This document shows positions 1 through 64,000 of a DNA stretch of 64,000 nucleotides, in pieces; position 1 is the first letter of the stretch, and the number at the start of each line of letters is the position of its first letter. The notes below the pieces were generated by a model. The model was not told where the DNA came from. It was given only the letters and a program-made list of their open reading frames with translations, and ran no database searches. Made by a program: the position numbers and the translations under genes. The stretch is from a virus: positions 1-64,000 of IMG/VR virus record IMGVR_UViG_3300044701_003269; one strand, given 5' to 3'.

Positions 1-26
1 TGCGTAAGACTAAGGCAAATAAGGAT

Positions 27-1769
27 ATGGTAAAGGCTGCTAGAAAGTCTATGGGAATTGAAGAGGAAAGAAATGATGAGCCTGGTGAAGGCACAAGACA
101 AAAGTATGGTGATATGCGTGGTTTAGACCGTAGTGGTGCTCCAACATCATTTGGTGGAAAGTGGCAAAGTAAAGACAGAAAGGCAGCAGGTGCAGCAGCT
201 CTTGCTAAACTTAATAAGGAAGAAATTGAAATTGGTGAAGCAGAGGAAAAGGATCCTTTTGGAAGACCAGGTGGTAAGTATGGTGGAGTTCCCAAAAAGG
301 GTGGTGGATATGATAGAGGTTATCAGGCGATGCAGAAAAAACTTAAAGAGTTGGATAAATTAAAAAAAGAAGAAACTGAAATAGAAGAAGCAGTAAAGGG
401 TGCTGACCCAGAGATGAGAAAAGCAGCATCTGATGAAAGAAGAGAAGGTGATAAAAGACTTTCTCCTTCTAAAGGAAAAGGTTATGCAGACCAGCAAAAG
501 CAACAAATTTCTTATATGGATAAAGTAACCAAGAAGAATAAGAATGTGGTTGGTCTTGTTACCAAGGAAGCATTAGACCCAGTAGGTAAAGAAGATGCTG
601 ATATTGATAATGATGGCGATACTGATAAGTCCGATAAGTATCTCCATAATCGTCGTAAGGCAGTTGGTAAGGCAATTGCTAAGAAGAAAGGGATGAAGGA
701 AGGTTTCTCAAACTGGAGACAAGACCTTTCTGAGGTTATGGATGATGCTGAAGCAACTAAAGAAATTAAAGAAAAGAAGGTTAATAATAAGGTAAAGACT
801 TCTGCTATGGGCGGAGGTATTAAATTAGGTGAAGCAGTAGAGGAGATTGGTGGAACTCTGCTTGAAATGGTTGAAATTGATGAAGTAGATTACATTATTG
901 AAAGTGCATATAATGAGCTTATTGAAGAGGGTTATGATGAGAATGATATTGAAGAAGCACTTGAGTATGCGCTAACTGAAGCAAAAGTAACTTTCGGACA
1001 CGATACTTCTTCAACCGAAAAGAAAAAAGAAGGTCTTTTAAGTGCTGCTAGAAAGAAACTTTCTGGTGCAAAAGCATCTGCAAAGGCAGCAGTTGCAAGA
1101 GGAGCAAGAAAGGTTGCTAAAGGTGCATTAGGTGTTGCACGTAAAATGGAAGGTGGAGATAAGGCACCAAAAGCAACAGAAAGAAAACCATCAACATATC
1201 GTGGCGCCGGCGCAGGAACCAAAGAAAAAGTAAGTAGTGGTTCTTATACTGCTCCAACCAAGAAGAAGGCAGAAAAACCTGCTGATCCTTGGGAAGGAAC
1301 TGCAAGCACTCCACCCAAAGCAAAGGCAAAGAAGGCTGCTGCTCCTAAAGCAAAAGCACCTGCTACTCCAAAGAGAAAGAGAAAAGCAAGCAAATTGGAT
1401 TCTTTACTTACTTCAATAAGAAGTGAAGAGGTGCAGATTGATGAGAAGGCACTTAGCAAGCAGCAGCAAAAGTTTATGGGAATGGTTTATGCTGTAAAGA
1501 AAGGTGAAATGGAAGCACCTTCACCTGAAGTTGCAAAGGCAGCCGCAGGAATGACTAAGCAGCAGGCCAAGGATTTTGCTAAGACTAAGCACAAGGGTCT
1601 TCCTCAAGTTAAAGAAGCAATGGATGATTCTGTTGAAACATCATCAACAGCGTCTGGAACATCACCAGTTGATGATAAGAAAATGGAACAGCAGAGAAAG
1701 AAAATCCAAATGCAAAAAGTTAGAGACCTAACAGTGCGTCTCGCAGCAGCAAGAAAGGGTGTTTATTAA
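27..1769 (+). CDS. Large Lys/Glu-rich protein, probable internal head protein; may extend 5' beyond the window
   Basis: Highly charged 580 aa ORF; frame open to window edge; repeated (I/L/V/M)-x-E junctions; DxDNDGD motif and C-terminal SKQQQKFMG...DFAKTKHKGLP module typical of cyanomyovirus proteins. Confidence 0.55.
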   Translation: MVKAARKSMGIEEERNDEPGEGTRQKYGDMRGLDRSGAPTSFGGKWQSKDRKAAGAAALAKLNKEEIEIGEAEEKDPFGRPGGKYGGVPKKGGGYDRGYQAMQKKLKELDKLKKEETEIEEAVKGADPEMRKAASDERREGDKRLSPSKGKGYADQQKQQISYMDKVTKKNKNVVGLVTKEALDPVGKEDADIDNDGDTDKSDKYLHNRRKAVGKAIAKKKGMKEGFSNWRQDLSEVMDDAEATKEIKEKKVNNKVKTSAMGGGIKLGEAVEEIGGTLLEMVEIDEVDYIIESAYNELIEEGYDENDIEEALEYALTEAKVTFGHDTSSTEKKKEGLLSAARKKLSGAKASAKAAVARGARKVAKGALGVARKMEGGDKAPKATERKPSTYRGAGAGTKEKVSSGSYTAPTKKKAEKPADPWEGTASTPPKAKAKKAAAPKAKAPATPKRKRKASKLDSLLTSIRSEEVQIDEKALSKQQQKFMGMVYAVKKGEMEAPSPEVAKAAAGMTKQQAKDFAKTKHKGLPQVKEAMDDSVETSSTASGTSPVDDKKMEQQRKKIQMQKVRDLTVRLAAARKGVY

Positions 1770-1827
1770 TCTGATTTTAACAAAACTATTTTCTAAATAG
1801 TTTTGAATCCACTATTCGGAGGACATC

Positions 1828-2001
1828 ATGGGCGCACTAGTAGAGGTTGTAAAACCACTTATTCTCGCTGCTATGAATTCTTGCCACACTAAGCGTCTTG
1901 TAGTTGAACTACTTGAGCGTTATGTGAATACTACAGATAATGATATTGATAATGTAATTGCCGCATCAGTAAGAACTGCACTTCTTAAGAATTGTAAGTG
2001 A
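1828..2001 (+). CDS. Hypothetical protein, 57 aa (MGALVEVVKPLIL...)
   Basis: GGAGG RBS upstream, CTAAATA late-promoter-like site near 1793; below ORF track cut-off. Confidence 0.65.
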   Translation: MGALVEVVKPLILAAMNSCHTKRLVVELLERYVNTTDNDIDNVIAASVRTALLKNCK

Positions 2002-2165
2002 TTACTTGTCTAGTAACAAACTGGGGAATAACTGTTATCCTTGGTTTGTTGCTTACCGCATCTGAGTGGTTAGCAAAGACAAAAAAATTTGAGGAAAATG
2101 GTCTATTAGATTTAATAACTCACTTTTTAAAAACAGTTTTAAAACATAAGAGAGGCCAAAAGTAA
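1998..2165 (+). CDS. Small membrane protein, 55 aa
   Basis: GTG start overlapping previous stop (GTGA); one hydrophobic helix and a basic C-terminus. Confidence 0.55.
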   Translation: MITCLVTNWGITVILGLLLTASEWLAKTKKFEENGLLDLITHFLKTVLKHKRGQK

Positions 2166-2178
2166 GGTCTCTCTTTTT

Positions 2179-2186
2179 TATAAATA
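2179..2186 (+). promoter_or_regulatory. T4-type late promoter TATAAATA
   Basis: Exact gp55 consensus 32 nt upstream of a structural gene. Confidence 0.75.
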
Positions 2187-2217
2187 TTCATAGCAAATAT
2201 TTTTTACGGAAAAGAAC

Positions 2218-2985
2218 ATGGCACTCTGGGGAGACAAAGATAACATTTATTCTGGTGGCACCGTATCTTTAGATTATCAAACTGGTGTTGTAACTGGAAG
2301 CGGCACCACTTTTGGTAACGTTGGAGCTGCTGGAACGGGAGACGTTATCCGTTTCGGTGAAGTGGTTGGCGGCACTTATTACGGCGATGCTGTAATTGTT
2401 GGAATTGCTAGCACAACACAACTCACGATTGGTTCTACGGCTGGACTTAGTGGCGCTACTATTTCTGGTGCTGAATTTACAGTAAATCAGCAACCAAAGT
2501 ATGGTGTTCTTGACGTTCACTATAGTCAAAAGTATGAATCAACTGCTGAAACAATTAATGCAGTTGTAACCACTGCATCAGCACCTGGAGCTGGTGTAGG
2601 AACCGATGTTGTTGCTATCGCTAGCACCACTGGCATTCTTGTTTCCGATACTTTGACTGCTGCAGGTGGAGTAAGTGCTGAAGTTACTTCAATTGGCGCT
2701 ACAACAGTTTCTCTTGGTTCTACCATCTCTGCAGGAATTGCAACTGATGCAACAGTTACCTTCACTCGTGTAACTGGTGGTTATAATTCTTATATCGCTG
2801 GTGTTTCTACAACTGGTGTTGGACTCGCTCAATCAACTGCATATGAAGTTGGAACTGGTTGGGTTGGAGTTACTACTTACAAGGACGCTGAAGGAAACCT
2901 CAGAGTTAAGAAAGAAATTCTAGTTGCAATGTCTGGCATTCAGACAGGTAATGTTCCTGTTTATGATGCAGACCCAACCATCTGA
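2218..2985 (+). CDS. Virion structural protein (MALWG-type)
   Basis: Gly/Thr/Val-rich beta-type composition; MALWG N-terminus and GWVGVTTY...LRVKKEILVAMS C-terminus; late promoter. Confidence 0.6.
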   Translation: MALWGDKDNIYSGGTVSLDYQTGVVTGSGTTFGNVGAAGTGDVIRFGEVVGGTYYGDAVIVGIASTTQLTIGSTAGLSGATISGAEFTVNQQPKYGVLDVHYSQKYESTAETINAVVTTASAPGAGVGTDVVAIASTTGILVSDTLTAAGGVSAEVTSIGATTVSLGSTISAGIATDATVTFTRVTGGYNSYIAGVSTTGVGLAQSTAYEVGTGWVGVTTYKDAEGNLRVKKEILVAMSGIQTGNVPVYDADPTI

Positions 2986-2991
2986 TAATAT

Positions 2992-3378
2992 ATGATTTTT
3001 AATGAACTGAATGAGGACAATTTCCTCTTATTCGCTATTAAGAATTATGAGAATCCTCAGGCGGTAACAAAAGAAGATTTTGATAAGGATCTTAATCATT
3101 TCAAATATATTAAAAGACTTTTGAAACGATACAAGAATACGGGTCAGTTAAAAACTCATCTTCTTCTTAATCATTTTATTATTCTTTATAATATTTTTGG
3201 TGAGGCTGCAACTCCAATGCTTTTTTTTAAAATAGAAAAAGAGTTGTGGTCTCCTATGAAAACATTTATGATTTTTTTGGATAAAATACCTGAATACCCT
3301 AAGTGTCATATTCATAGTATTCCAACAGATTCAATTTGTTTACAAGAACTTCAAAGCATCTTCAAACCAAATGAATAA
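2992..3378 (+). CDS. Conserved T4-like cyanophage hypothetical protein
   Basis: NFLLFAIKNYENPQ...LLLNHFIILYNIFG family usually found upstream of primase. Confidence 0.7.
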   Translation: MIFNELNEDNFLLFAIKNYENPQAVTKEDFDKDLNHFKYIKRLLKRYKNTGQLKTHLLLNHFIILYNIFGEAATPMLFFKIEKELWSPMKTFMIFLDKIPEYPKCHIHSIPTDSICLQELQSIFKPNE

Positions 3379-3580
3379 GATCGATAAGATTATTGATATT
3401 GTTAGAAAGAATATCCAAGAAGAGATTGCAACGAATGCTGCGAGTAGTGGTAATTTTGCTGGTCTTCCGCCAGATGAACCTCCTGTTAGAGTGAGGAAAA
3501 AAGAAAGAAAGTATATGAAGAGTCCTGGTAGAAAAATTTGGCTAGAATTCCTCAGATCCTCCAATGGCAGAAGAAGTTAA
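3371..3580 (+). CDS. Hypothetical protein
   Basis: Overlapping operon arrangement. Confidence 0.6.
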   Translation: MNKIDKIIDIVRKNIQEEIATNAASSGNFAGLPPDEPPVRVRKKERKYMKSPGRKIWLEFLRSSNGRRS

Positions 3581-3947
3581 AGTGGCTCTATTAGAGCAAA
3601 AACTTGAAGACTTAAAAGATATCATCGTCAAGATAGATGATGCTATCGAAAAAATGAGTGAGGTAAATAGTAATGTAAGCAGGATGCTTGCCGTCCATGA
3701 ACAAAGAATTACCAAACAAGAAGAAGTTGACAACTTACTCTTTACTAAAATTGACAAACTCCGTGATAAAGTTGACAGGGATTATGACGCACTTGTTACG
3801 AGAGTACAGACCATAGAAAAAAGAGTGTGGATGGCAATTGGAGCCATTGCTTGTATAACTTTTTTAGTCAATAATACTCGTGTCATTGAAATCTTGACAC
3901 CAGAACCACAAGCATCTATAATAGAGCAACGCAACTTTAAGGTTTGA
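3564..3947 (+). CDS. Coiled-coil protein with C-terminal transmembrane helix
   Basis: Heptad pattern followed by VWMAIGAIACITFLV. Confidence 0.65.
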   Translation: MAEEVKVALLEQKLEDLKDIIVKIDDAIEKMSEVNSNVSRMLAVHEQRITKQEEVDNLLFTKIDKLRDKVDRDYDALVTRVQTIEKRVWMAIGAIACITFLVNNTRVIEILTPEPQASIIEQRNFKV

Positions 3948-3949
3948 TT

Positions 3950-4918
3950 ATGGATTTTGTTGATGTTAAATACATCAATTTGATTTCTTCTCGTCTTCAG
4001 AAATTTAAAAAAGTAAAGAATAATCTTTATAATTTTAGATGTCCTATCTGTGGAGATTCTCAGAGGAACAAGAATAAAGCAAGGGGATATCTTTATCAAG
4101 TAAAAAACAATACAAACTTTAAGTGCCACAATTGTGGAGTTAATGTATCCTTTAATAACTTTTTAAAGCAAGTAGATTCTGTTGTTTACAAGCAGTATAC
4201 TTTTGAAAAGTTTAAAGAAGGAAAAACAGGAAAGAACTTTGCAGTAGAAGAACCTGTGTTTCATTTTGAAGCACCAAAGTTTAAGACAAAACTAGATTTG
4301 CCTAAAGCATCAGAAAATGCTGACGCAAAGGAATATTTAGAAAATAGAAATTTAAATCCGGATAAATTTTATTACACAGATAAATTTAAATCGTGGACAA
4401 ATTCTTTAAAAGATGTCTTCGATGATACCATTGTAGATGAACCTAGGATTATTATTCCTTTGTTCTATCAAAATACTCTAGTTGGATTTCAAGGCCGAGC
4501 ACTTGGTCCAAGTAAGATCAAATACATTACAGTAATGCTTGATGATGATGCACCAAAAATCTATGGTCTCGATGAGATTGAAAAAAGTAAAACTGTCTAC
4601 ATCACGGAAGGTCCATTCGACTCAACTTTCATTCGCAACGCGATTGCTCTTTGTGGAGCTGACGGTGATATTGGTAAGTGGGGTATTGACAATTGTGTTT
4701 GGATCTATGATAACGAACCAAGGAATGCTGAAATCCATCGCAGAATCGAACAATGTATCAGTAGAGGAGATAAGGTCGTAATATGGCCTTCCAACATAAA
4801 GGAAAAAGATATTAATGATATGACACTATCTGGACTTGATGTTCAGTCTGTGATAGAATTAAATACATATTCTGGATTAGAAGCAAAACTTAAATTTACT
4901 AATTGGAAGAAAATATGA
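3950..4918 (+). CDS. gp61: DNA primase (T4 gp61-like)
   Basis: Zn ribbon CPICGDS...CHNC, GFQGR, TOPRIM EGPFDS, DNEPRN, KDIND. Confidence 0.95.
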   Translation: MDFVDVKYINLISSRLQKFKKVKNNLYNFRCPICGDSQRNKNKARGYLYQVKNNTNFKCHNCGVNVSFNNFLKQVDSVVYKQYTFEKFKEGKTGKNFAVEEPVFHFEAPKFKTKLDLPKASENADAKEYLENRNLNPDKFYYTDKFKSWTNSLKDVFDDTIVDEPRIIIPLFYQNTLVGFQGRALGPSKIKYITVMLDDDAPKIYGLDEIEKSKTVYITEGPFDSTFIRNAIALCGADGDIGKWGIDNCVWIYDNEPRNAEIHRRIEQCISRGDKVVIWPSNIKEKDINDMTLSGLDVQSVIELNTYSGLEAKLKFTNWKKI

Positions 4919-7212
4919 GTAACGGAACAAAAGTACAAAAGCGTGATGGTCGAATTGAACCTCTCGACCTTGATAAGATGCATTTGATGGTTGAGGAGGC
5001 GTGTAAGGGTCTTGCAGGGGTCTCTGCAAGTCAAGTTGAAATGAAGTCTGGTATTCAATTTTATGATGGAATCTCTACCGGAGAGATTCAAGAAATTCTA
5101 ATTCGTAGTGCAAGTGATCTTATTGATCTGGATCATCCAAACTATCAATATGTTGCTGCTCGTTTGCTTCTGTTCTCAGTTCGCAAACAACTTTATGGGA
5201 AGATGAAAGAACTTCCTACACTAGAACAGCACATTATCGATTGTGTCTCTGCTGAGGTATATGATAATGATATTTACAACAAATACTCTCAAGAAGAAAT
5301 TGCAAAAGCTGATAGTTGGATTGATCATGAGCGTGACATGCTATTCACTTATGCAGGTCTACGTCAGGTCGTTGATAAGTACCTCGTGCAAGATAGAAGC
5401 AGTGGCGGTGTATATGAAACACCACAGTTTATGTACATGATGATTGCTTTGACTATCTTTGCGGAGTATCCAAAAGAAACTAGAATGTCATATGTAAAGA
5501 GGTATTATGACGCAATCTCAAAACACAAAATCAACATCCCAACACCAATCATGGCAGGAGTGCGGACTCCGCTTAGACAATTTGCTAGCTGTGTGCTTGT
5601 TGACGTTGATGACACCCTCGATAGTATCTTTAGTAGCGATATGGCTATTGGCAGATACGTTGCACAGAGGGCGGGGATCGGCATCAACGCTGGTCGCATC
5701 CGTGGCATCAACAGCAAAATCAGAGGTGGAGAAGTTCAACACACGGGTGTTGTACCATTTCTCAAGAAGTTTGAAGCAACTGTCAGATGTTGCACGCAAA
5801 ATGGCATACGAGGTGGATCCGCGACAGTCCACTTCCCAATCTGGCACCAAGAAATAGAAGACATTCTAGTTCTTAAAAATAACAAGGGTACGGAGGATAA
5901 TCGAGTTCGTAAACTTGACTACTCTATTCAGATTTCAAAGTTGTTCTATGAAAGGTTTATCAAAGATGAAGAGGTTACTCTCTTCAGTCCCCATGACGTA
6001 CCTGGACTTTATGATTCTTTCGGACTCCCTAGTTTTGATGATCTCTACGTTTCGTATGAGAACGATCCGTCCGTTCCGAAAAAGACTATTAAAGCGCAAG
6101 AACTCATTCTCAACCTCCTTAAAGAAAGGGCTGAAACGGGTCGTATCTACATCATGAATATCGACCATTGCAATTCTCACTCATCCTTTAAGGATAAAGT
6201 TGAGATGAGCAATCTTTGTCAGGAAATCACTTTGCCAACTTATCCAATCCAGCATATTGATGATACGAGTGGTGAGATTGCACTTTGCATTCTTTCTGCT
6301 ATCAATGTTGGTAAGGTTAAGTCTGATGATGAACTTGAGGAACTTTGTGAACTTTCGGTTCGCGGACTTGATGAGTTGATTGACTATCAAAAATACCCCG
6401 TAGCAGCAGCGGAGATCGCCACCAAGGCACGTCGTTCTCTTGGAATAGGGTTTATTGGTCTTGCACACTATTTGGCAAAATTGGGATTCAATTATGGAGA
6501 CCAGGAGGCCTGGGATGCAGTTCATGGACTTTCAGAGTCTTTCCAATATTATCTTCTCAAAGCATCTAATCAACTTGCTAAAGAGAAAGGGCATTGCGAA
6601 TACTTTGGTCGTACTAAGTATGCAGATGGAATTCTTCCAGTTGATACTTATAAAAAGGATGTGGATGAAATTACTACAAATAACCTAACACATGATTGGG
6701 AAACTCTTAGAGCATCTATCTTGGAATACGGCCTCAGGCACTCAACTCTGTCCGCACAGATGCCTTCGGAGAGTAGCTCCGTTGTGTCAAACGCAACTAA
6801 CGGTATCGAACCACCTAGAGATTACTTGTCCGTTAAGAAATCAAAGAAAGGACCTCTTAAGCAAATTGTTCCACAATATCAAACTCTCAAGAACAACTAT
6901 ACGCTTTTATGGGATATGCCTAACAATACTGGGTATATTAATGTTGTTGCAGTGATGCAAAAGTTCTTCGATCAAGCAATTTCTGGTAACTGGAGTTACA
7001 ATCCAGAAAACTATGATAACAATGAAGTTCCTACTTCAGTTATGGCAAATGACTTTTTGACTACATACAAATATGGGTGGAAAACTTCTTACTATCAAAA
7101 CACTTATGATATTAAGACTGATGAGGTGGTAGAAGAGAAACCCAATCTTAAAGATTTGCTAAGTGAGTTAAGTTCAGTAGAGGAGGGAGAGTGTGAATCC
7201 TGTGCAGTTTAA
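4915..7212 (+). CDS. nrdA: Class Ia ribonucleotide reductase alpha subunit
   Basis: ATP cone VQKRDG, PTPIMAG, QFASC, SNLCQEI, MPSESSS, C-terminal CESC. Confidence 0.97.
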   Translation: MSNGTKVQKRDGRIEPLDLDKMHLMVEEACKGLAGVSASQVEMKSGIQFYDGISTGEIQEILIRSASDLIDLDHPNYQYVAARLLLFSVRKQLYGKMKELPTLEQHIIDCVSAEVYDNDIYNKYSQEEIAKADSWIDHERDMLFTYAGLRQVVDKYLVQDRSSGGVYETPQFMYMMIALTIFAEYPKETRMSYVKRYYDAISKHKINIPTPIMAGVRTPLRQFASCVLVDVDDTLDSIFSSDMAIGRYVAQRAGIGINAGRIRGINSKIRGGEVQHTGVVPFLKKFEATVRCCTQNGIRGGSATVHFPIWHQEIEDILVLKNNKGTEDNRVRKLDYSIQISKLFYERFIKDEEVTLFSPHDVPGLYDSFGLPSFDDLYVSYENDPSVPKKTIKAQELILNLLKERAETGRIYIMNIDHCNSHSSFKDKVEMSNLCQEITLPTYPIQHIDDTSGEIALCILSAINVGKVKSDDELEELCELSVRGLDELIDYQKYPVAAAEIATKARRSLGIGFIGLAHYLAKLGFNYGDQEAWDAVHGLSESFQYYLLKASNQLAKEKGHCEYFGRTKYADGILPVDTYKKDVDEITTNNLTHDWETLRASILEYGLRHSTLSAQMPSESSSVVSNATNGIEPPRDYLSVKKSKKGPLKQIVPQYQTLKNNYTLLWDMPNNTGYINVVAVMQKFFDQAISGNWSYNPENYDNNEVPTSVMANDFLTTYKYGWKTSYYQNTYDIKTDEVVEEKPNLKDLLSELSSVEEGECESCAV

Positions 7213-8380
7213 GATTTCTTCAATAGAAGAACCAACACAGATTAAAGGAATGACAGTTTTTAATACTGAGCAAGTGAATACCAAAAAGCAACCAATGTTT
7301 TTTGGAAAACCTTTGGGAGTTCAGAGATACGATTCATACAAATATCCCGTATTCGATAAACTGACTACTCAGCAACTAGGTTACTTCTGGAGACCTGAAG
7401 AGGTTTCTCTCCAGAAGGACCGTGGAGATTATCAAACACTTCGCCCTGAGCAGAAGCATATCTATACTTCTAACTTGAAGTATCAGATCATGTTGGACTC
7501 TATTCAAGGTCGTGGACCTGGTATGGCTTTCATTCCATACTGCTCACTTCCCGAATTGGAAGCATGTATGGAAGTGTGGGGATTCATGGAAATGATTCAC
7601 TCGCGTTCATACACGTATATCATTAAAAATGTATATTCAGACCCAAGTGAGGTGTTTGATAAAATTGTGACTGATGAGCGTATTCTGGAGCGTGCTAAGA
7701 GCGTTACAGAATCATATGATGACTTCATTCAATCATCGCAACAGTATGGTGTGTCTGATGCTTGGATGCACAATCTTGAAGGAGTATCATACGCAAAGGA
7801 AACACTTAATGACGTTAAACGAAAACTCTACAGAGCAGTCGCAAACGTTAACATTCTTGAAGGTATTCGCTTCTACGTTAGTTTTGCTTGTAGTTTCGCC
7901 TTTGGCGAACTTAAGCTTATGGAAGGATCCGCTAAAATCATTAGTCTCATCGCAAGAGACGAAAACCAACATCTAGCTATCACTCAGAACATTTTGAACA
8001 AATGGCGCGATGGTGATGATCCAGAAATGAAGCAGATTATGAAAGAGGAAGAAGAGTGGACATATGCTATGTTTGATCGTGCTGTAAATGAAGAAAAGCG
8101 TTGGGCAGATTATCTGTTCAAAGATGGAAGCATGATTGGACTAAACGATAAACTTCTTCAACAATACGTTGAGTGGATTGCCAATAGAAGACTTAAAGCG
8201 ATTGGACTAAAACCTCAATACGATATCTCAGCAAACAATAATCCACTTCCTTGGACTCAGCACTGGATTTCCTCTAAAGGTCTCCAGGTGGCTCCCCAGG
8301 AAACAGAAGTAGAAAGTTATGTAGTAGGTGGAATCAAACAGGATGTGAAAAAAGACACATTCAGTGGTTTCAAACTGTAA
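7193..8380 (+). CDS. nrdB: Class Ia ribonucleotide reductase beta subunit
   Basis: FWRPEEV, EMIHSRSY, LEGIRFYVSF, RDENQH, PQETEVESY. Confidence 0.97.
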   Translation: MNPVQFKISSIEEPTQIKGMTVFNTEQVNTKKQPMFFGKPLGVQRYDSYKYPVFDKLTTQQLGYFWRPEEVSLQKDRGDYQTLRPEQKHIYTSNLKYQIMLDSIQGRGPGMAFIPYCSLPELEACMEVWGFMEMIHSRSYTYIIKNVYSDPSEVFDKIVTDERILERAKSVTESYDDFIQSSQQYGVSDAWMHNLEGVSYAKETLNDVKRKLYRAVANVNILEGIRFYVSFACSFAFGELKLMEGSAKIISLIARDENQHLAITQNILNKWRDGDDPEMKQIMKEEEEWTYAMFDRAVNEEKRWADYLFKDGSMIGLNDKLLQQYVEWIANRRLKAIGLKPQYDISANNNPLPWTQHWISSKGLQVAPQETEVESYVVGGIKQDVKKDTFSGFKL

Positions 8381-8401
8381 TAATATACAAAAACTTTATT
8401 G

Positions 8402-8429
8402 GAGGGGTGTGGAAACTCCCCTCTTTTTT
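8402..8429 (+). terminator. Rho-independent terminator after nrdB
   Basis: GAGGGG...CCCCTC stem followed by T run. Confidence 0.7.
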
Positions 8430-8482
8430 GTATAAAATAAAAATAAATAATTCTTAACAATACTTAACGCAAATAATAAAAA

Positions 8483-10195
8483 ATGCCTTATCCTGTTACT
8501 TTAGAAGATTTGCTAAGTCAAAAGACCTCATTATCTTCAAGTTCCGAAGATTCAGTTTTAGATGTAAAGTCTCCATATGTTATTTTTGTCGGCAATGAAG
8601 GATCTGAAAAACTTGAGAGTAAGATACAATCAATGCTTAGTGATGTTGGTGTAGATTCGGCACCAACTAAAGTTTTTTCTGAACTTAATGGATTCACAGT
8701 AGATATTACAGAGTCTCAAGCAGAACAACTAAAGGGTGTCGGTGGTGTAAAAAGTATTGAAAAAGATTTACCTGTTTTCTTTGAGTCTCCTGTTGCCGAG
8801 GCACTAAAGTCAAGGTCAAGGTCTAAGTTAAAAACAAAAGTCACAACATCTTCGTTGTCAAGTTACAATGATGGTTTTGCTGGCACTGGAGAATATCTCC
8901 CTTGGGGAGTTCGTGCTGTATGGCAGGGGCAAGATGTTTCTACAAAAGGAAACTTTGCGAGTGATAGTTATGTTTTTGTTATTGATACAGGTGTATCAAA
9001 TACAACTGGGGATTTAAACTTAGCATCTAATAGTACTTGGCACCGCAGTTGGATTCCTGGAGCAACTCCATTTACTGATGATGACGGACACGGAACACAC
9101 GTAGCGGGCACTGTTGCTGCTTTGGCAAATGGTATTGGAGTTGTTGGAGTTGCTCCAGGAGCTCAAGTAGTTTCACTGAAGGTATTTGATAGTATTGGTA
9201 GTGGGGCAAGTTATTCAACAATTATAGATGCTATCAATTACGCTGTATCAGTAATTAATACTAACGGTTTAGATAAGAATAAAGTTGTAATCAATATGAG
9301 TCTGGGTGGACCCTTCAGTTCATCTCTAGACAGTGCGGTTAGAAATGCCGCAAATCAAGGAATTAAGTTTGCCATTGCTGCTGGAAATAGTGGTTCTGAT
9401 GCTGATGGTTTCTCTCCTGCTTCTGCTGGGGACAATCCAAATGTCTTTACTGTTTCTGCTGTAGATAAGAACTATAATATGACATCCTGGTCCAACTGGG
9501 ATGGAAATGACAGCGTTGACGATGTTGATGTTGCTGCCCCAGGAGCAGGTGTTCTTTCACTCTATCGTGGTGGACTTTCATACCTAAGCGGAACCTCTAT
9601 GGCCGCGCCACACGTTGCTGGATTATTGTTAGCAGGTGGGGTTACTCGTGGAAGTCTTGTTAATCCTTATTACACTGGCACGGCTGACCCATTCGCTGTT
9701 GCTTCAAACACAACATCCACACCAACTCCTACCCCTAGTCCAACTCCAGTTGTTGATAAAGATTTAGTACTTTGGGGTACAACTAGAAGTGATGTAATCA
9801 CAGGTGCTGGGGGTAATGATCGTCTTAGTGGAGTTCTTGCTTCTGGCACTAGTTCTTTTGCTATGGGTGGAGGACAAATTGATGAGATTACCGGTCTTGC
9901 TGGGTCTGATGTATTTGTTTTAGGTGACAGTCGTGGAGTATTCTATAATGATAGAAACTCACGTACTACTGGTACTTCAGACTATGCCTATATTAAAGAT
10001 TTCAAATCTGGTGAAGATAAACTACAACTTCGTAATTCAAATTATTTCCTTGCCTCTTCTAATGGAAACTTATTTTTGTATTGGGATTCTAACTATAATG
10101 GCACTTTCCAAACAAGCGGCCGTAGCCAAGACGAACTGATTGCTGTACTGGGTGGTGTGTCTACATTAACTAACAATGATGTAACTTTCGTGTAA
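8483..10195 (+). CDS. Subtilisin-like S8 serine protease with I9-like prodomain, PT linker and RTX-like Ca-binding tail
   Basis: Catalytic motifs VIDTG, GHGTHVAG, AAGN, SGTSMAAPHVAG; TPTPTPSPTP linker; GAGGNDRLSG/GLAGSDVFVL repeats. Confidence 0.92.
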   Translation: MPYPVTLEDLLSQKTSLSSSSEDSVLDVKSPYVIFVGNEGSEKLESKIQSMLSDVGVDSAPTKVFSELNGFTVDITESQAEQLKGVGGVKSIEKDLPVFFESPVAEALKSRSRSKLKTKVTTSSLSSYNDGFAGTGEYLPWGVRAVWQGQDVSTKGNFASDSYVFVIDTGVSNTTGDLNLASNSTWHRSWIPGATPFTDDDGHGTHVAGTVAALANGIGVVGVAPGAQVVSLKVFDSIGSGASYSTIIDAINYAVSVINTNGLDKNKVVINMSLGGPFSSSLDSAVRNAANQGIKFAIAAGNSGSDADGFSPASAGDNPNVFTVSAVDKNYNMTSWSNWDGNDSVDDVDVAAPGAGVLSLYRGGLSYLSGTSMAAPHVAGLLLAGGVTRGSLVNPYYTGTADPFAVASNTTSTPTPTPSPTPVVDKDLVLWGTTRSDVITGAGGNDRLSGVLASGTSSFAMGGGQIDEITGLAGSDVFVLGDSRGVFYNDRNSRTTGTSDYAYIKDFKSGEDKLQLRNSNYFLASSNGNLFLYWDSNYNGTFQTSGRSQDELIAVLGGVSTLTNNDVTFV

Positions 10196-10243
10196 TAATA
10201 TAATAAAACTTTATAGATAGGGGAGACAACCTCCCCATTTTTT

Positions 10244-10405
10244 ATGCCTAAGAATCAACTGACTAAAGACGAAATAAAAGTTCGTGTCTTAAAATTAAAA
10301 GACCAATTGTATAAGGACCACGTTAGACCAGAAATGGATATGAAAGGACTAGCCCATAAATATCTCAACGATGTCCTTGATATAATTGATGAGTACAGAT
10401 ATTGA
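10244..10405 (+). CDS. Hypothetical protein, 53 aa (MPKNQLTKDEIK...)
   Basis: Open frame overlapping the start of the next gene. Confidence 0.6.
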   Translation: MPKNQLTKDEIKVRVLKLKDQLYKDHVRPEMDMKGLAHKYLNDVLDIIDEYRY

Positions 10406-10832
10406 CTATGAAAACCCTTGGATGTATAATGAGGTTCCTTTTACCAGTGCTGATATTGGGGACAACTTTGGGTTTGTTTATCTCATTACCAATAAGCTCA
10501 ACTCAAGACAATACATTGGTAGAAAATATTTTTGGTCGTTCAGAACGCCAAAAGGTAAAAAACGAAAAGTAAAATCTGAATCTGATTGGAAAAACTATTA
10601 TGGGTCCTGTCCGGAACTTAAAGAAGACATTATCAAAACTGGTAGACAAAATTTTAGTCGAACTATCTTATCATTACATAAAACAAAGGGCAAAACAAAC
10701 TTTGAGGAGACCAGACGACTCTTCACCCACAATGTCCTCACAGAAGCCCTTGACAACGGAGACCCCGCCTTCTACAATAGCAACATCCTCAACAGGTACT
10801 TCCGAAAAGATTATTATGGAAACACAGATTGA
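10389..10832 (+). CDS. denA: GIY-YIG endonuclease, T4 endonuclease II-like
   Basis: GFVYLITN...YIGRK, ESDWKNYYGS, FYNSNI. Confidence 0.75.
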   Translation: MSTDIDYENPWMYNEVPFTSADIGDNFGFVYLITNKLNSRQYIGRKYFWSFRTPKGKKRKVKSESDWKNYYGSCPELKEDIIKTGRQNFSRTILSLHKTKGKTNFEETRRLFTHNVLTEALDNGDPAFYNSNILNRYFRKDYYGNTD

Positions 10833-11034
10833 AAGTGAACCTGTGGCACAAGTTCGTGAATGGGCTGTTGAAAAAATCCAACTTCTTCACGATGCAGATA
10901 GGCATAAGAATGCTAAAGCACTTGCAGCAGAGTTTGATGAATGGATTAATATTCCTGATGGTGTAGAGGAACTTGATTATCTCTGTTTAGAAGATCAAGA
11001 TTGGACTGACGAACAAGAGATTGATGTTCGGTAA
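10816..11034 (+). CDS. Hypothetical protein
   Basis: ATG at 10816 overlapping the denA end; acidic 72 aa. Confidence 0.6.
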   Translation: METQIESEPVAQVREWAVEKIQLLHDADRHKNAKALAAEFDEWINIPDGVEELDYLCLEDQDWTDEQEIDVR

Positions 11035-11043
11035 ACCAACTTC

Positions 11044-11072
11044 TTGACAAATCCTAAATATTCACTTATAAT
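11044..11072 (+). promoter_or_regulatory. Sigma70-type promoter with an embedded CTAAATA late-like element
   Basis: TTGACA-N17-TATAAT. Confidence 0.75.
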
Positions 11073-11127
11073 GTTAAGATTCACAACTATGTGAATCTTT
11101 TTTTATTATGAGATTTTGAGTGTGATT

Positions 11128-11192
11128 TAGAGCCGTGGGCGCTGCCCCTGAGAAGGGGAACTTCTCCTTTGCCTATACGGATGTAGAGTTCA
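11128..11192 (+). ncRNA. Putative structured cis-regulatory RNA in the 5' UTR of the lysozyme gene
   Basis: GC-rich island; CCGTGGGC/GCCTATACGG stem enclosing a CCCCT-GAGA-AGGGG GNRA hairpin. Confidence 0.45.
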
Positions 11193-11202
11193 ATTAAATT
11201 TA

Positions 11203-11868
11203 GTGCAAAATTTCTTTACAGTAGCCCTGCCCCTTCTGGCAACGGTTACAACCAACGCGGCATCACTGCCATTCGTCAACTACAAGATGCAAGGTCCGCC
11301 CCCTCCAGTTCCTGGACAAGCACCTTTCTCTATCGTTAAAGAATTTGACCTTGTAGATGAAAAGAAGACAGCAATCCGAGAGGTTGCATTACCAAAGCCA
11401 AAAGAAAAAAGGCTAATTTGTAAAGGGTGTAATGAACATGAGAATGCTACCCTGGCATTTTTCCAGGAACGTGGTATTAAAGACAGAAACGCCCTTGCTA
11501 CCATCATGGGTAATATTCGTCAGGAATCAACTTTTGTTCCTAACATTTGTGAAGGTGGTAGTAGAACCAGTTGGAGTAACTGCGGTGGCGGTTACGGACT
11601 GATTCAATGGACATCTGCCAACAGATATTATGGATTGGGTGATTTTGCTAAGAAGTATGGTGGTTCTCCATCATCACTTCACACGCAACTTCGTTATCTA
11701 ACAAATGAAGTCCAATGGCAACAGATCGAAGACAGGATGAAAACTCCTGGCAAGTCTATCAATCGTTACATGGACTATGCGTATAGTTGGATTGGTTGGG
11801 GCCATCATGGTGCCCGCACTTCGTATGCTCATGATTATGCGTCCCGACTGATTACGGTAGAAGTTTGA
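11203..11868 (+). CDS. Phage tail lysozyme-family (Phage_lysozyme2-like) cell-wall hydrolase with signal peptide
   Basis: ALATIMGNIRQES, GYGLIQWT, TQLRYL motifs; hydrophobic N-terminus ending TNAA. Confidence 0.75.
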   Translation: MQNFFTVALPLLATVTTNAASLPFVNYKMQGPPPPVPGQAPFSIVKEFDLVDEKKTAIREVALPKPKEKRLICKGCNEHENATLAFFQERGIKDRNALATIMGNIRQESTFVPNICEGGSRTSWSNCGGGYGLIQWTSANRYYGLGDFAKKYGGSPSSLHTQLRYLTNEVQWQQIEDRMKTPGKSINRYMDYAYSWIGWGHHGARTSYAHDYASRLITVEV

Positions 11869-11930
11869 TACAATAAAATATAACAACTGAATAATAAATA
11901 GAGGAGAGCGGTTGCTACTCCTCTTTTTTT

Positions 11931-12350
11931 ATGTTTAATTTTAACTTCGGTAAGAAGAGACCAGATAAGAAGCAGTTAATCATTATAAGCGCCATACTCA
12001 GTGCTATCGTAGCAACCCTTTCCCAATGCACTGGAGTGTCCCCAGAGCGTCTCTGGGACCTCCTAGACGAGGTGCAAAGGGAGTTCTTCCCACAGACCAT
12101 AATCAACGATGTCCTGCTCCAAGACCCAGGAGTAGTGGATAGAAGAGTTGAGAGGGATGTGGATAAAGCAATCAGAGAATATGAGGCCTTGACAAGGGAC
12201 TCCGAACCACCTAGGATACCTTTGCCCAGGTTGATTGAAAAGGCTCCAGATGAAGCTTTATGTTACTCAGAAGACTGTAAGAAACTTGGAGGTGAAATGA
12301 GATTATGTGCTCCATGGGTTGACAGTTGTAAGGAAGAGGATGTAAAATAG
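11931..12350 (+). CDS. Hypothetical membrane-anchored protein
   Basis: N-terminal TM helix; Cys-containing C-terminus. Confidence 0.65.
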   Translation: MFNFNFGKKRPDKKQLIIISAILSAIVATLSQCTGVSPERLWDLLDEVQREFFPQTIINDVLLQDPGVVDRRVERDVDKAIREYEALTRDSEPPRIPLPRLIEKAPDEALCYSEDCKKLGGEMRLCAPWVDSCKEEDVK

Positions 12351-12358
12351 AATACATC

Positions 12359-12440
12359 GGGTAGGTGTCCGAGTGGTTAATGGAGGCGGACTGTAAATCC
12401 GCTGGCTCTGCCTACGGGGGTTCAAATCCCTCCCTGCCCA
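12359..12440 (+). tRNA. tRNA-Tyr(GTA)
   Basis: GGGTAGG/CCTGCCC acceptor; GCGGA-CTGTAAA-TCCGC; long variable arm. Confidence 0.95.
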
Positions 12441-12479
12441 CCTTGACAATCAAATCCTTAACTGATATGATTGTCCCAT

Positions 12480-12553
<74 letters not shown>

Positions 12554-12557
12554 CCTT

Positions 12558-12639
12558 GTCGTTGTGGCGGAATTGGTAGACGCGCTGGGTTTAGGTTCCA
12601 GTAGATTAATCTGTGAAGGTTCAAGTCCTTTCAACGACA
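12558..12639 (+). tRNA. tRNA-Leu(TAG)
   Basis: GTCGTTG/CAACGAC acceptor; TTTAGGT loop; variable arm. Confidence 0.93.
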
Positions 12640-12678
12640 CTTGACAATCAAACTAAAATAGTTTATGATTGTCTCAAT

Positions 12679-12749
12679 GCGAAATTGGTGTAGTGGTAAC
12701 ATCCCATCCTTCCAAGTTGGTGTCACGGGTTCGAATCCCGTATTTCGCT
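12679..12749 (+). tRNA. tRNA-Gly(TCC)
   Basis: GCGAAAT/ATTTCGC acceptor; CTTCCAA loop. Confidence 0.92.
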
Positions 12750-12769
12750 CTGAACCTTAAGGTTCTTAT

Positions 12770-12841
12770 TCCCCTGTGGCGCAGCGGTAGCGCAGTTGAC
12801 TGTTAATCAATGGGTCGCAAGTTCGAATCTTGCCGGGGGAG
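12770..12841 (+). tRNA. tRNA-Asn(GTT)
   Basis: TCCCCTG/CGGGGGA acceptor; CTGTTAA loop. Confidence 0.95.
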
Positions 12842-12845
12842 CCTA

Positions 12846-12917
12846 GGGCGATTAGCGCAGTGGTAGCGCACCTCCTTTACACGGAGAGGGTCGGGGGTTC
12901 GAATCCCTCATCGCCCA
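12846..12917 (+). tRNA. tRNA-Val(TAC)
   Basis: GGGCGAT/ATCGCCC acceptor; TTTACAC loop. Confidence 0.95.
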
Positions 12918-12945
12918 CTTTCATAAATACTTACAAAAAAGTATA

Positions 12946-13380
12946 ATGGAAACACTATATAAGTTATTATCAGATACTCAAGCAAGTCTTTTTGTATTGT
13001 TTCAAAAGACTTGGATATATCATTGGAACGTAGTTGGTCCTAACTTTAAAGAGTTCCACGATTTATTTGGTGCTCATTATGAAGCAATGTTCGAACAGAT
13101 TGACCGTCTGACCGAGCATATGAGATATCTAAATATTAAACCAGTTCCTACTTTAACAAGAATTACTGAGGTATCTCACGTTGAAGAGGCAAATAGTTCT
13201 CTAGATGCTATGGGAATGGTGAATGACCTAATTAAGTGTCACGAAAAGATTATAGAACTTCTAACTCAAGTATCAGAAGAAGCTGAGAACCAGAAATCAA
13301 AAGGAACAATTAACCTTGTTGATGATTTAAATGAAGAACACGGCAAATTTATCTGGATGTTAAGGTCATTTACACAATGA
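12946..13380 (+). CDS. dps: Dps family ferritin-like protein
   Basis: HWNVVGPNFKEFHDLF...IDRLTEH, C-terminal KFIWML. Confidence 0.9.
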   Translation: METLYKLLSDTQASLFVLFQKTWIYHWNVVGPNFKEFHDLFGAHYEAMFEQIDRLTEHMRYLNIKPVPTLTRITEVSHVEEANSSLDAMGMVNDLIKCHEKIIELLTQVSEEAENQKSKGTINLVDDLNEEHGKFIWMLRSFTQ

Positions 13381-13395
13381 CAGGATTTATGAATT

Positions 13396-13641
13396 ATGAT
13401 TATAGTAAGATGCAGAGATTGCAACAGAGAATTAACTGGCACAAATAAAACTCAAGTTTGTGGTTGTCCTAATATGATGACCGTTAAAGGTGATAGTGTT
13501 TCGGCTGTTGACTTAAGTAGAGTAGTTATGGTAAACTCTACACAGAAAGAACAAAAGAACGTTCTAACTTCTCAAGATATTGCCTGGCAAGAGGCAAGAA
13601 GACAACGTAAAGTTCGTAGGTTAGACTTCGAAATTCGTTGA
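13396..13641 (+). CDS. Small Zn-ribbon-like hypothetical protein
   Basis: CRDC...CGCPN. Confidence 0.65.
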   Translation: MIIVRCRDCNRELTGTNKTQVCGCPNMMTVKGDSVSAVDLSRVVMVNSTQKEQKNVLTSQDIAWQEARRQRKVRRLDFEIR

Positions 13642-13651
13642 ACTTAATATT

Positions 13652-13736
13652 GGAAAGGTGGTCGAGTGGTTGAAGGCTCCAGTCTTGAAAACTGGCGATG
13701 TGCGAGCATCCGTGGGTTCGAATCCCACCCTTTCCG
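13652..13736 (+). tRNA. tRNA-Ser(TGA)
   Basis: GGAAAGG/CCTTTCC acceptor; CCAGT-CTTGAAA-ACTGG; long variable arm. Confidence 0.95.
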
Positions 13737-13859
13737 TTTCATATGATACCAATTTAATATTTTATTTGGTTTTCTGTATCGTAGTGTTACAAAACGCTGA
13801 CATTTTGTTGACTTTGAAATGTCTGTGATTAGTATATAATAGTAATACGTTTCACAGAA

Positions 13860-14009
13860 ATGGACCAACATACTTACGAAAATTGGGTCCGTATTAAAGC
13901 AACTTTTGAGGAATCTGGTAATACTGATAATATGTTCTATAAGAGAGCAGTTCAGATAGTTAAAACCAGAATAGACCCTCTCGCAAAATTTTTGGGAGAT
14001 GAGAAGTGA
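13860..14009 (+). CDS. Hypothetical protein, 49 aa (MDQHTYENWVRIK...)
   Basis: Follows a TTGACT-N17-TATAAT-like promoter; stop overlaps the next start. Confidence 0.6.
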   Translation: MDQHTYENWVRIKATFEESGNTDNMFYKRAVQIVKTRIDPLAKFLGDEK

Positions 14010-14209
14010 TGGAACCACACGATGAATTTATTACAAGAACTGAAGTGCAGGAGATGATTGATGATGCCATACGAAGACATAATCGTAATGCTTCGATTAT
14101 TTCAATGTGTGTTGGTTGGGTTGTTCTTGCTCTTTTTGCTGAAGGTCTTCTTCGACTCATTGGAGTAATACCACCAGTATTCCCATGGCTAGACATTACC
14201 CTGAAATAA
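14009..14209 (+). CDS. Small membrane protein
   Basis: EVQEMIDDAIRRHNRNA followed by a TM helix. Confidence 0.65.
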   Translation: MEPHDEFITRTEVQEMIDDAIRRHNRNASIISMCVGWVVLALFAEGLLRLIGVIPPVFPWLDITLK

Positions 14210-14770
14210 TAGGAATTGTTTTCCTGTTGGTTTTTGCTGCCACTATGTTCTATCAAGGAACGTGTATTATGCGAGGGCAGCGTGGATATTCTCTTCGTGA
14301 TTATCTCAAACAAGATAGTGAGAACATGCGTAAACGAATAGAAGAACTACTCAAGGATAAATGATTGTTCTAACAGAAGAGGATTTAAAAGAACTGCAGC
14401 AAAGAGTTCTGCAGTTAAAAATGAATGAACTATTTGAGGAACCATCTACATACGAGGATGAAGATGACGACGACTGATTGGCTTATATTCATTGAGTTCT
14501 TCTCTCACATCTTATACTTGTTTATTGCTTTTATGTGTGGGATAATTATTGGGTATATTGTTGGTTTTAGAGACGGAGGAATGTGATGTTTAAAACACTC
14601 TTGTTTTCCACTCTCATCTATGCTATACTGATGTTGTCTTGGATTTGTTCTCAATGATTTTCCACATTGTAGAAACACTGGCAGCAAATCAATTCTTTCT
14701 CTTTCTATGTGGGATGGGGTTGACAGTTATTCCTTTTGCTGGTATTATGTTTATACATAGAGAGAAGTAA
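14185..14770 (+). other. Run of tiny overlapping ORFs, mostly single-TM (14185-14364, 14361-14477, 14464-14586 and further)
   Basis: Chained start/stop overlaps; hydrophobic 30-60 aa peptides. Confidence 0.5.
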
Positions 14771-14844
14771 CGGGGTGTAGCGCAGCTTGGTAGCGCATCT
14801 GCTTTGGGAGCAGAGGGTCGCAGGTTCGAATCCTGTCACCCCGA
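14771..14844 (+). tRNA. tRNA-Pro(TGG)
   Basis: CGGGGTG/CACCCCG acceptor; TTTGGGA loop. Confidence 0.95.
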
Positions 14845-14861
14845 CTCATAAAAATCACTTT

Positions 14862-15089
14862 ATGAAAATGCAAGAACTAGAAGAACTTCAATCCTTTACA
14901 GTCAAAGAGTTTCAATCTGATTTTGATAATCTAATGCAAAGAGTAGAAAACGGTGAATCATTTATCATACGAGACGGAAATAATAGCGCAGTGATAGTTC
15001 CTTACAACGAAACCATAAGGTATGCAATAGAACCAGTTGTGGATTCGGAACTCATACGAATACACAAAGACCACGAAGAAGGTTCTTGA
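14862..15089 (+). CDS. Phd/YefM antitoxin-like protein
   Basis: FTVKEFQSDFDNLMQRVENGESFIIRDGNNSAVIVP fits the Phd/YefM N-terminal pattern. Confidence 0.6.
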   Translation: MKMQELEELQSFTVKEFQSDFDNLMQRVENGESFIIRDGNNSAVIVPYNETIRYAIEPVVDSELIRIHKDHEEGS

Positions 15090-15128
15090 CACAGGGTTCT
15101 GAGTCCCCTATAATAGATTCAGGTTCAA

Positions 15129-15203
15129 GGGACTGTCGCCTATGGGTTAAGGCCCACTGCTTATAACGGTGTGAACTGAGTTCAAGTCTCAGCAGTCCTA
15201 CCA
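15129..15203 (+). tRNA. tRNA-Ile(TAT) with encoded CCA
   Basis: GGGACTG/CAGTCCT acceptor; CACTG-CTTATAA-CGGTG. Confidence 0.88.
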
Positions 15204-15206
15204 AAT

Positions 15207-15279
15207 GCTCCTTTAGCAATCTGGTGAATGCAGCGAACTCATAATTCGCCTGAGGCGTGTTCGATCCACGCAAGGAGCA
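15207..15279 (+). tRNA. tRNA with CAT anticodon (elongator Met or Ile2)
   Basis: GCTCCTT/AAGGAGC acceptor; GCGAA-CTCATAA-TTCGC. Confidence 0.88.
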
Positions 15280-15304
15280 TAGGACAGAATCAACACTGTC
15301 CATC

Positions 15305-15333
15305 TTGACTTCTCCAAGTCAAACCCTTATAAT
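15305..15333 (+). promoter_or_regulatory. Sigma70-type promoter
   Basis: TTGACT-N17-TATAAT. Confidence 0.7.
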
Positions 15334-15355
15334 ACTAAGGTCAACATTCAAAACA

Positions 15356-15571
15356 ATGACTCTTACAGCAAAATTCAAGAAAGACATCCAAACTCTTCGT
15401 GGTGCAGCTAACGGCGATTTCTACCTTGATGTAAAGAATCCGAAACTATACAAAAAGGTTCGTCGGTATTATGAAAGTGAAGGCGTAGTATTTTCTGGAG
15501 ATCCTTTGGATGATTATGAAATGCTTATGGAATATGTCTTCCAAGATCTTGAATCCGTTGAGGTTGCGTGA
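15356..15571 (+). CDS. Conserved cyanophage hypothetical protein
   Basis: ATG 15356 downstream of promoter; LDVKNPKLYKKVRRYY. Confidence 0.7.
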   Translation: MTLTAKFKKDIQTLRGAANGDFYLDVKNPKLYKKVRRYYESEGVVFSGDPLDDYEMLMEYVFQDLESVEVA

Positions 15572-15828
15572 TGAACGTAACCAGGAAACCAAATATTCTT
15601 ATGGAACGTTTTCCTTATCGTTATGTCCAAGTTGGCACCTTGGAAATTAATGGTAAACCTGATTGTCGTATTCAAAAAGCAGACTCTTATACTGGACGAT
15701 ATCGAGATATGTATCTCTGCGATAATGAAATGCAGTTGATGACTGCTATGGAAGACTTTAATTATACTCTTTGGTTAGATCCAGAAAGAGTTCCTTGTTA
15801 TGTAAAAGACGATGAGGATGATGAGTAA
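15568..15828 (+). CDS. Hypothetical protein
   Basis: Translationally coupled ORF. Confidence 0.65.
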   Translation: MMNVTRKPNILMERFPYRYVQVGTLEINGKPDCRIQKADSYTGRYRDMYLCDNEMQLMTAMEDFNYTLWLDPERVPCYVKDDEDDE

Positions 15829-15876
15829 ATAGTCACGGATGGACTTTAACAGCACTGGTCGGGAGCAAACCCCTTT

Positions 15877-16104
15877 ATGGCAAAGTCTAATGTATGCAGA
15901 TACATTGGTAATATTCTTCTCTTATCAGGATATTTTTTCCTGCTATGGGGAGACATGAAGATTGGATTATTTGTAAAATGTATAGGGAACATCTTTGTTG
16001 TTCCTTTTGCAATCAAATATAAGTTCTGGGACATTCTCTTTTTATGTGGTTTCTATGCTGCTATTGAAGTGCCAAAACTAATCCAACTTTTCCTAGTTAA
16101 GTAA
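15877..16104 (+). CDS. Small three-helix membrane protein
   Basis: Hydrophobic 75 aa ORF; stop codon falls inside the RNA element. Confidence 0.55.
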   Translation: MAKSNVCRYIGNILLLSGYFFLLWGDMKIGLFVKCIGNIFVVPFAIKYKFWDILFLCGFYAAIEVPKLIQLFLVK

Positions 16105-16230
16105 AACTAGGTGGTGGAGTCAAGTATGACCCTATTAGGTTTCTTGCTTCCTTAAAAAGCAAGTGGTGCGGATGGGACTCTCTCCCGCCTGGTTTCCAAT
16201 TTCCAGTCAAAGAATTGGTGGCGAGCCTGA
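16086..16230 (+). ncRNA. wcaG/manA-type cyanophage structured RNA (three pseudoknot + UGGYG units)
   Basis: Three hairpins each followed by TGGYG, each loop complementary to a 3-4 nt segment just 5'; lies upstream of a WcaG-family epimerase. Confidence 0.75.
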
Positions 16231-16239
16231 ATAAATTTG

Positions 16240-16276
16240 AAGATGGGTTGCATAAACCCATCTTTTTTTGTATAAT
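16240..16276 (+). terminator. Terminator hairpin with an overlapping sigma70 promoter
   Basis: AAGATGGGTT/AACCCATCTT plus T run; TTGCAT-N17-TATAAT. Confidence 0.65.
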
Positions 16277-16302
16277 ATATAAAAAGAGTTTTAATGTAAT
16301 CT

Positions 16303-17361
16303 ATGAGTGATTATAAGAAGACGGCACTTGTGCTTGGTGCTGGTGGCTTTATTGGAAGTCATATGGTAAAGAGACTACGTTCTGAAGGTTACTGGGTTCG
16401 TGGTGTTGACCTTAAGATTCCAGAGTATTCTGAATCAGAAGCACATGAATTCATTACGGGTGACCTTAGAGACCTTTCTTTTGTAGAAAGAACAGTACAA
16501 TATAAAGGTCCTTATTGCAATTTTTATAACTTTGTTCCATCAAAGTATATTGAAACATTTGATGAGATCTATCAGTTTGCTGCTGATATGGGTGGTGCGG
16601 GATTTGTTTTTACTGGCGAGAATGATGCTGACATTATGCATAACTCAGCAACTATTAATTTGAATGTACTTGAGTCTCAACGTAAGTTGAATGACTTCAA
16701 AGGAACAAATAAAACTAAAATCTTTTATTCTGGATCTGCTTGCATGTATCCAGAGCACAATCAATTAGACCCAGAAAATCCAGATTGCCGTGAAGAATCA
16801 GCATACCCAGCTAACCCAGATTCTGAATATGGTTGGGAGAAACTGTTCTCAGAGCGGTTGTTTTTCGCTTATTCTCGTAATTATGGGATCCCTGTTCGGG
16901 TTGCTAGGTATCATAATATCTTTGGACCAGAGGGAACTTGGGAAGGGGGCAGAGAAAAAGCACCAGCAGCAATCTGTCGCAAAGTTGCCTATCTTCCTGA
17001 GGAGGGAGGATCCATCGAGGTGTGGGGAGATGGCTTACAAACTCGTTCCTTCTTGTATATTGATGAATGCATCGAAGCAACCCGCCGAATGATGGATTCT
17101 GATTTCCAAGGGCCAGTTAATATTGGTTCTGAGGAAATGGTAACTATCAACCAACTTGTTGATACTGCTGCAAAGGTTGCTGGTAAGAATGTAGAGAAGA
17201 ACCACATTGATGGTCCTCTTGGAGTTCGTGGCCGTAATTCAAACAATGATCTTATCCGTGAGAAACTTGGTTGGGATTATTCTCAAACTCTAGAAGAAGG
17301 AATTCGTAAGACTTACAATTGGATTTCTGAACAAATCAAAGGAGAAAAAACTAGTGATTGA
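16303..17361 (+). CDS. NAD-dependent epimerase/dehydratase, GDP-mannose 3,5-epimerase-like
   Basis: GAGGFIG, AADMGG, YGWEK, RYHNIFGP, GVRGRNS. Confidence 0.9.
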   Translation: MSDYKKTALVLGAGGFIGSHMVKRLRSEGYWVRGVDLKIPEYSESEAHEFITGDLRDLSFVERTVQYKGPYCNFYNFVPSKYIETFDEIYQFAADMGGAGFVFTGENDADIMHNSATINLNVLESQRKLNDFKGTNKTKIFYSGSACMYPEHNQLDPENPDCREESAYPANPDSEYGWEKLFSERLFFAYSRNYGIPVRVARYHNIFGPEGTWEGGREKAPAAICRKVAYLPEEGGSIEVWGDGLQTRSFLYIDECIEATRRMMDSDFQGPVNIGSEEMVTINQLVDTAAKVAGKNVEKNHIDGPLGVRGRNSNNDLIREKLGWDYSQTLEEGIRKTYNWISEQIKGEKTSD

Positions 17362-17890
17362 TTTTAAACAAGAATATATTGATTTTTGCAATTTGCAACC
17401 ATCGGATATTAATGAACATTTACCTACATTGTATGAATACGCTAAAAAGTGTAATCATGTAACTGAAATGGGTGTTAGAGGTGGAAATAGCTCTAGAGCA
17501 TTTTTGTATGCAAATCCAAAACGATACATTGCCTATGATTTAGAATTATTTGATAGAGTTATCGAATTATTTGAACATTCGCAACAACTGGGGAATGATC
17601 ACCATTATGTAAAAGCTGATGTCTTAGAAATTGAAATAGAAGAGACTGACCTTTTGTTCATTGATACAATGCATATTTACGAACAACTTAGAAATGAATT
17701 AGAGCTTCATGCGGGCAAAGTTAAAAAATATATTGCATTCCATGATACTGAAACTTTTGGTAGGGTAGGTGAGATTGGTGGTAAAGGACTTCTATATGCA
17801 ATTGAAGAATTTTTGGAAGAAAATGATAATTGGAAAATAGTTCATGATGCAAAAAATAATAATGGACTTATGATAATTGAGAAAATCTAA
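17354..17890 (+). CDS. Class I SAM-dependent methyltransferase (Methyltransf_24-like)
   Basis: EMGVRGG, DLLFIDTMH, AFHD. Confidence 0.75.
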   Translation: MIDFKQEYIDFCNLQPSDINEHLPTLYEYAKKCNHVTEMGVRGGNSSRAFLYANPKRYIAYDLELFDRVIELFEHSQQLGNDHHYVKADVLEIEIEETDLLFIDTMHIYEQLRNELELHAGKVKKYIAFHDTETFGRVGEIGGKGLLYAIEEFLEENDNWKIVHDAKNNNGLMIIEKI

Positions 17891-17902
17891 GGTACAGGTT
17901 AT

Positions 17903-18757
17903 ATGAAATTGAGAAATTGTAAGTACATCTGCTCAACAGGTGGAAAAAGAGATGGTGAAGATATAGTAGAAAATTTAAATGTATTGGAAAACCATTGGGA
18001 TTGTGGATTTTATTCAAATCATACCCAAACATTTTTATCGTTATTAATTTTATCCTCTCATGGCATTGTTCCAGACAAGATAGATTACTCGAATGGATTT
18101 AAATGCTTTGCTCCAGAGGCAGAAAAAAATCTTGATATTTATTCTGACTTCTGTAAAATTGATGAAAGTCAACAAATTCCATTATACCAAAATATTTTTA
18201 TCCCAGATGAAAATAGAAAAGACTTTGGAAACTATCAGTTTCCAATATACAATCCTATTGTAAAAAGATTCTTTTCTCCCAGTGAAACCATTGAAAATAG
18301 AAAAAAAGAATTGGTAGAAAAATATAAAATAAATTTTTCAAAAACAATTTCTGTTTTGTATAGAGGAACTGATAAGTGGACAGAGGTAAGACTTGCCCCA
18401 GCTGAGCATTATTTGAGTGCAGTTCAACAAATATTGGATCAAACGGATGCTGAAAAGGTATTAATCCAAACCGATCAAACTCAAGTTTTAGAATTCTTCA
18501 AGGAAAAATTGGGTGACAAGGTAATTCATTTTGAAGAAACACCATCTACTTCAGGATCTAAAGCTATGAATGCTGTAATGTCCGAGTCTGATAAAAGTCA
18601 AATTGATTGGATGCAGTGGTTTGATGCTGCATTGAGATGTGTTTCTGAGAGTGCTTATTTGGTAAATCATACGGGCAATTGTGGACTGTGGGCAAATCTT
18701 TATCGGGGAAATGTAAACAATGTTTTTCAATTTAGTCAGTTTGGAGTTCTAGATTAA
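17903..18757 (+). CDS. Putative GT-B fucosyltransferase-like glycosyltransferase (NodZ/GT23-like)
   Basis: SVLYRGTDK and IQTD motifs. Confidence 0.6.
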   Translation: MKLRNCKYICSTGGKRDGEDIVENLNVLENHWDCGFYSNHTQTFLSLLILSSHGIVPDKIDYSNGFKCFAPEAEKNLDIYSDFCKIDESQQIPLYQNIFIPDENRKDFGNYQFPIYNPIVKRFFSPSETIENRKKELVEKYKINFSKTISVLYRGTDKWTEVRLAPAEHYLSAVQQILDQTDAEKVLIQTDQTQVLEFFKEKLGDKVIHFEETPSTSGSKAMNAVMSESDKSQIDWMQWFDAALRCVSESAYLVNHTGNCGLWANLYRGNVNNVFQFSQFGVLD

Positions 18758-18758
18758 A

Positions 18759-19583
18759 ATGAAAAAAATACCCGATTTAGTTTTTCATCATCACACCTCA
18801 TTAGGGGATCATTTTATTTGTAACGGAATTGTTCATACTTATGCAGAACAATTGTGTGATAGGTTACATCTACCATGTCATCACAGATATTATGAAACCA
18901 TTTCATGTCTTTATCAGGACTTTGAAAATATTATTGTTCACTCATTTGATGATGATTGGCCTACCCTAGAACAGGAAATGTTTCCTTGGGCTCAAAAAAA
19001 TGGATGGCCAGTTACTAGAATAGGATTCGAAAATGTTTACTACAGAAACATACACAGAGTAAATTTACCACCAGAATATGTTTCAATTAATTTTGATAGG
19101 CAATTTTATGAGCAAGCTAATATTCTTTTTAGTGAAAGGTATAACAAATTTAGATTTCCTCAAAACATTGAAGGTTGTGAAGAATTGTATGCTAAATTGA
19201 CAGAAGGCGAAACCGAGTATATAATTGTACATAGAAATTCTAGCGCTGCTGGAGGAAAATCTACAGCTAAAGACCATTTGTTAAAAAAAGGATATGATAT
19301 CGATCTCTACAGTTGGAGAAAAGATAATGATTCTAATCTGAAGGTTGTTGAAATTCAAATGGGACAAACTTCAAATATGTTGGCATATATGAAGTTAATT
19401 GAAAACGCAAAGGAAATACATTGTATTAATAGTAGTTTCTTCTGTTTAGTTGATAGTGTATGTACCAAAATCAAAGCAAAACTTTTTTATCATGATATCC
19501 GCATTAATAATATAACGCAAATTAATTGCTGGACTACTGGAGGAAATCGTTGGACTGTTGTTGATTATCCCTATAAAAAATAA
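18759..19583 (+). CDS. Putative glycosyltransferase
   Basis: HTSLGDHFIC start and IENAKEIHCINSSF; island context. Confidence 0.5.
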   Translation: MKKIPDLVFHHHTSLGDHFICNGIVHTYAEQLCDRLHLPCHHRYYETISCLYQDFENIIVHSFDDDWPTLEQEMFPWAQKNGWPVTRIGFENVYYRNIHRVNLPPEYVSINFDRQFYEQANILFSERYNKFRFPQNIEGCEELYAKLTEGETEYIIVHRNSSAAGGKSTAKDHLLKKGYDIDLYSWRKDNDSNLKVVEIQMGQTSNMLAYMKLIENAKEIHCINSSFFCLVDSVCTKIKAKLFYHDIRINNITQINCWTTGGNRWTVVDYPYKK

Positions 19584-19588
19584 TAAAA

Positions 19589-20077
19589 ATGGAATTAATT
19601 AAATTTGAAAATACTGATTACCTAAAATTTCAATCATTGGGAAATGCCTCACAATTCGCAATTCCTTTTGCGAAACAAGTATGTTTTGGCGAAGGGTATG
19701 ATATTGGATGTATGAAAATAGAATGGTCTCTTCCGGGATCTATTCCAATTGATTTGGAATTTGATGATCCTTGGGATGCTAATAATTTGCCAGACAAACA
19801 AGTTGATTATATTTTTTCTAGTCATTGTTTGGAGCATGTTCCTGATTGGGTTTTTACTCTAGATTATTGGTATGATAAATTAGTTTCTGGTGGAATTTTG
19901 TTTTTATATCTTCCTGATTTTAGTCAAAGATATTGGAGACCTTGGAACAATAAAAAACATAAACATGTTTTTACTCCTGAAATAATTTCTGAATATTTAA
20001 AATACAAAAAATATAAAAATATTTTTGTTTCAGGAATTGACTTAAATAATTCTTTTATGTGTGTATGCGAAAAATGA
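19589..20077 (+). CDS. SAM-dependent methyltransferase (type 11-like)
   Basis: YDIGC, DYIFSSHCLEHV, GGILFLYLP. Confidence 0.75.
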   Translation: MELIKFENTDYLKFQSLGNASQFAIPFAKQVCFGEGYDIGCMKIEWSLPGSIPIDLEFDDPWDANNLPDKQVDYIFSSHCLEHVPDWVFTLDYWYDKLVSGGILFLYLPDFSQRYWRPWNNKKHKHVFTPEIISEYLKYKKYKNIFVSGIDLNNSFMCVCEK

Positions 20078-20952
20078 AAAAAGTAGCAGCTGTAACTTGG
20101 TGTACTGATGATTATGCAGTATATTTAAAACCAGAAAAATTAAAAAAATCAATCAATTATTTTCACCCAGAGATTGATTTTTATATTGTAGACTCCGAAC
20201 AAACTGAAAAAATAAAACAAGAAAATCCTTGGTTGGTATCAGATAAAGTTAAATGCCAGGACTGGATAAAAGTACTTGCATGTCTTCCTTATGTTGAAGA
20301 CTATGATATGGTTATTCTTTTAGATTCTGACTGTATTTGTACTGGAAGTCTTGATAAAGTTATTGAGTCTGACAAAGAACTTATTGGTGTTAGAAATAAT
20401 AATTTTTATGGTAAAGCAGGTGCAGCACAACCATGCACTGTTCCTTTTTATGAACCATATGGTGATGGTGGAATAATTGGCGGAAGTGATTTCGTTAATG
20501 CTGGATTTGTTGCATCAAATGATAAGCAATTTTGGTATGAATGGGGAGATTTTAATAAATTTGTAGCAGAACAAAGTGACTGTAGAACTTTTACTTTTAG
20601 ACCTTGGCCTTTAATTAGAAACGAGCAAGATACTTGGAATCATATTTTTCATGCCAAAGACAAGTATACAAGCGAAATTATTGACAGAGAAGGAAGTGGT
20701 GTTACTTATGGTATAATTAATGCTTGGGGAGAAATTGATCATTGGGAAAGTTGGAAAAAATTATACGTAAAAGATAATCAAATTTTTATTGATCACCCAG
20801 TTACTGGAGAACCATTGAGAACTAGTTTCCTTCATGGTGCTGGAGTTGGAACTATGGAAACAATTAAACCATTGGGAGATCAATATCAATGGATCTATAG
20901 TATTGTTCCTGAAGAAGTTTCTGATTATATCCGTTCTATTGTAGAAGATTAA
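20074..20952 (+). CDS. GT-A glycosyltransferase (GT8-like)
   Basis: LLDSD DxD motif, VNAGFV, NEQD. Confidence 0.65.
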   Translation: MKKVAAVTWCTDDYAVYLKPEKLKKSINYFHPEIDFYIVDSEQTEKIKQENPWLVSDKVKCQDWIKVLACLPYVEDYDMVILLDSDCICTGSLDKVIESDKELIGVRNNNFYGKAGAAQPCTVPFYEPYGDGGIIGGSDFVNAGFVASNDKQFWYEWGDFNKFVAEQSDCRTFTFRPWPLIRNEQDTWNHIFHAKDKYTSEIIDREGSGVTYGIINAWGEIDHWESWKKLYVKDNQIFIDHPVTGEPLRTSFLHGAGVGTMETIKPLGDQYQWIYSIVPEEVSDYIRSIVED

Positions 20953-20956
20953 AAAA

Positions 20957-21514
20957 ATGTTTGGCCAAAATGAAACTGTAAAAATTGATATAGTCCACGC
21001 AAATATTATTGGTGGATTGGTTGCTTCCGCAAAACCAGATAATATTTTGGAACTTGGCATTGGTGGCGGTAGGTCTACTGATCAAATTCTAAGTTCAATT
21101 GAATTTAATCAAAACAATCCAAAGTATACTCTTGTTGATAATTGGTATGATTTTGGATTTACTATGCCAAGTGAAGTAAAAGAAAAATATTCTGAAAAAA
21201 TTAATATAGTAACATCGGATGAAAAAGAATTTATTTTTTCAACAAAAGATAAGTATGATTTTATAATGTCCGATGCTGATCATCACCATACTAATGAATG
21301 GTTTGAGTATGTTTACAATGAATTACTACTCCCCGAAGGTATTTTGATTTATCACGATGTAAATATTTTTCCAGAAATTGAAGGAAACTTCCCAAATTTG
21401 GTAGAGATTTTAGATAAGTGTAAGAAACAAAATATTCATCACAAACTCTTTAATAAATCTACACTCCCCTATGAAAGATGTTATAGAGGATTATTAGTTA
21501 TTTTTAAGCATTGA
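20957..21514 (+). CDS. SAM-dependent methyltransferase (Methyltransf_24-like)
   Basis: ILELGIGGG, DFIMSDADH, GILIYHD. Confidence 0.75.
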   Translation: MFGQNETVKIDIVHANIIGGLVASAKPDNILELGIGGGRSTDQILSSIEFNQNNPKYTLVDNWYDFGFTMPSEVKEKYSEKINIVTSDEKEFIFSTKDKYDFIMSDADHHHTNEWFEYVYNELLLPEGILIYHDVNIFPEIEGNFPNLVEILDKCKKQNIHHKLFNKSTLPYERCYRGLLVIFKH

Positions 21515-21515
21515 T

Positions 21516-21914
21516 ATGAATATTTTTGTGAACGGAACATTCGATATTCTACATAGAGGTCACTTAGAACTTTTGAACTACGCAAAAAGTCTAGGTGACT
21601 ATTTGTGTGTGGGTATTGATACGGATGACAGAGTGAGGGAAAAGAAAGGTCCTACAAGACCTATACATAGTCAAGAAGAAAGGAAATTTTTTCTAGAAAA
21701 TTTAAAAGCAGTAGATGAGGTAAAACTCTTTTCGAGTGATGAAGAACTTGAGGGATTGGTAAAATCGTTCAAACCTGATATAATGGTTGTAGGTTCTGAT
21801 TGGAAAGATAAATCTGTTATAGGTTCTTATTATGCTGCAAAACTAATATTCTTTGACCGTATAGGTGATTATGCCACAACAAAAACCATACAAGATATTA
21901 TTAATCGGAGATAG
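21516..21914 (+). CDS. Nucleotidyltransferase, HldC/RfaE domain II-like
   Basis: NGTFDILHRGH, KGPTRPI, VVGSDW. Confidence 0.85.
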   Translation: MNIFVNGTFDILHRGHLELLNYAKSLGDYLCVGIDTDDRVREKKGPTRPIHSQEERKFFLENLKAVDEVKLFSSDEELEGLVKSFKPDIMVVGSDWKDKSVIGSYYAAKLIFFDRIGDYATTKTIQDIINRR

Positions 21915-22620
21915 TTGCGTTGATGAATATGTCTATGGAACTTGTGAAAGATTAAATCCAGAAGCCCCAGTGCCTATTTTAAAGTTTGGTAGAAAGGAAA
22001 CCAAAAATGGTATGGCATGGAATGTTAGGAATAATCTTCTGGCATTTGGTATGGAAGTTTACATGCTAACCAATAAGGAAAGAATAATCAAAACAAGATA
22101 TATTGACGAAAAGTATAACCAACAAATACTTAGAGTTGATGTTGAAGATAATGTTTCTCCTATGGATTATGAAATACCTGATGAGGAATACGATGCAATT
22201 GTAATATCAGATTATGATAAAGGTTTTATAACACAAGAAAAATTATTTGAAATTGTTTCTAATTCTAATTTTCCAGTATTTGTTGATAGTAAGAAAACAA
22301 TTCTTCCTGAAAGTAATTGTTTTATTAAAATCAATGATAATGAATCAAAACTTTTAAAAAGTAAAAATGATAATTTAATTATTACTAGGGGATCTGCGGG
22401 TGCTGAATATAATGGTGTGTTATATCCAGGAGAAAAGGTAAGTATTTTTGATGTAGTTGGAGCAGGTGATACCTTTTTATCTGCATTGGTTTACTTTTAT
22501 CTTGAATGTGGTACAATAGAAAAAGCAATTCCTTATGCCAACAAGGCTGCATCTATTGCTGTTTCTAATTTTGGAACTTACGTTTTAACTGAAGAGGATA
22601 TAAATGCAATATGTAATTGA
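21865..22620 (+). CDS. PfkB kinase, HldA/RfaE domain I-like heptose-7-phosphate kinase
   Basis: LIGDSCVDEY...RLNPEAPVP, ISDYDKG, DVVGAGDTF. Confidence 0.85.
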   Translation: MIMPQQKPYKILLIGDSCVDEYVYGTCERLNPEAPVPILKFGRKETKNGMAWNVRNNLLAFGMEVYMLTNKERIIKTRYIDEKYNQQILRVDVEDNVSPMDYEIPDEEYDAIVISDYDKGFITQEKLFEIVSNSNFPVFVDSKKTILPESNCFIKINDNESKLLKSKNDNLIITRGSAGAEYNGVLYPGEKVSIFDVVGAGDTFLSALVYFYLECGTIEKAIPYANKAASIAVSNFGTYVLTEEDINAICN

Positions 22621-22930
22621 TATTGACGGAACAATTTGCGAAAACGGTGATTGTTCGTCTTGTAAATATGAAGGAAGTTCTCCTCTTTTAGAGCGAATTG
22701 ATAAAATTAATAAATTGTATGATGAAGGGCATGTGATTAAATACTTTACTGCTCGCGGTATGGGGAGATATGATGATAATGCAACCAAAGCAAAAGAAAA
22801 GTTTTATGCATTAACAAAAATGCAATTAGATTTATGGGGATGCAAATACCACGAACTTATACTAGGAAAACCTTCTGGAGATATCTACATAGACGATAAA
22901 GGAATAAATGCAAATGACTTCTTCAATTAA
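22604..22930 (+). CDS. Small HAD-family phosphatase
   Basis: DIDGT, FTAR, GKP...YIDDK. Confidence 0.8.
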   Translation: MQYVIDIDGTICENGDCSSCKYEGSSPLLERIDKINKLYDEGHVIKYFTARGMGRYDDNATKAKEKFYALTKMQLDLWGCKYHELILGKPSGDIYIDDKGINANDFFN

Positions 22931-23267
22931 ATATGTTCCCAAAGGATGGGGATATGAGAAATGGATCGTGAATAAAAAAGAATACTGTGGAAAACTTCTT
23001 TTCTTTCAAAAAGGTAAAAGGTGTTCTTGGCATTATCACAAACTTAAGGACGAAACATTTTATTTACAATCGGGCAAAATGATGCTATATTATTCTGATG
23101 AGGATGATATTTCATCGGCAAAAACTTTAGTATTAAATTCTGGAGATAACTTTTATGTTTATCCAGGCCTTAGACATCAAATGATTGCTTTAGAAGATAG
23201 TGATTTATTTGAGTTCTCGACGGAACATTTTGATGAAGACAGTTATCGTGTAATTAAAGGAGATTAA
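22908..23267 (+). CDS. Cupin-fold sugar isomerase-like protein
   Basis: KGWGYE, SWHYHKLKDETF, RHQM. Confidence 0.75.
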   Translation: MQMTSSIKYVPKGWGYEKWIVNKKEYCGKLLFFQKGKRCSWHYHKLKDETFYLQSGKMMLYYSDEDDISSAKTLVLNSGDNFYVYPGLRHQMIALEDSDLFEFSTEHFDEDSYRVIKGD

Positions 23268-23268
23268 A

Positions 23269-24828
23269 ATGAGTTTTGAAATTAGATTTATAGAAGGTCA
23301 GCATAGAGGATTTCTTTCTAACTATCTAACAATATTGACTAGTTTTTATGTTCTTGAAAAAAAAGGATTTGATCTAAACAAGATTTGCATATCCCCATCA
23401 ATGTTTATGTTGTATGGGAATCCTGCAAATTGGTTTGATCCTTCTAGAGTTTCGGATGATGCTAATAAAGTTTTTAATACTCAAGATGGGTGGTATCATC
23501 AATATCCGTGGGCTTCTTATAGAGAATTTGATATAGACAAATATCGTAAGTACTTTCCTTATAATGAGAGAGTTCAAGGCATCATTGATTCTATTGATCG
23601 AAACAAATATAAAAATTCCTTAGGAGTTCATTATAGGGGAACTGATGGTGTAATGCACACTGAATTTGTCAGTGTGGAAAAATATATCGAATCTACCGAG
23701 AAAGAATTTTTGGAAGGAAACTATGATAGTATTTTTATCACCACAGATCAATCCGACGTTATTGATAAGTTTTTAGACTATTTTAAAAAACAACATAACT
23801 TTACTAATTTTTATTTTTATGATCATCAGAGAACTATGAGTAATTCTGGTCTTCATTATTCAATCGAGGCAAGACCTAATGATTTAGCTAGAGTTCTTGC
23901 TGGAGATGAAGTTTTAATTGATGCTCATACTTTATCTATGTGCAAAACAATCATTGGAAAGTCTTCTAATATTACCAACTATGCACGTATCTTGAGTCCT
24001 TATATTGAAATTTTATATCAAGATCTTCATACTAGGAATGACTATGGTGATCATTCTGATTTTAATGAAAAAGGATATTTGGAAAGATTTCCTCAAATTA
24101 GAATGAGAGACATTCAACCTTTTATTTTTAACTGGAACAACCAGTTTGAAAAAACCTGCGCCATTGAAGATGCACTGAAAGAAATTTTTGATGATGTTAC
24201 TGTAATTAACAGCGATGATAATAATACCAGAGAAGGTTGGATTGACTTAGGTGACTCTGCATATTTTACTTCTCAATTTACCAAAGCACTTGAACTTTTT
24301 AAAGACGATAAGAAAGTTCTTCTTCATATTCAAGGTGACACTGAATATGATAAATGGAAAGAACTTGTAAACGATGCAAGAAAGTATTATAATCTTTATG
24401 AATGGGGAGTCTATTCCCCAGATGTAACCAATGTCTGGTATACTCCAGACCAAACAGACATTGAAGGATTGGAATCTGAAGATTCAAATATTAAGATGGT
24501 GGCATGTACTGATGAAACAGTTTGGTTCATTCACAGAGATATAATTAAAGATTTTTATAATAGAAATCTGTCAGAAATTATGACTCCCGAAACCATGAAG
24601 ATGGGATGGGGATGGGATCTCGTAATGAATGCAATTTCTTTCATTATGCAAAGGCCTGTTATTAGAGATTATAACCATCAAATTCAACATGCATTAGGAA
24701 CAAATTACAATAAAGAAACAGCAGGCCAAGAAATGGCAAATTTATGGTCTAATTTGCCGGATGACCTAAAGGAGTGTATTAGTTATATCAAGGGTGATAG
24801 AGAAAAATTAGTAAAATACTTTGAATAA
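23269..24828 (+). CDS. Two-domain glycosyltransferase (NodZ-like N-domain plus GT-A-like C-domain)
   Basis: GVHYRGTD/ITTD/SSNI in the N-half; GWGWD in the C-half. Confidence 0.55.
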   Translation: MSFEIRFIEGQHRGFLSNYLTILTSFYVLEKKGFDLNKICISPSMFMLYGNPANWFDPSRVSDDANKVFNTQDGWYHQYPWASYREFDIDKYRKYFPYNERVQGIIDSIDRNKYKNSLGVHYRGTDGVMHTEFVSVEKYIESTEKEFLEGNYDSIFITTDQSDVIDKFLDYFKKQHNFTNFYFYDHQRTMSNSGLHYSIEARPNDLARVLAGDEVLIDAHTLSMCKTIIGKSSNITNYARILSPYIEILYQDLHTRNDYGDHSDFNEKGYLERFPQIRMRDIQPFIFNWNNQFEKTCAIEDALKEIFDDVTVINSDDNNTREGWIDLGDSAYFTSQFTKALELFKDDKKVLLHIQGDTEYDKWKELVNDARKYYNLYEWGVYSPDVTNVWYTPDQTDIEGLESEDSNIKMVACTDETVWFIHRDIIKDFYNRNLSEIMTPETMKMGWGWDLVMNAISFIMQRPVIRDYNHQIQHALGTNYNKETAGQEMANLWSNLPDDLKECISYIKGDREKLVKYFE

Positions 24829-25619
24829 TGGATAATAACAAGTCAACATTTAAACTTAAAGGCCTTCCTCAAATCTATTGGATAAATTTGGATGCAGATA
24901 CTCACCGCCGCGAGTATATGGAAAAACAATTTGAGTATTGGGAAATTCAAAATCATACACGTATTTCTGGTTATGATGGGAGGGAAGATGATGTGTCCAG
25001 TCATCTTAAAGGAAGAATCCCCGATAATGTAAGTCAGAATGAGTTGGGATGTTGTATGTCCCATCTTAAAGCAATCAAACATTTTTATGAAAATACGAAT
25101 GATGATTACTGCCTAATTCTTGAAGATGATGTTAATCTTGATATGGCAAAGTATTGGAATTTTACTTGGACGGAATTTTTCTCACTTATCCCGTATGATT
25201 GGGATTGTGTGCAATTAACTACAATTTGTACTGGAGATATTCACGTCAAATTGCATTTAAAGTTTATTAATGACTTTTCTGCGGCAATCTACCTCATTAG
25301 TAGACATCATGCATCTAAACTAATGAAACATCATGTTCGTGGTGATAAGTATAAACTTGATAATGGCGTAAAACCAAGGGCAGTTTCTGAAGATACAATT
25401 TTAGAAACTGGTAAGACTTATACTATTCCTCTTTTCTTATATAACTTGAATATGGGTTCTGCTATACATATGGATCACCTTAGTATTTTCCATAAAGGGC
25501 CTCATGATGCTTTACTAAATTGGTGGCAACAATCTGGAGCAGATGTTGACATCAGAGAATATATGAATTATGATCCATATCTTGGTAGGATTACCGAATC
25601 ATCTCAGAAAGCCACTTGA
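24828..25619 (+). CDS. Glycosyltransferase family 25
   Basis: YWINLD...RR, ELGCCMSH, LILEDD. Confidence 0.85.
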   Translation: MDNNKSTFKLKGLPQIYWINLDADTHRREYMEKQFEYWEIQNHTRISGYDGREDDVSSHLKGRIPDNVSQNELGCCMSHLKAIKHFYENTNDDYCLILEDDVNLDMAKYWNFTWTEFFSLIPYDWDCVQLTTICTGDIHVKLHLKFINDFSAAIYLISRHHASKLMKHHVRGDKYKLDNGVKPRAVSEDTILETGKTYTIPLFLYNLNMGSAIHMDHLSIFHKGPHDALLNWWQQSGADVDIREYMNYDPYLGRITESSQKAT

Positions 25620-25712
25620 CAAAAAACCAAGTCGCCTTTAAACTAAATAAGTACTTAAGAATTCTGTTGTAATTCTTAATCTTTGTCCTATAGTACAAAC
25701 AAACAACAATCT

Positions 25713-27182
25713 ATGAAATTCTTTCAACAACTGATGCTTGCACCTGTTGCTCTGGGAATGGTTGCTCCTGCTGCGATGGCCGCAGAACTTAATATGAATG
25801 GAGTCAACCAATATGCTTCCCAAGAACAGGTAACAAGCGTTACCCAATTTTCTGATGTGCAACCAACCGATTGGGCATATCAGGCACTCAGCAACCTAGT
25901 AGAGCGTTATGGTTGCGTTGCTGGTTATCCCAACGGCACTTTCCGTGGTGGTCGTGCAATGACCCGCTATGAGGCAGCAGCACTTCTCAATGCTTGCCTT
26001 GACCGTGTAACTGAAGTTACTGATGAACTCAAGCGTCTTGCTAATGAGTTTGCTGCAGAACTCGCAGTTCTCAAGGGTCGTGTAGATGGTCTGGAAGCAC
26101 AAGTTACTACACTTGAAGCTCAACAGTTTTCCACCACTACCAAACTCCGTGGTGAAGCAAACTTTGTTCTTGGTGGTGTTGATGATTACCAAACCAAAGG
26201 TGGTGACATCACCCGCACCGCATTCAACTATGATCTGCGTCTGAACCTGGATACTTCATTCACTGGTAAGGATCTGCTTCGCACTCGTCTGCGTTCTGCT
26301 AACTTCAGCAGCAATCCTTTCGGTTCCAGTTCTTCAATCTTCAAGCTTGATAAGGCAGACGGCACTGTAAGCGAAGTTGGTAACAATGTAGTTATCGACC
26401 GTCTGTTCTATCAGTTCCCTGCTTTCAATAACAAAGCAACCATCACTGCTGGTGCTCTGGTTCGTAACACTGAGATGGCTTGGATTCCTTCGGCATATGA
26501 CTCCAAGATTCTTGACTTCTTCCAAGTAGCAGGTGCTCCTGGTGTTTATAACAAGGCAACTGGTTCTGGTTTCGGTATCCAGTATGGCAAGAAAGGTCTT
26601 GTTGCTGGAATCAACTATGTAGCACAAAATGGTGCTGATAGTTCCACTGGTGAGTTTGACCGTTCTGGTGCTCTGAATACTCTGGCACAAGTCGGTTATC
26701 GTGGCACTAACTGGGGTGCTGCTTTCGGTTATCGTTATGGAACTGAAGGCACCCGTGTTCGCACTTACAATGGCCTTGATGGTGCTTCAGGTGCTCTGGT
26801 TCCTGGTCAAACCTCTAACGGTTATGCTATCAACGCATACTGGGAACCCACCCAATCTGGTTGGGCACCTTCTATCTCCGCAGGTTATGGTTGGAACACT
26901 GTAAGTAGCACCCAAAGTGATGCTACAAACAGTCAGTCCTGGTTTGCTGGTCTCACCTGGGATGATGTGTTTGTTGATGGTAACTCTGCTGGTGTTGCTA
27001 TCGGTCAAGCACCTACTGGAGAAAATCTTGAGAAGTCCACTCTTCTTGAAATCTTCTACAAGTATCAAGTGTCTGATAACATCAGTGTCACTCCTGCTAT
27101 CATCTATGGTAGCGACAATCAGCGTCTTGCTGGCAACTCCTCCAACTGGGGTGGCGTGATTCAAACTACCTTCAAGTTCTGA
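25713..27182 (+). CDS. Cyanobacterial SLH-domain outer-membrane porin (Som/OprB type)
   Basis: Signal peptide, QFSDVQPTDWAYQAL SLH, FSTTTKLRGE, terminal TTFKF. Confidence 0.93.
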   Translation: MKFFQQLMLAPVALGMVAPAAMAAELNMNGVNQYASQEQVTSVTQFSDVQPTDWAYQALSNLVERYGCVAGYPNGTFRGGRAMTRYEAAALLNACLDRVTEVTDELKRLANEFAAELAVLKGRVDGLEAQVTTLEAQQFSTTTKLRGEANFVLGGVDDYQTKGGDITRTAFNYDLRLNLDTSFTGKDLLRTRLRSANFSSNPFGSSSSIFKLDKADGTVSEVGNNVVIDRLFYQFPAFNNKATITAGALVRNTEMAWIPSAYDSKILDFFQVAGAPGVYNKATGSGFGIQYGKKGLVAGINYVAQNGADSSTGEFDRSGALNTLAQVGYRGTNWGAAFGYRYGTEGTRVRTYNGLDGASGALVPGQTSNGYAINAYWEPTQSGWAPSISAGYGWNTVSSTQSDATNSQSWFAGLTWDDVFVDGNSAGVAIGQAPTGENLEKSTLLEIFYKYQVSDNISVTPAIIYGSDNQRLAGNSSNWGGVIQTTFKF

Positions 27183-27204
27183 TAATCCACTCATAACTTG
27201 AGTT

Positions 27205-27232
27205 AAAGCACTCCATTACGGGGTGCTTTTTT
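27205..27232 (+). terminator. Rho-independent terminator
   Basis: AAAGCACTCC/GGGGTGCTTT plus T run. Confidence 0.7.
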
Positions 27233-27236
27233 ATTG

Positions 27237-27275
27237 GTTAACCAAAACCTTAACCAAACCTTAGTGGACTTTAAG
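27237..27275 (+). promoter_or_regulatory. Cyanobacterial Pho box (SphR/PhoB site)
   Basis: TTAACCA at 27238 and 27250, TTAG at 27261, TTAA at 27271 (~11 bp period), directly upstream of pstS. Confidence 0.75.
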
Positions 27276-27328
27276 ATTGTCTTTTGATATTATTGATCAT
27301 GAAGTCAATTCACTTCTAACAACTTTTT

Positions 27329-28291
27329 ATGAAACTCAAACAAATTTTTGCTGTTGGTCTAGTCGCTGCTCCTACTGTTGCTCTTGCTGGGCCTACTATT
27401 AATGGTGCGGGTGCTACTTTCCCCGCTCCAATTTATCAACGATGGTTCCAAGATTATGCACGAACTACTGGGAATAGGGTTAATTATCAGTCCGTTGGTT
27501 CTGGTGCTGGTGTTCGTCAATTTATTGCGGGCACAGTTAACTTCGGAGCAACCGACGAACCAATCAGTTCAGCAGACGCCACCAAAGTAAAACGTGGTGT
27601 CGTTCAAATTCCTATGGTTGGTGGAACGATTGCTGTTGCCTATAACAAACCTGGATGCTCCCTGAAACTGACCCAGAAGCAAACTGTAGATATTTTTGCT
27701 GGACGCATCAAGGATTGGAAAGCACTTGGATGTGCTGCTGGCCCTATTCGTACCGTATATCGTGCAGATGGTTCTGGAACCACTTATGCGTTCACTAATT
27801 CTCTAGATGCTTTTGGTGGATGGAAAGCAGGTGTAGGTAAGTCTGTAAAGTGGCCTACTGGTATTGGTGCTAAAGGTAATGAGGGTGTGTCTGGTAGCAT
27901 TCGCCAAACCCCAGGTTCTATTGGTTATGTTAATACTGGATTTGTAAAAGCAAACAAACTCCAAGCAGCAGCAATTCAAAATAAGGCAGGTAAGTTTGTT
28001 CTTCCTACCGCTGCTTCTGGTTCTGCTGCTCTGAATGGTATCAAACTGGACGCAAACCTTGCTGGCGAAAATCCGAATCCTGCTGGAGCAACCGCATACC
28101 CAATTTCAACTTTGACTTGGGTTCTTGCTTACAAGACTGGTAATGGTTCTAACACCACTGCTATTCGCAACGCACTCAACTATGCTCTGAGTTCTAAGGC
28201 ACAATCACTTGCTGATGACCTTGGATATGTTCCTCTGAGTGGTTCTATCCTTAACCGAGCACGGATTGCCGTAAACCGAATCGGTCAGTAA
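27329..28291 (+). CDS. pstS: Phosphate ABC transporter substrate-binding protein
   Basis: GAGATFP, YQSVGSGAG, RADGSGTT, KGNEGV, YPIS. Confidence 0.95.
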   Translation: MKLKQIFAVGLVAAPTVALAGPTINGAGATFPAPIYQRWFQDYARTTGNRVNYQSVGSGAGVRQFIAGTVNFGATDEPISSADATKVKRGVVQIPMVGGTIAVAYNKPGCSLKLTQKQTVDIFAGRIKDWKALGCAAGPIRTVYRADGSGTTYAFTNSLDAFGGWKAGVGKSVKWPTGIGAKGNEGVSGSIRQTPGSIGYVNTGFVKANKLQAAAIQNKAGKFVLPTAASGSAALNGIKLDANLAGENPNPAGATAYPISTLTWVLAYKTGNGSNTTAIRNALNYALSSKAQSLADDLGYVPLSGSILNRARIAVNRIGQ

Positions 28292-28307
28292 ATCTAAACA
28301 AAACCTT

Positions 28308-28363
28308 AAGGGATGCTTGACATCCCTTTCTTTTTGCTATATAATTGTGTAACAATTCGTAAT
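28308..28363 (+). promoter_or_regulatory. Terminator with embedded sigma70 promoter, plus HLR1-like repeat upstream of hli
   Basis: AAGGGATG/CATCCCTT; TTGACA(28317)-N17-TATAAT; GTAAC-N-GTAAT. Confidence 0.6.
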
Positions 28364-28372
28364 AAAGCGAAA

Positions 28373-28582
28373 ATGACTGTAACTAAAAACGAGTTCGGGC
28401 AAATGAATATGTTTGCCAAAGAACCTTCGATGTATATGACCAAGGAAGACCTTGAGCGTTATGGCATCGAACCCTATGCTGAGAAAGCGGAGAAAATGAA
28501 TGGACGCTGGGCTATGGTCGGTATTGTTGCTGGGGCTATTTCTTACGCTCTCACTGGCAACCTCTTCTTTGGAGTAGTTTGA
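28373..28582 (+). CDS. hli: High-light inducible protein
   Basis: NMFAKEP and AEKMNGRWAMVG. Confidence 0.92.
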   Translation: MTVTKNEFGQMNMFAKEPSMYMTKEDLERYGIEPYAEKAEKMNGRWAMVGIVAGAISYALTGNLFFGVV

Positions 28583-28591
28583 GACTTGACA

Positions 28592-28678
28592 ATGACTTCA
28601 CTTTTGTTTACAATGACATCCGTTGCCTTCTTCGTTTTGTTGGCAGCATCCGTTGAAAAAATTTGTGAGACTTACTAA
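28592..28678 (+). CDS. 28 aa hydrophobic peptide
   Basis: [28 protein letters not shown], coupled to petF by TAATG. Confidence 0.45.
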
Positions 28679-28971
28679 TGGCCACTTTTAACGTTACTCT
28701 TCAAACCCCTGACGGCACTGAAACTACTATCGAATGTGCTGACGACCAATACATTCTTGAAGCTGCTGAAGAAGCAGGTATTGACCTTCCTTATTCTTGT
28801 AAGGCAGGTGCTTGCTCTTCGTGTGCTGGTAAAGTGATTTCTGGCGAGATTGACAATGAAGAGCAATCTTTCCTTGATGACGACCAGATGGCAGATGGAT
28901 TTGCACTTCTTTGTGTTGCTTATCCAAAGTCTGATTGTGTCATTCTCACCGAACAGGAAGAGAACCTGTGA
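28678..28971 (+). CDS. petF: Plant-type [2Fe-2S] ferredoxin
   Basis: [13 protein letters not shown]...LLCVAYP. Confidence 0.96.
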
Positions 28972-29243
28972 GTGCTGATATGCTAGGGCAATTTGCAATT
29001 GCCCTTGAGAAACTTGGATGGGATGCTTATGATGAACTCTCTGTAGAGATTGGAGGAGTTGCAGTAACAGGAACTGCTACTAGTCCAAATGCAAATCCAA
29101 AATGGGCAAAACCATTTGGAACCATCACTTATCAAAACGATGCCTTTATCGTTATTAAGAATAAGTCAAGGAACCCTGTAGTTCCTTCTACCCCAAATCC
29201 TGAACTCAAACAAAAACACCCTTATCAAGGAGAAAAACAATGA
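28968..29243 (+). CDS. Hypothetical protein
   Basis: GTG overlapping the petF stop; operon context. Confidence 0.6.
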
Positions 29244-29347
29244 ACGAAAAAGCTGAACGTATTAATGGTTGGGCAGCAATGCTTGGTATTGTTGCCGCAA
29301 TGGGCAGTTATGCTGTCACTGGTCAAATCATTCCTGGTATTTGGTGA
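29240..29347 (+). CDS. hli: High-light inducible protein, 35 aa
   Basis: [16 protein letters not shown]...TGQIIPGIW; AAGGAG RBS; missed by the ORF track. Confidence 0.92.
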   Translation: MNEKAERINGWAAMLGIVAAMGSYAVTGQIIPGIW

Positions 29348-29348
29348 T

Positions 29349-29492
29349 ATGAAGTGTAAAGTGCAGTTATACGTAGCAGGTAAGGTTTTCTACGAAACAG
29401 TAGAGGCAAGAGATTATCAAGATGCAAGGGAAACTGCACTTGCACGGAATCCAAAGGCCAAAGTTGTTGGAGTTACTGCTGTTTTTGATTAA
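29349..29492 (+). CDS. Small conserved cyanophage protein
   Basis: MKCKVQLYVAGKVF...ALARNPKAKVV. Confidence 0.65.
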   Translation: MKCKVQLYVAGKVFYETVEARDYQDARETALARNPKAKVVGVTAVFD

Positions 29493-29497
29493 TAACT

Positions 29498-30070
29498 ATG
29501 TTTAATATTTTTAAAAAAGAAAAAACGACTAGGGAGGTTCCTATGCGTAGAGAAGGATATCAAATTCCTCAAGTAGAATTTGTATTCCGTGAAAACGGAG
29601 AATTTGTAAATCGCACATCTTCAGAACTTTTCGATGGGAAGCGTGTTGTCATTTTTAGTTTGCCTGGTGCTTTCACTCCTACTTGCAGTGCCTATCAGCT
29701 ACCTGGATTCGAAGAGAAATACGAAGACTTTGTTGGTAGTGGCATCGACGCTATTTACTGCATCTCTGTTAATGATGCGTTTGTGATGAATGCTTGGGCT
29801 CAAGACCAGAACATCAAGAATGTCCAACTCATTCCTGATGGTAATGCATACTTCACCCGTTCGATGGGACAACTAGTAATGAAGTCCAATCTTGGTTTCG
29901 GTGAGCGTTCTTGGCGTTATGCTGCTGTGGTTAATAACGGACAGATTGAGAAACTATTCGAAGAGCCTGGTAAGCGTGATAATGCCAAGGAAGACCCTTA
30001 TGGTGAGACCAGTCCAGAAGCAGTTCTGGAATATGTGAAATCTACTGTTCATGAACCAGTAGCAGTTTGA
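29498..30070 (+). CDS. Type II (Prx5-like) peroxiredoxin
   Basis: FSLPGAFTPTCS, SVNDAFVM, PDGN, RSWRYA. Confidence 0.93.
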   Translation: MFNIFKKEKTTREVPMRREGYQIPQVEFVFRENGEFVNRTSSELFDGKRVVIFSLPGAFTPTCSAYQLPGFEEKYEDFVGSGIDAIYCISVNDAFVMNAWAQDQNIKNVQLIPDGNAYFTRSMGQLVMKSNLGFGERSWRYAAVVNNGQIEKLFEEPGKRDNAKEDPYGETSPEAVLEYVKSTVHEPVAV

Positions 30071-30129
30071 GAGAAGGAGGGTTTATCCCTCCTTTTTTAA
30101 TAAATATAATGCAGGGTTTGGATACTATA

Positions 30130-30828
30130 ATGCTCATAGATCTTCATAACTTCTTTAAATTTTACGACGATAAAAATCCAAAGCACGTTGCTGCGGTAGA
30201 ACAATTTGAAAAGGATTTGCTTCTGAAAGCCCAAGAGTTGATGCAGGATGATGCCAACTGGGTGAGAATTTTTAGAACCAAAGAAGATAAACCCCAAGCA
30301 AGTATTTTGCCCGTTCCTTTTTATCCACAAACAGATAATTATAGAGATGCAAATAGAACTTGCAACTCTTCTTCTTGTGCAATGTGCCTTGAGTATTTCA
30401 AACCTGGTACACTAAAAGGAGCTAAAGGCGACGACGCCTATGTACAAAAAGTTTTCCAAATCGGTGACACAACTGATCACTTGGTTCAGACCAAAGTTCT
30501 TGCGTCATACGGTATCAAATCCAGTTTTTCCTACAGCCTTTCTTTTGCTGATCTTGATAGAGAGCTTGCCGCTGGTAGACCTGTTGTTATTGGTATTCTT
30601 CATCGCGGTTCTCTATCTAACCCCACAGGAGGGCACATGGTAGTTGTAATTGGCAAAACCCCTTCAGGTGACTATGTTGTTAATGACCCATACGGCTCAT
30701 TGAATGATGGATACACTGGGTCAGTTAATAATGGTAAAGGTGCTGTATACAAGCGTTCTGATTTATCCCGTAGATGGTGTCCAAAAGGAAATGATGGTTG
30801 GGGAAGAATCTTTGATGTAAAAAAGTAG
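30130..30828 (+). CDS. C39-like cysteine peptidase (cell-wall hydrolase); 0-frame part of a frameshift gene
   Basis: VPFYPQ, CNSSSCAM, GGHMVVVIG, VNDPYG; ATAAATA late promoter at 30100. Confidence 0.8.
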   Translation: MLIDLHNFFKFYDDKNPKHVAAVEQFEKDLLLKAQELMQDDANWVRIFRTKEDKPQASILPVPFYPQTDNYRDANRTCNSSSCAMCLEYFKPGTLKGAKGDDAYVQKVFQIGDTTDHLVQTKVLASYGIKSSFSYSLSFADLDRELAAGRPVVIGILHRGSLSNPTGGHMVVVIGKTPSGDYVVNDPYGSLNDGYTGSVNNGKGAVYKRSDLSRRWCPKGNDGWGRIFDVKK

Positions 30829-30891
30829 AGTCAACACCACAATCCAAAATCCCTCAGTGTGGTGTTGACTTGATTAAAGAATTTGAGGGAT
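30819..30891 (+). other. Putative -1 programmed ribosomal frameshift signal (A_AAA_AAG plus H-type pseudoknot)
   Basis: Heptamer 30819-30825; 13 bp stem 30829-30841/30858-30870; loop ATCCCTCA pairs with TGAGGGAT 30884-30891. Confidence 0.8.
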
Positions 30892-31307
30892 GCCATTTAA
30901 ATGCTTATCCCGATCCATTAACTGGTGGACTTCCTATTACTATTGGTTGGGGTTCTACAAAAGATTTCAATGGACAATACTTCAAACTTGGTAGAAAAAT
31001 AACTCAAGAGTATGCAGATAGACTATTAACATTTGACCTTGAGAATAGATTTCTTCCATCACTTCAAAGAATTCCTTATTGGGGAGAAATGTCAGATGGA
31101 CAAAGAGGCGCTCTGCTCAGCTTCGCTTATAATCTTGGTGCCGGTTTTTACGGTGGTTCTAACTTTAATACTATTACTAAATGCCTAAAAAATAAAGAAT
31201 GGTCTAAAGTCCCTGATGCTTTATATCTTTACCGCAATCCTGGAACTAACGTAGAGAAAGGACTTGCTCGCAGAAGAGTTGCAGAAGGTAAACTTTGGTC
31301 TTCATAA
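30825..31307 (+). CDS. GH24 phage lysozyme domain (-1 frame; ORF track starts it at TTG 30870)
   Basis: GVDLIKEFEG...AYPD...TIGWG, ALLSFAYNLG, GLARRRVAE. Confidence 0.9.
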   Translation, partial: VESTPQSKIPQCGVDLIKEFEGCHLNAYPDPLTGGLPITIGWGSTKDFNGQYFKLGRKITQEYADRLLTFDLENRFLPSLQRIPYWGEMSDGQRGALLSFAYNLGAGFYGGSNFNTITKCLKNKEWSKVPDALYLYRNPGTNVEKGLARRRVAEGKLWSS

Positions 31308-31351
31308 TTTGTTACAATTGATAAATAGTATTATCCAATACTGCCGAATAA

Positions 31352-32131
31352 ATGCCACACGAGACCTGTAATAATACAGATCATGTGGTCTTACTTCAGA
31401 AGCTGGACAAGATGATACTTGTCGCAGAAGCGTCAGAGTATGAATTAGGATTTCGTAGACGACTTCAATCATTTCGCAATCTTTTGGTAATCCATGCTGC
31501 GAAGACAAAAGACCTAGGCGAAGCAACAAAAGAAATAATAACGAATCATAGAAAAAGAATACTTGCTTGGGGCATACCTATTACATTAATGTTTGGAGCA
31601 CCCTATTTTATTCTCACTAAAACTGATTGGTTGATGCAGAGACCAATTATTTGTAAAGAGTTCCCTACTAAAAATAAATTACATCCAGGCAAACTTGAAG
31701 TTTGTGTGAATGGTGTAACCCATCCATATAGACCTTCTAATGGTGATGCTGAATTAGACATTACTTTTATGAGAACTCACTGGGAAAGAGTTCAAGCAGA
31801 TGTGACTTTTTGGATTGCCGACGAAATTGCTAACAAGACCGTTGATTATTCTGGTGAATATAATATTCAAAGAATTAGAACTTATAACTCTAGAGGTATT
31901 CTGGTAAGTGATAGGGAGAATGAAACAAGTTCTTGGATTGAACCAGTAGTCCCAGATGATATGAGATTGCCTATGTGGAACTGGGTATATGAGAATAGAG
32001 ATTTATTTCATGTAGAAAGAAAACCACTCGATGAAACAGTGCAGAAGTTTTTTAGTAGTTTAGGTGCTCTTATTGCTACTGCTGGTTCCGCAGGTATCAC
32101 AATCTATAGATTTATCAAGGCTGGACTTTGA
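31352..32131 (+). CDS. Two-TM membrane protein next to the lysis genes
   Basis: Hydrophobic segments near aa 70-88 and at the C-terminus; ATAAATA at 31321. Confidence 0.6.
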   Translation: MPHETCNNTDHVVLLQKLDKMILVAEASEYELGFRRRLQSFRNLLVIHAAKTKDLGEATKEIITNHRKRILAWGIPITLMFGAPYFILTKTDWLMQRPIICKEFPTKNKLHPGKLEVCVNGVTHPYRPSNGDAELDITFMRTHWERVQADVTFWIADEIANKTVDYSGEYNIQRIRTYNSRGILVSDRENETSSWIEPVVPDDMRLPMWNWVYENRDLFHVERKPLDETVQKFFSSLGALIATAGSAGITIYRFIKAGL

Positions 32132-32302
32132 TTTTTTATTGGCAGCATCAACTCCAAAGGTTGCTAGAGCAGAAGTAAATACGGATGCTATAAAAGTAGC
32201 ATCCATTTTTTTTAAGTAGTCCATATAGTTCAAAGTTAGTAAAGTTGCAGACCATCCAAGAATTGCCAATCTAATTACTGTAAATGAACTTATGTTTTTC
32301 AT
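32060..32302 (-). CDS. Small two-TM membrane protein
   Basis: LAILGWSATLLTL and FIASVFTSALATFGV. Confidence 0.6.
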   Translation of the reverse strand: MKNISSFTVIRLAILGWSATLLTLNYMDYLKKMDATFIASVFTSALATFGVDAANKKSKSSLDKSIDCDTCGTSSSNKST

Positions 32303-32455
32303 TTTAACTTTCTACCTCTTTTAGCAGGTCTACGAATAAAACGAATTATTTCTGGCGGTTGTTTTTTGGGAATAGGTCTCCTGTTCTCAAGCATTATTCC
32401 ATCATTTGTTAGTAAACGAATTAGAACTAAGAGTGATAAAACTTTTCTTTTCATT

Positions 32456-32794
32456 TTACGTGTAAGGTTTTACTATACCTTCTGTTAACATTCTTTCATT
32501 TACGGTGAATGAATCACCTACAAGATAAAGAGTTCCCAGGATTCTTCCATACTTGTCTTCTTTATGGGTTTCAATAACCCACTCATTAGAACGTGAGAGT
32601 TCTTTTTCTAACCAAAGTCTTGCTTTAATACCTTCTGCTTTTTCTGATAAGTTCGTTGTTCTTGTTTCTGCAGCATCAATACCTTTGAGACGAACTCTCT
32701 GTTTTATTGTAATATCAAAACCCAAATCAATATCAATGTCAATAGTGTCTCCATCAATGACTCTGTGAATTTTCTTTATCTTGTATTGATACAT
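32456..32794 (-). CDS. Thermonuclease (SNase-like)
   Basis: RVIDGDTI, RVRLKGIDAAE, DKYGRILG. Confidence 0.88.
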   Translation of the reverse strand: MYQYKIKKIHRVIDGDTIDIDIDLGFDITIKQRVRLKGIDAAETRTTNLSEKAEGIKARLWLEKELSRSNEWVIETHKEDKYGRILGTLYLVGDSFTVNERMLTEGIVKPYT

Positions 32795-32896
32795 CTTTCA
32801 TCTCCAGATGTGCTAATCTTAATATGTAATAAATTGTCCAGGCCGTGAATGTTAATCCACATCCAAGTATAACTACTACACCCCAAGGGAAGTCAT

Positions 32897-33091
32897 TCAT
32901 AATTTTCCTTCTTTTTTATGTATCCAGGTTTTGAGTTCGTGTAGATATTGTCTCAAGTTATCTGCTTTTTCTAGATGCCAAACATCACCACTCTTGAAAT
33001 ATTCTTGAGTGTGATTGTCGATTGCTTTTAAAATATTATGTATCGGTGCGTTCCAAGGTTCCCTTTTGGGAGTATTCCATTCCCTTGGCAT
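32897..33091 (-). CDS. Hypothetical protein
   Basis: First gene of a minus-strand unit with a late-like element upstream. Confidence 0.6.
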   Translation of the reverse strand: MPREWNTPKREPWNAPIHNILKAIDNHTQEYFKSGDVWHLEKADNLRQYLHELKTWIHKKEGKL

Positions 33092-33166
33092 TGGTGGGAA
33101 AGCAGTTTTAATTATTTAGAATAAAGGGTGTTTATTTATACCGCGCCACCTTAGAGGGTGGGCTCA

Positions 33167-33244
33167 TTGACAGGGTTTCAAAACAGTGTTATGATAAATA
33201 CATCAACAGGTTAAGGAATGTAACAGTTCCTTAATCTTTGTAAC
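33167..33244 (+). promoter_or_regulatory. psbA promoter with HLR1-like repeats
   Basis: TTGACA-N17-TATGAT plus ATAAATA; downstream GTAAC repeats read GTTACA on the minus strand. Confidence 0.6.
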
Positions 33245-33348
33245 TCCCACTAACCGAGACCTATGGGGAGTATAAACACGTCTCTCATATCCTAGACTTA
33301 GGGTGTCTAGGAAATAAGTATCTCCACCATTTCCCTGATGGATCTACT
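33245..33348 (+). ncRNA. PhotoRC-II-type structured psbA 5' UTR
   Basis: CTCCC/GGGAG stem, GAGAC/GTCTC pseudoknot, TCCTAGAC/GTCTAGGA hairpin upstream of phage psbA. Confidence 0.75.
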
Positions 33349-33361
33349 TACTTTTTAAAAA

Positions 33362-34441
33362 ATGACTGCTACAATTTCACAACAACGACAATTAAATACT
33401 TGGGAACAGTTCTGCAACTGGGTTACTTCAACCGATAATCGTCTTTATGTCGGTTGGTTTGGAGTCCTGATGATTCCCTGCCTGCTTGCTGCAACAACTT
33501 GCTTCATCATCGCATTCATCGGTGCTCCCCCTGTGGACATTGATGGTATCCGCGAACCTGTTGCTGGTTCCTTAATGTACGGAAACAACATCATCTCCGG
33601 TGCTGTTGTTCCTTCGTCCAATGCAATTGGACTGCACTTCTACCCCATCTGGGAAGCTGCTTCCCTAGATGAGTGGCTCTACAACGGTGGTCCTTTCCAA
33701 CTCGTTGTATTCCACTTCCTCATTGGCATCTATGCCTATATGGGTCGTGAGTGGGAACTTTCATACCGCCTAGGTATGCGTCCTTGGATCTGTGTTGCTT
33801 ACAGCGCCCCTGTTGCTGCTGCATCCGCAGTATTCCTGGTCTATCCTTTCGGTCAAGGTTCTTTCTCTGATGCTATGCCTCTTGGTATCTCTGGCACCTT
33901 TAACTATATGCTTGTGTTCCAGGCAGAACATAACATCCTGATGCACCCCTTCCACATGCTTGGAGTTGCTGGTGTCTTCGGTGGTTCTCTGTTCAGTGCT
34001 ATGCACGGTTCTCTGGTTACTTCCTCACTAGTTCGTGAAACCACTGAGAATGAGTCACAGAACTATGGTTACAAGTTCGGTCAAGAAGAAGAGACCTACA
34101 ACATCGTTGCTGCTCACGGTTATTTCGGACGCCTTATTTTCCAATATGCTTCCTTTAATAACTCACGTTCACTTCACTTCTTCCTTGCTGCTTGGCCTGT
34201 AGTTGGCATCTGGTTCACGGCGCTTGGTGTTAGCACCATGGCATTTAACCTGAATGGATTCAACTTCAACCAGTCTATCCTTGACAGTCAGGGTCGTGTG
34301 CTCAACACCTGGGCAGATGTTCTGAACCGTGCTGGTCTTGGAATGGAAGTGATGCATGAGCGTAACGCTCACAACTTCCCTCTCGATCTCGCTGCTGCTG
34401 AGAACACTCCTGTTGCTCTCACTGCACCTGCAATCGGTTGA
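33362..34441 (+). CDS. psbA: Photosystem II D1 protein (Glu130 form, no intron)
   Basis: Full D1 sequence, [20 protein letters not shown]. Confidence 0.99.
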
Positions 34442-34462
34442 GTTAGTTAAAACTTAATCACT

Positions 34463-34488
34463 GGGGGTCTTCGGACCCCTTTCTTTTT
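34463..34488 (+). terminator. Terminator between psbA and psbD
   Basis: GGGGTC-TTCG-GACCCC plus T-rich tail. Confidence 0.75.
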
Positions 34489-34500
34489 CGGAGGTTATAA

Positions 34501-35562
34501 ATGGTATCTTCTGCTTTACAACAACCAATTCAACAAAGGGGGTGGTTCGATGTTCTCGATGATTGGCTTAAGCGTGATAGGTTTGTTTTTGTCGGTTGGT
34601 CTGGCCTTCTCCTTTTCCCTACAGCTTATCTCGCTCTTGGCGGTTGGCTTACAGGAACCACCTTTGCTACCAGTTGGTACACCCACGGCATTGCGTCTTC
34701 ATATTTGGAGGGGTGTAACTTTCTTACTGCTGCTGTCAGCACTCCTGCTGATGCTCTCGGACATAGCCTCTTACTCCTATGGGGTCCTGAAGCTCAGGGA
34801 GATTTCGTCCGCTGGGTCCAACTTGGGGGACTCTGGACTTTTGTGGCACTACACGGCGCTTTCAGCTTAATCGGATTTATGCTTCGGCAGTTCGAGATTG
34901 CTCGACTGGTTGGCATCCGACCATATAATGCAATCGCATTCTCTGGTCCTATCGCTGTATTTGTCAGCGTGTTTCTGATGTACCCTCTGGGTCAATCATC
35001 TTGGTTCTTCGCTCCCTCTTTTGGTGTGGCAGCAATCTTCAGGTTCCTGCTGTTCCTTCAAGGGTTCCACAACTGGACACTCAACCCCTTCCATATGATG
35101 GGAGTGGCAGGTATCCTAGGTGGTGCTCTGCTCTGTGCTATTCACGGTGCTACTGTGGAGAATACTCTCTATGAAGATAGCGACCAAGCAAACACTTTCA
35201 AAGCTTTTGAACCCACGCAAGAGGAGGAAACTTATTCGATGGTTACTGCTAACCGTTTCTGGTCACAGATTTTCGGTATTGCTTTTAGTAACAAGCGTTG
35301 GTTGCATTTCTTTATGCTCTTTGTTCCCGTCATGGGTTTATGGACCTCTAGTATCGGTATCATTGGACTCGCTCTTAATCTTCGTGCTTACGACTTTGTA
35401 TCTCAAGAAGTTCGTGCGGCGGAGGATCCGGAGTTCGAGACGTTCTACACAAAGAACATTCTATTAAATGAAGGCCTTCGTGCTTGGATGGCTCCAGTAG
35501 ACCAGCCTCATGAGAATTTTGTGTTCCCAGAGGAAGTTCTACCGCGAGGTAATGCACTTTAA
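34501..35562 (+). CDS. psbD: Photosystem II D2 protein
   Basis: [16 protein letters not shown]...EVLPRGNAL. Confidence 0.99.
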
Positions 35563-35837
35563 AATAAATAGAGGAGTTCTCTGGAACTCCTTTTTTTATG
35601 TTTGGAATCCTAATATTTTTTATTCTCTTTGGGATTTTTATGACTCTTGTATCACTCACTGACCATTATCATTATTAAAATAAATGTCTCATAATCACGA
35701 AGAAGAAGATATTCCCAGTTGGGTTATATGGATGGGAATAAGTATCTTAGTATTCACTGTTCTTTGTTTTGTATTGATGACACTTGGAATGCTCTATTGG
35801 TAAGCAATTTCTAAATAATTTTTTACAATACTTAACG

Positions 35838-36503
35838 ATGCTTTTAGACTTAGCACACACAATTGCTGACTATACTATATGTGGTGAAGGTAACGTATCA
35901 GAAAGAAAAACTGAAGATACTTTTCTAATCAAAGCAAGTGGCACAAGTCTCCATACATTATCAGAAGAAGATTTAGTTCTGGTGAATACTGATGCTCAAC
36001 AATTAAAACCAGAACAAAAGAAACCAAGTATTGAAGTGCTTTTTCATGCATGGATTATGAAGCACTTTCCAGAGATTAACTATATCGCTCATACTCATCC
36101 ACCAAAGACAACCCAGATACTCTGCTCTCCTGCGATAAATGATTTCGCTACTCAAAGATGGTTTCCAGACCAGATCGTAAGGAATGGTGTATTGTCATGT
36201 TTAGTTCCTTATGCTCCCCCTGGAGCTCGTCTACTTCAAAATGTAGACAAGTATGTTGGTGATTTTGTAGATGACTATGGATACTTTCCTAAGTTGATTC
36301 TTCTGGAGAATCATGGTATTATCACAGCATCACCTTACCAAAAGGATTGTGCTGCTGCTACTCTGATGTGTGAAAAATCTGCAGAAATCTTTATTGGTGC
36401 TAAACTTCTTGGTGGCGTTAACTTTCTCCCAGATGAAGAGATTGAGCACTTAGAAAACTGCCCTGGTGAGCAGTATCGTCGTCGCATGTATTTTGTCAAG
36501 TAA
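35838..36503 (+). CDS. Class II aldolase/adducin family protein
   Basis: GEGNVS, IKASG, KPSIE..FH, AHTHP, LLENHG. Confidence 0.85.
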   Translation: MLLDLAHTIADYTICGEGNVSERKTEDTFLIKASGTSLHTLSEEDLVLVNTDAQQLKPEQKKPSIEVLFHAWIMKHFPEINYIAHTHPPKTTQILCSPAINDFATQRWFPDQIVRNGVLSCLVPYAPPGARLLQNVDKYVGDFVDDYGYFPKLILLENHGIITASPYQKDCAAATLMCEKSAEIFIGAKLLGGVNFLPDEEIEHLENCPGEQYRRRMYFVK

Positions 36504-36804
36504 CTACATAGAAAAGTCGCAAAACTAAAATGAAAACCCTAACACTCACGGAAGACCAGATTAAACTTCTTGCCGATGCGGTATGGATGCGTCAGAGATG
36601 CTTTATTGCTGGCGACAAAAGGTTCAAAGAATATGGAGTAATGCTAGAAAATATTGTAGGAGATATAGAATACATACCATCTCGTTATTAAAATGATTAC
36701 TTCAGAAACACCTTACAAACTTGCTGAAATTATTAGAGACACTTGGCCAAAACTTTACAGACCGGCAAAAGAAACCTATAATACAAAGAGTCAGAAGAAA
36801 GAGA

Positions 36805-37089
36805 ATGTATGATTATTGGGTGGTGACTGACAAAACTACAGGTAGAGTTATCTCTCACTGTGGAGAAGAACACGACGCGCTTATGATGGTAAGTTTTGAC
36901 CCTGATAGAAGAACTTACCGAAAACAGAAGTTCATTATGGATCAAGTAATTACAATCACATCAACAACAGATAAACAACTTCCAGGTCAACAAGGACTAC
37001 CAGCAGCGAAAGAAGAACTGCAACCAGTAGAACTTCAGCAGCAAGTGTGGCTTCCCGAAGGTCGAGGAGTTCCAGTTAACGCTAAATAA
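36805..37089 (+). CDS. Hypothetical protein
   Basis: ATG MYDYWVV within the listed ORF. Confidence 0.5.
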   Translation: MYDYWVVTDKTTGRVISHCGEEHDALMMVSFDPDRRTYRKQKFIMDQVITITSTTDKQLPGQQGLPAAKEELQPVELQQQVWLPEGRGVPVNAK

Positions 37090-37109
37090 CTTTCAGTTTA
37101 TAAAAAATT

Positions 37110-37346
37110 ATGAAGTTCACAGTTTATTCAAAAGATGGTTGCCCGTATTGCACCAAAGTTCAACAAGTGCTAGAATTGGCAGAATTGCAACATGTGGTAT
37201 ATAAACTAGATGTTGATTTTACCCGCGAAGAATTCTATGCAGAATTTGGAACAGGTTCAACATTCCCACAAGTCATCTTGGATGAAAAACATATTGGAGG
37301 TTGTTCCGATACAGTTCAATATCTACAGGAGCAAAATCTAGTTTAA
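37110..37346 (+). CDS. nrdC: Glutaredoxin (NrdC-like)
   Basis: CPYC, TFPQV, IGGC. Confidence 0.9.
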   Translation: MKFTVYSKDGCPYCTKVQQVLELAELQHVVYKLDVDFTREEFYAEFGTGSTFPQVILDEKHIGGCSDTVQYLQEQNLV

Positions 37347-37705
37347 TGGAAACTAATTTTCACGAAGTTTATAATGATGTAGAGAAAGCTATCGACTATG
37401 CTTTCAACGGACAATTTGTATTAAAGTTTTATGATTATTTAAAAGTTCGTGGAACAAAAAGAGTTGAGGTTGAAGAGTTTATTGAAAGTTCTACCGCAAG
37501 TGAAATTAATAATTTAGTAATGGACCTTGATGACTACCTTGAAGGTGGTTCTGATGAGATGCATAAACAACTTCGGGAAGGATACGGACATATTCCAAAA
37601 CCACAAGCAAGAAAAATTAGAAATTACCTTTATGGTATATTAGAAGATGCCTGGAAGTATAGTCATGACAAAAGACCAGGGAGACGCAAAAAGCAAACTA
37701 AATAA
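37346..37705 (+). CDS. Conserved cyanophage hypothetical protein
   Basis: TAATG coupling; LREGYGHIPKPQARKI. Confidence 0.7.
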   Translation: METNFHEVYNDVEKAIDYAFNGQFVLKFYDYLKVRGTKRVEVEEFIESSTASEINNLVMDLDDYLEGGSDEMHKQLREGYGHIPKPQARKIRNYLYGILEDAWKYSHDKRPGRRKKQTK

Positions 37706-37886
37706 ATCAGAACCCCAAATTAATAGGGGTGTTGAGTTATTACTACGCAATAGGAGAAGACCAGAAAAACCAAAAACTTTTCAAGTGAAGTTTGGTAAAA
37801 TGGTCTCTCTTCTGAAGAGAGAGTTCCACTTCTTTATCGACATTCACTTTGACATAAGGAAAAAGTAAACTCTCTGGAGAAGACAA

Positions 37887-38120
37887 ATGTTAGCAGTAAC
37901 TCTAACTATAGGAACATTAGTTTCAATCATGTTCTTTTTTGTAGGAGGAGTAGTAGGGTGGTTGGCAAAGGAACACTTCTACCAAACTCAACCAGTTTAT
38001 ACACACCCAGAGATGTTTGATTCAAATGGGAATGTAATACCAGACGAAATTTTAGCAGTGAGATTTGAGAACGATTATGGCTACGACTACGACGACGAAG
38101 AAGACGAAGACAGCGATTGA
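37887..38120 (+). CDS. Small membrane protein
   Basis: TM helix, HPEMFD, acidic tail. Confidence 0.65.
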   Translation: MLAVTLTIGTLVSIMFFFVGGVVGWLAKEHFYQTQPVYTHPEMFDSNGNVIPDEILAVRFENDYGYDYDDEEDEDSD

Positions 38121-38655
38121 AAAACCCATCGAAAGTCTTCCATCAAATCCTTTTGTATTTGAGATTTTAGAACTTGCATCTAAACAGAGAAGTAGTTCTA
38201 AAAAAGTAGAAGTTTTAAAAACATACGACCACCCATCCCTTAAAACTATTTTTATTTGGAACTTTGATGAAACGGTAATTTCACTTCTACCTGAAGGTGA
38301 TGTTCCTTATGGTGATCTAAAAGACCAAAATGTTTACTCTGGATCTTTGTCAGAAAACCTGAGGAGAGAATCTCTAGGTGGAGAATCTGCTACAGGCCAA
38401 GACCTTGATGGTAGAGGGCGCACATCTTTGCGTAGAGAGTATCAAAACCTTTATCATTATGTTAAGGGTGGAAATAATACTCTGACTACAATTCGTAGAG
38501 AGATGATGTTTATTAATCTTCTTCAGGGTCTTCATCCTAGAGAAGCAGAATTGTTGATTCTAACTAAAGATAAGAAACTTACCGATAAATATAAGATAAC
38601 ATTTGAGAATGTTAAAGAAGCATACCCTGATATCACCTGGGGTGGCCGTTCATGA
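38077..38655 (+). CDS. Conserved T4-like hypothetical protein
   Basis: LLPEGDVPY...RREMMFINLLQGLHPREAELL. Confidence 0.7.
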   Translation: MATTTTTKKTKTAIEKPIESLPSNPFVFEILELASKQRSSSKKVEVLKTYDHPSLKTIFIWNFDETVISLLPEGDVPYGDLKDQNVYSGSLSENLRRESLGGESATGQDLDGRGRTSLRREYQNLYHYVKGGNNTLTTIRREMMFINLLQGLHPREAELLILTKDKKLTDKYKITFENVKEAYPDITWGGRS

Positions 38656-38990
38656 CAGTAGTTGTTGGAGAAGATATTAAAATGGCAGAATACACTGATA
38701 ATCAAAAACTAGTTCTGCCACATGAATATGGATGTGAAATTCTTCTGGAAAAAACAACTCTAGACAAAGCAAAAGATTCTTCATTTCCAAATGATGCTTA
38801 TTTGATTTGGTATATTGTGAATGGAGATGAGCATATTGATTTAACCAGAGCTGCAAAGAGAGTGAATCTGTTTGATATGTATTATGATAAGTATGGTCCT
38901 GGTGCAGTTCAAAAAATTGATTTTGGATATGGTAGAGTGAGTCCCAAACTTTGGGGATATAAACAACCTGAGAAAAAGAAAAAAAGATGA
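38652..38990 (+). CDS. Hypothetical protein
   Basis: Coupled ORF. Confidence 0.65.
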   Translation: MTVVVGEDIKMAEYTDNQKLVLPHEYGCEILLEKTTLDKAKDSSFPNDAYLIWYIVNGDEHIDLTRAAKRVNLFDMYYDKYGPGAVQKIDFGYGRVSPKLWGYKQPEKKKKR

Positions 38991-39175
38991 GTGAAGGTTT
39001 TAGTGAAGAAAAAATAGAAGTATCTATTTACAAAGATGAAGTAAAAAAACTTCTAAAACAATACAAAAAAATTAAAAAATATCAAAGGTCTTCAATTTTT
39101 GAAGTTAAAACTATGGATGGAACAGAAACTTATATTAGTGATTTGCTAAAGGAAGTGGAGGATAATCCACGATAA
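38987..39175 (+). CDS. Hypothetical protein
   Basis: Coupled ORF. Confidence 0.6.
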   Translation: MSEGFSEEKIEVSIYKDEVKKLLKQYKKIKKYQRSSIFEVKTMDGTETYISDLLKEVEDNPR

Positions 39176-39502
39176 ATGGGAAAGCATTATCTTCTTAACT
39201 TATATGGATGCTCGTTTGTCCTTTTGGACGACGAGCGTTGTCTTATAGACTTATTAGAAAACGCAGCAGTTGCAAGTGGTGCTACTGTGATTCAGACTAT
39301 CTCGAAGAAGTTTGAACCACAGGGTGTTACTGTAATTTGTTTGTTATCGGAAAGTCATATTAGTATTCATACTTGGCCTGAGGAAGGTAAGGCAGCGGTG
39401 GATGTATATACCTGTGGTGATTGCAATCCCAAGATTGGATGCGACATTATCATTCACCAACTATCTGCATCTAATCACACGCTTAGTTACATAGAGCGTT
39501 GA
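39176..39502 (+). CDS. speD: Pyruvoyl-dependent S-adenosylmethionine decarboxylase proenzyme family
   Basis: GKH, FEPQGVT, LSESHISIHTWPE, DVYTCG. Confidence 0.9.
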   Translation: MGKHYLLNLYGCSFVLLDDERCLIDLLENAAVASGATVIQTISKKFEPQGVTVICLLSESHISIHTWPEEGKAAVDVYTCGDCNPKIGCDIIIHQLSASNHTLSYIER

Positions 39503-39549
39503 CAGATTAGTAAAGAAGGTGTAGAATCAATCCAAATATACAATTTATC

Positions 39550-39753
39550 ATGGACTACAAACCCTATAGTATGGAATGGAGTAGGCGCAGATATCTTGCC
39601 GAAGCAATCCAAAAATATTTTGACACTGATGCTTCTTTAGATGTTGTTCTAGATGATATCGTAAGTGTCCTTGAAGAAAATGTAGAGCACCATAAAAGTC
39701 GTGCTGAAAGGTTTCAGGGTGTTTTGGATGGATTAAAATCACTCCCATATTAA
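39550..39753 (+). CDS. Hypothetical protein
   Basis: Behind a TTGACA-N17-TAGAAT promoter near 39499. Confidence 0.6.
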   Translation: MDYKPYSMEWSRRRYLAEAIQKYFDTDASLDVVLDDIVSVLEENVEHHKSRAERFQGVLDGLKSLPY

Positions 39754-39779
39754 TAAATAAACCTATACGGAGATTAAAC

Positions 39780-40097
39780 ATGCTCTCTACTCAGTATCGT
39801 TTACGCCTTGAAGCAATTTGCGAATGTATTGTAAAAGGCGAATCAGTAGAGTTAAGTGAGATGATTTGGGCTGAAAAACTTGCTAAGTCAAATCGTTCTG
39901 CTGCAACCATTTTGAGGCAAGCTAGACGCCGTGCTGCAAATCCAGATATGACAGAAGACAGTCTTGATGGATTTATGAATGCTTTGGACCTGGGGGATCC
40001 TGATCCAACCAATCATAGAACTCGTTTCAATGGCGTGGATGATATTATTGATTTCTTTGGTGGAGATAAACCAGACGACTGGAGACAAAGAGACTGA
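39780..40097 (+). CDS. Conserved cyanophage hypothetical protein
   Basis: MLSTQYRLRLE...LGDPDP...PDDWRQRD; ATAAATA at 39753. Confidence 0.7.
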   Translation: MLSTQYRLRLEAICECIVKGESVELSEMIWAEKLAKSNRSAATILRQARRRAANPDMTEDSLDGFMNALDLGDPDPTNHRTRFNGVDDIIDFFGGDKPDDWRQRD

Positions 40098-40297
40098 TGA
40101 CATACGAAGAGTTTTTGGATATGCCAACAACTTTTATGGATGACATGCTTAAAGTGGTTAATATTAAAAACAAATATCGTTTAAAGTTTACAGAAGAAGA
40201 AACAGAAATTAATCACCATCTTTTAACTTATTGGGAAGAAATGAAGTTAAATGAGATGAGACATAGATTTGAAAAGTGTTGGGAGATAGAGGAATGA
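40097..40297 (+). CDS. Hypothetical protein
   Basis: TGATG coupling. Confidence 0.6.
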   Translation: MTYEEFLDMPTTFMDDMLKVVNIKNKYRLKFTEEETEINHHLLTYWEEMKLNEMRHRFEKCWEIEE

Positions 40298-40497
40298 AAT
40301 CCTTTCAAGAATTCTTATCTGAAGAAGAGAAATCTTCAAAAAGAACTGCTGGTTATATTAATGAACCAAAGGGAAATGAGAAGTGCTCTAACTGCAATAT
40401 GTGGAGACCACCGAACGCTTGCACTGCAGTGAGTGGTAAGATCTCACCCGATGGTTGGTGCAAGTGGCATCAATATAATAGAAAGAACCAAGATTAA
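40294..40497 (+). CDS. High-potential iron-sulfur protein (HiPIP)-like with a capsid-targeting-like N-terminus
   Basis: Y..PKGNEK-CSNC-x8-C-x4-GKISPDGWC; N-terminus MKSFQEFLSE. Confidence 0.8.
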   Translation: MKSFQEFLSEEEKSSKRTAGYINEPKGNEKCSNCNMWRPPNACTAVSGKISPDGWCKWHQYNRKNQD

Positions 40498-40512
40498 GAA
40501 ATAATAAAATTG

Positions 40513-40563
40513 GTATAACATTTTACAAACCTACTTGACTACATAGTTCAACGGGTCTATTAT
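40513..40563 (+). promoter_or_regulatory. NtcA site plus sigma70 promoter
   Basis: GTA-N8-TAC at 40513-40526; TTGACT(40535)-N17-TATTAT(40558). Confidence 0.7.
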
Positions 40564-40570
40564 GACCTTA

Positions 40571-40666
40571 CGTTCATCGGAGAAATCCGACGCAAGTAGG
40601 ACGGCGGAACGGTACGTTCATTCGCTATTCGCAAATAGCGAACGCAAACCGCCCGAAGGAACGGGG
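40571..40666 (+). ncRNA. Tandem glutamine riboswitch (glnA/Downstream-peptide class)
   Basis: Two units CGTTCA...ACGCAA...GGAACGG, each with an internal hairpin; upstream of a YRG peptide gene. Confidence 0.8.
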
Positions 40667-40697
40667 CCTAAAAATCTCATTCTGGAGGAAAATCCTA

Positions 40698-40835
40698 ATG
40701 GCTAAAGTAGTATACCGTGGCATCGAATATGATACCCAGAAGCGTCTGGAGTATCAACAGCAAATGATGCAGCAACCCCAACAGTACAACGAAACCTATC
40801 GTGGTGTTAAGTTCGTAAAGGAGGGACATAAGTGA
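40698..40835 (+). CDS. DUF4278-like YRG-motif peptide, 45 aa
   Basis: MAKVVYRGIEYDT...TYRGVKF; GGAGG RBS. Confidence 0.8.
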   Translation: MAKVVYRGIEYDTQKRLEYQQQMMQQPQQYNETYRGVKFVKEGHK

Positions 40836-40933
40836 TGCAAAAACTCAACGTACTTCAACTCATTAAAGAGCAAAAGCAAAAAGAGCAACGTCGTCACCAG
40901 GCACTGCTTGCAAACGCAGGAGCAGGAAAGTGA
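40835..40933 (+). CDS. 32 aa basic helical peptide (IF7/IF17-like?)
   Basis: TGATG coupling; LIKEQKQKEQRRHQALLANA. Confidence 0.55.
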   Translation: MQKLNVLQLIKEQKQKEQRRHQALLANAGAGK

Positions 40934-41016
40934 TTGCTACCATTGCAGCTATTGCAGGTGCATCAACAGCATTCATTTATCTAATTTATTTTGAAGTTCT
41001 ATTGCTAAACAAGTAA
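40930..41016 (+). CDS. 28 aa membrane peptide
   Basis: GTGA coupling; IATIAAIAGASTAFIYLIYFEVLLLNK. Confidence 0.45.
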   Translation: MIATIAAIAGASTAFIYLIYFEVLLLNK

Positions 41017-41174
41017 TGGATAATTACCATTACCACTATGATGATGCGGACAAGGACAGTAGAGGTCCTGCTTGTTATCTTCTAACATATCGAGGATGTC
41101 GCTATTGGTCTTGTTATCGCATTCATCTAGTGCAATGGTTTGAAAAAGTTTTTAAATACGACAGGGAGGATTGA
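41016..41174 (+). CDS. 52 aa peptide with an LTYRG motif
   Basis: TAATG coupling; YLLTYRGCRY. Confidence 0.55.
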   Translation: MDNYHYHYDDADKDSRGPACYLLTYRGCRYWSCYRIHLVQWFEKVFKYDRED

Positions 41175-41199
41175 CACCTCCCTTTTTTTTGTCTATAAT
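41164..41199 (+). terminator. Terminator with embedded sigma70 promoter
   Basis: GGGAGG/CCTCCC plus T run; TTGACA(41171)-N17-TATAAT. Confidence 0.7.
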
Positions 41200-41222
41200 T
41201 AGCTTTGTCAGCGTTCATATGA

Positions 41223-41408
41223 ATGAATAGAGAAAAGCTTAAGTTGATTGTAAGAAATCTTGAGTCTTTGGTAGAATGTCTTAAAGAAGAAATTAATTCT
41301 GATATCGATACTGATATTAAAGACCCATATTACGAAGAAATTAAAACCTACTTAACTGATTACGACGAAGTGTTTTATGACGGAGATGAAGAAGACTATG
41401 CAAGATAA
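41223..41408 (+). CDS. Hypothetical protein
   Basis: Downstream of promoter; overlaps thyX start. Confidence 0.65.
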
Positions 41409-42090
41409 TCAAGTCAAATTGATTAGTGTTACACCAGATGCAGAGAAGCATATGGCTTACTGTGCTCGTGTAAGTAATCCTGCTAACCAAGAGAATGAAA
41501 AGTTCTCTGGTTTGTTGAAGTATTGTATTCAACATCAGCATTGGAGTATCTTTGAACAAGCTTCAATGACTGTAGAGATTAATACCACTCGTGGTATCGC
41601 AGCACAAATTCTTCGTCACAGATCATTTACATATCAAGAATTTTCACAACGGTATGCAGATAGTTCCCTTCTAGGAGATACTATTCCTCTTCCAGAACTT
41701 CGTCGTCAGGACACTAAGAACCGTCAGAATAGTATTGATGATGTTGATCCTTATACTATTCAGAAGTATCAGATTCTAATGCAGCATCATTTTGGTGAAG
41801 CAATGAAACTCTATCAGGATATGCTTGATGCTGGAATTGCCAAGGAGTGTGCTAGGTTTGTATTGCCCTTAGCGACCCCTACACGCCTCTATATGACTGG
41901 CTCAGTAAGGTCTTGGATACATTATATTGATTTGCGATCGGGTCACGGTACACAGAAGGAACATATGGATATTGCAAACGCAGTGAAGTGTATCTTTACC
42001 TGTCAGTTCCCTGCAGTATCTGAAGCACTTGGTTGGAACCGTAATGGGTGTTCTGATTGTGTTGATCCACCATCTGTTATTATTGAATAA
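41398..42090 (+). CDS. thyX: Flavin-dependent thymidylate synthase
   Basis: [32 protein letters not shown]. Confidence 0.95.
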
Positions 42091-42119
42091 ATATCTGCAT
42101 ATAAAATGGAGGTCTAATA

Positions 42120-42368
42120 TTGGCAACTTACCCTGTTATTAACAAAGTCACAGGAGAACAAAAAGAAGTTGTTCTCAGTGTTCACGATTGGGATAAATGG
42201 AAAGTAGAAAATCCTGATTGGGATAGGGATTGGTCTGATCCAAGCACTTGTCCGTCTTCTGGTGAGATTGGAGAAGTCTATGATCGACTTAAAAAATCTC
42301 ATCCCGGATGGAATGATGTTCTTCACAAAGCATCAAAAGCACCTGGATCAAAAGTAAAACCAATCTGA
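42120..42368 (+). CDS. Conserved hypothetical protein
   Basis: TTG start with GGAGG RBS; ATYPVINK...GWNDVL. Confidence 0.7.
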   Translation: MATYPVINKVTGEQKEVVLSVHDWDKWKVENPDWDRDWSDPSTCPSSGEIGEVYDRLKKSHPGWNDVLHKASKAPGSKVKPI

Positions 42369-42375
42369 ACTAAAC

Positions 42376-43131
42376 ATGCCCGCAAAAAGAAATTCCCCTA
42401 AGTCTCCAGTACCTTTTGGAATGAGTAATAAGCAAATGAAAAGGAAAAAGCCAATCAACACTGATTTAATGAGGAAGATTGAGCCTCTTACTGACAATCA
42501 AGAGGAACTCTTCCGTTGTTACAAACTAGACCAAAACCTTGTAGCCTATGGATGTGCTGGTACTGGTAAGACTTTTATCACTCTTTATAATGCTTTAAGA
42601 GATGTACTTGACGAGAGAACCCCTTACGAAAAAATTTATATTGTACGTTCCCTTGTGGCAACTAGGGAGATTGGTTTTCTTCCGGGCGATCATGAGGATA
42701 AATCCTCTCTTTATCAGATTCCATATAAGAATATGGTAAAGTATATGTTTGAGATGCCATCAGAAACAGATTTTGAAATGCTTTACGGTAATCTCAAAAC
42801 ACAAGGAACTATTAGTTTCTGGAGTACTTCTTTTATTCGTGGAACTACCCTTGACAATGCAATCATCATTGTAGATGAATTTCAAAACTTGAATTATCAC
42901 GAACTTGATAGTATAATTACTCGTGTAGGTGAGAATAGTAAGATTATGTTCTGTGGTGATGCCACTCAATCTGACCTTATTAAGACGAATGAAAAGAATG
43001 GAATTGTTGATTTCATGAAAGTTCTTCGTATCATGCCTTCAGTTGATATTGTTGAATTTGGAGTAGAAGATATTGTTCGCTCTGGATTGGTGAAAGAATA
43101 CATCTTGGCAAAAATGGAAATCGGAGTATGA
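42376..43131 (+). CDS. phoH: PhoH-family ATPase
   Basis: GCAGTGKT, IGFLPG, RGTT, DEFQN, GDATQSD. Confidence 0.95.
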   Translation: MPAKRNSPKSPVPFGMSNKQMKRKKPINTDLMRKIEPLTDNQEELFRCYKLDQNLVAYGCAGTGKTFITLYNALRDVLDERTPYEKIYIVRSLVATREIGFLPGDHEDKSSLYQIPYKNMVKYMFEMPSETDFEMLYGNLKTQGTISFWSTSFIRGTTLDNAIIIVDEFQNLNYHELDSIITRVGENSKIMFCGDATQSDLIKTNEKNGIVDFMKVLRIMPSVDIVEFGVEDIVRSGLVKEYILAKMEIGV

Positions 43132-43808
43132 GTTTTATTCATCATAATTATTTGGGTGATATTGAATTAGATTGCAAAACAACAGAAAGCATCCGTCTCT
43201 ATAATCTTCCTAATGGAGACTGGGTGCCTTCTATTACATCTGTCACTTCTTTTTATAATCGACAAGTATTTGTTGATTGGAGGAAGCGTGTAGGTATTGA
43301 AGAAGCAAATCGTATTACAAAAAAGGCAACAGCAAGGGGAACGGATTTTCACCAAGTATGTCAGGACTATCTTGAAAACAAGGAGTTGAATTGGGATGAT
43401 TATCAACTCTTGACAAAACATATGTTTTTTCATGCAAAGCCATATTTGGATAAGATAAATAATATTCACGCAATCGAGAGAACTCTTTACTCAGAATATC
43501 TTGGACTTGCGGGAAGAGTAGACTGTATCGCAGAGTATGAAGGAGAACTTGCAGTTATTGACTTCAAGACTTCTGAAAAAATTAAACCAGAAAAGTGGAT
43601 TGAAAATTATTTCGTGCAAGAAACTTTTTATGCAGCTGCATATTATGAACTCACTGGACAAGTAGTTAAAAAACTTATTACACTGATGGTTACTCCTGGA
43701 GGAGAAGTCCAAGTATTTGACAAAAGAAACAAAGGGGATTATATTAAACTATTAGTTCGTTATATTAAAGAATTTGTACATCACAATACTGGGTCAGATG
43801 GAGAATGA
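43128..43808 (+). CDS. PD-(D/E)XK exonuclease
   Basis: PSITSV, RGTDFH, AGRVDC, IDFKTS. Confidence 0.85.
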   Translation: MSFIHHNYLGDIELDCKTTESIRLYNLPNGDWVPSITSVTSFYNRQVFVDWRKRVGIEEANRITKKATARGTDFHQVCQDYLENKELNWDDYQLLTKHMFFHAKPYLDKINNIHAIERTLYSEYLGLAGRVDCIAEYEGELAVIDFKTSEKIKPEKWIENYFVQETFYAAAYYELTGQVVKKLITLMVTPGGEVQVFDKRNKGDYIKLLVRYIKEFVHHNTGSDGE

Positions 43809-44055
43809 ATTAGAAAAAGCATTAGAAAGTAAGTTCTTTTGTCCATCAAGGTTCGCACAAGAGATTGAAAACCTTGTGCAAATTAATCCAGAAATGAACT
43901 ATATTGATGCTATCGTTCATTTCTGCGAGCAAAATAATATTGATTTAGAATCAGTTCCTAAACTTATTTCTAAACCATTGAAGGAAAAGATTAAGTATGA
44001 AGCAATGGAACTTAACTTTCTAAAGAAAACTTCCCGCGCAAAATTAGTTTTTTGA
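43798..44055 (+). CDS. gp33: Late transcription coactivator
   Basis: FAQEIE...YIDAI...LKEKIKYEAMELNFL; synteny with gp59 and gp32. Confidence 0.85.
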   Translation: MENELEKALESKFFCPSRFAQEIENLVQINPEMNYIDAIVHFCEQNNIDLESVPKLISKPLKEKIKYEAMELNFLKKTSRAKLVF

Positions 44056-44652
44056 ATGATGCCTGTTGATGCTTATCGTTGTTATCTGTCTTTAAAGAAT
44101 CACTTTACTAAAGACAGTTATGATTATCACAAATACTGTGGTAAAAGTCGTGCTACCGTACAATCTTTCTACAAACGTAAAGATAGATTTTGGTTCGAGA
44201 AAGTATCAAGACAAAAGACAGATCAAGAAATTGTTGAATTTTTCGTATCAAATTTTGTTGCATGTACTGATCCCAGTAAATTGTGGATTGGTGAGATGAT
44301 GCGTGATGGTGAAGATAGATATGAATCTTGGAAAAAGAGAAACCAGTCTCTTTCTTATGTTTTCAAAGAAGAAACTCAAAGTTTATTTGAAGACCAAAAA
44401 GTAGATGAGGTTTTTGATTGTTCTAAAGGTCATCCACCCATTCTTAAAAATTTCCTGAGCGGGAAGATTAGCCCTGAAACTATGGTGATTTATGATAAGA
44501 TTTTCCTGTTCGGGAAAGATTTTGATAGGAAACTTCAAGACCCTGTGTGGGAAACCGTCAGTCGTAGACTTAAAAAATATTCTTCATTTCTAAATATTGA
44601 TGTACCACGTTATAAGAATATTTTGAAAGAAATTATTCTGAAGGGAAAATGA
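44056..44652 (+). CDS. gp59: Helicase loader
   Basis: YLSLKNHF...YDY.KY, FYKRKDRFWFEK. Confidence 0.88.
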   Translation: MMPVDAYRCYLSLKNHFTKDSYDYHKYCGKSRATVQSFYKRKDRFWFEKVSRQKTDQEIVEFFVSNFVACTDPSKLWIGEMMRDGEDRYESWKKRNQSLSYVFKEETQSLFEDQKVDEVFDCSKGHPPILKNFLSGKISPETMVIYDKIFLFGKDFDRKLQDPVWETVSRRLKKYSSFLNIDVPRYKNILKEIILKGK

Positions 44653-44993
44653 GTTTCTTTAATTCTGAAGTTGTCCGTGCAGAGATGACTGAAATCAGTG
44701 AACTACAGGAAGAGGTTTATCAAAACGTCTTCAAGTTTCCTTCAATGTCAAAGGAAGAAAAACTACATCATGTAAATATTCTAGAAAAACTTCTTGATAA
44801 ACAAAAAGTTCTTTATACTCGTTTGAGTCTATCTGATGACCCAGAAGCGATTCAAATGAAAGAACGTATTACAGAGTCTGCATCAATGATGGGCCTTCCT
44901 CCCAACGTTGATATGAATGTCATCTTTAACAATATGTCTCAGATGCTAGATGTCATGAAGCAGCAGATTGACAAGACAGGTTCCGACCTGTAG
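44649..44993 (+). CDS. Conserved cyanophage protein (DUF1825-like)
   Basis: MSFFNSEVV...YTRLSLSDDPEA. Confidence 0.7.
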   Translation: MSFFNSEVVRAEMTEISELQEEVYQNVFKFPSMSKEEKLHHVNILEKLLDKQKVLYTRLSLSDDPEAIQMKERITESASMMGLPPNVDMNVIFNNMSQMLDVMKQQIDKTGSDL

Positions 44994-45042
44994 AATAACA
45001 AGGTACACAAAGGCCAAATCCTTACAAATACGAGGTAATCTA

Positions 45043-45957
45043 ATGTCTTTTTCTGATCTCAAAAAGCAATCTTCTCTTGGTTCGTTGACTTCCAAACTGG
45101 TAAAGGAAGTAGAGAAGATGAGCAATACTTCTGGTGGCGCTGATGAGCGTCTCTGGAAACCTGAAATGGATAAAACTGGTAATGGTTTCGCAGTTATCCG
45201 TTTCCTCCCTGCACCTGAGGGAGAAGAACTTCCCTGGGCGAAACTCTATACTCATGCCTTCCAAGGTCCTGGTGGTTGGTATATTGAAAACTCTCTGACT
45301 ACAGTTGGTCAGAAAGATCCTGTATCCGAGCACAACCGTGAACTCTGGAACAGTGGTAGTGATGCTGACAAAGAAACTGTTCGTAAGCAGAAGCGTAAGC
45401 TGTCTTATTACTCTAACATCTATGTTGTAAAGGATCCTGCTAATCCTGCAAACGAAGGTAAAGTCTTCCTATTCAAGTATGGTAAGAAGATCTTTGATAA
45501 GATTATGGAAGCAATGCAACCTGAGTTTGAGGATGAAACTCCTATCAATCCTTTTGACTTCTGGCAAGGTGCTAACTTCAAACTCAAAATCGTAAAGAAA
45601 GATGGGTATTGGAACTATGACAAGTCAGAGTTTGACCGAGTTGCACCACTGCTGGATGATGATGATGCTCTTGAAGCCGTCTGGAAGAAAGAGTATTCTC
45701 TCGCAGCAGTAACTGCTCCAGACCAGTTCAAGTCTTATGAAGATCTTGAGAAGCGTCTCAAGTATGTTCTAGGTCAAAAGTCTGCTAATCGTCCTCGTCT
45801 GGATGAAGAGGTAGATAATGAAGATAATGATCGTGGTAGTTATACTCCCGACTTTACTTCACGTCGTCCCGAACCAGAACTTCCTGTTGTAAGTTCTTCT
45901 AATGATGAAGACGAAGATGATGCACTCTCATACTTCCAGCGTCTTGCTGAAGAATGA
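45043..45957 (+). CDS. gp32: Single-stranded DNA-binding protein
   Basis: DERLWK, AVIRFLP, WYIENS, YGKKIFDKI, acidic tail. Confidence 0.95.
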   Translation: MSFSDLKKQSSLGSLTSKLVKEVEKMSNTSGGADERLWKPEMDKTGNGFAVIRFLPAPEGEELPWAKLYTHAFQGPGGWYIENSLTTVGQKDPVSEHNRELWNSGSDADKETVRKQKRKLSYYSNIYVVKDPANPANEGKVFLFKYGKKIFDKIMEAMQPEFEDETPINPFDFWQGANFKLKIVKKDGYWNYDKSEFDRVAPLLDDDDALEAVWKKEYSLAAVTAPDQFKSYEDLEKRLKYVLGQKSANRPRLDEEVDNEDNDRGSYTPDFTSRRPEPELPVVSSSNDEDEDDALSYFQRLAEE

Positions 45958-46626
45958 TTAGTGGAATAATCTAATATTTTCTCCTCTCTTCAAGGTGTCG
46001 CTTACATACTGAGCGCCACCTTTTTTGTATTTAAAGATAGATTCTAAGTCTCTGAATACAACAGTTAAGTATTGTGGTTTAAGGACAAAAATATTTCTCT
46101 TATCGTCTTCAAGTTTTTGTTCGTATTGATAGTTGGTAACTTCTCTTGTGATATTTGATGCTGTTACTTTTCTTTCTAGTCCATCATCAAAATAACTTGT
46201 AGAAAAATCAGAATCAACTATAAGACCTTCTGGAATAATTACAATTCCATTTGAATTCTTTACTTCAACTGTTTCATAATGTTTGGTTGCATTGATTTTT
46301 TGGAATGTTCCATACTTCTCAAACAAATAATTTTCAAATGAATCTTGAGTTAATGGCCATTCTGTTTGGATATTTAAAATATTATTTGAAAGTAAAATAA
46401 CCCAATCTAAAGTTGGATCATCATAAAGTTTAAAAGCAACATTGTCAGGTCTTTCATCTCCAATTATTTTATATTTTTCAAAGAACTGTAGATTATTAAA
46501 AATGTCCTCTCTTATCTTTCCTCTTTTGAAAAGATTTTTGACAGTCTGATAATCAGATATTCTCTGACTATCTTTATTCCTATTAACGTAATCGAAGTCT
46601 GGAACTCTGCGGAAGTAATTTGACAT
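45958..46626 (-). CDS. gp53: Baseplate wedge subunit
   Basis: YF...ERPDNVAFKLY...WVILLSNNI...WPL. Confidence 0.85.
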   Translation of the reverse strand: MSNYFRRVPDFDYVNRNKDSQRISDYQTVKNLFKRGKIREDIFNNLQFFEKYKIIGDERPDNVAFKLYDDPTLDWVILLSNNILNIQTEWPLTQDSFENYLFEKYGTFQKINATKHYETVEVKNSNGIVIIPEGLIVDSDFSTSYFDDGLERKVTASNITREVTNYQYEQKLEDDKRNIFVLKPQYLTVVFRDLESIFKYKKGGAQYVSDTLKRGENIRLFH

Positions 46627-46627
46627 A

Positions 46628-48010
46628 TTAGTAACCTATAGGATGACCATCTGCATAAAGATCATTGTATAGTGGATCAAGTTCGCCAAATCTTAATGTT
46701 AATTGATATGATGTCATTGTCTTTTCTTTATCATTAAATGTCATATAACTTCCATCTGGAGTATAGTCAATATCGCATCCAAGAAGAGCACAATCTTTTA
46801 TTCTATTTAATGACTTATGTTGTGAACTTGGACCTGAGCAGTATTTAATTGAAAAAACATAAGGTGCCTTTAAGAATACTCCAGATTCTGCTGTTCTTAC
46901 TGCCATCCCTGCTTTGAAAAAATAAATTATATCTTTTACAATTTTTGCTTCTCCTTCACTTCTTGGAGATAAACGAAATGTAAAATTAAAGGACCTTAAT
47001 GTTGGACCATTAAATAACAACTCTAGATTTGGATTTAGAATAGCTCCTGTTGCTCTAGAAAACAGTCCCTGGGCCCCAACTGCTTCTTGTGCAAGGTAAA
47101 GATTTATAGCTTGTTTATAATCTTCATAATTTCTTTTAAATTGATTGGCAGCAAGTTTAAATTGTTCTGTTATAGCCTGTGTCACTTGCCCTTCAGATTC
47201 TGCGATTGCTAAAGATGCTCTTCCTGCAAAAGCTGAAAGAGGGTCTAATGTAGAACCGCCCCAATCAACCCCATTACTGTCTGATATTGAAGGTTGTATT
47301 GGTAATACAACTCTTCCAAATTCATCAGAGAGTGCTTTAGTTCCAAAACTGAAATTTGTATCTTTTCTATTTGTTCCTGAAAAATCTCTTCCTGTTATTT
47401 CTTTTAGTCTGAATAGAATACTATCTTGCGTCTTCTCATCTAATTTTTCTGGATATCTTACATCAATTGCAGCGAGTCTACTTCTTACTGTTCCTTCAGA
47501 TTTTCCAGATTTAATTGTCCCACCAAGCTTTTCAATTGTTTCATTCTCAGTAGATAGTGGTACAGATGCCGGTTCTGAATCTGGACCAGTACCTGCTGCT
47601 GGTCCTGGTGTTCCCCCAGGAGTAGCAGTATTTGGGAATATTAATTGTCTTGCTTGTTGCTGCGGCACTCCTGCCTTTTCCACAATCTGTACAGCTTGAT
47701 TTTTTGTACTTGATTGGCCAACAACGCTTGAAAAATATAATCTTTCTTCTGGTGTGGCAAGGGAGTTTGGGTTAAATGATCCATCTTTTGCATATGTTCC
47801 TACTGTTACATCTACACTTTCTCCAGAAAGACCTACTGATGCAGCAGCATCTCCTTGCACTGTTGGCCTTTTTACTGTAATAGTTCCATCATCATCTATT
47901 AATGGATAATATTGTTTATTATTGAGTTTTGATTCAGTTTCTACTCCATTTAAAAGAAATTTTTCGGGAGGCCTAAATCTTTTATTTGTACTTCTAGAAC
48001 CAAATGACAT
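46628..48010 (-). CDS. gp48: Baseplate tail-tube cap
   Basis: NPNLELLFNGPTLRSFNFTF.LSPRS..EA, YTPDG, LTLRFGEL. Confidence 0.8.
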   Translation of the reverse strand: MSFGSRSTNKRFRPPEKFLLNGVETESKLNNKQYYPLIDDDGTITVKRPTVQGDAAASVGLSGESVDVTVGTYAKDGSFNPNSLATPEERLYFSSVVGQSSTKNQAVQIVEKAGVPQQQARQLIFPNTATPGGTPGPAAGTGPDSEPASVPLSTENETIEKLGGTIKSGKSEGTVRSRLAAIDVRYPEKLDEKTQDSILFRLKEITGRDFSGTNRKDTNFSFGTKALSDEFGRVVLPIQPSISDSNGVDWGGSTLDPLSAFAGRASLAIAESEGQVTQAITEQFKLAANQFKRNYEDYKQAINLYLAQEAVGAQGLFSRATGAILNPNLELLFNGPTLRSFNFTFRLSPRSEGEAKIVKDIIYFFKAGMAVRTAESGVFLKAPYVFSIKYCSGPSSQHKSLNRIKDCALLGCDIDYTPDGSYMTFNDKEKTMTSYQLTLRFGELDPLYNDLYADGHPIGY

Positions 48011-48089
48011 CAGATATCCCCCTCAAATGCAAGAGGACTATTCATCTCAATTTTTTGTAGAGTATGAGACATTTATACTGGTTTTTTAT

Positions 48090-48476
48090 TTATTTAGTCC
48101 TGAATTTTGCATATTGAAGTGAACGGAGATATTCAATCTCATTCGGTTTAATCTCTAATAATTTACTATTTACTTCAATCCAGGTATAATTTCTAGGTTC
48201 TCCCCAATGAAAATTAATTCCTTTAAATCCCCATCTTTCAATATCAGTCACTGCAACAAGAGGGAATTCATCATAAGTAACTCCCTTAGTCTTAGCTGAA
48301 TAGATGAATGTATAATACTTTCCCACATCAGGAATAAATTCACCTTCTCGAAAGACTTCCATTATTGTCAGCATTATATCATCTGGGTCAGTGTATCCAG
48401 TTGATATTAATTTTTCCCTGAGAGTATTAACTCTCCTTGATCCAGATTCAATATATTGTCCGAACCCTTCTGCCAT
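48090..48476 (-). CDS. gp2 (DNA end protector)-like protein
   Basis: GKYYTFIYSAKT...YDEFPLV...GFKGINFH. Confidence 0.55.
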   Translation of the reverse strand: MAEGFGQYIESGSRRVNTLREKLISTGYTDPDDIMLTIMEVFREGEFIPDVGKYYTFIYSAKTKGVTYDEFPLVAVTDIERWGFKGINFHWGEPRNYTWIEVNSKLLEIKPNEIEYLRSLQYAKFRTK

Positions 48477-48919
48477 TATTTTATACCTAGATTGTCTTCG
48501 GTGATGACTTTGAATTCGATTAATCTATCAGCACAAAACTCTTTTGCTGCTTTCCACTTTGCTTGATTGACTGCATAAGTTTTGCACTCATACAAGTAAG
48601 ATTTAGTCACTCTCGATTTTTTCTGTGGTGGAACAGTTTGTCTCTTTGGTTTCACTTCAATCACATATGTTTTAATTTCTCCAGTTTGTTCTCTTACCTT
48701 TATAATAAAGTCTGGAAAATACTTATGAACTCTATTATCAACTGGTGATATGTATGGGATATAAAATTCTTCAGAACCCCAAGAAATTATATTTTCACTT
48801 AAATCACACCAACGACAAAACTTCCGCTCCCAACTACTTCTGCATATAATATTGTTGGGATTTCCTTTGTATTTTTGTGGGTACTCTGGTTTGTACTTAC
48901 TTTTAATACTTTCTGCCAT
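48476..48919 (-). CDS. gp4: Head completion nuclease
   Basis: KYKGNP, RSSWE, WGSEE, YFPDF, IEVKP, NQAKW. Confidence 0.9.
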   Translation of the reverse strand: MAESIKSKYKPEYPQKYKGNPNNIICRSSWERKFCRWCDLSENIISWGSEEFYIPYISPVDNRVHKYFPDFIIKVREQTGEIKTYVIEVKPKRQTVPPQKKSRVTKSYLYECKTYAVNQAKWKAAKEFCADRLIEFKVITEDNLGIK

Positions 48920-48962
48920 TATCCCGACTACATAATATATCAATAGAAATATTTATAGATAG

Positions 48963-49832
48963 ATGGCATCTGTCAGTTCCTCAAATAAAACACCAAGTCG
49001 TAATCCAACGACGGAACTGAAATCAAAGTTATTAATGCGTCCAGCATTAACTTCTCATTATGCAGTTTACATAGATCCTACAGTAATTCAAAGTAAGACT
49101 AGTGGACCGAATGGAGGTACTAAGGCAGCATCATTTTTCACATCCCGTCAAGCAAATATTGATGGAGAAACTTTGACATTAGCTTGCTCTGAAGCATCTC
49201 TTCCAGGATCCTCTTTTGCAACTCATGAAGCTAATAATGACTTTACCGGTGTGACCGAAAGACATGTGTATAGAAGACAATATGATGATAGAATTGATTT
49301 TACTTTCTATGTCGATCACGATTTAACAATTATAAAATTCTTCGAAACTTGGATGTCTTGGATTGTTGGGGAAGATCAATTTCAAAACCAATCTAACCCT
49401 AATTTTTCTTATAGAGTTAAATTTCCTGACGAATATAGAACTGACGTTTACATTCAAAAATTTGAAAAAGATTTTACAAATGCTACTGAATATGCCTTTA
49501 TTGGTGCGTATCCAACGTCAATTACATCTATGCCAGTTTCATATGATTCTTCTCAACTTTTAAAATGTACTGTTTCTATGAGTTATATTAGATACTTTAT
49601 GAATAATTCTGTAGCTCTTTCTCAGTTTGGTGTTGATAATACTGGTCAATTTGGACAAACTGGATCGGATTTAAATAAAAATCCTTTTAATTCTCCAATT
49701 CCCGGATTTACTTTAGGTCAAGGAATTCTGGATGATATTTCATTTGAAAATGCATTTAGACAAACGCCAACACAACCAACACAAGGACCAATAAGAATAC
49801 CGGTTATTCCTCGTCCCGAACCTTTATTTTAA
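48963..49832 (+). CDS. Tail tube / tube-initiator-like protein (gp19/gp54 fold)
   Basis: CSEASLPG, FTFYVD, FFETW, AYPTSI, CTVSMSY. Confidence 0.7.
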   Translation: MASVSSSNKTPSRNPTTELKSKLLMRPALTSHYAVYIDPTVIQSKTSGPNGGTKAASFFTSRQANIDGETLTLACSEASLPGSSFATHEANNDFTGVTERHVYRRQYDDRIDFTFYVDHDLTIIKFFETWMSWIVGEDQFQNQSNPNFSYRVKFPDEYRTDVYIQKFEKDFTNATEYAFIGAYPTSITSMPVSYDSSQLLKCTVSMSYIRYFMNNSVALSQFGVDNTGQFGQTGSDLNKNPFNSPIPGFTLGQGILDDISFENAFRQTPTQPTQGPIRIPVIPRPEPLF

Positions 49833-49869
49833 TTGATAAATAATCACACTGAAACTTCTATAGGACATT

Positions 49870-50589
49870 ATGCCTTTACCAAAGATTTCTACACCAACAT
49901 ATGAGTTGGAATTGCCTTCTACCGGACAAAAAGTAACTTACAGACCATTTCTAGTAAGAGAAGAGAAACTATTAGTTCTTGCACTAGAATCAGAAGATAC
50001 AAAACAGATTACCTCAGCGATTAAGAGTGTAATTAAGAACTGTATTAATACAAAAGGTATCAAGGTCGAATCACTTCCGACATTTGATATCGAATATCTT
50101 TTCTTAAACATTCGCGGCAAGTCTGTTGGGGAAGAGATTGAAGTTAATGTCATCTGCCCTGATGATGAGGAAACTTATGTTCCAGTAACTCTCAATATTG
50201 ATGATATTAAAGTTCAAAAAGATGAGAACCACAGCAATAAAATTCAAGTAGATGATAGTATTGTGATGGAAATGAAGTATCCTTCACTTGAGGAGTTTAT
50301 TAGAAATAACTTTGACTTTAGTGAAGATACTACAATGGAGCAGTCTTTTGAATTGATTGCTTCTTGTGTTGATAAAATTTACACAGAAGAAGAAGTATGG
50401 TCTGCTTCTGATGTTACCAAAAAGGAACTAATGGAGTTCCTAGATCAAATGAACTCAATTCAATTTAAGCAGATTGAGAAGTTCTTTGAGACAATGCCTA
50501 AGCTTTCTCATACAGTTGAAGTTACAAATCCAAATACAAAAGTGAAGAGCGAAGTTGTTCTTGAGGGTCTTTCAAGTTTTTTCGCATAG
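49870..50589 (+). CDS. gp26: Baseplate hub assembly protein
   Basis: MPLPK...PSTG...YRPFLVREEK, FDIEYLFLNIRGKSVGE, GLSSFF. Confidence 0.88.
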   Translation: MPLPKISTPTYELELPSTGQKVTYRPFLVREEKLLVLALESEDTKQITSAIKSVIKNCINTKGIKVESLPTFDIEYLFLNIRGKSVGEEIEVNVICPDDEETYVPVTLNIDDIKVQKDENHSNKIQVDDSIVMEMKYPSLEEFIRNNFDFSEDTTMEQSFELIASCVDKIYTEEEVWSASDVTKKELMEFLDQMNSIQFKQIEKFFETMPKLSHTVEVTNPNTKVKSEVVLEGLSSFFA

Positions 50590-50591
50590 CA

Positions 50592-50768
50592 ATGGTCCAT
50601 ATGGACCTTGAAAATTATTATAAACTCAACTTTGCTTTGATGCAGTATCATAAATATTCATTATGGGAAATTGAAGGATTGATACCCTGGGAAAGGGATG
50701 TTTATGTTGCAATGTTAAAGAATTATTTGGAAGAAGAAAAAGCAAAGCAGCAGCAAAATGGGACCTGA
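50592..50768 (+). CDS. gp51: Short baseplate hub assembly chaperone, 58 aa; in -1 frame to gp26
   Basis: NYYKLNFALMQYHKYSL.EIE.LIPWERDVYV; missed by the ORF track. Confidence 0.8.
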   Translation: MVHMDLENYYKLNFALMQYHKYSLWEIEGLIPWERDVYVAMLKNYLEEEKAKQQQNGT

Positions 50769-52968
50769 CGAACTCGATGACCTACTAAACAATAACGGAG
50801 CGGAATCTGGAAAAGGATCCGCTCTTGCTTTGTATGAAGGAACGAGAGAGGAGGACCTGGTTGATGAAGAGATTGATGAAAGGGTATTAGGACTTTTAGG
50901 ATTAGAAGATGTTTTTGATATTGACTACGGCACATACATAACTCTTCTCAAAGAAAGACTTGCAGCTTCTAGGAATTTTGAAAAGAAATTATCCTCTGAA
51001 GAAGATGAACTTCTTGTATCAGAGTTTAGAAGAGTAAAAGGTAAGGTTGGTAGATTTAAGTTAAAAAAAAGAAAAGTAACATCAGAAGATATTGGCGTAA
51101 CTGGCCCAATCAAAGTATCATCTAGTAAGTTTTTGCTTGCTGGTAAAGCAGTAATACCAGAAAGAGAAGCAACAGAATCTTCTAGTGATATTGCAGATAT
51201 TCAAAAATCACTTGATGCTATCCTTAAAACTCTCACTCTGCAGAATAAGGATAAGAAGAAAGCAAGTGAAGATGAGAGAAAGAAAAGTGAAGATAGAAGA
51301 AGAAGAGCAAGAGAAGGTGATTTAGAAAAACCACTGTCCCAATTAAAATCACTCGCTCAGAAAATCATTGCTCCAGCACAAGGAATACTTGACCGTATCT
51401 TTAGGTTTATTAAATTTACATTACTTGGTTATGCATTTAATCAATTAGTAAAGTGGTTTAGTGACCCCAAGAATGCAGAAAAGGTAAAAGTTCTTGGTAG
51501 ATTTCTAAAGGACTGGTGGCCTGCACTACTCTCTGCCTATGTATTATTTGCAACTCCTTTTGGTAAGTTTATAAGAGTAACTCTTAAACTGTTGAGAGGA
51601 TTTATTCCTCGAATAGCTAGGTTTATTGCAGCAAATCCTAAGGTATTTGCCACAGTTGCTCTAGTTGGAGGATCTGTTGTAGCTGGAACTTATCTAGAAT
51701 CTAGGTCAAGAGGAGTTGATGAAAACTTATTGCAGAGAAGAATTCAAGAATCAAAAGATCAGGGCAAACCATTATCAAAGGAAGATATTGAAAAAACTAG
51801 ATTAGAAAATTTACAAAAAAGAGTTGAAGATATTAGAGGGACTAACATACCAGGATCTGCTCTTGCTGGTGGAGGAATTGTTCCTAGACTTAGAGCTTTT
51901 ACTGGTGGAGCTCAAGTTAAAAAAGAAGTAGATGTAAAAGATATTCAACCCCAAAGTAATCTAATAACTGAGGATACTGGATTAAAAGTTAAAGGTGCTG
52001 GTCCGGATACTCAACTGGTTGCGGCAATGCCTGGAGAGGTTCTGATATCAAAAGAAGCAGTTGATACTTATGGTGCAAAATTCTTCTTAGATTTGAATAA
52101 GAAGGGTGGAGGAACTAATATTCCTAGAATGGTGAATAATATTCAACTTGCTGCTGGTGGTGGATTAATTAAGAAACCAATTAAGGCATATCAAGGCGGA
52201 GGAATGATTGGTGGTGGGAATTTGTTAAAAGGAATATATCCTGGGTATTCGCGTAGTGTTGGAGGAACCATGGCTTCCTCTGGTGGAATGGGTGGAAGTT
52301 CTAACCCTGCATCAATGTCACCGATGAAGATAAGTTCTCTCGGGGGAATGAGTGGTTCTAGTGGTGGAATGATGCGTGGTAGTGGGGGAATGAGTGGTTC
52401 TATTGGTGGAATGATGCGTGGTTCCATTGGTGGAGCAATGAGTGGTGCCGGTGCTTCTAGTGGTGGCGGAATGTCTATCAACAATTATAGACAATCTCAA
52501 AACACTTCTAATAATTTCTTTATGGGTTCTAGTGGTGCAGGAAACTCTAGTAGTTTAACTAACATAATGAATACAATTAAGAACACAAGTAATTACAAGT
52601 TACCATCTATATCCAGTAACACACAAGAATTTGGCAGTGATAGAAATAAATTATACTCACCTCAGACTGTAGCAACACTTTCTTCAAAAAATGTTTTAAA
52701 TCAAAGTGTGATAGGAAGTAAGACCCTTCCTAACATTCAACCAATCAATATATCTCCACCCCCAACCCTCCCTGTTGCTCCTGGGCCACCAGTAATTTAT
52801 ACAAAGACAACTTATACCATTCTTCCTCCAATTAAAGCCCCAAGTAAAGCACCACCTTCTGTTCCTAGAGGTTCCAAATTACCAGAATTTTCTGCATCAA
52901 GTAGCGGTGATTCTAGATCTAAGATCGCAACAGCATTGGGTATTACCGACTTAGTGGGGGTAGTATAG
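50758..52968 (+). CDS. Tape-measure/hub-associated tail protein
   Basis: Charged helix, amphipathic and TM segments, GPDTQLVAAMPGEVL motif; follows gp26/gp51. Confidence 0.55.
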   Translation: MGPDELDDLLNNNGAESGKGSALALYEGTREEDLVDEEIDERVLGLLGLEDVFDIDYGTYITLLKERLAASRNFEKKLSSEEDELLVSEFRRVKGKVGRFKLKKRKVTSEDIGVTGPIKVSSSKFLLAGKAVIPEREATESSSDIADIQKSLDAILKTLTLQNKDKKKASEDERKKSEDRRRRAREGDLEKPLSQLKSLAQKIIAPAQGILDRIFRFIKFTLLGYAFNQLVKWFSDPKNAEKVKVLGRFLKDWWPALLSAYVLFATPFGKFIRVTLKLLRGFIPRIARFIAANPKVFATVALVGGSVVAGTYLESRSRGVDENLLQRRIQESKDQGKPLSKEDIEKTRLENLQKRVEDIRGTNIPGSALAGGGIVPRLRAFTGGAQVKKEVDVKDIQPQSNLITEDTGLKVKGAGPDTQLVAAMPGEVLISKEAVDTYGAKFFLDLNKKGGGTNIPRMVNNIQLAAGGGLIKKPIKAYQGGGMIGGGNLLKGIYPGYSRSVGGTMASSGGMGGSSNPASMSPMKISSLGGMSGSSGGMMRGSGGMSGSIGGMMRGSIGGAMSGAGASSGGGMSINNYRQSQNTSNNFFMGSSGAGNSSSLTNIMNTIKNTSNYKLPSISSNTQEFGSDRNKLYSPQTVATLSSKNVLNQSVIGSKTLPNIQPINISPPPTLPVAPGPPVIYTKTTYTILPPIKAPSKAPPSVPRGSKLPEFSASSSGDSRSKIATALGITDLVGVV
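52342..52422 (+). repeat. 42 bp-period tandem duplication encoding GGMSGS(S/I)GGMMRGS
   Basis: 39-mer at 52342 and 52384 with one mismatch. Confidence 0.8.
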
Positions 52969-52969
52969 A

Positions 52970-55900
52970 ATGGCAACTATAGACGCTAAAAAACTACTAC
53001 CACCAAGTAAGAAAACTGCAGCGATAGAGAAACAAAAGTTTCTTGTGCCTCTGCAAAATATTTCTGTAAATAAAAAACCTGCTGGTGATTTAAGACCAGT
53101 AGATAAAGAAACAAAATCATCTGAAGATCTTTCAATTGTAAAGAAAAAGATTAACCAGTTAAGTCTTTTACTTAATGAAAGTTATTTAATTGAAAAGAAA
53201 GATAGGGAAGCAAGAAGAAAGGCAGAAGAAAGAAGAAAGTTCGAACAAAGAGAAAAAAATATTGAGAAGAAGGTAAAGAAAAATCAAGTATCTTCTAATC
53301 TAATACCATCGATTCCGGGTCAAAGTATTTTTGACAAGATTAATCGTTTTATTGGATTTACTCTACTTGGATACTTGTTTAATAACTATGGAAAAATTCT
53401 TCCAAAACTTTTGGAATTTGGAAGTGTTTTGAAACCAGTTGGAGAATTTGTTGAAAGTTTTGCTAAAAATCTTCTTAAGGGTGCAATTGATTTTGTTGAG
53501 TTTGGTTATAAAGCATACGACCAGACAAGAGATTTTGTTAAACAAGTCGGTGGTGAAGGAGCACAGAAAACATTTGATGAGTTTTCTAAGAACTTAAATC
53601 TTTTATTGAATGGTGCTATAGCAGCTTCAATGTTGGTTGCAAGCACATCTCCCGGAAGACCTGGTAGACCTGGAAAACCTGGAAGAATGCCTGGTGGGAA
53701 ATCACCATCTTTACCAAGGAATGCAAAACTTTCTTCATATTTGGGAAGAGACGCTCAAACCAAATTAATCGAGAGAAGATATGGCAATGATGCAGCAAGA
53801 ATGTATGAGGCAAGAAAGTCTCAAGGTGCATCGGCAAGTCGTGCTCGTGCTGACGTTCTTAAAAGGTTTGATAAATTTGAAGGACCACAAAGAGGTCTCG
53901 CTGGGGGAACCGGAAAAGGTTCAATTCTATCTCGCGGATTTGGTAAGTCTGCAAATAGAGCTGCTCTTAAGGTTCTTGGTAAGACGGGAACAAGAATTGC
54001 AAAGGGTGTATTTGGTAGAGTTCCTATCATTGGTGGTTTGTTAGACTTTGCATTCTCTCTTGCTATGGGAGAGAACCCAGGAAGAGCAGCAGCAAAAGCA
54101 GTCGGTGCTACTGTTGGTTCTGCTTTAGGGACATTAATTCCTATTCCTGGAGTTGGAACTATTGCTGGTGGTATTCTTGGTGATATAGTTGGTGGAGCAA
54201 TGTATGATGCTTTAGTTGGAAGTAAGAAACCACAAGGTCGTGCAGAAGGTGGCCAAATATCTGGAGGAGGTCAAAAGTCAGTTGCTACTTCGAGAAGAAT
54301 AAAAACAACTACAAGAAAAGCACCTCCAAGAATTCAACCACAAAAGACCCAACCAGGAAAAGATGTTGGTGGAAAACTGAAGATTGAAGAACTCTATGGT
54401 AAGGATGAACCAGGACAAAGAAGTGCATTAAGAGCACTTCGTAAGAGTTCTGAGGATGCTAAAAAGATAAAATCTATTAATGGTCTTGTTGGTTCAATGT
54501 TTGGTGCTGGTATTGATCTGGCATTAGGACAAAGACCAGATAAAAATTTACCAAAAAATCTTGGAAACATTTTTGGTTCTGTAATTTCTTCTGCAATTGA
54601 TATGGAACTCAACAAATCTTTTGGTGATATTTCTAAGACTATTGCAATGGCAGGCGGTGGTGCTGTCCCTTCAAGAGAAATCGGAAGACAATTGAGTATT
54701 GGTGAAAGGATTGGTAGTTTTATTTCAAGAGCACTTGCGATTTCTATTGAGAGCTCTGCTACAAGAATACTTCAGAATTTACGTAATGAGATGAATATGG
54801 AAGGTGATGGAACTGGAGATGGTGATGGTGGTGGGGGTGGTGATGGAGGCGGTGGAGGCGAAATCCCAGGCGATGCTCCCCCAGAAGTTAAGGCAATGCT
54901 TGAAGCAATTTCTGCTGGGGAAGGAAGTTGGGATTCTGTAAATCCATCAACAACAGTACCTGGATTAAGCAATATGACAATTGCCGATGCTCGTAAAGCT
55001 GCAATAGCAAAGGGCATAAATCAACTTGGCGGATCTGGCGCTATGGGTAAGTGGCAGCAAATGCCAGATTTCATTCTCGGAAGAGCAAGAGATTCGGGGT
55101 TAGACCCAAATAAAGATAAATTTACTCCGGAAAATCAAACTAAAATTGCTAGAATGTTGATGGCCTCTGTTTATCCTGGAGGTGAGGCGCAACTAGTTAA
55201 AGACGCTCAGAAAGATCCAATGTCTGCCGCTGCAAAGTTAAGAGGGACTTGGCCTTCTTTGCCCGGAGGAAGGCAAGCAAATACTACAGAGAAGCAATTT
55301 AGAGAAAATTTTGCAAAAGCACTACAAACATATAAATCGCCAACTGCGAAACCAACAAAAGGAGCATGGGCAGCAGTTCTTCCAAGGGGTAATCCAGTTC
55401 TTAATGAGGGATTTGGTTATTCTGCCTGGAGGGGTAGAGTACATGAGGGTATTGATCTTGGCGTAGATGCTAACTCGCCAGTAACCGCATTGGCAGATGG
55501 AAAAGTTGTTGATATTTATAGAAATTTTGGCACGCATGGCGATGCAGTTTTAGTTCAGCAATCTGATGGAAATGTAATGGTATATGGTCATGTTAATGCT
55601 AAAGTTAGGATAGGAGATCCGATTAAAAAAGGACAAACTATTGCTACTGTGAAATACTGGTTACAAAGAGGTAGAGATAATACACATTTGCACTTGGAAA
55701 GACGTATTGGAAGTTCAACTGGAAGAGCTGTAGATCCAACTGGGTATTTGAATTCGCTAGTACCAAAACCAGCATCAGGTATCGCAGCAGCACCAGGAAC
55801 TAAAGTATCATTTAATGGAACTACCTTTTTTAAAGGAACTAATGGTAAGTATTATAAAATGGGACGTGGAAATGTTCCAGTTGAAGTTGATAAAGGAACT

Positions 55901-56104
55901 TATGATAGTGCAAAGTCTGGTGGAACATTGATTTCTTCTTTACAGCAAAGACCACCGGCATCACTAGCACCATCACCACCAGCAGTTGCATCATTGAATA
56001 GGTCTGGAGTTTTGGAAACAGACACAAGCAATATGATTGCAGTAGTAAAAGAAAACTATTATCTCCAGGAAATTATAACTCCAAGTCCAACACAAGTAGC
56101 GTAA
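52970..56104 (+). CDS. Large tail protein with lysozyme-like and M23 peptidase domains
   Basis: AMLEAISAGEG...GAMGKWQ...ENQ...WPSLPG; HEGIDL, YGH, HLHLE. Confidence 0.75.
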   Translation: MATIDAKKLLPPSKKTAAIEKQKFLVPLQNISVNKKPAGDLRPVDKETKSSEDLSIVKKKINQLSLLLNESYLIEKKDREARRKAEERRKFEQREKNIEKKVKKNQVSSNLIPSIPGQSIFDKINRFIGFTLLGYLFNNYGKILPKLLEFGSVLKPVGEFVESFAKNLLKGAIDFVEFGYKAYDQTRDFVKQVGGEGAQKTFDEFSKNLNLLLNGAIAASMLVASTSPGRPGRPGKPGRMPGGKSPSLPRNAKLSSYLGRDAQTKLIERRYGNDAARMYEARKSQGASASRARADVLKRFDKFEGPQRGLAGGTGKGSILSRGFGKSANRAALKVLGKTGTRIAKGVFGRVPIIGGLLDFAFSLAMGENPGRAAAKAVGATVGSALGTLIPIPGVGTIAGGILGDIVGGAMYDALVGSKKPQGRAEGGQISGGGQKSVATSRRIKTTTRKAPPRIQPQKTQPGKDVGGKLKIEELYGKDEPGQRSALRALRKSSEDAKKIKSINGLVGSMFGAGIDLALGQRPDKNLPKNLGNIFGSVISSAIDMELNKSFGDISKTIAMAGGGAVPSREIGRQLSIGERIGSFISRALAISIESSATRILQNLRNEMNMEGDGTGDGDGGGGGDGGGGGEIPGDAPPEVKAMLEAISAGEGSWDSVNPSTTVPGLSNMTIADARKAAIAKGINQLGGSGAMGKWQQMPDFILGRARDSGLDPNKDKFTPENQTKIARMLMASVYPGGEAQLVKDAQKDPMSAAAKLRGTWPSLPGGRQANTTEKQFRENFAKALQTYKSPTAKPTKGAWAAVLPRGNPVLNEGFGYSAWRGRVHEGIDLGVDANSPVTALADGKVVDIYRNFGTHGDAVLVQQSDGNVMVYGHVNAKVRIGDPIKKGQTIATVKYWLQRGRDNTHLHLERRIGSSTGRAVDPTGYLNSLVPKPASGIAAAPGTKVSFNGTTFFKGTNGKYYKMGRGNVPVEVDKGTYDSAKSGGTLISSLQQRPPASLAPSPPAVASLNRSGVLETDTSNMIAVVKENYYLQEIITPSPTQVA

Positions 56105-56128
56105 ATAGTAATACGGTAAGTAAAAATT

Positions 56129-57403
56129 ATGACGGGAAGTAAGCAAGCAGCAACTACTGATATATTCGAAATAAGTTCCAACTCTGGTGGGGATTCTTTT
56201 GATGTAAGAGCTGGTGCTCCTAGAATTGAATATCGTGAGAGTATGATTGATAATACTATTCGTCTCACTGCAGCAATCGTTGATACGGGACAATCCTCAA
56301 GTTCTGTATCAGAAGCTTTAAAACTTCAAGGTGGCGAAAAAGTTTTGTTTAAATATACCGATGCTGCAGGAAATGTTTTAGATTTTTCTGATGAAAATGC
56401 TTTAAGACTATCAAATAAAAGTCTTGAGATACGGTCATTTAAATCATCAAGTTTTATCGCTCAGGTTGTATCTAAGGAATTTCTTGATAATAAACTTTTA
56501 AAGAACAGAGTTACAAAGAGATATAGTGGAAAGATATCACAGACAGTTGAAAGTATTTTACGAGATGATTTAAAGACTGATAAGGATTTAGATATTAGTG
56601 AAACTCTTAATACTTTTTCTGATTTTGGATTAAGAAAAGAACCTTTTGATGTTATTCTTCAACTCCAACAAATATCAATTCCTACTGTAGGAGGAAAAAC
56701 TGCAGGGTTTTTCTTCTGGCAAACTTCAAAGGGATTTCATTTTAAGTCTGCTGATGAAATTTTTAATGGCACTCCAATTAAAACATATGTTTATAATTTT
56801 AAAAGTGAAAGAGAGGAAGTTCCTGTAGGTTATGATGATAAAATTTTAGATGCAAATTATGTACGAGTTGCAGATGTAGAGAAGCAACTCGACAATAATG
56901 CATTTGGAACAGTTACAGAAACTTTTAACCCTAGTAATTTAGAATTTGCTAAAGAAACTCCATTACTTGCAGAGGGTGCTGGTAAGATTCTAGCAGGCAA
57001 TGATTTGCCAAACTATAGCGATTACACAGGAGAAGCAACAGATTTTTTTGCTACACCAATATCAGTTGGTAATGCATTTGGAACTGGAGATTCTCTGGAG
57101 CAACAACTTGAAAAATCGAAAATAGAAAATGTTAATATCAAAGAAACTTTAGGGCAAGCAATACAAAATTATAGACAAAGATTAAACTTTATGATTGAAG
57201 TTAAAATACCAGGAGATTTTAGTTTAAAGGCAGGTGATATTATACGGTGCGATTTACCAGAATTGAGTTCGAAGACCACTCCGGAATTAAGTCCTTTAGA
57301 TAGTGGCATATATATGATATTAGAGTTATGTCATTACATTTCTCCTACACAAACTTACACTGGATTGGTTTTGGTTAGAGACTCTTTTGGTGTAAAGGCT
57401 TAA
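56129..57403 (+). CDS. Baseplate hub-like protein (gp27-like)
   Basis: IEYRESM, GFFFWQT..GFHFKS, IPGDFSLKAGD, SGIYMI. Confidence 0.6.
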   Translation: MTGSKQAATTDIFEISSNSGGDSFDVRAGAPRIEYRESMIDNTIRLTAAIVDTGQSSSSVSEALKLQGGEKVLFKYTDAAGNVLDFSDENALRLSNKSLEIRSFKSSSFIAQVVSKEFLDNKLLKNRVTKRYSGKISQTVESILRDDLKTDKDLDISETLNTFSDFGLRKEPFDVILQLQQISIPTVGGKTAGFFFWQTSKGFHFKSADEIFNGTPIKTYVYNFKSEREEVPVGYDDKILDANYVRVADVEKQLDNNAFGTVTETFNPSNLEFAKETPLLAEGAGKILAGNDLPNYSDYTGEATDFFATPISVGNAFGTGDSLEQQLEKSKIENVNIKETLGQAIQNYRQRLNFMIEVKIPGDFSLKAGDIIRCDLPELSSKTTPELSPLDSGIYMILELCHYISPTQTYTGLVLVRDSFGVKA

Positions 57404-57414
57404 GGTAAACAACA

Positions 57415-57627
57415 ATGGAAAAATCACTTCAACAACACATTAATGATGACCGCGATGAACTTGATAATCCAAATACAAGTGGCCAACGTCGTCGTCACTT
57501 AGAAGATGAACTTGATGCTCTGGAGCAATATCAAGTTAATCATCCCGATGAAGATAAAGATCCAAACCCATTAGAATTGTATTGTGATACCCATCCAGAT
57601 GCACTTGAATGTAGAGTTTACGAATGA
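57415..57627 (+). CDS. cp12: Calvin cycle inhibitor CP12
   Basis: QRRRHLEDEL...DPNPLELYCDTHPDALECRVYE. Confidence 0.88.
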   Translation: MEKSLQQHINDDRDELDNPNTSGQRRRHLEDELDALEQYQVNHPDEDKDPNPLELYCDTHPDALECRVYE

Positions 57628-60068
57628 CTAGTTATATTAGAGGAACCATACCATCTTCTGTTTTAATAAAAAGATTTATAGGTATCGGCCAAATATCTAC
57701 AGATACCTATGAAAAATATTGTATTCCTGACCGTGGAGGTGAGAAAGGGAAGGATGCAAAAGGTTGGTCTGAAAAATATAAGGTTCGCATGTGTTTTTTG
57801 AATTCTGAGGAAACACCAGATAATGATTTGCTAATAGTAGAAAGAGAAACCAATTTTCCTTCAGGGCAAGCTGCAGTACAAATGTATATGCCACTGGCTC
57901 CTGGCACTAATGTTGAGGTTTATGGGTATTCTTATGGAGAGGGCCCCATTTTTCGATATGTAATGGGTTTTCCAATTACTAATCCCTTATGTGCTTTTGA
58001 AAAAAATAAAGATGGTAAGGATAATAAGGGTTGCAAACCAGTATCTGGATTTATTCCGGGATCAGGGCAATTCACAAGAGTTCCCTCATCCAATATTGAT
58101 GGTTCCGATATTGTAAACTTAGCAGGTGCTGGAGCAGATTGTAAATTCTCACAATCCGATAAAGATCTTGATAAACTAAAAGCGAATTTTTTTGTTCCCC
58201 CTGCTTGTAAACCTTTTGACAGCAGCGCGATTAATAGCACAATTAAAAATCTAAAGAAAGATATTGAAGGACTAAAAGAAAGAATTAATGGACCAGATAG
58301 TGCTTTGTCTGATGCAGAAACTTTTCTAAGAGAAAAGCAAGCAATTATTGATGGTTTTGCTGATAAAATAACAGGATATATTAAGTGGTTAGTTGGATTT
58401 ATAAAAGAGATTGTAACTAGAGGGGTTAATTGGGCTGTAAATAAAGCAAAAGCAGCAGCGTTTTTAAATCAAAGGATACCTTTACAAGAGAAGAAAGCAA
58501 AAGCAATAGATTTAATTCTCTGTTTGTTTAATAAAATTATTGATAACCTAGCTAAGATAGTTGCAGACTTCTTGAAGTCTGCAGTTGATCGTTATGTCAA
58601 CGTAGCAGCATGTGCTATTGAAAAGTTTCTTACCGAACTAGTCGGACAAATTATCGGACAAATACTAGGGGCAGTAAGTGGAATCATTAGTGCTGTTCTT
58701 GGAGCTATTAGTGCAGTTAAGGGATTAATTAATTCTATTCTTGATTCAATTTCATCTCTTTTAGATTTTCTTACTTGTGATGTAGTAGCAGAGTGTGCTG
58801 AAGTTACTGAGTGGAGCCCACTTGAAGGTGCAAAATCATCTGCTGTTTCTTTGAATGTTGGTGGAATTATAAATTCTGCCAAATCTGTTATTTCTTCTTT
58901 TGATTCCATTGCATCATCAATCAACCCTAGTAATTTTAATTTAAATATTGATATCAATTCATTAATTTCGGATGTTGCAGATTCTTGTAATGTTGGACCA
59001 TTATTATGCGGACCTCCGAGTATCAACTTCCTCGGAGGAGGTGGAGGGCAAGGAGCATCTGCAAATGCTGTAATAGGTGCTGCTGGTGAAATTTTGGGTA
59101 TTGATGTAGTCGGAACGGGATTCGGATATACAAGAGCACCTATTGTAAGTATCGAAGATTCTTGTGGAAGAGGTAGAGGAGCTACTGCTGTTGCGCGGGT
59201 TGGTAGAGTTCCTTATGTTCCACCACCAGGTGGTGGTGAAGGTGAAACAGGTGGTGGAGGAACTGGAACCGGCGGTGGAGGTGCAGGAACTGGAGCGGGA
59301 ACAGGAACAGGTGCCGGAGGTGCGGGAGGCACTGGAACTGGTGCTGGAGGCACTGGGACAGGGACAGGTGGTGCTGGAGGCGCCGGTGGAGGAACTGGGA
59401 CTGGTGAAACTGGTTCAAGACCAAGACCTGGAGATATTGTTGATGGTATTATAGATGTTATAATAATTGAAAATGGATTTGGTTATCTACAAAAACCAGA
59501 TGGTAGTTTGGGAGGAGATGGAAGAACATGGGCTGACAGATGTAGAACAAAAGTTAGAAGAGACAATGGAGTTTGGGAGTTCCCATATAATCCAGGAGAA
59601 ACGGTGGAGATACGGGTTGGTGATTTAGTTCAATTTCCTGGAGATACTGCTTTCACTGCAACAGAAAATTCTTCAATAACTGCACCACCTTGCCCTCCTG
59701 AAGATGCAGTTGTTAAAGATCCATCATCTTCAAATGGAACTTTCCCTGTTGTATTGGAACTTGTTGATACTGAAATTTTAGATCCTGGATTTGGTTTTGT
59801 AGATGGAGAACCTATCACTGTCACTCCAAGTAATGGCGCAGAATTAGTTCCAAAGATAGGCAATAACGGACAAATCACAGGTATCGATGTTGTTAGAACT
59901 GGTATTGGTTTTACTGCCATCCCTGAAATCAATATAGATAGTCTGAATGGTTATAATGCAGTTATTAGACCAGTGTTTAAAGTTGTTAAAGGTGAAAGTG
60001 TGAGAAGACTGAGAGAAAGAGGTGTGTTGACTGTTGATGTAGTTGATTGTGTAGGAAAACCATTATGA
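57624..60068 (+). CDS. gp5-like baseplate hub/spike protein
   Basis: OB-like N-terminus, helical middle, repeated GxGYT..P modules; position. Confidence 0.6.
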   Translation: MTSYIRGTIPSSVLIKRFIGIGQISTDTYEKYCIPDRGGEKGKDAKGWSEKYKVRMCFLNSEETPDNDLLIVERETNFPSGQAAVQMYMPLAPGTNVEVYGYSYGEGPIFRYVMGFPITNPLCAFEKNKDGKDNKGCKPVSGFIPGSGQFTRVPSSNIDGSDIVNLAGAGADCKFSQSDKDLDKLKANFFVPPACKPFDSSAINSTIKNLKKDIEGLKERINGPDSALSDAETFLREKQAIIDGFADKITGYIKWLVGFIKEIVTRGVNWAVNKAKAAAFLNQRIPLQEKKAKAIDLILCLFNKIIDNLAKIVADFLKSAVDRYVNVAACAIEKFLTELVGQIIGQILGAVSGIISAVLGAISAVKGLINSILDSISSLLDFLTCDVVAECAEVTEWSPLEGAKSSAVSLNVGGIINSAKSVISSFDSIASSINPSNFNLNIDINSLISDVADSCNVGPLLCGPPSINFLGGGGGQGASANAVIGAAGEILGIDVVGTGFGYTRAPIVSIEDSCGRGRGATAVARVGRVPYVPPPGGGEGETGGGGTGTGGGGAGTGAGTGTGAGGAGGTGTGAGGTGTGTGGAGGAGGGTGTGETGSRPRPGDIVDGIIDVIIIENGFGYLQKPDGSLGGDGRTWADRCRTKVRRDNGVWEFPYNPGETVEIRVGDLVQFPGDTAFTATENSSITAPPCPPEDAVVKDPSSSNGTFPVVLELVDTEILDPGFGFVDGEPITVTPSNGAELVPKIGNNGQITGIDVVRTGIGFTAIPEINIDSLNGYNAVIRPVFKVVKGESVRRLRERGVLTVDVVDCVGKPL
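59229..59415 (+). repeat. Low-complexity Gly/Thr/Ala (GGTGTG) linker
   Basis: Degenerate GGAACTGG/GGTGCTGG repeats within the gp5-like ORF. Confidence 0.75.
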
Positions 60069-60676
60069 CAGATACAAAAGTAAGTTGGGATTTTTCTCGT
60101 ATAGGAACAACTCAAGGTGAATTAAGATTTGGTGACGTTGCCCTTGATGGAACAAAACTTGCGGTGCTTCTTCGCAATGTAAATCCATCAAAATCAACAG
60201 ATCATTTAATGTCATTTATTAATTCTGGAAAGTTTAATGGATCTACCTTGAATGTATGCCCCAGTGCATATCAAATTATTTGTGGAAAGACCCCGGTAGA
60301 TGGAGTTTCCTTCGTGACATATGCAGAAAATGGTGATATGATTATTGGGGCTCCGAATGGTAGAATTAGAATATTTGCAAAAGATATTGAATTAACTTCA
60401 ACAGGTAGTAGCAATTCAACTGGATTTATTCAGATGAATGCAAACGGGGGCATTGAAATCAACTCAAGATCAAATATTAATATTCAGACACCTACTAATA
60501 TTAACGTTACTGCAGAGAAGCAAATTTTAATTGCATCTCCGGGAGAAGTTAAAGTTAGAGGCCCTGGAGGTTGGAGAGCCCCTGTTGATTTTTGTTTTGG
60601 ACCCATTGTTGGAGGAACAACCACATTACAATTTCTTGATGGACTTAAAAAATTAATTGGTAGTATAGGAGGTTGA
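60065..60676 (+). CDS. Spike beta-helix-like protein
   Basis: AENGDMII...RIRIFAKDIEL short beta repeats. Confidence 0.5.
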   Translation: MTDTKVSWDFSRIGTTQGELRFGDVALDGTKLAVLLRNVNPSKSTDHLMSFINSGKFNGSTLNVCPSAYQIICGKTPVDGVSFVTYAENGDMIIGAPNGRIRIFAKDIELTSTGSSNSTGFIQMNANGGIEINSRSNINIQTPTNINVTAEKQILIASPGEVKVRGPGGWRAPVDFCFGPIVGGTTTLQFLDGLKKLIGSIGG

Positions 60677-60677
60677 T

Positions 60678-61757
60678 ATGGCAGATTTTGGTGAACTTTT
60701 AGTTGGCGGACAGTTTCAGGTAACTGCAGGTCTTCCCGGAGGTCTTCCAGGACCTCCCCCAACAGTATTTGGAGGTAGTGCTGCAGGACCTCCAGTAAAT
60801 GGTAGTGCTTGGATTGAAGGACCTATGTTGATTGGTTCTCCAATTGCATATCCATTACCTAGGCCAGCAGCAACTTTTATGTTAGGTAGAACACAAAACT
60901 ATCTAGCACCAGAATTAAAGGGTTTACCAATACTAGCAATTACAAGTAGGGGGTTTGCACCTACTCCAACTGACTTATTGATCGGAGATCCTGCTGGTAT
61001 TGTTGGAATATCGATTAATTCATCAACTATCACTGTAACTAATAAAACAACAATTGGTATTTTTTCCAAAAATCTTACTGGAGTAATTCCAAAAGTAAAT
61101 TTGGTTGGTAAAAAATTAGGTATAATAGCAAAAACAACTGTTACTGGTAAGACCTCAATTATAGGAGTAACTAAAGTTACGCCAAAATTAGCTGTTTTGG
61201 GTAAGGCAAATATTAATGGTAGTTTAAGAGTTGCTGGGAAAATATCCAGCCCTACAATTGCAGAATTAAGAGCAAAAATTGCAACTAAAAAGACTAGACC
61301 ATTTGATATGCCACACCCCAATAAAAAAGGGTGGAGATTGCGCCACGTTTGTATAGAAGGACCAGAAATTGCAGTTTATTGTAGAGGAAAAGTTCCCGAG
61401 GATGGTATTATTAATCTTCCATCTTTCTGGGAAGGTCTTGTAAATGTTGAAGATATGTCTATTAATATAACTCCTCTTGGATGTTGGCAAGAACTTTTTG
61501 TTAAAGAGGTATTATGGGGTAAGCAAGTTGTAGTTCGCAATAATGCAGGTGGTCCTATTAATGCAGACTATCATATTGTAGCCCGTCGCATAGACGATGA
61601 CCTGATAGTTGAATATGAGGGAGAATCCCACGAAGACTATCCGGGTGGTAATGAAGATTATTCTTTTGATTTTGAGAGTAATTATGTTGAAAACTTAATT
61701 AAAGATACTGTTCGTAGTCATATTGACAGTAAACTGCAAATCGCTGATACAAAATAA
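60678..61757 (+). CDS. Tail spike/fibre protein with C-terminal chaperone-like domain
   Basis: FDMPHPNKKGWRLRHVCIEGPE.AVY.RG...LP..W. Confidence 0.55.
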   Translation: MADFGELLVGGQFQVTAGLPGGLPGPPPTVFGGSAAGPPVNGSAWIEGPMLIGSPIAYPLPRPAATFMLGRTQNYLAPELKGLPILAITSRGFAPTPTDLLIGDPAGIVGISINSSTITVTNKTTIGIFSKNLTGVIPKVNLVGKKLGIIAKTTVTGKTSIIGVTKVTPKLAVLGKANINGSLRVAGKISSPTIAELRAKIATKKTRPFDMPHPNKKGWRLRHVCIEGPEIAVYCRGKVPEDGIINLPSFWEGLVNVEDMSINITPLGCWQELFVKEVLWGKQVVVRNNAGGPINADYHIVARRIDDDLIVEYEGESHEDYPGGNEDYSFDFESNYVENLIKDTVRSHIDSKLQIADTK

Positions 61758-61778
61758 ATATTCTAAAGATTTATAAAA

Positions 61779-63173
61779 ATGGATCCCAGATATTATAAAA
61801 TTCTTAATGATACTTTCAGAACGAATTTAGATGAATCGAACACGGCAATTGAAGAAACTCTAGAATCAATCATTGAGTTGGATGGTTCTAAGGCTCCCTA
61901 TGATGACATTATTTTATCTCTTGATGCAGATATTTTCAATGAAGTAGGAAATGTAAATTCAAAAATTATTGATGTTGCATCTGCATATCAAGATAGGATT
62001 AATGTTGGTTGTAGGACTGATGTATTTTGGAGAGTAACTGGGGTTGCGGGAACTGTTTATACGCTAGTTGCAACCAAATTGTCTCTTGCTGGTTATGCAG
62101 GAACCCTTCCAACAGTAGAATACTTTGATGGAAGCACAATCACATCTTATGATAATTTTGATATTTTTGGATTTGATTCAGAACCGGCATATGGAATCAA
62201 ATATTATGACGAACCACTGACAGAAGACCTTGAAGATACTTTTGTTACAAGTTTTACTGGTATTATTGAGTCGGGATCATCCGAATTAATTACACTATCT
62301 CCTGTAGGGTCTTCCTCAACAATTGGTATTTCCACATCTTCGGGCCAATTAGTCATCTCTTCAAAACAAGATGTTTTACCATCTTCAAGTAATATTATAG
62401 GTATTGGAACCACTACTCTATCGAGATCTATTCTAGGAATATCTACAGAAACTCCTGTCACAACTCTGACACTTGACTCCATTGCAATTGGTGATGCATC
62501 CGCTCCAGAATCTGATGGATCTTATGTTACTTTTACCGTCCTTTCTTCAGTATCAGATCTTAATATTGAATATTATGATTTACTTTCAGAAAAGGACCCA
62601 TCTATTCCACAAATTATTGGCATTATTACTTCTGGCAATCTAGGTATAGGTGTTTCAATTCAATATGATAATTCTGGATTTGAACCAAATGTTATTGCTT
62701 GGAATCCTGATGCTTTTGATCCTGATGCATTTGATGAAGAAAACCCCACCGTCACTACTTCTGAACCTGAAGTTGGTGCTGGTAATTTTTATTTCCCAGT
62801 AGGATTTTCTTCTTATCCAATTACTTTAAGTGGTGAAAGAGTTTCGGTTGGATTTGTGACAACTGTAAATATTAGTCAAATTGCAGGTATTCTTTCGTCA
62901 ACATCGCCTTGTCCCACTCAAGAAACTAATTTAACTAATGCAATCAATACATTAAACATTGCGAAGTCTGATATTGCATCTGGTATCAGCACTCTCAATT
63001 ATAAAATTGATGTGTCAAATACTTTTAGAGAACAACGCAAGGAAATTCAATCCGAAATTTGGACTCTAAGACAGCAAATTGCAGAATTCCGTGCAGATAT
63101 TATTAAATTTGATAAGGCCCTTAACTTCCTTGGCGTGTCAACGGTGACTGATATAATCTTAGAAACCCCTTGA
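61779..63173 (+). CDS. Putative virion structural protein
   Basis: Ser/Thr/Ile-rich with terminal coiled coils; ATAAATA upstream. Confidence 0.55.
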   Translation: MDPRYYKILNDTFRTNLDESNTAIEETLESIIELDGSKAPYDDIILSLDADIFNEVGNVNSKIIDVASAYQDRINVGCRTDVFWRVTGVAGTVYTLVATKLSLAGYAGTLPTVEYFDGSTITSYDNFDIFGFDSEPAYGIKYYDEPLTEDLEDTFVTSFTGIIESGSSELITLSPVGSSSTIGISTSSGQLVISSKQDVLPSSSNIIGIGTTTLSRSILGISTETPVTTLTLDSIAIGDASAPESDGSYVTFTVLSSVSDLNIEYYDLLSEKDPSIPQIIGIITSGNLGIGVSIQYDNSGFEPNVIAWNPDAFDPDAFDEENPTVTTSEPEVGAGNFYFPVGFSSYPITLSGERVSVGFVTTVNISQIAGILSSTSPCPTQETNLTNAINTLNIAKSDIASGISTLNYKIDVSNTFREQRKEIQSEIWTLRQQIAEFRADIIKFDKALNFLGVSTVTDIILETP

Positions 63174-63223
63174 CACCGACCCCTGACGGTGGTATGATAC
63201 TTGGGTAATCAACGGATGACCTA

Positions 63224-63406
63224 ATGCAAGACGAGTATCTCTCACGCTGCGTGGTGGACCCTATCAAGCGTACAGTGTATTTGTATTCCAATGAAGGGTC
63301 AGAGAAAGAAGTGGTATGCGATACCGTGGATGAGTTTATGAACGTGTTAGAGTTTGTTCGTGCTACAGTGGATGCAGAGACTCTCTCATACGCAAATCCA
63401 CTTTAG
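63224..63406 (+). CDS. Hypothetical protein
   Basis: Behind a TTGACA-N17-TATGAT promoter at 63170. Confidence 0.6.
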   Translation: MQDEYLSRCVVDPIKRTVYLYSNEGSEKEVVCDTVDEFMNVLEFVRATVDAETLSYANPL

Positions 63407-63497
63407 CTTCCATTTTTGGTCGGAAAAAATCTTCCGGCAAATCAATCTTATTAGATTTTTTAGGTGGAATATTTATCCCCCATAAATAATAATAGAT

Positions 63498-63926
63498 ATG
63501 AATAAACTTATGGATGATTTTAGTTGGTTAGTGGGAATTTTTGAAGGAGAAGGATGGTTCGGACTTAAAAAAAGAACATCTAAAATTCAAAACAAAACTT
63601 ATATCTACTATTATCCTCATATGTCTATTACTATGACGGATGAAGACATCATTAAACGTTTGAGTTCTATTCTAAAACACGAACACTATAGAACTTTCAC
63701 TCCTTCCGGAAAAAACGTAAAGGGTGAAAACTATAAAACAGCACATCGTTTATCAATCTGTGGACCTAAAGCAATGTATATTGCTGAAAAAATGGAACCT
63801 TTCTTATCTGAAAGAAGAAAGGAACAAATTAAATATGCTCGTGAAAATCAATCACGAAAAACAACATATAAAGAAGGATATACTCCGGTAGTTAAAAAAC
63901 AAACAAATTATGGTTTAATGTTTTAA
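63498..63926 (+). mobile_element. Free-standing single-motif LAGLIDADG homing endonuclease
   Basis: WLVGIFEGEGWF, ITMTDEDII, PFLSERRKEQ; ATAAATA upstream. Confidence 0.75.
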
Positions 63927-63928
63927 AA

Positions 63929-64000
63929 ATGAGACCAGAAACAAGAGAATCGATGGAAATGCTGTTCGCAGCAAAATGGAATGTACCAACGGCAGCAAAG
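63929..64000 (+). CDS. Hypothetical protein, truncated by window end
   Basis: MRPETRESMEMLF... open to the end. Confidence 0.5.
   Translation, partial: MRPETRESMEMLFAAKWNVPTAAK

Follow-up and report, generated by a model that had tools for sequence, protein, structure and literature searches.

Organization of the Locus

The DNA analyzed here (the window) comes from a freshwater cyanobacterial virus and comprises the first 64,000 nucleotides of IMGVR_UViG_3300044701_003269, a 174-kb virus record that is 83% complete and carries psbA, psbD, hli, pstS, and T4-like genes. A C39-like peptidase gene is overlapped by a GH24 lysozyme in the −1 frame, and the locus contains the following elements.

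30070–30098, plus strand: probable terminator (presumed function), a 12-bp hairpin followed by a T-run, −17.7 kcal/mol, after the peroxiredoxin gene
30099–30106, plus strand: T4-like late-promoter motif AATAAATA, about 24 nt upstream of the ATG
30130–30828, plus strand: 0-frame ORF of 232 aa (the short product), consisting of an N-terminal domain and a C39-like cysteine peptidase (ORF, Pfam, predicted structure)
30133–30285, plus strand: N-terminal domain (N-domain), 51 aa, helical, predicted homodimer, found with phage peptidoglycan hydrolases (profile search, structure prediction)
30800–30804, plus strand: GGGGA run, candidate internal Shine-Dalgarno stimulator that also occurs outside frameshift loci (sequence, homologue comparison)
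30813–30815, plus strand: −1 frame stop TGA, which restricts a shift to 30816–30825
30819–30825, plus strand: slippery heptamer A_AAA_AAG (sequence, homologue conservation)
30825–31307, plus strand: GH24 lysozyme in the −1 frame, residues 233–392 of the fusion (Pfam), with Glu253, Asp262, and Thr271 assigned by T4-lysozyme-type spacing
30826–30828, plus strand: 0-frame stop TAG; the ORF ends GTA AAA AAG TAG
30829–30870, plus strand: stem 1 (30829–30841 with 30858–30870), perfect 13 bp, the family-wide 3′ stimulator (folding, covariation)
30849–30891, plus strand: stem 2 of an H-type pseudoknot (30849–30856 with 30884–30891), its 3′ strand overlying the lysozyme catalytic Glu codon; found in about one third of loci
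30870–30872, plus strand: TTG, the ORF-finder start, a Leu codon; TTG in only 12 of 97 loci

An earlier note on this DNA had proposed that a pseudoknot-stimulated −1 frameshift at this site yields a short peptidase and a long peptidase-muramidase fusion. Its coordinates were confirmed: A_AAA_AAG lies directly before the TAG, all 13 bp of the stem are paired without a mismatch, the loop 8-mer is fully complementary to the downstream strand, and the −1 frame has a stop at 30813 and neither ATG nor GTG before the TTG. The computed products, 232 aa (25.9 kDa) and 392 aa (43.8 kDa), agree with the sizes it had given, and Pfam assigned the two enzymes to Peptidase_C39_2 and Phage_lysozyme. The label “endolysin” and the “set ratio” of the products are interpretations.

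The −1 frame is open from the TGA on to 31307, and close relatives differ from the window in the lysozyme frame mostly by synonymous changes. The GH24, C39, and N-domain profiles each have one match in the whole 174-kb record, all at this locus. In 56 of 95 frameshift loci, ATAAATA is found no more than 80 nt upstream; the consensus behind AATAAATA is the late-promoter consensus of S-PM2 and T4. In-frame A_AAA_AAG is mildly avoided genome-wide, with three occurrences (slip site included) versus 8.2 expected. Another lies at 43319–43325 in the long ORF 43056–43808, without a strong stem downstream. A third, outside the window (G000:C1:120955), lies in a homing-endonuclease-like ORF and has a −1 stop one codon on and a 6-bp hairpin 12 nt further, possibly by chance.

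The lysozyme is followed directly by a 259-aa ORF (31352–32131, plus strand) with one predicted membrane segment at about residues 70–88. This ORF is present in 14 related loci, gave no Pfam, PHROG, or useful Atlas match, and is a possible lysis accessory. On the minus strand, 32060–32302 encodes an 80-aa hydrophobic DUF6450/phrog_721 protein, which 50 related loci also have close to the lysozyme; calling it holin-like is a guess, and no holin was identified next to the lysozyme gene. The regions 25683–30070 and 33362–35562 form a host-derived cluster (porin-like protein, pstS, hli, ferredoxin, peroxiredoxin) with uninterrupted psbA and psbD, as identified from translations. At 15129–15203, inside a cluster of ten phage tRNAs, there is a tRNA-Ile whose UAU anticodon is uncommon among bacteria.

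Conservation of the Slippery Heptamer

Locus searches and annotated phages gave 191 distinct junctions from related T4-like cyanophages; these counts are of related sequences, mostly metagenomic contigs, rather than of independent events. The lysozyme overlaps the upstream stop in the −1 frame in 133 of them. All 106 overlaps that lack an ATGA or GTGA start at the stop carry an in-frame slippery heptamer (A_AAA_AAG in 93, G_GGA_AAG in nine, C_CCA_AAG in two, and U_UUU_UUU in two), located 7, 10, or 13 nt before the stop. A start (ATG or GTG) overlaps the stop in the other 27 relatives, 15 with the heptamer as well and 12 without it, and all 12 of the latter have an ATGA start. Without exception the heptamer keeps to the ribosomal phase and has a stem 2–8 nt 3′ of it; in 81 of 97 loci, the −1 frame stop lies 13 or 16 nt 5′ of the 0-frame stop. 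The codon preceding Lys-Lys varies (GCA in 58, GTA in 38, ACA in seven, ATA in three, and GAA in two), its third base is always A, and AAG makes up only one third of Lys codons. A_AAA_AAG, G_GGA_AAG, and C_CCA_AAG are exactly the heptamers singled out as highly prone to shifting in E. coli (PMC5009743). Two cultured phages belong to the set: S-PM2 has the same junction as the window, without a start codon, and S-CAM7 has U_UUU_UUU and a hairpin.

Among C39 genes without an adjacent GH24 domain, four of 97 end in the heptamer. These four encode a GH73 glucosaminidase or a GH19-like domain in the −1 frame, and every one has a stem of its own. The signal is thus missing from all true stand-alone C39 genes (0 of 93), and the cassette works with three different catalytic partners. 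The nine G_GGA_AAG loci (L040, L053, L054, L056, L058, L060, L068, L218, and L248) form a clade in which the short product ends in Cys-Pro-His-Cys, half a zinc site that a dimer could complete.

The earlier note had also suggested looking for an indel in the A-run, and the contigs assembled from three DNA runs contain none. At a depth of about 590, the main X1 contig matches the window exactly across the A-run, and the contigs of relatives bridge it without gaps; such contigs drop rare variants, and X1 and X2 may be the source sample. The RNA run X19 had no coverage of the junction. Three contigs on separate tree tips (L133, L153, and L418) have a seventh A, which makes an in-frame fusion while A_AAA_AAA and the stem are retained; they may be real variants or assembly errors.

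RNA Elements Downstream of the Heptamer

The region folds with a z-score of −3.0 in the window, and 0 of 200 shuffles were as stable. Across the 97 start-less C39 loci, a helix 2–8 nt past the heptamer (stem 1) beats synonymous-codon shuffles in 91%, with a mean energy of −19.1 kcal/mol versus −8.9 kcal/mol for shuffled sequences; in loci with their own start, the downstream helix does so in only 17–20%. At least three unrelated sequence families of stem 1 were found, whose arms pair within a family (−14 to −16) but not across families (−5 to −9). Double changes occur in six of 12 pairs in the window's family, a number that 0 of 500 shuffles reach, and slid registers are only about 42% paired, although kinship inflates covariation tests of this kind. 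The heptamer-to-stem spacer has a median of 5 nt in the family and is 2–3 nt in the window, where the first 2–4 bp of stem 1 would therefore be melted by the ribosome.

The pseudoknot of the earlier note was upheld in part. The pairing of stem 2 is exact in the window (8–9 bp), and 90.8% of it is paired across 34 relatives. Its substitutions are one-sided G-U changes only, with no double compensatory change, and a central pair is broken in seven of the 34; the 3′ strand can hardly vary, since it encodes the active-site Phe-Glu-Gly. Stem 2 beats shuffles in 34% of the 97 loci, reaches 11–14 bp in L181, L185, L377, and L424, and does not occur in the other stem families. As a family-wide feature the pseudoknot was thus rejected, being found in about one third of loci (those of the window's type), and the hairpin is the conserved stimulator. 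In the window genome itself the pseudoknot probably forms. An optional internal Shine-Dalgarno element lies 10–14 nt upstream at dnaX/IS3-type sites. The GGGGA run is present, ending 14 nt before the heptamer, and may be such a stimulator, but it is not specific: it is not enriched at frameshift loci, being equally common in stand-alone C39 genes and absent in the G_GGA_AAG clade, and its presence is forced by conserved Trp-Gly codons.

Reversed Polarity and In-Frame Fusions

The same signal occurs with the polarity of the two products reversed. In-frame N-domain-lysozyme genes carry A_AAA_AAG just after the N-domain in 45 of 45 cases, and in 42 of these the −1 frame reaches a stop one codon on. 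Three distinct in-frame C39-lysozyme junctions, including that of ACG-2014f, have both the heptamer and the stop. A −1 stop thus lies one codon past the heptamer in 45 of 48 genes, where chance would give 12% per codon. The stop may be TAG, TAA, or TGA, five different residues occupy the first position above it, and the two residues that follow Lys-Lys vary as well (TS, GN, SS, SD, TN, PD, and HS), indicating that the stop rather than the peptide is under conservation. In the N-domain genes of this type a short GC hairpin is usual at 6 nt; it exceeds synonymous shuffles of the Ala-rich linker in only 11%. ACG-2014f (405 aa, annotated as one ORF) probably makes two forms as well, judging from its junction.

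In the nine genes whose shift occurs at a downstream G_GGA_AAG, the homologous Arg-Gly-Lys-Lys site no longer carries the heptamer, which points to one slip site per gene. Seven marine in-frame fusions have no heptamer at all and, together with the 12 plain-ATGA loci, suggest that two forms are not always needed. The phrog_3617 profile (405 positions) covers the C39 and GH24 parts in order. In a lysozyme tree, which is unrooted and has few columns, the junction types are interspersed without giving an order of events. S-CAM7, the marine fusions, and ACG-2014f group together (100/99), as do N-domain genes of both polarities and one C_CCA_AAG locus (100/99). Other arrangements were also observed, including lysozyme-N-domain-C39 in frame in S-CREM1 (L162, 2009–3190), N-domain-C39-GH19-like in frame in S-N03 (L169, 1789–3057), and a lysozyme apparently divided between two ORFs in S-CRM01 (L168, 1321–1878).

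Protein Domains and a Predicted N-Domain Dimer

The GH24 domain matches PF00959 with an E-value of 8.6e-21 over model positions 1–125 of 125, and its Glu/Asp/Thr motif residues are invariant. The C39-like peptidase matches PF13529 and is predicted to adopt a papain fold with an intact triad; Cys78, His169, and Asp186, as well as Gln67, are invariant in the C39 alignment (A3). Cell-wall activity of this C39 family is putative, suggested by its fusion partners only.

The N-domain gave no Pfam match and no Atlas feature match. A profile search found it in 151 protein clusters; of 20 longer ones scanned, 17 contain only GH24, GH73, C39-like, or M15 Pfam domains and three have no match, a co-occurrence with hydrolase domains in viral proteins that is an association only. 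Its predicted fold has a pLDDT of 90, and its best match to a solved structure (Z 3.2) shows neither a known nor a new fold. Prediction of a homodimer of the isolated domain scored 0.86, a mark reached by 20 of 30 solved pairs and one of 23 single chains in a benchmark, and the best of three controls scored 0.02. The dimer runs have at least 98% of contacts in common and a pLDDT of at least 91, and the invariant Phe7, Phe8, His18, and Trp43 sit in the predicted interface. Residues 1–232 are common to the short and long products of the window; the short form of the N-domain genes is little more than the 51-residue domain.

Alternative Explanations

The heptamer could be incidental, and the lysozyme a separate gene translated from the TTG at 30870 or by re-initiation after the TAG. 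Relatives with an ATG or GTG overlapping the stop (27, of which 15 bear the heptamer) fit such a scheme, as do Met codons located 8–9 residues before the catalytic motif in the G_GGA_AAG clade. It is nevertheless very unlikely: ahead of the catalytic motif, ATG is missing from 92 of the 97 loci and 53 lack GTG and TTG as well, and a TTG product would begin five residues before the catalytic Glu, where the shortest natural start lies 11 before it. The stops of the reversed-polarity genes and the loss of the heptamer in stand-alone genes would also be left unexplained. Slippage of RNA polymerase on the A-run, adding a base as in Thermus dnaX, would produce the fusion by ordinary translation, and the longer T run in S-CAM7 and the seventh A in three contigs could be read in this way. 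In 91 of 97 loci, however, the run has just six As, fewer than the 9 cited for slippage; G_GGA_AAG and C_CCA_AAG hold only three As, and the heptamer keeps to the ribosomal phase throughout, with a stem just downstream. This mechanism is just as improbable. An assembly error or a recently broken in-frame fusion (a pseudogene) has models in phrog_3617 and the 405-aa ORF of ACG-2014f, but the odds of either are negligible: the same offset recurs in more than 100 distinct junctions, the cultured phages S-PM2 and S-CAM7 show it too, the contigs lack an indel, and changes in the lysozyme frame are mostly synonymous.

The alternative that deserves most weight accepts the frameshift but assigns it to dosage, keeping the muramidase low, or to location, the products being virion-associated entry hydrolases, rather than to co-assembly. 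The precedent of lambda gpG/gpGT and the lack of an identified holin adjoining the gene favor it, and the late-promoter motif suits either role. The reversed-polarity genes, however, yield the lysozyme-bearing form by default, the bare N-domain that many genes make as their short form fits a subunit better than a throttle, and the gene lies among psbA, psbD, hli, and pstS, outside any structural module. A role in dosage or location is thus quite possible, at somewhat below even odds.

The heptamer, the frame offset, the missing start, the covarying stem, and both polarities are established at the level of sequence, and the alignment of homologues asked for in the earlier note strongly supported its central claim of a programmed −1 frameshift, with the heptamer, reading-frame offset, and stem covariation all conserved in related cyanophages. 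A hydrolase made in two forms by frameshifting is the best explanation of the locus, with a probability of about 0.9, and on the same comparative grounds the −1 shift very probably takes place in vivo. Both products are likely to be cell-wall hydrolases for lysis rather than virion enzymes.

Relation to Known Systems

The closest mechanistic parallel is E. coli dnaX (PMC5009743), where A_AAA_AAG and a 3′ stem-loop also lead to short and long products (gamma and tau) with a common N-terminus. Its stop lies one codon past the shift, as in the reversed-polarity relatives, and both polarities are known for dnaX too. The window locus differs in encoding a phage cell-wall hydrolase whose long form is the shifted form, and in having a probable pseudoknot; the cyanophage family differs in its several heptamers, its three catalytic partners, and the lack of support for a Shine-Dalgarno stimulator. 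In lambda gpG/gpGT (PMC5009743, PMC10885494), a phage gene likewise ends in a −1 shift that yields a C-terminally extended minor form, with a set ratio in lambda, but those proteins are chaperones, and the products here are enzymes of a T4-like cyanophage without homology to them.

The two-polypeptide endolysins of Gram-positive phages, such as Lys170, CTP1L, and LysP7951, likewise derive a full-length and a partial polypeptide with a common small domain from one lysin gene, and can multimerize in a fixed ratio as 1:3, 2:2, or 1:5 complexes (PMC9430671). In the Lys170/CTP1L type, an in-frame internal start gives a C-terminal piece, whereas the window has a change of frame and an N-terminal common domain, so that both forms can be made only by a frameshift or an early stop and not by an internal start. 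Multimerization is known for that type and only predicted for the window hydrolase, and frameshifting is not mentioned in PMC9430671. The in-frame fusion phrog_3617 of ACG-2014f has the same domains in the same order and is homologous over both halves; it differs in being annotated as one ORF, with A_AAA_AAG and a −1 stop one codon later. A frameshift-dependent lysis protein was historically claimed for MS2 (Kastelein 1982, as cited in PMC5009743), although that protein is not a muralytic enzyme, and a later paper, according to the citation there, ascribes its expression to termination-coupled initiation.

The earlier note had placed phage frameshifts mainly among tail chaperones and capsid or tail proteins; tail assembly chaperones make up 2397 of 2476 annotated cases in the PRFect training set. 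PRFect also names “lysins” among genes known to shift, citing Shearman 1994 (lactococcal lysin, two overlapping genes). A full-text literature search covering mainly openly available papers returned no report of a frameshifted endolysin from a cyanophage or any other source. The lactococcal lysin reportedly involves a second start, not a frameshift. Two papers on S-PM2 (PMC10976474, PMC2984593) do not treat its lysin. The frameshift mechanism itself is textbook; it is this class of hydrolase genes for which that search found no report.

Proposed Mechanism and Implications

The gene would be transcribed late and read as a 232-aa protein composed of the dimerizing N-domain and the C39 peptidase. 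The downstream stem, probably a pseudoknot in the window genome, would pause a fraction of ribosomes, which could then slip by −1 on A_AAA_AAG through tandem re-pairing of tRNA-Lys, pass the TAG, and add the GH24 lysozyme to give the 392-aa form. Short and long forms would co-assemble via the N-domain, and the shift rate would set the number of muramidase domains per complex; this last step, which draws on the modeled dimer, has close to an even chance of being right. More tentatively, the family as a whole may represent a −1 frameshift cassette that is portable, has been rebuilt on several occasions with differing heptamers, stems, and polarities, and sets the subunit make-up of a dimeric hydrolase on an undescribed N-terminal dimerization domain.

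A host whose tRNA-Lys is of the UUU type only provides the condition that makes AAG shifty. A tRNA-Lys pattern matched 35 Synechococcus-family genomes, of which 31 showed the UUU type only and four also CUU, a count to be read with the 26 of 61 genomes missed by the pattern and with divergent CUU tRNAs that may escape it. The 83%-complete phage record contains 11 tRNAs, none of them for Lys. Since shiftiness depends on the tRNA-Lys content of the host, the ratio of the products, and hence lysis, could differ between hosts. In L454 and L455, a tRNA-Lys(CUU), apparently a local duplicate, lies beside tRNA-Lys(UUU) and could damp shifting at A_AAA_AAG.

These findings have consequences for annotation. 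S-PM2 p154, at 72 aa, and the 90-aa lysin of S-CAM7 are annotated as C-terminal fragments without the catalytic Glu, and only the −1 shift would complete them. Hidden short products are predicted from the single-ORF genes of ACG-2014f, DSL-LC02, and DSL-LC03. The locus would add a class of cell-wall hydrolases to the phage genes that use frameshifting, in a major group of aquatic phages, and if the proposed assembly is correct, it would be a Gram-negative, frameshift-based counterpart of the two-polypeptide endolysins. With a two-form locus present in a cultured model, cyanomyovirus lysis, a poorly known step, would come within reach of direct tests.

Follow-up and report, generated by a model that had tools for sequence, protein, structure and literature searches.

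A putative nitrogen-responsive cassette of four small genes behind a two-unit glutamine-riboswitch RNA in a virus of cyanobacteria

The virus record IMGVR_UViG_3300044701_003269 of IMG/VR, of which positions 1 to 64,000 (64,000 nucleotides) constitute the window analyzed here, contains a short and densely packed stretch that, judged from its sequence, is a promoter-to-terminator unit of a virus of cyanobacteria, in which nitrogen-sensing parts resembling those of the host would drive four tiny conserved genes. A preliminary description had placed here a GTA-N8-TAC motif, a promoter, two CGUUCA...GGAACG units, four overlapping open reading frames (ORFs) and a terminator, and each of these was found where it had been placed:

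40513..40526, plus strand: NtcA-type box GTA-N8-TAC (GTATAACATTTTAC), ending 8 nt 5' of the -35 hexamer
40535..40563, plus strand: sigma-70-type promoter, TTGACT (40535-40540), 17-nt spacer, TATTAT (40558-40563); promoter scan 10/12
40571..40612, plus strand: RNA unit 1, CGUUCA from 40571 to GGAACGG; 26.0 bits alone (RF01739). Parts: CGUUC 40571-40575; P1a hairpin 40577-40590; CGCAAGUA 40591-40598; 5' strand of the inter-unit helix, GGACGG, 40599-40604; GGAACGG 40606-40612
40615..40663, plus strand: RNA unit 2, 27.6 bits alone (RF01739). Parts: CGUUCA 40615-40620; P1a hairpin 40621-40642; CGCAA 40643-40647; 3' strand of the inter-unit helix, CCGCCC, 40649-40654; GAAGGAACG 40655-40663
40684..40689, plus strand: Shine-Dalgarno sequence GGAGGA of ORF1, 8 nt 5' of the ATG
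40698..40835, plus strand: ORF1, 45 aa, Gln-rich in the middle and with two YRG motifs; DUF4278 family (PF14105, phrog_5049)
40835..40933, plus strand: ORF2, 32 aa, basic helix peptide; ATG at 40835 (GTG at 40832 possible), start overlapping the ORF1 stop
40930..41016, plus strand: ORF3, 28 aa, hydrophobic, with one membrane-span-like segment; GTG start overlapping the ORF2 stop
41016..41174, plus strand: ORF4, 52 aa, acidic N-terminus followed by LTYRGCRYWSCY...; start overlapping the ORF3 stop (TAATG)
41163..41190, plus strand: intrinsic terminator, 7-bp stem (41163-41183) and T run; ORF4 stop in the loop, overlapping the next promoter

The stop/start junctions between ORFs 1-4 read GTGATG, GTGA and TAATG, and the proposal of four coupled small ORFs (40698-40835, 40835-40933, 40930-41016 and 41016-41174) closed by a terminator holds, with ORF2 to ORF4 being real conserved genes. 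The whole feature set is kept in DNA of related cyanomyoviruses, namely at 119 IMG/VR loci and in four named phages, relatives of all four ORFs occupy the same place in other phage contigs, and the AGGAG of the ORF1 Shine-Dalgarno sequence is conserved in S-PM2 and S-CREM1. The S-PM2 homologs are p190 and p191. Among the 102 loci with sufficient downstream DNA, the helix module represented by ORF2 is fused to YRG motifs in 36, in either order (helix-YRGx2, the commonest fused form, in 32; YRG-helix in 4), and accompanies YRGx2 as a separate ORF in 25; YRGx2 stands alone at 20 loci and the helix alone at one. At the remaining 20 of the 102 loci, no YRG or helix ORF lies within 110 nt, which we count against the explanation favored below. 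ORF1 and ORF2 are two modules of what is one protein in other phages, and their being kept together, fused or coupled, argues that both work as one unit.

The GTA-N8-TAC box at 40513-40526 does adjoin a -35/-10 promoter, as had been described, and its position is conserved. Among 77 distinct upstream regions from related loci, 52 contain an exact copy, which in 41 begins 58-61 nt 5' of unit 1; the background rate is 0.00039 per nt. The box was also seen by eye in S-PM2, S-CREM1, S-RIM32 and DSL-LC02. The window as a whole contains 23 copies of the motif, compared to 8.9 +/- 2.8 in shuffles. By its conserved position (-58 to -61 from unit 1), the box qualifies as a putative site of an NtcA-regulated promoter. 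Transcription is predicted to start near 40570, the first base of the RNA element, and the same layout, with TTGACT/TATAAT, recurs in upstream regions of related loci. At a canonical NtcA-activated promoter, the box is centered near -41.5 and replaces the -35 hexamer. The geometry in the window is a different one, with the center of the box about 51 nt 5' of the predicted start and a TTGACT -35 hexamer present. In a smaller class of 7 regions, the box lies at -38/-39, and the members inspected by eye lack TTGACT. In our reading, the window box probably sits neither where NtcA usually activates nor where it represses in hosts; NtcA would presumably bind here and could modulate the promoter with either sign.

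The leader RNA scores 37.2 bits at 40569-40667 on the Rfam model of the glnA RNA (RF01739; gathering score 35), a margin of only 2 bits, and this match is a chimera of the 5' half of unit 1 and the 3' half of unit 2 around a 52-nt insert, each unit alone staying below 35. On RF01704 (Glutamine-II, Downstream-peptide), units 1 and 2 reach 17.7 and 24.0 bits, respectively, with a cut-off of 33, and membership of either unit in Glutamine-II was rejected. Of the two models suggested for comparison in the preliminary description, glnA fits, for the composite, and Downstream-peptide does not, for either unit. The window leader has the compact form, with no gene nested in the second unit, and in all 28 aligned compact sequences, the two units lack complementary strands of the E-loop: unit 1 keeps AAGUA and is without the GAA before GGAACGG, and unit 2 keeps GAAGGAACG and is without the GUA strand. 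Both sides change in 5 of 5 pairs of the P1a hairpin of unit 1 (61 distinct hairpins, at least 4 bp in 56), in 6 of 9 pairs of that of unit 2, and in 4 of 8 pairs of the inter-unit helix (P2), that is, the units covary with each other. Alignment columns 39/99, for instance, hold AU 17, GC 7 and GU 3 times, and columns 46/91 hold GC 9, UA 5 and AU 2 times. Over the 28 compact sequences, 93.8% of the pairing cells are paired, compared to 85.0 +/- 0.6 in shuffles and 31-52% with slid partners, and the 22 distinct inter-unit strand pairs have a complementarity of 0.816 versus 0.704 +/- 0.021 when re-paired, with none of 5000 re-pairings reaching 0.816. At two positions, the inter-unit helix has mostly A.C or C.A mismatches, and side-by-side and nested pairings are indistinguishable because the P1 strands are invariant. 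Minimum-energy folding of the leader gave no clear anti-Shine-Dalgarno structure (z -1.72 and 0.21). We infer that the leader is one composite sensor, made from two half-complete cores, that would bind glutamine.

The two-YRG peptide at 40698 very probably belongs to the DUF4278 family. ORF1 itself matches PF14105 with an E-value of 0.0017 (19.1 bits; Pfam cut-off 25.3) and phrog_5049 at 3e-11, and all 44 aligned members of its family match PF14105 at E <= 0.01, the best at 2.9e-7. A search of PDB sequences with the ORF1 family profile yielded only two chance matches (E 0.17), and NCBIfam gave no match for ORFs 1-4.

ORF2 has relatives in the genomes of the hosts. Profile A7, made from 15 ORF2 sequences with that of the window first, matches 9 of 401 cyanobacterial genomes at E <= 0.001, all of 1.7-2.9 Mb. 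At all 10 match loci in these genomes, RF01704 lies directly upstream, with scores of 35-54 bits (above the cut-off); one of the 10 encodes helix plus YRGx2, and 4 carry an exact NtcA-type box. The relatives of ORF2 in hosts are the small peptides behind the Glutamine-II (Downstream-peptide) riboswitches of small-genome cyanobacteria, and ORF2 falls, by profile match and riboswitch adjacency, into a host Downstream-peptide helix group that is defined here and corresponds to no database family. The 54 distinct helix modules align gaplessly, with some positions conserved and others variable. For fused helix-YRGx2, AlphaFold2 (31-sequence alignment) gave a mean pLDDT of 68.7 and a pTM of 0.34, and only residues 3-23, a helix, were confident. 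A tblastn search of 50,697 phage records with ORF2 found no match at E <= 1, with the low-complexity filter as the probable cause, and a PDB sequence search with ORF2 found none either. The ESM Atlas contains ORF2 letter for letter and offered no usable neighbor when searched with it. Pfam has no match for ORFs 2-4. At the position of ORF3, other loci carry 11 distinct relatives with the C-terminal pattern ...IY.E...LL.K, and two loci have a nearly identical copy. The 19 distinct relatives of ORF4 form two subfamilies, and an ORF of S-RIM32 that lacks annotation shares 63% identity with ORF4. In DSL-LC02, a terminator directly follows the ORF2 homolog.

The nitrogen-regulatory reading of the preliminary description is borne out to the extent that this is a self-contained cassette with an NtcA-type box (in 52 of 77 upstream regions) and a glutamine-riboswitch RNA (37.2 bits on RF01739). 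We favor, with a probability of about 75%, the explanation that the cassette is a phage-borne, rearranged copy of the glutamine-riboswitch unit of a small-genome host, with its own promoter, a composite sensor and four products. Transcription would proceed from the sigma-70-type promoter, under the conserved NtcA-type box just 5' of its -35 hexamer. In the RNA, unit 1 would contribute CGUUC, a hairpin and the AAGUA strand, and unit 2 the second hairpin, the GAA strand and GGAACG, the two being tied by the inter-unit helix (GGACGG 40599-40604 with CCGCCC 40649-40654). If the RNA works like the tested gifB leader of Synechocystis, glutamine binding may then make the ORF1 ribosome site accessible, and stop/start coupling would carry translation on to ORFs 2-4. 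The four products, namely a DUF4278 'YRG' protein, a single helix of the 'Downstream-peptide' kind, a membrane-type peptide and a second YRG protein, would most likely act jointly on the target of the host's own riboswitch-controlled YRG and helix peptides, for which glutamine synthetase (GS) is the leading guess from the literature. Phages would thus have copied the RNA, the NtcA-type box and two host peptide modules, and kept them together, fused or coupled. Should the phage sense both 2-oxoglutarate (by way of NtcA) and glutamine (by way of the RNA), the nitrogen state of the host would be read out through two inputs during infection.

Two other readings concern the nature of the parts themselves. 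The preliminary description saw two tandem aptamers in the leader, and two CGUUCA...GGAACG units are indeed there, both with a covarying hairpin of their own. For marine bacteria, tandem glnA RNAs are already in print (PMC2864571), and fetched bacterial loci carry 2 to 4 complete units side by side. The leader might be a pair of complete glutamine aptamers that work independently, as an ordinary tandem with a sharper, more digital response, which we consider quite unlikely and reject as such: the units alone are sub-threshold (26.0 and 27.6 bits, with 35 required) whereas the chimera passes (37.2), the complementary E-loop strands (GAA in unit 1, GUA in unit 2) are missing in 28 of 28 compact sequences, and pairs between the units covary. 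Hardly credible is the reading of ORFs 2-4 as non-functional, either chance frames or leader-type frames with only regulatory translation. Their very small size (28-52 aa), the lack of Pfam or NCBIfam matches and the empty tblastn search with ORF2 speak for it, but it conflicts with the gapless alignment of 54 distinct helix modules with conserved and variable positions, the 11 distinct relatives of ORF3 and 19 of ORF4, the 63% identity of ORF4 to its S-RIM32 counterpart, the in-frame fusion of the helix module with YRG motifs elsewhere and its presence in host genomes.

The remaining alternative develops the proposal of the preliminary description, a split IF17 that modulates host GS or times infection by nitrogen status: it takes ORF2 for an IF7-like helix and ORF1 plus ORF2 for a split IF17 that would bind and inactivate host GS at high nitrogen. 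ORF2 lies directly 3' of a DUF4278 gene, the IF17 order (YRG, then helix) is found fused in 4 of 102 loci and in S-CREM1, and the combination of NtcA box and glutamine RNA resembles the control of gifB (PMC6212724). Moreover, of 1797 window frames, ORF2 scores best on an IF7-core HMM made from 19 cyanobacterial sequences (E 0.0022, 14.5 bits), in an 18-residue alignment whose score is reached by none of 2000 shuffles (maximum 13.3); QKQKEQRRHQALL of ORF2 aligns to the IF7 consensus around the invariant NRQ..ML. This likeness does not extend to the family. On the IF7-core HMM, only 4 of the 54 distinct helix modules score above their own shuffles, and all 4 are of the type seen in the window; profile-profile comparison (hhalign) of the helix family with IF7 gave a probability of 0.5% (E 0.12) and, in a second run, 0.17% (E 0.34). 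Reciprocally, the IF7 profile placed 0 of 10 host helix peptides, and the helix profile 0 of 19 IF7 cores, above shuffles. Of the three invariant IF7 arginines (R24, R37 and R44 in alignment A6), described as essential for GS inactivation (PMC6316151), only the middle one is matched in ORF2, and its column holds leucine in most of the remaining helix family. IF7 matches occur in 135 of 401 cyanobacterial genomes, but in none of the 9 with helix peptides, and in the commonest fusion (32 of 102 loci), the helix precedes the YRG motifs, the reverse of the IF17 order. ORF2 as a family-level IF7 homolog was rejected by hhalign, the module shuffles and the reciprocal HMM tests. The regulatory reading thus stands, and the split IF17, with an IF7 likeness that is limited to the clade of the window and fails at family level, is mostly unsupported and unlikely. 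A variant that we consider similarly improbable is that, in the window clade, the detached helix grew IF7-core-like, so that ORF1 and ORF2 would be a two-chain stand-in for IF17 that shuts host GS at high glutamine; since the host group appears to have lost IF7-type factors, the phage would then supply an inhibitor that the host no longer makes.

The favored explanation, a rearranged copy of a host riboswitch unit, can be set against several known systems. The leader of gifB (IF17) of Synechocystis sp. PCC 6803 combines, according to the available text of PMC6212724, an NtcA-repressed promoter, a type 1 switch (RF01739) and a DUF4278 protein, with control by NtcA and a glutamine ON switch. In this leader as in the phage cassette, the NtcA-type box is followed by the glutamine-riboswitch RNA and then by the DUF4278 gene, and a ribosome site lies shortly 3' of the aptamer. 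The two differ in that gifB has one complete aptamer, whereas the phage sensor consists of two half-cores joined by a helix; the gifB box lies over the promoter and that of the phage upstream of a full -35/-10 promoter; the phage protein is without the IF7-type C-terminal part and the three arginines; and further coupled ORFs of the phage encode a helix peptide from a different family, a membrane-type peptide and another YRG protein. The same two kinds of peptide module occur behind the yfr6/PMM1846-type leaders of Prochlorococcus MED4 and the RF01704 leaders of picocyanobacteria (PMC6212724, PMC6316151, PMC2864571, as far as the available parts of these papers go); for the DUF4278 gene of MED4, both a type 2 switch and an NtcA site are described (PMC6212724). 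These hosts, however, use a single type 2 aptamer, a class in which the phage units score only 17.7 and 24.0 bits (RF01704), and the host box ends 7-19 nt before the aptamer, whereas that of the phage ends 44 nt before it, with the promoter in between. The role of the host riboswitch-linked DUF4278 peptides is called unclear in a review (PMC6316151, in the part available), and the phage cassette, with its roughly 680 bases, offers a compact system for the question of the peptide target.

Reports of glutamine riboswitches exist for T4-like cyanophages and for phage Melnitz (PMC9602691, PMC9004378), and the annotated 99-nt glnA riboswitch of S-CREM1 (OP535465; PMC9964418) is the same two-unit composite. 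The accessible portions of these three papers only list the RNA and do not describe its two-unit make-up, the box or the downstream genes. Likewise, in the literature on cyanophage glutamine riboswitches that was covered, which included few subscription journals, we found no account of the phage genes behind the RNA, of the helix module or of the helix joining the units. In S-CREM1, the downstream gene labeled hypothetical (gene 206) is a YRG-helix fusion. The half-and-half sensor would be a distinct way of building a riboswitch. The tandem glnA RNAs of marine bacteria, as presented in the available text of PMC2864571, also have two CGUUCA...GGAACG repeats in a row, but each of their units matches the full-core pattern, whereas the phage units are complementary halves.

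The window source is a T4-like cyanophage, represented by a 174-kb IMG/VR virus contig; a tRNA cluster is present in the window, along with the RNAs wcaG and PhotoRC-II. The cassette lies between speD and thyX/phoH, with a homologous cassette at the equivalent slot in S-PM2 and S-RIM32. Direct reading of the sequence bore out the anatomy given in the preliminary description, namely a box, a promoter, two RNA units, four small ORFs coupled through stop/start codon overlaps (GTGATG, GTGA and TAATG), and a terminator:

39176-39502: speD, cassette neighbour on one side
40513-40526, + strand: GTA-N8-TAC box
40535-40563, + strand: promoter, TTGACT and TATTAT spaced by 17 nt
40571-40612, + strand: RNA unit 1, CGUUCA...GGAACG
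40615-40663, + strand: RNA unit 2, CGUUCA...GGAACG
40684-40689, + strand: GGAGGA, ribosome site
40698-40835, + strand: ORF1
40835-40933, + strand: ORF2
40930-41016, + strand: ORF3
41016-41174, + strand: ORF4
41163-41190, + strand: terminator
41377 onward: thyX/phoH, cassette neighbour on the other side

A pattern scan of IMG/VR on the unit junction, biased toward one junction sequence, yielded at least 119 loci, which were classified with our own scripts; the window layout is largely repeated in L056, L071, L074, L100 and L111. Because related sequences are not independent, shuffle controls overstate significance.

The leader had been taken for a tandem glutamine riboswitch, and an Infernal-type comparison with the glnA and Downstream-peptide models had been proposed. 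Two repeats are indeed present, but they are not two complete aptamers. The Rfam glutamine riboswitch model RF01739 matches 40569-40667 at 37.2 bits (gathering score, 35), aligning its 5' half to unit 1 and its 3' half to unit 2 and skipping the 52 nt between them, whereas unit 1 alone scores 26.0 bits and unit 2 alone 27.6 bits. The Glutamine-II model (RF01704; cut-off, 33) gives 17.7 bits for unit 1 and 24.0 bits for unit 2. The low scores of the single units against RF01739 reflect missing strands: in 28 of 28 compact sequences (those in which unit 2 holds no nested gene), unit 1 keeps CG(C/G)AAGUA with no GAA ahead of GGAACGG, and unit 2 contains GAAGGAACG with no GUA.

Two tests addressed whether the unit 1 strand that follows GUA pairs with the unit 2 strand that precedes GAA. 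The 116 parsed loci among the matches listed gave 22 distinct strand pairs, for which the mean fraction paired is 0.816, compared with 0.704 +/- 0.021 when strands are re-paired among loci (0/5000 reach the observed value, a significance inflated by kinship). An alignment of the 28 compact leader RNAs pairs 93.8% of cells in the named structure versus 85.0 +/- 0.6 in shuffles (reached by 0/500, likewise inflated by kinship) and 31-52% when the partners are slid. Of the 8 pairs in the inter-unit helix, 4 show both-side changes in this alignment, with AU 17, GC 7 and GU 3 at columns 39/99 and GC 9, UA 5 and AU 2 at columns 46/91; at two inner positions, A.C or C.A predominates. The P1a hairpin covaries at 5/5 pairs in unit 1 and 6/9 in unit 2. 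The P1 strands are invariant throughout, so that side-by-side units with a bridging helix are indistinguishable from a fully nested fold. The window's bridge consists of G40599-G40604 with C40649-C40654, A40601 facing C40652. The single 99-nt glnA riboswitch annotated in S-CREM1 (score 44.0; Table 4 of PMC9964418) spans the equivalent two-unit composite.

In most related loci, the unit 2 hairpin encloses a whole 49-64-codon gene (e.g., S-RIM32, L004 986-1205; DSL-LC02, L003 1311-1481). This split form accounts for 74 of the 113 parsed IMG/VR loci among the matches listed and the compact form, to which the window cassette belongs, for 39. Around inserts of 138-195 nt, the stem ends keep at least 4 bp in all 62 distinct pairs, with differing stem sequences; the start codon of the nested gene lies within the 5' strand of the stem, and the aptamer core encodes its last codons (..DAND) and stop. 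The 66 aligned nested-gene proteins share two invariant Cys; 49 match phrog_504 and 7 phrog_13397, none matches Pfam, and the S-RIM32 copy (995-1180) is unannotated. A free-standing 61-aa homologue of this nested-gene family (E 1.7e-8) is encoded outside the window in the same genome, at 116450-116590 (locus L256, 1498-1683); it has no CGUUCA/GGAACG flanks, and its C-terminus differs.

ORF1 encodes 45 aa with two YRG motifs. Its own DUF4278 match is weak (19.1 bits, E 0.0017; cut-off, 25.3); across its aligned family, 44/44 proteins match the domain with E <= 0.01, the best reaching 2.9e-7. The window-type ORF1 has a glutamine-rich middle (residues 18-31; 40749-40790) containing QQQMMQQPQQ, absent from other ORF1 subfamilies. 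ORF2 belongs to a family of basic single-helix peptides, comprising 54 distinct modules that align without gaps and share the positions N, L, I, K/R, K and A-Q. The direct match of the window ORF2 to the helix HMM is weak (E 0.0081 among 1797 window frames); near-identical copies reach E 0.003-0.004 among 921 ORFs, and ORF2 is linked to the family via intermediates. The distinct relatives of ORF3 number 11 and those of ORF4 19; ORF4 shares 63% identity with an unannotated S-RIM32 ORF.

Layout of the YRG and helix modules in 102 loci with sufficient downstream DNA, among the IMG/VR matches listed
Helix fused ahead of two YRG motifs (phrog_545 type): 32/102
Two YRG motifs and a separate overlapping helix ORF (window layout): 25/102
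One YRG motif fused ahead of helix: 4/102
Helix alone: 1/102
Two YRG motifs without a helix ORF: 20/102
Neither YRG nor helix ORF within 110 nt: 20/102

S-CREM1 gene 206 is a YRG-then-helix fusion. That the helix is found in fusions of either order, and elsewhere as its own ORF coupled to the YRG gene, argues for the two modules working as one unit. In the AlphaFold2 model of the fused form, residues 3-23 are confidently helical (block pLDDT 86 and 83), with low confidence elsewhere (mean pLDDT 68.7, pTM 0.34).

The preliminary description read ORF1 and ORF2 as a possible split IF17, a glutamine synthetase inactivating factor. To assemble a reference set, genomes were scanned for type 1 riboswitches and the ORFs behind them read, giving 19 IF7-core proteins, including 150-157-aa IF17 forms (e.g., Leptolyngbya sp. 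PCC 6406) and 46-56-aa IF7-like forms. An alignment of 13 IF7-like forms contains three invariant arginines, matching the three reported as essential (PMC6316151). The IF7 HMM ranks ORF2 first among 1797 window frames (14.5 bits, E 0.0022; runner-up, E 0.12); its 18-residue alignment is the one given in the preliminary description, and 0/2000 shuffles reach this score (maximum, 13.3 bits). At the family level, however, the relation fails. Profile-profile comparison with IF7 detects none for the 54 helix modules (probability 0.5%, E 0.12) or for a set of 15 ORF2 sequences that contains the window ORF2 (0.17%, E 0.34), 0/10 host helix peptides match the IF7 profile, and reciprocally 0/19 IF7 cores match the helix profile. 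The null profile-profile result and the failed reciprocal tests lead us to reject ORF2 as an IF7 homologue at this level. Only 4 of the 54 modules give the signal, each of them almost the same as the window module; it falls to 4-6 bits in close relatives and to noise in the remaining modules. The sole ORF2 arginine that aligns to an invariant IF7 arginine stands where most of the helix family has leucine. We read the likeness as a probable clade-limited resemblance in a Q/K/R-rich helix; functional mimicry of IF7 is an unlikely explanation.

Among 401 cyanobacterial genomes sampled, the ORF2 profile matches 9, each between 1.7 and 2.9 Mb in size. The host peptides start with MNTL..I(K/R) and are 33-58 aa or more in length; one consists of the helix followed by two YRG motifs. 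A Glutamine-II riboswitch above cut-off lies directly upstream in 10/10 host loci. Of the 401 genomes, 135 match the IF7 profile, none of them among the nine with helix peptides; hosts with type 2 riboswitches are reported to have no full-length inactivating factors (PMC6212724, PMC6316151). The peptide set of these type 2-riboswitch hosts has thus been copied by the phage.

An exact GTA-N8-TAC occurs within 100 nt of unit 1 in 52 of 77 distinct upstream regions of at least 100 nt, among the IMG/VR matches listed, against a background of 0.00039 per nt in these loci. Forty-one of the 52 boxes begin 58-61 nt ahead of unit 1, with a TTGACT/TATAAT promoter close behind the box. In seven other regions the box is at -38 or -39, and those inspected by eye have no TTGACT hexamer. 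The window contains 23 such boxes versus 8.9 +/- 2.8 in shuffles (0/100 reach 23), which fits the many NtcA sites reported in cyanomyovirus genomes (PMC3037559). Of the 10 host loci that encode a related peptide, 4 (L246, L247, L253 and L254) have an exact box whose end is 7-19 nt ahead of the Glutamine-II aptamer, which is the repressor-like position described in MED4 (PMC6212724). The putative phage NtcA box, in contrast, lies farther upstream and adjoins a complete core promoter, so that NtcA could either activate or repress.

In the mechanism we propose, host RNA polymerase would initiate near 40570, and the composite RNA would bind glutamine; by analogy with gifB (PMC6212724), binding would open the ORF1 ribosome site, and ORFs 2-4 would be translated next through coupling. 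Leader folding identified no anti-SD partner for this ribosome site. Glutamine riboswitches are already known from T4-like cyanophages (PMC9964418, PMC9602691) and other marine phages (PMC9004378), as are tandem glnA RNAs (PMC2864571). Our search of the published literature found no account of the phage genes downstream of the glutamine riboswitch, of the helix module or its host link, or of the half-and-half sensor. In marine Alpha- and Gammaproteobacteria (SAR116, SAR86, Pelagibacteraceae), complete type 1 glutamine aptamers occur in runs of 2 to 4, followed by long ORFs that encode 427-495 aa (L130, L132, L135, L143, L165, L176, L200 and others).

Directly upstream of the cassette, a 73-aa ORF (40276-40497) resembles small iron-sulfur proteins of the HiPIP type (Pfam HIPIP, E 3.9e-4, 21.1 bits, cut-off 22; NCBIfam iron oxidase Iro, E 1.7e-9, far under cut-off), and the DNA of this region is ~81% identical in phage S-SRM01. 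At the other end, a perfect promoter (TTGACA-17-TATAAT, 41171-41199) overlaps the cassette terminator and precedes a conserved 61-aa acidic ORF (41223-41408; phrog_878, 3.8e-9), which overlaps the thyX start and lies 3' of the cassette in many related loci.
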